A DNA stretch of 16,966 nt from Myxococcales bacterium (lineage in GTDB: Bacteria; Myxococcota_A; UBA9042). Positions within the stretch are counted from its first letter, which is position 1, and each line of letters opens with the position of its first letter. The translations under genes and the position numbers were made by a program. The stretch covers positions 1-16,966 of the forward strand of contig JBBISH010000128.1 of the NCBI GenBank assembly GCA_037441385.1. Reading direction: 5' to 3'. Below the pieces are notes generated by a model. That model saw only the letters and a program-made list of their open reading frames with translations, searched no databases and was not told the origin of the DNA. Positions 1 to 16,966 of this stretch are shown piece after piece.

Positions 1-222
1 CGCCATTTGCTGCGGAAAATCAGCCGAGTAGAGCCCATGGTAGTGATTCGCCATCACGGTGAACGCGTGGACCCTGACGCCCGTCGCGGCCTGGGCCTCG
101 GCCATCGCGCCGATCAGGTGTTCCTGAAATCCGCGATCCTCCGTGCAAAGTGAGAACTTCCCGTCCAGCGTGCGCAGCGTGACGAGGTGCAGCAAACTGG
201 GGTCGTACAGACGAATCGGCAT
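1..222 (-). CDS. HUH (Y1) tyrosine transposase, RAYT/IS200-like; 5' part only, runs off the window edge
   Basis: Manual translation from ATG 222: MPIRLYDPSLLHLVTLRTLDGKFSLCTEDRGFQEHLIGAMAEAQAATGVRVHAFTVMANHYHGLYSADFPQQMA, with no stop before base 1. It has the N-terminal H-x-V-T-x-R strand and the 'GVRVHAFTVMANHYH' HUH motif (HYH at 37..45) typical of Y1_Tnp/RAYT. GGGGA (228..232) lies 5 nt upstream of the ATG. The catalytic Tyr would be outside the window. Confidence 0.85.
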   Translation of the reverse strand, partial: MPIRLYDPSLLHLVTLRTLDGKFSLCTEDRGFQEHLIGAMAEAQAATGVRVHAFTVMANHYHGLYSADFPQQMA

Positions 223-228
223 GGCGGT

Positions 229-381
229 CCCCGCGGGCACTCCTGGCTCGCTGATCAGGTGATCGATGCGAGCGCGGGTTTTGCCGCGGGTCTGGACAAA
301 GAAAGTCATTGCCGACAGTGCACCAGGAGCCCCGTTCATCAATGAACACAATAAATTCAGATAGTAGAAATTGCCCCCCAA
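229..381. repeat. Structured non-coding repeat unit A (153 nt)
   Basis: 343..381 matches 503..541 at 33/39 positions, including identical TAGAAATTGCCCCCCAA (365..381). About 229..289 aligns with about 382..444 (gcggg...tgatca(c)gg(t/c)gatc...ccgcgg). The middle part is poorly conserved. Confidence 0.75.
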
Positions 382-541
382 CCGTGCGGGTCGGCAAGAC
401 CCGTTGATCACGGCGATCAACGCGGGTCCGGCATTCTTCCGCGGAGCCGCGCATCTGAACCTAGCTGTGCCCAAAACAGCCACGTTGGCAGAGCGGCCCG
501 GCTGAATTCAACAAATTCAGCCACTAGAAATTGCCCCCCAA
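382..541. repeat. Structured non-coding repeat unit B (160 nt), directly abutting unit A
   Basis: Hairpins: CGGGTC/GACCCG (387..403), CGTTGATC/GATCAACG (402..422), GCTGT/ACAGC (464..480), perfect GGCTGAATT/AATTCAGCC (500..522). The 17-nt core is at 525..541. Confidence 0.75.
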
Positions 542-551
542 TTGATCGGGG

Positions 552-3500
552 CTATGCGGTTCGCTTCAGCTTCATGCCGCTGAATTTGGCGAGCAGGGGC
601 GCCGCCAGCCCGAACATCGCCGGCAGCACGATGAGCGTGAGCGCGCAGGCCGAGAGGGTGCCCCCGACGATGACGGCGGCGATGGGCCGCTGAGTCTCGG
701 AGCCGATGCCGTGGCTGAGCATCGCGGGCACCAGGCCCAAGGCCGCAAGGGCGGCGGTCATCAGCACGGGTCGCAGCCGCTCCTGGCAGCCCAGGCGCAG
801 CGCCATCTCGAGCGACTGCCCGTGTTTCTGCCGCTCCAGCACGGCGGTCAGCACCAGCACGCCGTTGAGCGACGCCTGGCCGATGAGAGCGATGAAGCCG
901 ACCGCCGCCGCCACGCTCAGAGGCATGTCCAACCACGCCAGCGCCGCCACGCCGCCGATCAGGGCAAACGGCACGTTCAATAGCACCAAAGTCGCCGGCG
1001 CCAGCTGCCCAAACGCCTGGAAAAGCAGGATCAGCGTCAGCAGCAGCGCGACCGGCACCACCAGCGCCAGCCGGGCCATCGCGCGCTCCTTGTTCTCGAA
1101 CTCGCCGCCCCACTCCACTTGCACGTCGCCCGGCATCTTCACGCCGTTCTTGACCTTCTGCTGGGCCTCCGTCACAAACGAGCCCATGTCCCGGCCGCGC
1201 ACGTTCATCCGCACGCCGATGTAGCGCCGCCCATTCTCGCGATTGATCGACGCCCGGCCAAAGCCGATCTCCGTCTTCGCCAGGGCCTCCAGGGGCACGA
1301 ACGTGCCGCCCGGCACCGCGATCGGCAGCTTCCGCAGCTTCTCTACGTCGTCGCGCGCCGCCAACGGATAGCGCAGCACCACGTCGAACTTCATCTCGCC
1401 ATCCCAGAACACCCCCACCGGCGCGCCGCCCAGGGCCGCCTGCACCAGATGCTGGAAGTCCTCCATATCCAAGCCATACCGCGACAGCGCCGCCCGCGAC
1501 GGCTGCAGCTTCAGCGACGGCACCGTACCCGACTTGACCAGCCCCACGTCCGCGGCCCCCGGCACTTTCGCAATGATGTTCTTGGTCTGCTCGGCCAGCG
1601 ACTGCAGCGTCGCCATGTCGCGCCCATAGATCTTGACCGCGATCTGCCCCTGCTGACCCGAGATCGACTCGTTCACGTTGTCGCGAATCGGCTGCGAAAA
1701 ACCGATGTCGAGCCCCGGCATCTCTTGCAGGGCCTGGTTGCCGGCCCGGACCACATCTTCGATCCCTTTGAAGTTCTTGGGCCAATCCGCCGGATGCTTC
1801 AACTTGATGAACGCCTCCAGGTTGTTGCTCAGCTTGGCGTCGGTGCCGTCTTCCGGCCGGCCCAGCTGGGTCGACACCTCGTCCACCACCGGCAGCTTCT
1901 CCAGCAGCTCCGTGAACCGCGGCACCAGCGTCCGCGCCTGCGCCAGGCTCACGTTCGACGGCAGGGTCACCGTGGCATAGATCGCGCCCTCATTCAGTTC
2001 CGGCAGGAATTCGCTCCCCAATTTCGGCACAGCCAACACCGAGACCACCAGCCCGGCCGTGCTCGCGGCCAGCACGATCCACGGGTGCGCCAGCGCCCAG
2101 CTCAGCGCCGGGGTATACGCCCACTGGGCCAGCTTCAGCACAGGCGAAACCCGGTGCTTCATTGGCTTGCGCCACACCAGCGTCGCCAGCACCGGCACCA
2201 GGGTCAGCGAGAACACCAGCGCGCCCAGCAAGGCCGCCACCACTGTGTTCGACATCGGCGCAAAAATGCGGCCCTCCACGCGCTCCAGAAGAAAGATCGG
2301 CAGATATGCGGCAATGATGATCAGCAGCGCGTACACCGTCGGCTGCACCACCTCGCCCACCGCGTGGCGGATCCGGTCGCTCAACGTCCCGTGCCGTTCG
2401 GCGTGCGCGCCGTCGTGCTGACTCAAGCTGTGCACGATCGACTCGACGATCACCACCGAACCATCCACGATGATGCCAAAGTCGATCGCGCCCATACTCA
2501 ACAGATTCGCCGACATCCCGCGCAGCTTCAGGTACAGGAACGCCGTCAGCAGGCTCAACGGAATCACCGCCGCCACCACCAGCGCCGCCCGCAGATCCAG
2601 CAAGAAGATGTACAAGACGAAGACGACCAGCAGCGCGCCTTCCAACAGGTTCTTCCCCACGGTCTTCAGGGTCGTATCCACCAGCTCGGTGCGGTCGTAG
2701 AACGGCGAGATCGTCACCCCCTTGGGCAACAGCCCGCCGCCGTTGAGCTTGTCGACCTGCTCGCGCAGGCGCGCCAACACCGTGCTCGGGTTCTCGCCGC
2801 GGCGCATCAGCACGATGCCCTCAACGGCGTCGTAGTCGTGGGCCCGGCTCACCACGCCCTGGCGCGGCGTCCAGCCCTCGGTCACGGTCGCCACGTCGCG
2901 CACCAGCACCGGCGTGCCCTGGAACGTTGCAACCCGCGTCTCGCCCAGCTCGTCCAGCGAGTTCAACAAGCCCTCGCTGCGAATCACGATCTGCTCGTGG
3001 CCGCGCTCCAACACGCCGCCCGAAGCGTTCTGCGAGGCCTTGCGCAGCGCCGTCTCCAGATCCTCCATCGTCAGCGAAAACGCCGCGAGCTGCGCCGGCT
3101 TGGGCTCCACGTGCACCTCGCGCACCAGCCCGCCGTAGCTCACCACGTCGGCCACGCCTTGCACGCGCATCAATTGCGGCCGCACCGTCCACTCTTGCAG
3201 CGTCCGCAGTTTCAACGGGTCGTCTTGCGCGCCCTTCAGCGTGTAGCGGTAGATCTCGCCGATCGGCGTCGCCAGCGGGCCCAACTGCGGCACCGCCCCC
3301 TCGGGCAACTCGGCCGCCCGCAACCGCTCCAGCACCTGGGCGCGAGCAAAAAGCACGTCCGTGTTGTCGTCAAAGGTCAGCGTCACGTACGACAAGCCGA
3401 ACAAGCTGATGTTGCGCAGCCGCGTCATCCCCGGCGCGCCATTCAGCGCGCGCTCCAACGGCAGACCGATCTGGCGCTCCACTTCTTCGGACGGCTGGCC

Positions 3501-3662
3501 CTCGAACAGCGTGATGATGTTCACCTGCGTGTCGGTCGGGTCCGGGAAGGCCTCCACCGGCAGGCCGCGGAAGGCCTGGAAGCCCGCCACCGCGACGATG
3601 AGCGTAAAGACGACCACCGCCATGCGGTTGCGCAGCGAAAAGGCGACAAGGTGCTCGAACAT
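552..3662 (-). CDS. czcA: CzcA/CusA-family heavy-metal efflux RND permease (CzcA-like)
   Basis: 1036 aa with RND topology; 'EAFPDPTDTQV', TM4 'GAIDFGIIVDGSVVIVES' (CzcA-type DFG..D..E), 'GSEFLPELNEG', 'RLRPVLMTA', 'GSETQRPIA'. Confidence 0.95.
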   Translation of the reverse strand: MFEHLVAFSLRNRMAVVVFTLIVAVAGFQAFRGLPVEAFPDPTDTQVNIITLFEGQPSEEVERQIGLPLERALNGAPGMTRLRNISLFGLSYVTLTFDDNTDVLFARAQVLERLRAAELPEGAVPQLGPLATPIGEIYRYTLKGAQDDPLKLRTLQEWTVRPQLMRVQGVADVVSYGGLVREVHVEPKPAQLAAFSLTMEDLETALRKASQNASGGVLERGHEQIVIRSEGLLNSLDELGETRVATFQGTPVLVRDVATVTEGWTPRQGVVSRAHDYDAVEGIVLMRRGENPSTVLARLREQVDKLNGGGLLPKGVTISPFYDRTELVDTTLKTVGKNLLEGALLVVFVLYIFLLDLRAALVVAAVIPLSLLTAFLYLKLRGMSANLLSMGAIDFGIIVDGSVVIVESIVHSLSQHDGAHAERHGTLSDRIRHAVGEVVQPTVYALLIIIAAYLPIFLLERVEGRIFAPMSNTVVAALLGALVFSLTLVPVLATLVWRKPMKHRVSPVLKLAQWAYTPALSWALAHPWIVLAASTAGLVVSVLAVPKLGSEFLPELNEGAIYATVTLPSNVSLAQARTLVPRFTELLEKLPVVDEVSTQLGRPEDGTDAKLSNNLEAFIKLKHPADWPKNFKGIEDVVRAGNQALQEMPGLDIGFSQPIRDNVNESISGQQGQIAVKIYGRDMATLQSLAEQTKNIIAKVPGAADVGLVKSGTVPSLKLQPSRAALSRYGLDMEDFQHLVQAALGGAPVGVFWDGEMKFDVVLRYPLAARDDVEKLRKLPIAVPGGTFVPLEALAKTEIGFGRASINRENGRRYIGVRMNVRGRDMGSFVTEAQQKVKNGVKMPGDVQVEWGGEFENKERAMARLALVVPVALLLTLILLFQAFGQLAPATLVLLNVPFALIGGVAALAWLDMPLSVAAAVGFIALIGQASLNGVLVLTAVLERQKHGQSLEMALRLGCQERLRPVLMTAALAALGLVPAMLSHGIGSETQRPIAAVIVGGTLSACALTLIVLPAMFGLAAPLLAKFSGMKLKRTA

Positions 3663-3692
3663 GCTGGGGACCGCCTGCGGGTTGCGCTGCTG

Positions 3693-4925
3693 CTACTTGG
3701 CCAACACCATCGCGTTCAGGAGCAAAAGCGCCCCCTCTACGGCCACCTGCTCGCCCACCTTCAAGCCCGCCAGGATCTCGACCCGGCCATCGCGCTGTCG
3801 GCCGGGCTGCACATCACGGCGCTCCAGGGCACCACTGGGCAGCTTGACGAATACGACGCTGCGCTCGTCGTCCGTCACGACCGAAGCCGTTGGAATCACG
3901 ATGCGCGGCGCACCGGCCGGGGCAAAAGCCACCTGCGCCCAGGCATTGGGGCGCATGTGCCCGTCTTTGTTGTCCACCCGGACCCGCACGTCGACCGTGT
4001 GCCGATCGGGGTCCACCAGCGGGCTCACCCACGTCACCGTGCCCATCGCCGAGCGCGAGGGCGACGACGGCAGCCACACCCGCGCCTGCTGGGTCTCTTC
4101 GATCCCGCCGACTTCGGCCTCGGGCACGCTCGCCACCGCCCACACCTGATCCAGCTCGGCAATCACCACCAGCGGCTCGGTGCGGTCCGGCCCCACTTCT
4201 TGCCCCGGCGCCACATCGCGCAGCACCACCACGCCGGCGCGCGGCGCCAGGATCTCGAAGCGCCCGCTCGCTTCGCTGTGCACCCGCAGGCTGTGCTGCT
4301 TGAGCTCGGCCGCGTCCAGCGCCACCTTGGCCTCTTCATAGGCCTCGCGCGCCGCCACCAGGTCCTTCTCGGGCGCGGCCTGCAGCTGCACCAGCGAGGT
4401 GATCCGCGCTAAGTTCCGTTTCTGCGCCGACAGGTGCGCCTGCGCCAACCGCGCCTCAGCCTGCAGATCCACCAAGGCACCCGACCGCACGGCCAGGAGC
4501 ACGTCGCCCGCCTTGACCTCTTGGCCCAGGCGCACCGCCACCGAGTCCACCAAACCCTGCAGCGGCGAACTGACCCGCGAGGTCTTGGTTTCGTCCACGG
4601 CGATGCGCCCCGCCACCGGCAGTGGCTCGATCGGCTTGTCCAGCGCGGCTGGAGCGAACTTGACGTACGCCCACGACGAACTTCCTGTCGGAATCGACAC
4701 TTCTTTGCCCTGCACCTGCACCGGCGCCACCGCCAGTTCGGGCATCTTCTCGGCCTTGTTCAGGGTGCTCCAGGCAAAGGCCGCCAGCCCCGCGGTCATC
4801 ACGACCACCGCCACCACCGTCACCACCGGCGACGAGCGGCGCTGCGTCCGGGGCGGCGGATCGTGGGGATGGGGGGCCGTCGACTCGCGGGGGCCGCTAT
4901 CGCCGTGCACGGGCGTCTCGCTCAT
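3693..4925 (-). CDS. czcB: RND efflux periplasmic adaptor (membrane fusion protein), CzcB-like
   Basis: 410 aa; N-terminal TM anchor, lipoyl-like 'VRLGQEVKAGDVLL', alpha-hairpin, 'VSPLVDPDRHTVDVRV', 'GLKVGEQVAVEGALLL'; AGGA just upstream of the ATG; lies between the OMF and RND genes. Confidence 0.92.
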   Translation of the reverse strand: MSETPVHGDSGPRESTAPHPHDPPPRTQRRSSPVVTVVAVVVMTAGLAAFAWSTLNKAEKMPELAVAPVQVQGKEVSIPTGSSSWAYVKFAPAALDKPIEPLPVAGRIAVDETKTSRVSSPLQGLVDSVAVRLGQEVKAGDVLLAVRSGALVDLQAEARLAQAHLSAQKRNLARITSLVQLQAAPEKDLVAAREAYEEAKVALDAAELKQHSLRVHSEASGRFEILAPRAGVVVLRDVAPGQEVGPDRTEPLVVIAELDQVWAVASVPEAEVGGIEETQQARVWLPSSPSRSAMGTVTWVSPLVDPDRHTVDVRVRVDNKDGHMRPNAWAQVAFAPAGAPRIVIPTASVVTDDERSVVFVKLPSGALERRDVQPGRQRDGRVEILAGLKVGEQVAVEGALLLLNAMVLAK

Positions 4926-4976
4926 GATCGTCCTATCGCTCGGTCGCCGCAGCGCCCGGCCAGGTTGGGGGACTCG

Positions 4977-6299
4977 TCAGGGCGCCCAGCGCGGCAGGGT
5001 CGCCGTCGAACGGCGGGCCACCAGCAGGGCATCAAAGGCATCTTCTTCCAGGTCCAGGCGTTCCAGCACGATGCTGCGCCAGGCCTGACGCGCCAGGATG
5101 AGCTCGGTCAGCGACACCGCACCGCGGCGGTGCATGTCGTTCATCACCTCGACCACCTTGGCGGCCCGGCCGATCGCGTCGTCCAGGGCCTGTTCGCGGG
5201 CCTTGCCCGTCTGCAGGCGCCGAATCGCCCCGGCAAAGGACTGCTTGCCGCTCGCGTCGATGGCGGCGCGGAGGTCGCGCGTCCGGGCCAGGTTGGCGCG
5301 GCTGGCATGGCGATCGGCCTGGCCTGCGTCCAGAACGGGCAAGGTCACGCCCACGCCCACGCTCACACTTTGCTGCTGATTGCCCGAGATCACAAAATTG
5401 TCCCACAAATAACCCACGCGCGCCGACACGTCCGGGATCGCGCGGGTATCGGCCAGGGCCGCCAACTGCCGCGCCTGCTCGGCCTGAGCGCGCAACACCG
5501 CCACATCGCTGCGGCGCTCGACCACCGTCTCGGACCACTCGCCAGGCAGCGCGACGGCATGCTGGCCCTGCAGCCACGCCCGCGCCTCTGCCGCGTCGGC
5601 AAAGGGCGCACACGCCACGCCGGTCATCGCCGCACAACTGGCCAACGCATCAACCAATTGCCGGTCCAGGCCCGAGCGCTGCGCCAACAGCCGCTGGTGC
5701 TCCACTTCGGCCCGGGTCACGTCAACGCCCGACACATCGCCCTTGCCGGCGCGCGCACGCTGCAGGTCCAACAGCTCCATGCTCGACGCCACGAGCGCGT
5801 CGAACGCGGCCTGTCGGACCTGGATCAGCGCGATGTGGCCAATGCCCTCCAGCAGACTAAAGAACTCGCCATTCAGCACGTCGCGCGCGGCCAGCTTGGC
5901 CACGGCCACCCCCGCTTGCGCCAGGGCTCGCCGCGCCGGCCGCTTGCCGGGCTCGAACTGCTGCGAAACGCCCAGACCCAAGTTCGAGACCTGGCCGATG
6001 GCATTGCGCAATCCCGGCGGCGTCGTGGTCCCTACCGGAATGGTGCCCCAGGTGGCGTCCACCATGGGGTTCTGCCACAGCCCGGCTTGCACCACCGCCG
6101 CCCCGGCCAGCTCCGCATCGGCACGGGCCGCCAGCACCGCCGGCGCATGCTCCCACAACCACCCCAGCAGTTGCGGTTCATCGGCATAGTGGGCTGGGCC
6201 CAGGGTCGCGGGCTCTGCCGCAGCCGGACGCGCCCCGGCCAGCACGACCAGGATGGCTGCGCACCAAACCGGCAGCAGGAATCGAAGACTAAACTGCAT
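4977..6299 (-). CDS. czcC: TolC-family outer membrane efflux protein, CzcC-like
   Basis: Motifs 'GLWQNP', 'VSQQFEPGKRPARR', 'RAGKGDVSGVDV', 'RRSDV', 'GVTLPVLD', 'GAVSLTELI'. Start moved from 6419 to ATG 6299, which yields a signal peptide (MQFSLRFLLPVWCAAILVVLAGARPAAA). Confidence 0.9.
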   Translation of the reverse strand: MQFSLRFLLPVWCAAILVVLAGARPAAAEPATLGPAHYADEPQLLGWLWEHAPAVLAARADAELAGAAVVQAGLWQNPMVDATWGTIPVGTTTPPGLRNAIGQVSNLGLGVSQQFEPGKRPARRALAQAGVAVAKLAARDVLNGEFFSLLEGIGHIALIQVRQAAFDALVASSMELLDLQRARAGKGDVSGVDVTRAEVEHQRLLAQRSGLDRQLVDALASCAAMTGVACAPFADAAEARAWLQGQHAVALPGEWSETVVERRSDVAVLRAQAEQARQLAALADTRAIPDVSARVGYLWDNFVISGNQQQSVSVGVGVTLPVLDAGQADRHASRANLARTRDLRAAIDASGKQSFAGAIRRLQTGKAREQALDDAIGRAAKVVEVMNDMHRRGAVSLTELILARQAWRSIVLERLDLEEDAFDALLVARRSTATLPRWAP

Positions 6300-6354
6300 T
6301 CGTGGGTAATCTCTCTGCGCGCCAGGCAGGCCTGCGACGCTCTGAGAACCCAGC

Positions 6355-6390
6355 ATGATACATCGGACAACCCATACATTCACAATGGGT
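6355..6390 (-). promoter_or_regulatory. Putative czcCBA promoter with an overlapping dyad operator
   Basis: Minus strand TTGTGA (6385..6380), 19-nt spacer, TATCAT (6360..6355). Inverted repeat ACCCAT-N9-ATGGGT (6370..6390) in a locally AT-richer patch. Confidence 0.45.
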
Positions 6391-6437
6391 ATCGGGCGCA
6401 AATCCACGTTGGGCTCCAACTATTCTCGTGGCAGCGG

Positions 6438-9008
6438 TCACGGCACCGCCAACGCTTGCTCGATGGCGGCCTGCACGACCCCCGCCTCGTAGCTCCATTT
6501 CGAAAGCACGATCTTGCCGTACTTGTCGACCACGTACACGATCGGCATCGGCGGTCCGGTCATGCCCGCCTGACCCAACAAGGCGTCCAGGACTTGCGAC
6601 GCGTCGTGGCTGTCCGAGGTGCTGAGCGGCGAATAGGTAATCGGAAACGGCAGCTTGACTGCTGCGATCTCGCCCGCGGTGCCCGGCTTGTCCCAAGGGT
6701 TGATGGCCATGATGGCGATCTTGCCCTGGGCCAGCGGTTCCGCCAAGTCCACCACCGCCGATGCCAAGCCCAGCACCGCCACCGGACACGACTGCGCCGC
6801 CACCATCACCACGCCGACCTTGCCCTTGAACAGCGTCGCGCTGCTGATCATCTTCATGTCTTCGTCTTGGTAGTTCAGCACGGGCAGGCTATCGCCCGGC
6901 TGCAACCACGTGGTCTCGCTCACATTGACCGATTGAACCGGCGCGTCGGTGTCGTTGCTCGCCAGCAAGATCCGGTGATCCAACACCCCCTTTTGTGTCT
7001 TGGGCGAGGCGATGGCGATGGTTTTGCTCTCGCCCGGAGCAATCGTCCAGTTACCCGGCAGCTTGACGGTCGCGACCTTGCTGGGCGGCACTTCGTCAAA
7101 GGTGATGCCGCTGATCTGCAGCGCCGTACCGCCGGCGTTGTGAACGCGGATGGAGGTTTTGATAGGGTCGCCCACCTTGACCACCCGCGCCGACACGTTG
7201 GGGTGGGTGATCAGCACCGGGCCCGGCGCCATCGCCGCGGCGTCGACCGTGAATTGGCGCACACCGGTAAACTCGGCGCTCCGCACCAGCTTGGGGCCGA
7301 TTGCGTCGATGTCCATGGCATAGCCAAAGCTGGGGACGGCGCGCAGGGCTCGCCAAGGCTGGCCAACCTTCGGGAATTCCAGCGCCACCACGTGGAAGCC
7401 GCTCGCAGCCAGCACCACGTCGCCCACCTGCGTCGCCGAAAAGATGTGCTCTTGCATGACGAACGTGGCCATCCACTTGGGCGCCAGCGGATTGGTCACG
7501 TCGACCGCGTGCAAGCCGCCGCCCAGGGCCGATACCAGCAGCGGCCCCGGCCCCACGTGCAAGAACGCCGACCGCCCGCTCAGCGGCAGCGACGCCACCA
7601 GCTGACCCGCAGTAGGTCCAGTCATTTGCAGCACTTTCAGGCCCTGAGCGCCGTCCGCCACCGCCAGATGGTCCGTGCCGAGCGGCGCCACGTCCCACAC
7701 ATCGCCCAAGCTGGGCGTGATCGCGACAGGCAGCTCAGTCCACGGCGCGGCCAAGCTGCGGGCCAGCAGACCTTTCTGATGCGCCGCCACCCACAACACG
7801 CCGTCGCGGGCCCCCAGACCCTCCGTCGCCACGCCGGGCAGGGCGATGAGCTGCGGCGTCTGCTTGGCGGCCAGCGGGTCCAGCGCAAAGGCGTGCAAGT
7901 AGCCCGCCCGACTCGAACAAAACACCGTGGTACCCGCTTTGACAAGCCGGTTGCAGAAACTGCCCTCGTGGACCGTCCAATTCCCCAAGATGCCGGGCGG
8001 CAGGGCCGGCGGCGCGGGCAGATCGAAGCTGACCAGCCCATCCTGCGATCCGGCCACCCACATGCGGTCGCCGTCCTGCACCGCCGCCACGTGGTGCGCC
8101 CCACCAAATTTCGTGGGCGGCGTCGCCACGAACGGCCCGGCGAGCAGGCCCGGCGCCGCCACCGTCGCCTGGCACCAGCCCGTCAGCGTAGGTGCGCCCA
8201 AGAACTTGTGCATGGCGATCGGCACCGCCTTGGGCCACTGGCTCGCCTGCGCGGTATCCAGACTCTGCGGCTGGGCGCCCACGCAGTAGACCCCGCCCGC
8301 CAGCGGGCCTTGCTGACCCAGCAGCAGGGCCTGGGCCACCCACACGCCCGGCGGCACGTCTGCCACAAAGGTCTGCGGCAGCGCCGGTTGCATGCCGGTG
8401 AACACGCTGATCGCATCGGCCTCGCCGGCCATGCTGCCCGAGAAAAACAGATTGGCCGGCACCAACTTGACCAGCAGCAGGCCCTTTTCGACCCCTGGCT
8501 CCAGGCTCACTTCCAGGGCCAGCGCAATGGTCGGCGGGGCACTGTCGACCGGGCTGGCAGCGTCCACGGCCGTCGCAATATCCCCGGCCGCAACGGCCTC
8601 GAGTTCGGACACGTCGGGCGCGTCGCCAGCGCCGTCGGGCGCCGCCTCATCCACCGGTTCGGCGTCCGCCACCGCAGCGATTTCGCTATCTTGCGCCGCT
8701 GGCGCGTCCGCTACAGAACCAAACTCCGCTCCGACGTCGGCGCCCGACGCGGTGTCCGCGGCGGCATCGGCTCCGGGATCGGCGGCGGCATCCGTCTCGG
8801 CCCCGGTATCGGCCCCGGTATCGGCACCGGTCGCGGTTCCGGCTCCGGCCGCAGTTTCAGGTGCGGTGTCGGCCGCCACACCGCCGTCAGGTGGCACTGC
8901 CACGCCGGACTGCGAGCACGCCGTCAACCACCACACCAGCAGCGCCGCCAGCATTGCCGGCCGATTTCGTCGCTGCCAGCTTCGCTTGTCGGTGCCAAGA
9001 TCCGCCAT
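6438..9008 (-). CDS. Multidomain lipoprotein: low-complexity linker, LVIVD-like beta-propeller repeats, Ig-like (ASH/choice-of-anchor D-like) domain, C-terminal redoxin/thioredoxin-fold domain
   Basis: Lipobox LTAC (Cys31); D/A/T/G-rich linker; repeats such as 'LAVADGAQGLKVL' and 'GGGLHAVDVTNPLAPK'; 'VHNAGGTALQISGI...IAPGESKTI...SNDTDAP'; 'LQPGDSLP...KGKVGVVMVAAQSCPVA...P.VYVVDKYGKI'. Confidence 0.75.
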   Translation of the reverse strand: MADLGTDKRSWQRRNRPAMLAALLVWWLTACSQSGVAVPPDGGVAADTAPETAAGAGTATGADTGADTGAETDAAADPGADAAADTASGADVGAEFGSVADAPAAQDSEIAAVADAEPVDEAAPDGAGDAPDVSELEAVAAGDIATAVDAASPVDSAPPTIALALEVSLEPGVEKGLLLVKLVPANLFFSGSMAGEADAISVFTGMQPALPQTFVADVPPGVWVAQALLLGQQGPLAGGVYCVGAQPQSLDTAQASQWPKAVPIAMHKFLGAPTLTGWCQATVAAPGLLAGPFVATPPTKFGGAHHVAAVQDGDRMWVAGSQDGLVSFDLPAPPALPPGILGNWTVHEGSFCNRLVKAGTTVFCSSRAGYLHAFALDPLAAKQTPQLIALPGVATEGLGARDGVLWVAAHQKGLLARSLAAPWTELPVAITPSLGDVWDVAPLGTDHLAVADGAQGLKVLQMTGPTAGQLVASLPLSGRSAFLHVGPGPLLVSALGGGLHAVDVTNPLAPKWMATFVMQEHIFSATQVGDVVLAASGFHVVALEFPKVGQPWRALRAVPSFGYAMDIDAIGPKLVRSAEFTGVRQFTVDAAAMAPGPVLITHPNVSARVVKVGDPIKTSIRVHNAGGTALQISGITFDEVPPSKVATVKLPGNWTIAPGESKTIAIASPKTQKGVLDHRILLASNDTDAPVQSVNVSETTWLQPGDSLPVLNYQDEDMKMISSATLFKGKVGVVMVAAQSCPVAVLGLASAVVDLAEPLAQGKIAIMAINPWDKPGTAGEIAAVKLPFPITYSPLSTSDSHDASQVLDALLGQAGMTGPPMPIVYVVDKYGKIVLSKWSYEAGVVQAAIEQALAVP
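8797..8832. repeat. Coding 12-nt tandem repeat x3 (TCGGCCCCGGTA) encoding the DTGA linker repeats
   Basis: tcggccccggta tcggccccggta tcggcaccggtc read directly from the sequence. Confidence 0.8.
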
Positions 9009-9023
9009 GCCGCCAGCCTAGCA
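9009..9023 (-). promoter_or_regulatory. Putative extended -10 promoter for a leaderless lipoprotein mRNA
   Basis: Minus strand TGcTAGGCT, 6 nt, ATG (9008); no clear Shine-Dalgarno sequence. Confidence 0.45.
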
Positions 9024-9070
9024 ATCGCGACCTTGCGTCGCAATGGCGAGCGGGACGCGCTTGCGAATGC

Positions 9071-9814
9071 TCAAACTTGCGGGTCTGCGACGGCGGGCGC
9101 GGGCTGCAGCCCCAGGCGCGTGCGGATCAGCCAGCGGCCCAGATAGACCAGCGGCGTCAGCGCCACCGCCAAAAAGAACTTGAGGATGTAGCCCGTCGCC
9201 GCAATCGGCAAAATCGTGTCCCAGCCGGCGACCTGACCGTCCGGCCCGGGGTTGCCGTAGAACAAAATCGAGGTCACGAAGAACGAGTCGATCGCCTGCG
9301 AAATCACCGTCGAGCCCGTGGCGCGCAGCCACACCATGCGACCGCCGGTCAGGCGCTTGAGCACACCAAACACCGCAATGTCGCTCATCTGCCCGATCAA
9401 GTAGGCGGTCAGCGAGGCCACGTACAACCGGTTGGACATGGCGAACACCTTGTCAAAGCTGTCCTGGCTGATCGGGCTTTCGGGGGCCACGGGCAGGTGG
9501 CGGTCGACCAGGATCAAGCTGAACGACAGGCCCGCGCACAACAGCCCCACATAGGTCACCTGCCGCGCCACCTTGCCGCCGTAGTACTCGTTGATCAAAT
9601 CGGTCAGCAAAAACGTGATCGGAAAGGCCAACATGCCCACCGAGTGCGTCACAAACTCGTAGCCACCCACGCGGAAGAGAGACAGATGAAAAAACTTGCC
9701 ACCGGTGATGTCCGCAACCAGCAGCGCAGTGACGAACAGCGCCGTCAGCAGCGACAGCAGCCGCGAGCGAACGGCCGTTTCGGGCAAAAAGTTTGCGGTC
9801 ACTTGGGATTGCAT
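9071..9814 (-). CDS. yhhQ: Queuosine precursor transporter, VUT/YhhQ family
   Basis: 247-aa multi-TM protein; 'FPITFLLTDLINEYYG', 'ASLTAYLIGQMSDI', 'WLRATGSTVISQAIDS' are VUT family signatures. Confidence 0.9.
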   Translation of the reverse strand: MQSQVTANFLPETAVRSRLLSLLTALFVTALLVADITGGKFFHLSLFRVGGYEFVTHSVGMLAFPITFLLTDLINEYYGGKVARQVTYVGLLCAGLSFSLILVDRHLPVAPESPISQDSFDKVFAMSNRLYVASLTAYLIGQMSDIAVFGVLKRLTGGRMVWLRATGSTVISQAIDSFFVTSILFYGNPGPDGQVAGWDTILPIAATGYILKFFLAVALTPLVYLGRWLIRTRLGLQPAPAVADPQV

Positions 9815-9841
9815 CGCACGCCGAGTTCAAGTATCAAGGGC

Positions 9842-9855
9842 CACGGTGCACCGTG
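9842..9855. promoter_or_regulatory. Perfect 14-bp palindrome in the divergent yhhQ/cyclase intergenic region
   Basis: CACGGTGCACCGTG is its own reverse complement; function unknown. Confidence 0.35.
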
Positions 9856-9904
9856 CGGTATGCGGCCGACCGGCGCCAGCCCCAGCGTAGCAAGGCTGTG
9901 AGAG

Positions 9905-11599
9905 ATGGCACAATTTGTCATCAACACCGAAGGCGTGGAGACCACGGTCAACTTGGCCGATGATCGCGCCTACGTCATCGGCCGGTCGCGCGAGGCCGAC
10001 ATCCACCTGGACGACCCCAGTCTGTCGCGCCGGCACTGCCAGGTGTCCAAGGCCGGTACGCAGTGGTTGCTCAAGGATCTGGGCAGCTTCAACGGCACCT
10101 ACTGCAACAGCCTGGCGATCAGCGAGCACCGCCTGCAGCACGGCGATCAAGTGCAGCTGGGCCTGTCCGTGCTCACCTTTGCCCTGAGCGACGCCGAGCA
10201 GCGGGCCATGGTCAAGTCGGACCTGCCCGACCAAAGCGCCGACATGGCCGAGATGTCGCGCCGCCTGCGCAACTTTATGAGTTTGCTCGATATCTCTAAG
10301 GCGGTCAGCTCGGTGCTCGACACCGACAAGCTGCTGGAGCTCGTCGTCGAGAAGGGCGTAGGGCTGTGCAACGCCGAGCGCGGCTTCCTCATCTTGTTCC
10401 AGAACGGCGAACACGTGTTCCGCGTGGCCCGCCGCCGCGACTGGCAGCCGATCGCCAACCCCGAAAAGGTGATCTCGCGCTCGGTGGTCAACTCGGTGAT
10501 GATGACCGGCGATCCCGTGCTGACCATGGACGCGCAGCAGGATCTGGCCTCGATGAGCCAGACCATCGCCGCCCTAGAGATCCGCTCGCTGATGTGCGCG
10601 CCGCTCAAGGCCAAGGACCGGGTGCTGGGGTGCATTTACGTCGACAGTTCGTTCTCGGAGCAGGACTTTTCGGCCGAGTCGCTGAACCTGCTGCAGGCCT
10701 TTGCCGATCAAGCGGCGATCGCCATCGAAAACGCCAGTTTGTACGACGCCGTCCGCCAGTCGCAGCTGGCCGAAAAACGCGTGCGGCAAATTTTCCAGAA
10801 GTACGTGCCCAAAGACGTGGTCAACCGCGCGCTGCAGCTGCAAGACGGCGGTCGGCTGTCGGCCAAGCAAGTCGCGACCGTTCTTTTCTCGGATATTCGC
10901 GGCTTTACCAGCATGTCCGAGCGAATGGAGCCCGAAGAGGTCGTGTCGTTCTTGAACGACTACCTCAAGCGCATGGTCGAGATCGTCTTTGACGAAGGCG
11001 GCATCGTCGACAAGTTCATCGGCGACGCGGTGATGGCGATCTTTGGCGCACCGCTCTCCAAGCCCGACGATGCCGAACGGGCCATCCGCGCGGCGCAGCG
11101 CATGCTGGTCGAGCTGGACAAGTTCAACGAAGAACAGAAGAAAAAGGGCAGCGGCGTCTTCATCCGCATCGGCATCGGCGTCCACACCGGCCCGCTCATC
11201 GCTGGCAACATCGGCTCGGATCGCAAGATGGAGTACACGGTGATCGGCGACACCGTGAACATCGCGAGCCGCGTGCAAGACCTCACCAAGGAATTCGGTG
11301 TCGAGATCATCATCACGCAGGCCTGCCACGACGCGAGCGGCCACAAAGTGCCCGTGCGGGCGCTGCCGCCGGCGATGGTCAAGGGCAAAGAGAAACCGCT
11401 GACGCTGTTCGAGGTTACGCGCCCTACGGCCGATCACCTCGATTCGCCAACCCTGCATGCGCTGGTCGTGCCGCCGGAGCCGCCGGCGCCCGCCACCCCG
11501 TTGGCCCCGGGCGCGTTTGCTCCGCCGCCGCCGCCCCAGGGCCGCGCCCCAAACGTGCTGCGCGCACCCACGCTGCGGCGGCCGCCTCCGGGGAAATAG
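9905..11599 (+). CDS. FHA-GAF-class III adenylate cyclase
   Basis: FHA: 'IGRS...LSRRHC...DLGSFNGT'. GAF: 'AERGFLIL', 'IRSLMCAPL', 'GCIYVDS', 'AAIAIENA'. Cyclase: 'LFSDIRGFT', 'DKFIGDAVM', 'EYTVIGDTVNIASR'. Pro-rich C-terminal tail. Confidence 0.93.
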   Translation: MAQFVINTEGVETTVNLADDRAYVIGRSREADIHLDDPSLSRRHCQVSKAGTQWLLKDLGSFNGTYCNSLAISEHRLQHGDQVQLGLSVLTFALSDAEQRAMVKSDLPDQSADMAEMSRRLRNFMSLLDISKAVSSVLDTDKLLELVVEKGVGLCNAERGFLILFQNGEHVFRVARRRDWQPIANPEKVISRSVVNSVMMTGDPVLTMDAQQDLASMSQTIAALEIRSLMCAPLKAKDRVLGCIYVDSSFSEQDFSAESLNLLQAFADQAAIAIENASLYDAVRQSQLAEKRVRQIFQKYVPKDVVNRALQLQDGGRLSAKQVATVLFSDIRGFTSMSERMEPEEVVSFLNDYLKRMVEIVFDEGGIVDKFIGDAVMAIFGAPLSKPDDAERAIRAAQRMLVELDKFNEEQKKKGSGVFIRIGIGVHTGPLIAGNIGSDRKMEYTVIGDTVNIASRVQDLTKEFGVEIIITQACHDASGHKVPVRALPPAMVKGKEKPLTLFEVTRPTADHLDSPTLHALVVPPEPPAPATPLAPGAFAPPPPPQGRAPNVLRAPTLRRPPPGK

Positions 11600-11608
11600 G
11601 TGTTTTTC

Positions 11609-12475
11609 CTACAAATCCACTAGCTGGATCTGCGCCCGCTCGACCGGGAAGAACAGGCTGCCCACGCGGGCAAAGCGCTCGATCGAGTCCGTGGCCCACA
11701 GTTCGAGCTGGCCATGTCCCTGCGCTGACTCGGGAAACTGGCTGTACAAGCTGTGGGCGATGGCTTGCGCCGAGTCGACCAGCGCCACCGGCCGGTGCAG
11801 CAGTTCGCCCAGCACCTTGGCGATCAGGGGCTTGAACACCGGGTAGTGGGTGCAACCCAGCACCAGCGTGTCGATGGCCTGCACCGCCGGATCCGCGAGC
11901 CACTGGCCCAAGTAGGCGCGCAAAGTCGCTTCGGTAGCGGGGTGATCGAACCAGCCCTCTTCGGCCAAGCTGACCAGCAGCGGCGTGGCCAGGCCGTGGA
12001 CGCTGACGCTGCTGTCCAGCGCGCGGATGGCGTTGGTGTAGGCGCCCGAGGCGACGGTGCGCTCGGTGCCGATCACGCCCACGTGGCCGGTGCGGGTCGC
12101 GTGCAGGGCCGCCACCGCGCCGGGTTCGATCACGCCCAGCACGCGGGTGCCAAAGGCGCTGCGCAGGGCCGGCAACGCGCACGAACTGACGGTGTTGCAG
12201 GCCACCACCAGCGCGTCGGTGCCGTGGTCGGCCATCAGCCGCGCCGCCGACTGCAGGGCATAACGCGTGACCGTTTCTGCGCTTTTTGTGCCGTAGGGCA
12301 GGCGAGCCGTGTCGCCCAAGAAACGCAGATCCAACCCGGGCAGCGCCCGGTGAACGGCGTCGAGCACGGTAAGACCGCCCACCCCCGAGTCGAAGACGGC
12401 GATCCGCGGCACAGGCGGCCGGGGCGGCGAAACGGGGCTGGTTGGCGACGGTGGGGCGGCGGGCAGGTCGTTCAT
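11609..12475 (-). CDS. murI: Glutamate racemase
   Basis: '[13 protein letters not shown]', '[12 protein letters not shown]', catalytic 'VACNT' and 'LGCTHYP'. The true start may be slightly downstream of 12475. Confidence 0.97.
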
Positions 12476-12526
12476 GGCGCGCAGTTTCGGTTTTCGCTGC
12501 CGCCAAGGTCAAGTATGCTGTCGCTC

Positions 12527-13426
12527 ATGCTGCGCGCCCTGCCGATTCTGCTGTTGCTCGTGGCCCCGCTGCTGGGGGGCTGGACGCAATATACCACCAA
12601 GGAGGCGCACCACTGCGGCCTGCGCTGGTATCCCAACGGCACGGCGCCCCTGCAGGTGCCGATCTCGGTGGACCAAGGCGGGCTCGACGGCATCGCCGCC
12701 AACGCCGTGCTGACCAGCGTGGAAAAGGCGGCCGCTCAGTGGCAAGCGGTCACGTGCCCCGAGGGCCAGGCCGGCGCCAAGCCCGTCGGGTTCACCCTGC
12801 CCAGCAAAGGCCTGCAGCCGCCCACCGCCACGGGGGCCATTTGCCTGGACCCGCCCGGCGCCACCAGCGGCTGCAAGGCCATGGGCAGCAACGGCAACTT
12901 CGTCAAGGCCATCCACCAGGCCAGCGACTGGGCCTATGGCAGCAGCGTGTTCGCCTTGACCATCCTGACCTTTCAACAGTGCACCGGCGAGATCGTCGAC
13001 GCCGATATTCTGCTCGACGACGCCCACCGCGACTTTTGCCTGGACAACTGCGGCCCCGACGAGCAAAGCCTGGACAACACGGTGACCCACGAAATGGGCC
13101 ACTTGCTGGGTCTGGACCACAGCAGCGCCAGCGAAGCCACCATGTATGCCAGCGCGCCGCCTGGCGAAACCAAGAAAAGCACCCTGCACGGCGACGATCG
13201 CCAGGGGCTGTGCGCGGCCTACAGCAGCGGCTGTGGCAAAACGTTCAACTGCGCGACGGCGCCCCTGCCTGCCGCCAGCACGGCCACGACCGGCAGCGAG
13301 AGCGACGGCTGCGCGGCCCAGCCCACCGGCCGGCCGAACTGGATCCTCCTTGGCCTTCTTCCAGTCCTTTTAGGGCTCTTGCGCAGGCGTACATGCACAT
13401 CGACGTCGTCCACGGACCGAACCTGA
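12527..13426 (+). CDS. Secreted matrixin-family (M10-like) zinc metalloprotease with a MYXO-CTERM-like anchor
   Basis: C-terminal part of track ORF 11753..13426. Signal peptide [18 protein letters not shown]; '[10 protein letters not shown]'; [11 protein letters not shown] (13088..13120); Met-turn 'ATMYA'; tail 'GCAAQP...[17 protein letters not shown]'. Alternative ATG at 12515. Confidence 0.88.
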
Positions 13427-13845
13427 ACCTGCTGGGCCAGCGCGAGCCCGGCATTTATGGCTCCACGACCCTGGCCGAGATCAACGCCGCGCTGGTGGCG
13501 CTGGGCCAACAGCTGGGCGCAACGGTCACCACCTTCCAAAGCAACCACGAAGGCGCGCTCTTGGATCACCTTGCCGAACGTGCCGGCGATGTAGACGCTT
13601 TTATCCTGAACCCAGCCGGCTATACTCACACCAGCGTGGCCCTGCGCGATGCGCTGCTGGCCGTGCGAAAGCCCTTTGTCGAGGTGCACCTGAGCAACAC
13701 CGACGCGCGCGAACCCTTTCGCCGCACGTCGCTGGTTGCCGACATCGCGCTCGGGCGGATCCAGGGTTTGGGTCCGGTCGGCTACGAACTGGCGCTGCGC
13801 GGGCTGATCAGCCGGCTGCAGGCAGGGGATCTGGGCAAGGGTTAG
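13393..13845 (+). CDS. aroQ: Type II 3-dehydroquinate dehydratase
   Basis: C-terminal 150 aa of track ORF 12442..13845, starting at ATG 13393: '[17 protein letters not shown]', 'QSNHEG', '[15 protein letters not shown]', 'EVHLSN...REPFR'. Confidence 0.97.
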
Positions 13846-13965
13846 GACTCGATCGCAGCGGGGCGGCAGCGGCCCCGGCCAACCATTGGCCATCCGCCAA
13901 GCAGGGCATGGACCAACCACCGCACGTCGCCATCGCGGCGCGCCGCGTCAAGGAAGCAGCAGCAC

Positions 13966-14535
13966 ATGGGCACCATCGATACCGCACAGTTCAAGAAAGG
14001 CCTCAAGTTCGTCATGGACGGCGCCCCGTGGGAAATCGTCGACTTCCAGCACGTCAAGCCGGGCAAGGGTTCGGCGTTCGTCACGACCCGCATCAAGAAC
14101 CTGATCAAGGGCAACACCATCGACAAGACCTTCCGCTCGGGCGATCAGGTGCAAGAGGCCGACTGCGAAGAGGTAGTGTGCGACTACCTGTACAACGACG
14201 GCGAGCACTGGTTCTTTATGAATCAGGCCACCTTCGAGCAGTTCGAAGTGCCGGTCGACTCGGTGGGCGACGCGCGCAACTTCCTGATCGACAACAGCAA
14301 AGTTTCCGTGCTGCTGTACAACAACAAGCCGATCCAGATCATGCCGCCCAACTTCATCGTGGCCAAGCTGATCGACTGCGATCCGGCCGTGGCGGGCAAT
14401 ACCGCCACCGGCGCCACCAAGGTCGTCACGATCGAGACGGGCTACAAGCTGGCGGTGCCGCTGTACATTACCATCGACGATCAGCTGCAGATCGATACGC
14501 GCGACGGCCGCTACGTGAACCGCGCCGCCAAGTAG
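13966..14535 (+). CDS. efp: Translation elongation factor P
   Basis: 189 aa; 'FQHVKPGKGSAF' with Lys34, 'YLYNDGE', 'ETG...VPLYI', 'IDTRDGRYVNR'; AAGGA upstream. Confidence 0.97.
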   Translation: MGTIDTAQFKKGLKFVMDGAPWEIVDFQHVKPGKGSAFVTTRIKNLIKGNTIDKTFRSGDQVQEADCEEVVCDYLYNDGEHWFFMNQATFEQFEVPVDSVGDARNFLIDNSKVSVLLYNNKPIQIMPPNFIVAKLIDCDPAVAGNTATGATKVVTIETGYKLAVPLYITIDDQLQIDTRDGRYVNRAAK

Positions 14536-14589
14536 CCACGCTGCGTCGCGTCGCTACCTCCCGGCGGGGGATCCGCGAAGGAGCCAGCC

Positions 14590-16371
14590 TTGGCAGTGTC
14601 GAACTCCGAAACCAGCAAGCGGCCGCGCCTTTCCGAGGCGCTGCTTACCCGCAGCGACATCGGTGTCACCGAGCTGGTCGACAAGCTCAAGCAGGCCGAG
14701 GCCTACCAAGCCGCGGGACAGCTGATCGAAGCCGCGCGCGAGTACAATGCCGCGGGCCAGTTTTACGCGTTGCGCGCCCAGCACCACAAGGCCGTGCAGG
14801 TCCTGCGCCAGGCGGCCCGCTGCGCGCCCGACGACGACGAGATCCAGATCCAGCTGGGCGAATCGCTGGGGGCGCTGAAGCTCGTCGAGGATGCCGCCCA
14901 GGCTTATCGGCGTGCGGCGCAGATCCTGGAGTCGCAGTCGCGGATCGCCGAGTTCCTGGACGTGGTGCAGCGCATGCTGAACCTGGATCCGGGCGATCTG
15001 CACGGCCGCCTGCGCTTGGCCGAAGCCATGTCGCGCGCGGGCCGCACCGCCGAGGCTGGGCAAAACTTCCAAGCGCTGGCCGAAGCCTTGCTGAGCGCGG
15101 GCGAGACCGACGACTGGGAGAAGGTGGCCGAGCGCCTGCTGCACCACGATGCCAGCAACGCCACGGTGGCCCACGATCTGGCGCTGCACTATGTGCGGTC
15201 GGGTCGCTACGCGCTGGCGCTGCCCAAGCTGATCTTGTGCTACGAGCTGGAGCCGGGCGACGCCGAGCTGATTGACCTGATTATCGATACGTTGCAGAAC
15301 TTGGGTCAGCGCGAAAAGGCCGCGACGATTTGCCGGCAGCTGCTGGCCACGCTGCGCAAGACCGGCCTGGCCGAAGAAGCCGAGCGCACCTTGCAGCGGC
15401 TGTACCACCTGGACCCCGACGACGCCGAAGCGCGCGACCACGTGGCAGGCCAAAAAGGCGCGGTCGAGGGTGGGACCGTCTTGGAATTCGAGGCGGCGTC
15501 TGCAGGTTCGAGCAAGCAGCCTGCGGTGGCGACCAAGGCGGCGACCGAACGCCCAGCGCCGGTGCCTGCTCCGGTCCCCGCGCCAGCCAAGCCCGTGCCC
15601 GCCGCGGCCAAGCCGGCGCCCGCCGCCGCCAAGCCCGCCGCCACGGCGGCGCCTAGCACAAGGGCAAGTGGTCACCGGCCGCGCAACCCCATGGCCGAGG
15701 AGGACTTTGACGGCGAGACCTCGTACTTGCCCAACAACGTTCCCGCCCCGACACCGGCGCCGGGCAACCGCCAACCCCTGCCCCGAAGTGGGGTGGTGAC
15801 CGGCCGTCCGCCGTCCGGCATGCACCCAGCGCGCTCGGCCTCGGGTGGCTTTGCCGCGCGCCCGGCCGCGGTCCCTGCACTCGAGCAGTTGGTCAGCAGC
15901 GTGGCCGACGAGGGCGACGCCGAGCAAGACTGGCCAACGGACGACGAAGCTGGCTTCGATGGCGTCGACCAGACGATCGTGCAAGACGTGGTGCGCTTGA
16001 GCGATCGGCTGCCCGCGGCCGGTGGTCCCCAATTCGACTGGGCCGGCCACGCCGCCGCGCCAGCGCCTGCACCGCGACCGGCCGTACCCGCGGCCGCAAG
16101 CATGCCGTCGGCCCAACAACCCGTCGTAACTCCGCGCGCCCGCTCGGGGACCCTGCCGCGGCCGCGCCTGGCTCGCCATGCCGGCACCGTGAGCGAGTTG
16201 CCGGCCACCGCCCGCGATCTGGCCAAAGACTTGGGCACGCTCGACTTCTTTATCGAACGTGGCTTCTACGACTCGGCGGTGGCCCTGCTAGAAGAACTGC
16301 AGCGCCGCCATCCAGAGAGCCTGCAAGTCCGCGCCTATCGCCAACGCGTCGAAAAGATGAGCCGCAGCTAA
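14590..16371 (+). CDS. Tetratricopeptide repeat protein, SgmX-like N-terminal TPR array with a Pro/Ala-rich linker and one C-terminal TPR-like hairpin
   Basis: TTG start 6 nt after AAGGAG (14578..14583); about 280 aa of TPR-like helices ('RMLNLDPGD', 'DDWEKVAERL', 'ALPKLILCY', 'LDPDD'); C-terminal 'DFFIERGFYDSAVALLEELQRRHP'. Confidence 0.8.
   Translation: MAVSNSETSKRPRLSEALLTRSDIGVTELVDKLKQAEAYQAAGQLIEAAREYNAAGQFYALRAQHHKAVQVLRQAARCAPDDDEIQIQLGESLGALKLVEDAAQAYRRAAQILESQSRIAEFLDVVQRMLNLDPGDLHGRLRLAEAMSRAGRTAEAGQNFQALAEALLSAGETDDWEKVAERLLHHDASNATVAHDLALHYVRSGRYALALPKLILCYELEPGDAELIDLIIDTLQNLGQREKAATICRQLLATLRKTGLAEEAERTLQRLYHLDPDDAEARDHVAGQKGAVEGGTVLEFEAASAGSSKQPAVATKAATERPAPVPAPVPAPAKPVPAAAKPAPAAAKPAATAAPSTRASGHRPRNPMAEEDFDGETSYLPNNVPAPTPAPGNRQPLPRSGVVTGRPPSGMHPARSASGGFAARPAAVPALEQLVSSVADEGDAEQDWPTDDEAGFDGVDQTIVQDVVRLSDRLPAAGGPQFDWAGHAAAPAPAPRPAVPAAASMPSAQQPVVTPRARSGTLPRPRLARHAGTVSELPATARDLAKDLGTLDFFIERGFYDSAVALLEELQRRHPESLQVRAYRQRVEKMSRS
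15586..15642 (+). repeat. Coding 21-nt tandem repeat (about 2.7 copies) encoding AKP(V/A)PAA
   Basis: gccaagcccgtgcccgccgcg gccaagccggcgcccgccgcc gccaagcccgccgcc. Confidence 0.7.
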
Positions 16372-16413
16372 CCTTCCGCGGCGACCACTGCATCCCCCCA
16401 CCAGGCAAGGCCC

Positions 16414-16966
16414 ATGAGCGCCGACGCAAGCAAGTCGCAACCCGCCACGCTGCAACAGCGCGAGGCGCAACTCGACGATTTGGAACTCGAACTAGCTTTG
16501 GAAGATGCGCAGTTGCGCGGTCAAGAAGGCCAACTCGCCGCACAGCGCAAAGCCTTGACCGAGCGCGCCGCCCGCTTGGACCAGCGCGAGCGTCAACTGA
16601 TCGAGCGGGCCGGGCCGCTGCTCCAGCGCGACCGCCTCGCGGGGCTGGGCGACGGCCAGGCTCTGGGCGACAGCGATGTCGAAGGCTTGGTGGCCAAGTC
16701 GCTGACGCTGCACTTGGGCCGCGAGGCCTTGCTCGTCGCCCGCCACGAGATGCTGCAGCGCCGCCGGCAGCTACAGGCGCAGCGACGCGACGAATTGCAC
16801 AACTACGAAGCCGGTTTTGGCCGGGCCGAGCTGCGCCTAGCCGCCCGCGAGCGCCTGGTCGCCACCATGACGGCCGAGCTGCTGCGCGACTTGGCCGAGC
16901 CCGCGCCGCCGCGGCCCACCCCGCAACCCGCCCGCGCGCGGCGCACGCCCACGCCCACGCCCGCGC
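16414..16966 (+). CDS. Hypothetical coiled-coil protein, 5' part only (not in the ORF track)
   Basis: ATG 16414 after AAGG; open to the window end: MSADASKSQPATLQQREAQLDDLELELALEDAQLRGQEGQLAAQRKALTERAARLDQRERQL...; GC3-rich codons, heptad-like L/E/R/Q composition, then a Pro-rich stretch. Confidence 0.75.
   Translation, partial: MSADASKSQPATLQQREAQLDDLELELALEDAQLRGQEGQLAAQRKALTERAARLDQRERQLIERAGPLLQRDRLAGLGDGQALGDSDVEGLVAKSLTLHLGREALLVARHEMLQRRRQLQAQRRDELHNYEAGFGRAELRLAARERLVATMTAELLRDLAEPAPPRPTPQPARARRTPTPTPA

What the first reader, a model, noticed from the sequence alone, without database searches (positions are those of the whole stretch)
229..541. Two abutting, diverged 153/160-nt structured units upstream of the HUH gene: candidate nuclease-plus-array system
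Seen: the 329-nt gap between the czcA stop and the HUH start is almost entirely unit B (382..541) plus unit A (229..381), head to tail, with only 10 nt and 6 nt left over. Both ends of each unit are conserved (33/39 identity at 343..381 vs 503..541; a shared GATC-hairpin/CCGCGG block at the other end), while the central 50-60 nt or so are largely unalignable. This conserved-variable-conserved layout is not a CRISPR array and does not resemble classical REP doublets (short inverted pairs with GTAG-type guides). Inference: these could be stacked element ends from repeated insertion at the same site, non-autonomous substrates of the HUH enzyme, or an array of ncRNA/ssDNA units whose variable middle carries specificity. 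Only two units are visible, so the evidence is limited.
Basis: partly seen in the sequence, partly recalled or inferred. Interest (0 to 1): 0.82.

Follow-up and report, generated by a model that had tools for sequence, protein, structure and literature searches.

The report
Stacked ends of a tyrosine-transposase element
The two units are two copies, one intact and one decayed, of the left end of a multi-copy mobile element that encodes a RAYT-like single-strand DNA transposase; both start with an 18-base end sequence scattered over 100 times through this myxobacterial genome, so this is a new family of a known kind of system, not a nuclease-plus-array system.

Summary
Window 229-381 (A) and 382-541 (B) are abutting, co-oriented units. 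Their ends are alike (shuffle z 7.3 and 4.2) and their middles are not (z about 0).

On the minus strand each unit opens with TTGGGGGGCAATTTCTA(C/G). The 13-nt core of this head occurs 160 times in the genome, against 2 for a reversed control. It heads nine left ends of the HUH gene at contig ends, and in inverted form seven right ends. It also bounds ten inverted pairs 207-289 nt apart, eight direct tandem pairs, and many solo copies.

In a sister genome the complete 335-aa gene is bracketed by inverted heads. The right-hand head contains the stop codon, and two more head copies lie inside the coding sequence.

The protein folds like E. coli RAYT (PDB 4ER8, Z 14.8). It lacks the class-2 Y---NP motif and scores below the curated RAYT cut-off.

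Unit A is the working left end plus the gene's leader. Unit B is a decayed left end, closer to another copy's leader than to A.

The variable middles match nothing else, and the unit count varies between 1 and 2, so no array or guide function is supported.

Verdict: a REPtron/TIRtron-type system of an undescribed, IS-like myxobacterial subfamily. The scan has noted similar systems in other myxobacterial genomes. Interest is moderate.

The parts
1..222 (-). 5' part (74 codons) of the Y1/HUH transposase gene, cut by the contig start. It contains the HYH motif.
   Evidence: It is 97% identical to the 131-aa copy on G000:C69 and 88% identical to the complete 335-aa orthologue in G007.
223..381 (-). 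Unit A plus 6 nt: the left end and leader of this gene copy.
   Evidence: It aligns along its whole length with 12 other left ends from G000 and G007. Similarity to the other copies stops at window 381-384. The unitig graph branches at 383 (loose end).
364..381 (-). 18-nt head of unit A (TTGGGGGGCAATTTCTAC on the minus strand).
   Evidence: The 16-mer GGGGGGCAWTTTCTAC occurs 89 times in G000, against 0 for the reversed control.
347..363 (-). Semi-conserved subterminal segment after the head (consensus YNNKYGAAATYAYWG). It can pair with CAWTTTC of the head.
   Evidence: Position counts over 105 copies. The short stem is complete in 43/105 copies. DNA fold.
223..308 (-). Conserved leader: an AT-rich box, two CCGCGG sites, and two GATC sites (253-256, 261-264) in a long imperfect hairpin that ends at the ribosome-binding region and ATG.
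   Evidence: Nearly invariant in the left-end alignment wherever the contig reaches it. Fold. No sigma-70-like promoter or terminator pattern was found.
382..541 (-). Unit B: a decayed left end with a leader remnant, truncated 9 nt before the position where its ATG would be.
   Evidence: Collinear alignment with three left ends. Its part beyond nt 45 matches the C69-type leader best (score 37, z 7.9, 0/500), against score 22 (z 2.8) for the adjacent unit A.
524..541 (-). 18-nt head of unit B (TTGGGGGGCAATTTCTAG on the minus strand).
502..520 (-). Perfect 7-bp hairpin (CTGAATT/AATTCAG, 5-nt loop) just after the head of unit B.
   Evidence: Read from the sequence. DNA fold.
552..3662 (-). Flanking RND efflux gene (the 'czcA' of the finding). 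It is context, not part of the element; its stop codon lies 10 nt before unit B.
   Evidence: Pfam ACR_tran, 834.6 bits. The related RND loci in G005 and G007 carry no head downstream.

Best explanation
The two units are stacked left ends of a mobile element that encodes a RAYT-like Y1 (HUH) tyrosine transposase of about 335 aa.

The element has four parts:
- An 18-nt head (TTGGGGGGCAWTTTCTAC) with a loosely conserved 20-nt subterminal segment.
- A variable spacer, then an ~85-nt conserved leader that holds the gene's expression signals.
- The gene, whose disordered linker encodes two further head-like copies.
- An inverted head at the far end that contains the stop codon.

Unit A is the working left end and leader of this gene copy. 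Unit B is the relic of another left end of the same family. It keeps the head, the subterminal segment and a degraded leader, and stops 9 nt short of where its start codon would be.

The same head marks more than 100 mostly extragenic units in this genome. These include ~207-289-nt elements with inverted heads, direct tandem pairs, and solos.

Inferred, not shown: the enzyme recognises the head and subterminal region, probably on single-stranded DNA as RAYT and IS200/IS605 enzymes do, and nicks and rejoins at its outer edge. That would move both its own gene and the gene-less units. Stacking would arise when one copy lands beside, or recombines with, the end of another.
For: Shown:

(1) The head is a genome-wide repeat. 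The 13-nt core with up to 1 mismatch gives 160 hits against 2 for the reversed control. The exact 16-mer gives 89 against 0.

(2) Nine left ends (C128, C69, C173, C55, C77, C14, C211, C220, C201) and seven right ends (C2, C21, C22, C23, C42, C139, C178) lie at contig ends, and the gene's middle is unassembled. In the probable source run, the unitig over window 1-194 has depth 81.6 and the one over 212-290 has 80.9, against 16.2 and 15.1 for the flank. This is a rough guide only, since contig depth is not a copy number.

(3) The complete orthologue, G007:C345, has two heads upstream of the gene. Two inverted head-like copies lie inside the coding sequence. The stop codon TAG lies inside the inverted terminal head. 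The whole element fills the gap between two unrelated ORFs.

(4) Genes of at least 60% identity are bracketed by inverted heads on G007 C345, C68, C58, C220 and C572 and on G005:C81. On G007:C99 the left head has 2 mismatches, and on C315 the left side is beyond the contig end.

(5) Among 41 genomes the 13-mer is frequent only in G000 (101), G007 (39) and G005 (8), and occurs at most 3 times elsewhere. These three are the genomes with homologues of at least 60% identity.

(6) The protein has an invariant HYH motif, Tyr121 and Gln125 in 14 homologues. The model has pLDDT 84. The best structural match is 4ER8 (RAYT with REP DNA): Z 14.8, rmsd 2.4 A, 152 of 165 residues aligned; the next is IS608 TnpA at Z 9.1. 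Foldseek gives the same order. dN/dS is 0.12 over 131 codons.

(7) Unit B is collinear with left ends and closest to the C69-type leader.

(8) Heads are mostly extragenic: 38/160 lie in crude coding frames, against 66% of random positions.

(9) In a closed myxobacterial MAG chromosome (G041), two near-identical subfamilies of distant homologues (19 loci aligned) are ~1.4-kb units bounded by a hairpin at both ends. Extra end copies are stacked beside four of them.
Against: - No activity, excision junction or empty/filled pair was seen. The one orthologous comparison that gave an approximately empty site was too diverged to fix the element borders.
- No target-site duplication or fixed flanking tetranucleotide was seen in the flanks listed and aligned. 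The position counts show only mild base preferences just before the head.
- The head is not a palindrome and the short stem is present in only 43/105 copies, with no covariation at the A/T position. Recognition as a hairpin is therefore unproven.
- The second units at the other two-unit loci (C69, C173, C55, G007:C345) show no leader similarity to their unit A. 'Relic left end' is therefore shown only for this window's unit B.
- The right end of this particular copy cannot be assigned, because the contig ends inside the gene.
- The protein scores below the curated NCBIfam RAYT cut-off (39.8 against 80) and at or just below the Pfam Y1_Tnp cut-off (22-23.5 against 23).
Confidence: 0.8

Rival explanations
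1. A nuclease-plus-array system: the units are a short array of ncRNA or ssDNA modules, the conserved ends are handles, and the variable middles carry target specificity for the HUH enzyme.
For: The conserved-variable-conserved layout is real. The middles differ between copies of the left end.
Against: - The middles match nothing in the genome apart from paralogous left ends.
- They match nothing in 50,697 phage or 72,556 plasmid records.
- The unit count is 1 in 8 and 2 in 5 of 13 left ends.
- The 'handle' occurs more than 100 times in unrelated contexts.
- There is no Rfam family and no PADLOC family for the protein.
Confidence: 0.03
2. A simple local tandem duplication of unit A that has since decayed, with no relation to element insertion.
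For: The units abut, share orientation, have nearly the same length (160 and 159 nt to the ATG) and are collinear.
Against: - Beyond the head, unit B is more like the leader on contig C69 (score 37, z 7.9) and that of G007:C345 (26, z 4.7) than its neighbour A (22, z 2.8).
- Second units at four other loci are unrelated to their unit A beyond the head.
- Direct tandem pairs of head-bearing units also occur away from the gene, at C6 (twice), C28 and C80.
Confidence: 0.1
3. The 18-mer belongs to something else, and the HUH gene is only a frequent neighbour or passenger. Candidates are the inverted repeats of a DDE-type transposon or MITE family, or a host protein-binding or regulatory site.
For: - The heads act as true terminal inverted repeats on the ~207-289-nt elements.
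- There is no hairpin in most copies.
- 73 of 110 terminal-type heads have no partner within 400 nt.
Against: - The stop codon of the gene lies inside the head, and head copies lie inside its coding sequence.
- Head variants change with the paralogue clade: GGCGGG, GCCGGG or GGTGGG beside the 60-64% paralogues.
- Abundance tracks close homologues.
- The only inverted pair 0.4-3 kb apart that I found (C49) encloses a lipoprotein-like ORF and no transposase. I did not scan the whole genome for other transposases.
Confidence: 0.07

Closest known systems
TIRtrons / TIRYTs (TIR-associated tyrosine transposases; Di Nocera et al. 2013, PMC3733652, passages read; equated with subclass 2.1 by Quentin et al. 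2018, PMC6006769, passages read)
   Same: - A RAYT-like Y1 gene flanked by terminal inverted repeats rather than palindromic REPs.
- The repeats start with a G-run.
- A repeat can overlap the gene's 3' end.
- The same repeats form moderately abundant families elsewhere in the genome, as singles, dimers or clusters.
   Different: - The published repeat motif GGGGWSAS is not matched exactly; here it is GGGGGGCA.
- The protein has Y-x-x-x-Q-A instead of the class-2 Y---NP.
- No HTH domain was found by Pfam.
- The gene is multi-copy (about 7-9 ends each side), with near-identical bodies.
- The head family is larger (over 100 copies) and includes head-like copies inside the coding sequence.
REPtrons: RAYT/TnpA_REP with REP/BIME/REPIN (E. 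coli, Pseudomonas; PDB 4ER8; Bertels et al. 2017, PMC5581495, passages read)
   Same: - It is the best structural match (Z 14.8).
- The gene is flanked by inverted copies of a 16-18-mer that is highly over-represented and mostly extragenic.
- The repeat and gene are lineage-specific and occur together.
- Some loci are shared between sister species: G000:C14 with G007:C99, and G000:C201 with G007:C68.
- Clusters of several repeat units lie beside the gene.
   Different: - REPs are palindromes with a GTAG/GTGG foot at the stem base. Here the conserved part is a non-palindromic 18-mer, and GTAG would lie in the loop or at the stem edge.
- RAYTs are typically single-copy; this gene is multi-copy.
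- The score is below the curated RAYT HMM cut-off.
IS200/IS605 family (IS608, ISDra2 TnpA)
   Same: - The same Y1 HUH fold.
- A Y-x-x-x-Q motif.
- A multi-copy, IS-like gene.
- Distant homologues in G041 carry subterminal hairpins at both ends of a ~1.4-kb unit.
- No target duplication was seen.
   Different: - The protein is about 335 aa, not about 130-150.
- The ends are inverted repeats.
- More than 100 gene-less copies exist.
- There is no tnpB.
Class 3 and subclass 2.3 of Quentin et al. 2018 (Table 1 and class sections read)
   Same: - With class 3: atypical flanking structures, high-copy repeats, several related genes per genome, and traits between an IS and a REPtron.
- With subclass 2.3: NHYH and WE motifs, a median length of 325 aa, and several copies per genome.
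   Different: - Class 3 has NHVH, YV[VI]xEQ and a median of 178 aa.
- Subclass 2.3 has YVDLNP and no associated repeats.
- Neither fits. I could not compare sequences directly with their members.

Membership tests
RAYT / REPtron | Y1 HUH fold with an HuH motif and a catalytic Tyr | tested here: met
   HYH, Y121 and Q125 are invariant in 14 homologues. 4ER8 matches at Z 14.8, rmsd 2.4 A, 152/165 residues aligned. Foldseek E 3.6e-6.
RAYT / REPtron | Reaches the curated NCBIfam REP_Tyr_transpos cut-off | tested here: not met
   39.8 bits against a cut-off of 80, E 3.8e-10, covering profile positions 4-143 of 146.
RAYT / REPtron | Class-2 Tyr motif Y---NP (Quentin 2018) | tested here: not met
   The motif is RY(V/I)xxQA in all 14 aligned homologues. 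The motif definition comes from PMC6006769.
RAYT / REPtron | Gene flanked by inverted copies of a repeat that is highly abundant and extragenic in the same genome | tested here: met
RAYT / REPtron | The repeat is a palindromic hairpin with a GT[AG]G foot 0-2 nt from a 7-20-bp stem | tested here: not met
   GTAG is present on the complement of the head. But a 4-bp core stem is complete in only 43/105 copies, stems of 5 or more in 38/105 (11.8 expected from shuffles), and GTAG lies in the loop or at the stem edge.
RAYT / REPtron | Single or low copy number with diverged copies | tested here: not met
   Nine left ends and seven right ends lie at contig ends, and the gene body is collapsed. Unitig depth is about 81 against about 16.
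TIRtron / TIRYT | RAYT-like gene flanked by terminal inverted repeats instead of REPs | tested here: met
   L012 has heads at 1172 and 1342 (+) and 2522 (-) around the gene at 1501-2508. The same holds at five further loci.
TIRtron / TIRYT | Repeat motif GGGGWSAS | tested here: not met
   The head reads GGGGGGCAW. There is a G-run, but no register fits the consensus quoted in PMC3733652.
TIRtron / TIRYT | Repeat copies elsewhere as singles, dimers or clusters | tested here: met
   Of 110 terminal-type heads there are 8 direct tandem pairs, 10 convergent pairs, 1 divergent pair and 73 solos.
TIRtron / TIRYT (subclass 2.1) | C-terminal HTH-type domain (Bac_DnaA_C, HTH_23 or HTH_28) | tested here: inconclusive
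   Pfam lists only Y1_Tnp at E up to 1. The C-terminal part was not folded or searched on its own.
IS200/IS605 | Pfam Y1_Tnp at or above the gathering score | tested here: inconclusive
   22.0 bits (335 aa) and 23.5 bits (131 aa) against a cut-off of 23.
IS200/IS605 | Subterminal hairpins, no terminal inverted repeats, insertion 3' of a fixed tetra- or pentanucleotide | tested here: not met
   The ends are 18-bp inverted repeats. No fixed flank was seen in the flanks listed, and the position counts show only mild base preferences.
CRISPR-like or guide-RNA array | Regular repeats separating unique spacers that match foreign or target DNA | tested here: not met
   There are one or two units only. 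The middles have no matches. No Rfam hit.

The most novel reading that the evidence does not exclude
These elements are a still-active, autonomous insertion-sequence family run by a RAYT-fold enzyme. It would be a living intermediate between IS200/IS605 and the domesticated RAYTs. It would use an 18-bp non-palindromic terminal repeat read as sequence rather than as a hairpin, keep copies of that site inside its own coding sequence for self-regulation or as alternative ends, and prefer to land beside existing ends. That preference would build stacked ends such as B-A and tandem arrays, and would spawn gene-less derivatives.
Probability: 0.25. Interest if true: 0.55.

Novelty: new variant of a known kind. 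Interest (0 to 1): 0.36.

Why it matters
How RAYT-type enzymes spread their repeats is still argued from a few proteobacterial cases, and the repeat-flanked relatives (TIRYTs) have had no experimental work that I found.

This myxobacterial family offers both states in one genome. The transposase gene is itself multi-copy and bounded by the same 18-mer that heads more than 100 gene-less units. The head is short, sequence-defined and easy to synthesise.

The full-length architecture is also large and unclassified, with 503 representative clusters at E <= 1e-30. That makes it a practical system for asking whether such enzymes read sequence or structure, and how stacked ends and tandem units arise.

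For genome annotation, it explains many contig breaks and 'hypothetical protein' calls in these MAGs.

Tried and rejected
- Rfam scan of window 1-900 at E <= 1: no match.
- Sigma-70 promoter and intrinsic-terminator pattern scans of window 1-700: none. The promoter role of the leader is therefore inferred from conservation only.
- Sequence search of the PDB with the 335-aa protein: no hit at E <= 1.
- PADLOC: none.
- Phage and plasmid collections with both units: no match.
- The 18-mer in viral contigs gave 2 single hits. In metagenome contigs it gave 27 single hits. 23 of those 27 lie in contigs with no family features downstream of the head (most of them low-GC) and look like chance. Four, from one metagenome, are true relatives.
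- GATC as a target signal: 12 of 13 HUH left ends have GATC within about 35 nt upstream (read). Across all 110 terminal-type heads it is not enriched (19% against 17% background). Its spacing varies from 2 to 33 nt, so I dropped it as a general target.
- Empty-site search for three ~280-nt elements in G007 and G005. One is shared with G007, one has its flanks on different contigs, and one is an approximately empty site too diverged to place the borders.
- No RNA holder was listed among the sequencing runs. Only contigs were available, so no starts, ends or excision junctions could be read. One contig skips window 296-363 with only 20 nt on one side, and I take it for a paralogous left end.
- Covariation in the head hairpin: none at the A/T position.
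- Class 3 and subclass 2.3 of Quentin et al. were considered as homes and not adopted (see Closest known systems).
- The word-index homologue search found only 13 proteins. The exhaustive profile search was needed to see the family.
- Literature searches listed no paper linking RAYT or tyrosine transposases with Myxococcota. This covers only the rows listed by those two searches. Supplementary tables of PMC6006769 and PMC3733652 were not opened and may list myxobacterial members.

Full report
**What is there**

The window is the first 16,966 bases of contig C128 of a 221-contig, 6.6-Mb genome bin that is 90.9% complete. Earlier notes of this scan call it an uncultured myxobacterium.

On the minus strand an RND efflux gene (552-3662; Pfam ACR_tran, 834.6 bits) is followed by a 329-nt gap. 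After the gap comes the start of an HUH gene (ATG at 222), which runs off the contig.

The 39-nt blocks are 33/39 identical. In 1000 dinucleotide shuffles:
- the first 39 nt score z 7.3 (0/1000 reach the observed score);
- the last ~60 nt score z 4.2 (0/1000);
- the middles score z -0.04 (520/1000).

**The key to the units is their first 17-18 bases on the gene strand**

Both units begin TTGGGGGGCAATTTCTA(C/G).
- This 17-mer occurs 25 times exactly, and 157 times with up to three mismatches, in the genome.
- The 13-nt core with up to one mismatch occurs 160 times, against 2 for the reversed pattern.
- The 16-mer GGGGGGCAWTTTCTAC occurs 89 times, against 0.
- Over 105 copies, positions 3-18 are almost invariant apart from one A/T position. 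The next ~20 nt are loosely conserved.
- Heads avoid coding sequence: 38 of 160 lie in crude coding frames, against 66% of random positions.

**The head marks both ends of the HUH gene**

Unit A plus the gene start recurs at eight other contig ends: C69, C173, C55, C77, C14, C211, C220 and C201. Similarity stops at window 381-384.

Seven further contig ends (C2, C21, C22, C23, C42, C139, C178) carry the gene's 3' part, ending in an inverted head. The middle of the gene is not assembled.

In contigs of the run that probably gave this bin, the unitigs over window 1-194 and 212-290 have depths of 81.6 and 80.9. The flank has 16.2 and 15.1. Contig depth is not a copy number, but the figure agrees with several near-identical copies.

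A sister genome, G007, holds complete copies. On its contig C345 (locus L012) the layout is as follows:
- Heads start at 1172 and 1342, followed by the ATG at 1501.
- The ORF encodes 335 aa.
- Two inverted head-like copies ending in CTGA lie inside the coding sequence (2150-2205) and encode SENAPQ and SEIAPQ.
- The stop codon TAG (2506-2508) lies inside the inverted terminal head.
- The whole ~1.35-kb unit fills the space between two unrelated ORFs.

Inverted heads also bracket the genes on G007 C68, C58, C220 and C572 and on G005:C81. On G007:C99 the left head has two mismatches, and on C315 the left side lies beyond the contig end. The 60-64% paralogues carry head variants (GGCGGG, GCCGGG or GGTGGG in place of GGGGGG).

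Among 41 related genomes, 27 have some homologue. The 13-mer is frequent only in G000 (101), G007 (39) and G005 (8), and occurs at most 3 times elsewhere. These three are the genomes with homologues of 60% identity or more.

**The protein**
- The N-terminal part matches Pfam Y1_Tnp at the threshold (22-23.5 bits against 23).
- The best NCBIfam hit is the REP-associated tyrosine transposase model, at 39.8 bits against a cut-off of 80.
- Fourteen homologues keep HYH, Tyr121 and Gln125, and a HPxxWxGASS stretch after the core.
- An AlphaFold model (pLDDT 84, pTM 0.80) is closest to E. coli RAYT bound to a REP hairpin. 4ER8 matches at Z 14.8, rmsd 2.4 A, 152 of 165 residues; IS608 TnpA is next at Z 9.1. 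Foldseek gives the same order.
- The only long disordered stretch (217-243) is the one encoded by the internal head copies.
- dN/dS between the G000:C69 and G007:C345 copies is 0.12 over 131 codons.
- An exhaustive profile search finds 503 representative clusters at E <= 1e-30, most matching over the full ~310-340 aa.
- Named relatives are uncultured Myxococcota MAGs and a few others.

**What units A and B are**

Thirteen left ends align from the head to the ATG. Each has the head, a subterminal segment, a variable middle, and an ~85-nt near-invariant leader. The leader holds an AT-rich box, two CCGCGG sites and two GATC sites in a long imperfect hairpin. Unit A is this window's copy.

Unit B aligns collinearly with left ends and stops 9 nt before the ATG position. 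Beyond its first 45 nt, its local alignment scores are:

| Compared with | Score | z | Shuffles reaching it |
|---|---|---|---|
| C69-type leader | 37 | 7.9 | 0/500 |
| G007:C345 leader | 26 | 4.7 | 0/500 |
| Its neighbour, unit A | 22 | 2.8 | 9/500 |

So B is a decayed left end of the same family and not a fresh copy of A.

A second head-bearing unit lies upstream of 4 of 9 left ends in G000 (C128, C69, C173, C55) and 1 of 4 in G007. Those other second units share only the head region with their unit A.

The related RND loci in G005 and G007 have no head downstream. This locus was therefore colonised in the G000 lineage, or cleared in the others.

**The wider family in this genome**

The 110 terminal-type heads group as follows:
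- 10 convergent pairs 207-289 nt apart;
- 8 direct tandem pairs, four at HUH left ends and four elsewhere (C6 twice with a 115-nt period, C28 and C80);
- 1 divergent pair;
- 73 heads with no partner within 400 nt.

Eight convergent-pair elements align from head to head and carry one or two internal CTGA-type copies, the same layout as the gene-bearing element. Their inner ~130 nt is a separate repeat that is also common in G007 and G005 without heads.

Stacking of ends recurs in a distant branch. In a closed MAG chromosome (G041), two near-identical subfamilies (19 loci aligned) are ~1.4-kb units with a palindromic hairpin at both ends. Four of them have an extra hairpin 46-270 nt outside one end.

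**How it probably works**

Shown: the anatomy, the co-occurrence of head and gene, the fold, purifying selection, multi-copy status, and the relic nature of unit B.

Inferred from what is established for IS608, ISDra2 and E. coli TnpA_REP (background passages of PMC6006769):
- The enzyme binds the end region on single-stranded DNA and cuts and rejoins through Tyr121.
- This moves the gene-bearing unit and the gene-less ones.

Whether the head is read as sequence or as a hairpin is open. A 4-bp stem between CAWTTTC and a downstream GAAAT is complete in only 43/105 copies, and about 15 copies carry a direct repeat instead.

The stacked B-A arrangement is most simply a second arrival, or a recombination, next to an older end. 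I could not test this.

**Comparison with what is known**

Di Nocera et al. 2013 (PMC3733652, passages read) described RAYT-like genes flanked by terminal inverted repeats (TIRtrons, TIRYTs). These include repeats that overlap the gene end and that form families of singles, dimers and clusters.

Quentin et al. 2018 (PMC6006769; abstract, class sections and Table 1 read) classified the superfamily.

The present family shares the TIRtron layout and the RAYT fold but fits no listed subclass:
- its Tyr motif is Y-x-x-x-Q-A, not Y---NP;
- its length and its NHYH and WE motifs recall subclass 2.3, which has no repeats;
- class 3 is shorter, with other motifs.

Unlike typical RAYTs (Bertels et al. 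2017, PMC5581495, passages read), the gene is multi-copy.

Earlier notes of this scan report similar HUH-plus-repeat systems in other myxobacterial genomes. I did not test those.

**Verdict**

The array reading is not supported, and the stacked-ends reading is. This is a new, IS-like variant of the REPtron/TIRtron kind. It is useful and tidy, but not a new kind of system.

Noticed in passing
G000:C112:10233-10514 and seven similar elements (C14, C7, C63, C4, C18, C113, C178): There are ~260-290-nt elements bounded by inverted 18-nt heads, with one or two internal CTGA-type head copies. Their inner ~130 nt is a separate repeat that occurs many times in G007 and G005 without heads, so these look like composite elements. 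That inner repeat may be the 132-bp repeat noted earlier in this genome.
   Followed up: partly
G000:C6:104232-104462 (minus strand): A direct tandem array of head-bearing units with a 115-nt period lies far from any HUH gene. It has two near-identical units and a third diverged one.
   Followed up: partly
G000:C80:11184-18991: Six heads lie in the same orientation within 8 kb. Four of them head a shared longer repeat of more than 150 nt (GGGCGCCTCGCCGCTGCCGCGG...). Its other end and its content were not examined.
   Followed up: no
window 253-256 and 261-264; same positions in all left ends that reach them: Two GATC sites 4 nt apart sit in the conserved leader hairpin just upstream of the start codon. 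This recalls methylation-coupled control of some transposase genes. Whether this organism methylates GATC was not checked.
   Followed up: no
L012:2150-2205 (G007:C345); G000:C21:64413 and 64491: Two head-like copies lie inside the transposase coding sequence, in the one long disordered linker of the model (residues 217-243). The 'ENA' they encode is kept even in 50% paralogues.
   Followed up: partly
G000:C26:55486-56499: A single assembled paralogue (337 aa, 58% identical) has no standard head. Twice upstream it has a related ...ATGTCGGA(T/C)ATTTTCTGAAC motif, and it keeps the leader's CCGCGG/GATC block.
   Followed up: partly
G000:C14 / G007:C99 and G000:C201 / G007:C68: The element sits at orthologous sites in the two species, yet six G000 left ends share one near-identical variable middle that the G007 orthologues lack. 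This suggests gene conversion among copies, or repeated re-insertion at the same sites.
   Followed up: no
G041 (closed MAG chromosome holding L050-L075): At least 19 copies of two near-identical subfamilies of a distant homologue (about 25% identity) are present. Each is a ~1.4-kb unit with a palindromic hairpin at both ends, and there are few solo hairpins. This is a plainly IS-like branch of the family.
   Followed up: partly
window 20-483 (minus strand): The reading frame of the HUH gene stays open upstream through unit A into unit B (ORFs 20..454 and 1..483). One database homologue is annotated with such an N-terminal extension (P0002). The conserved start is the ATG at 222.
   Followed up: partly
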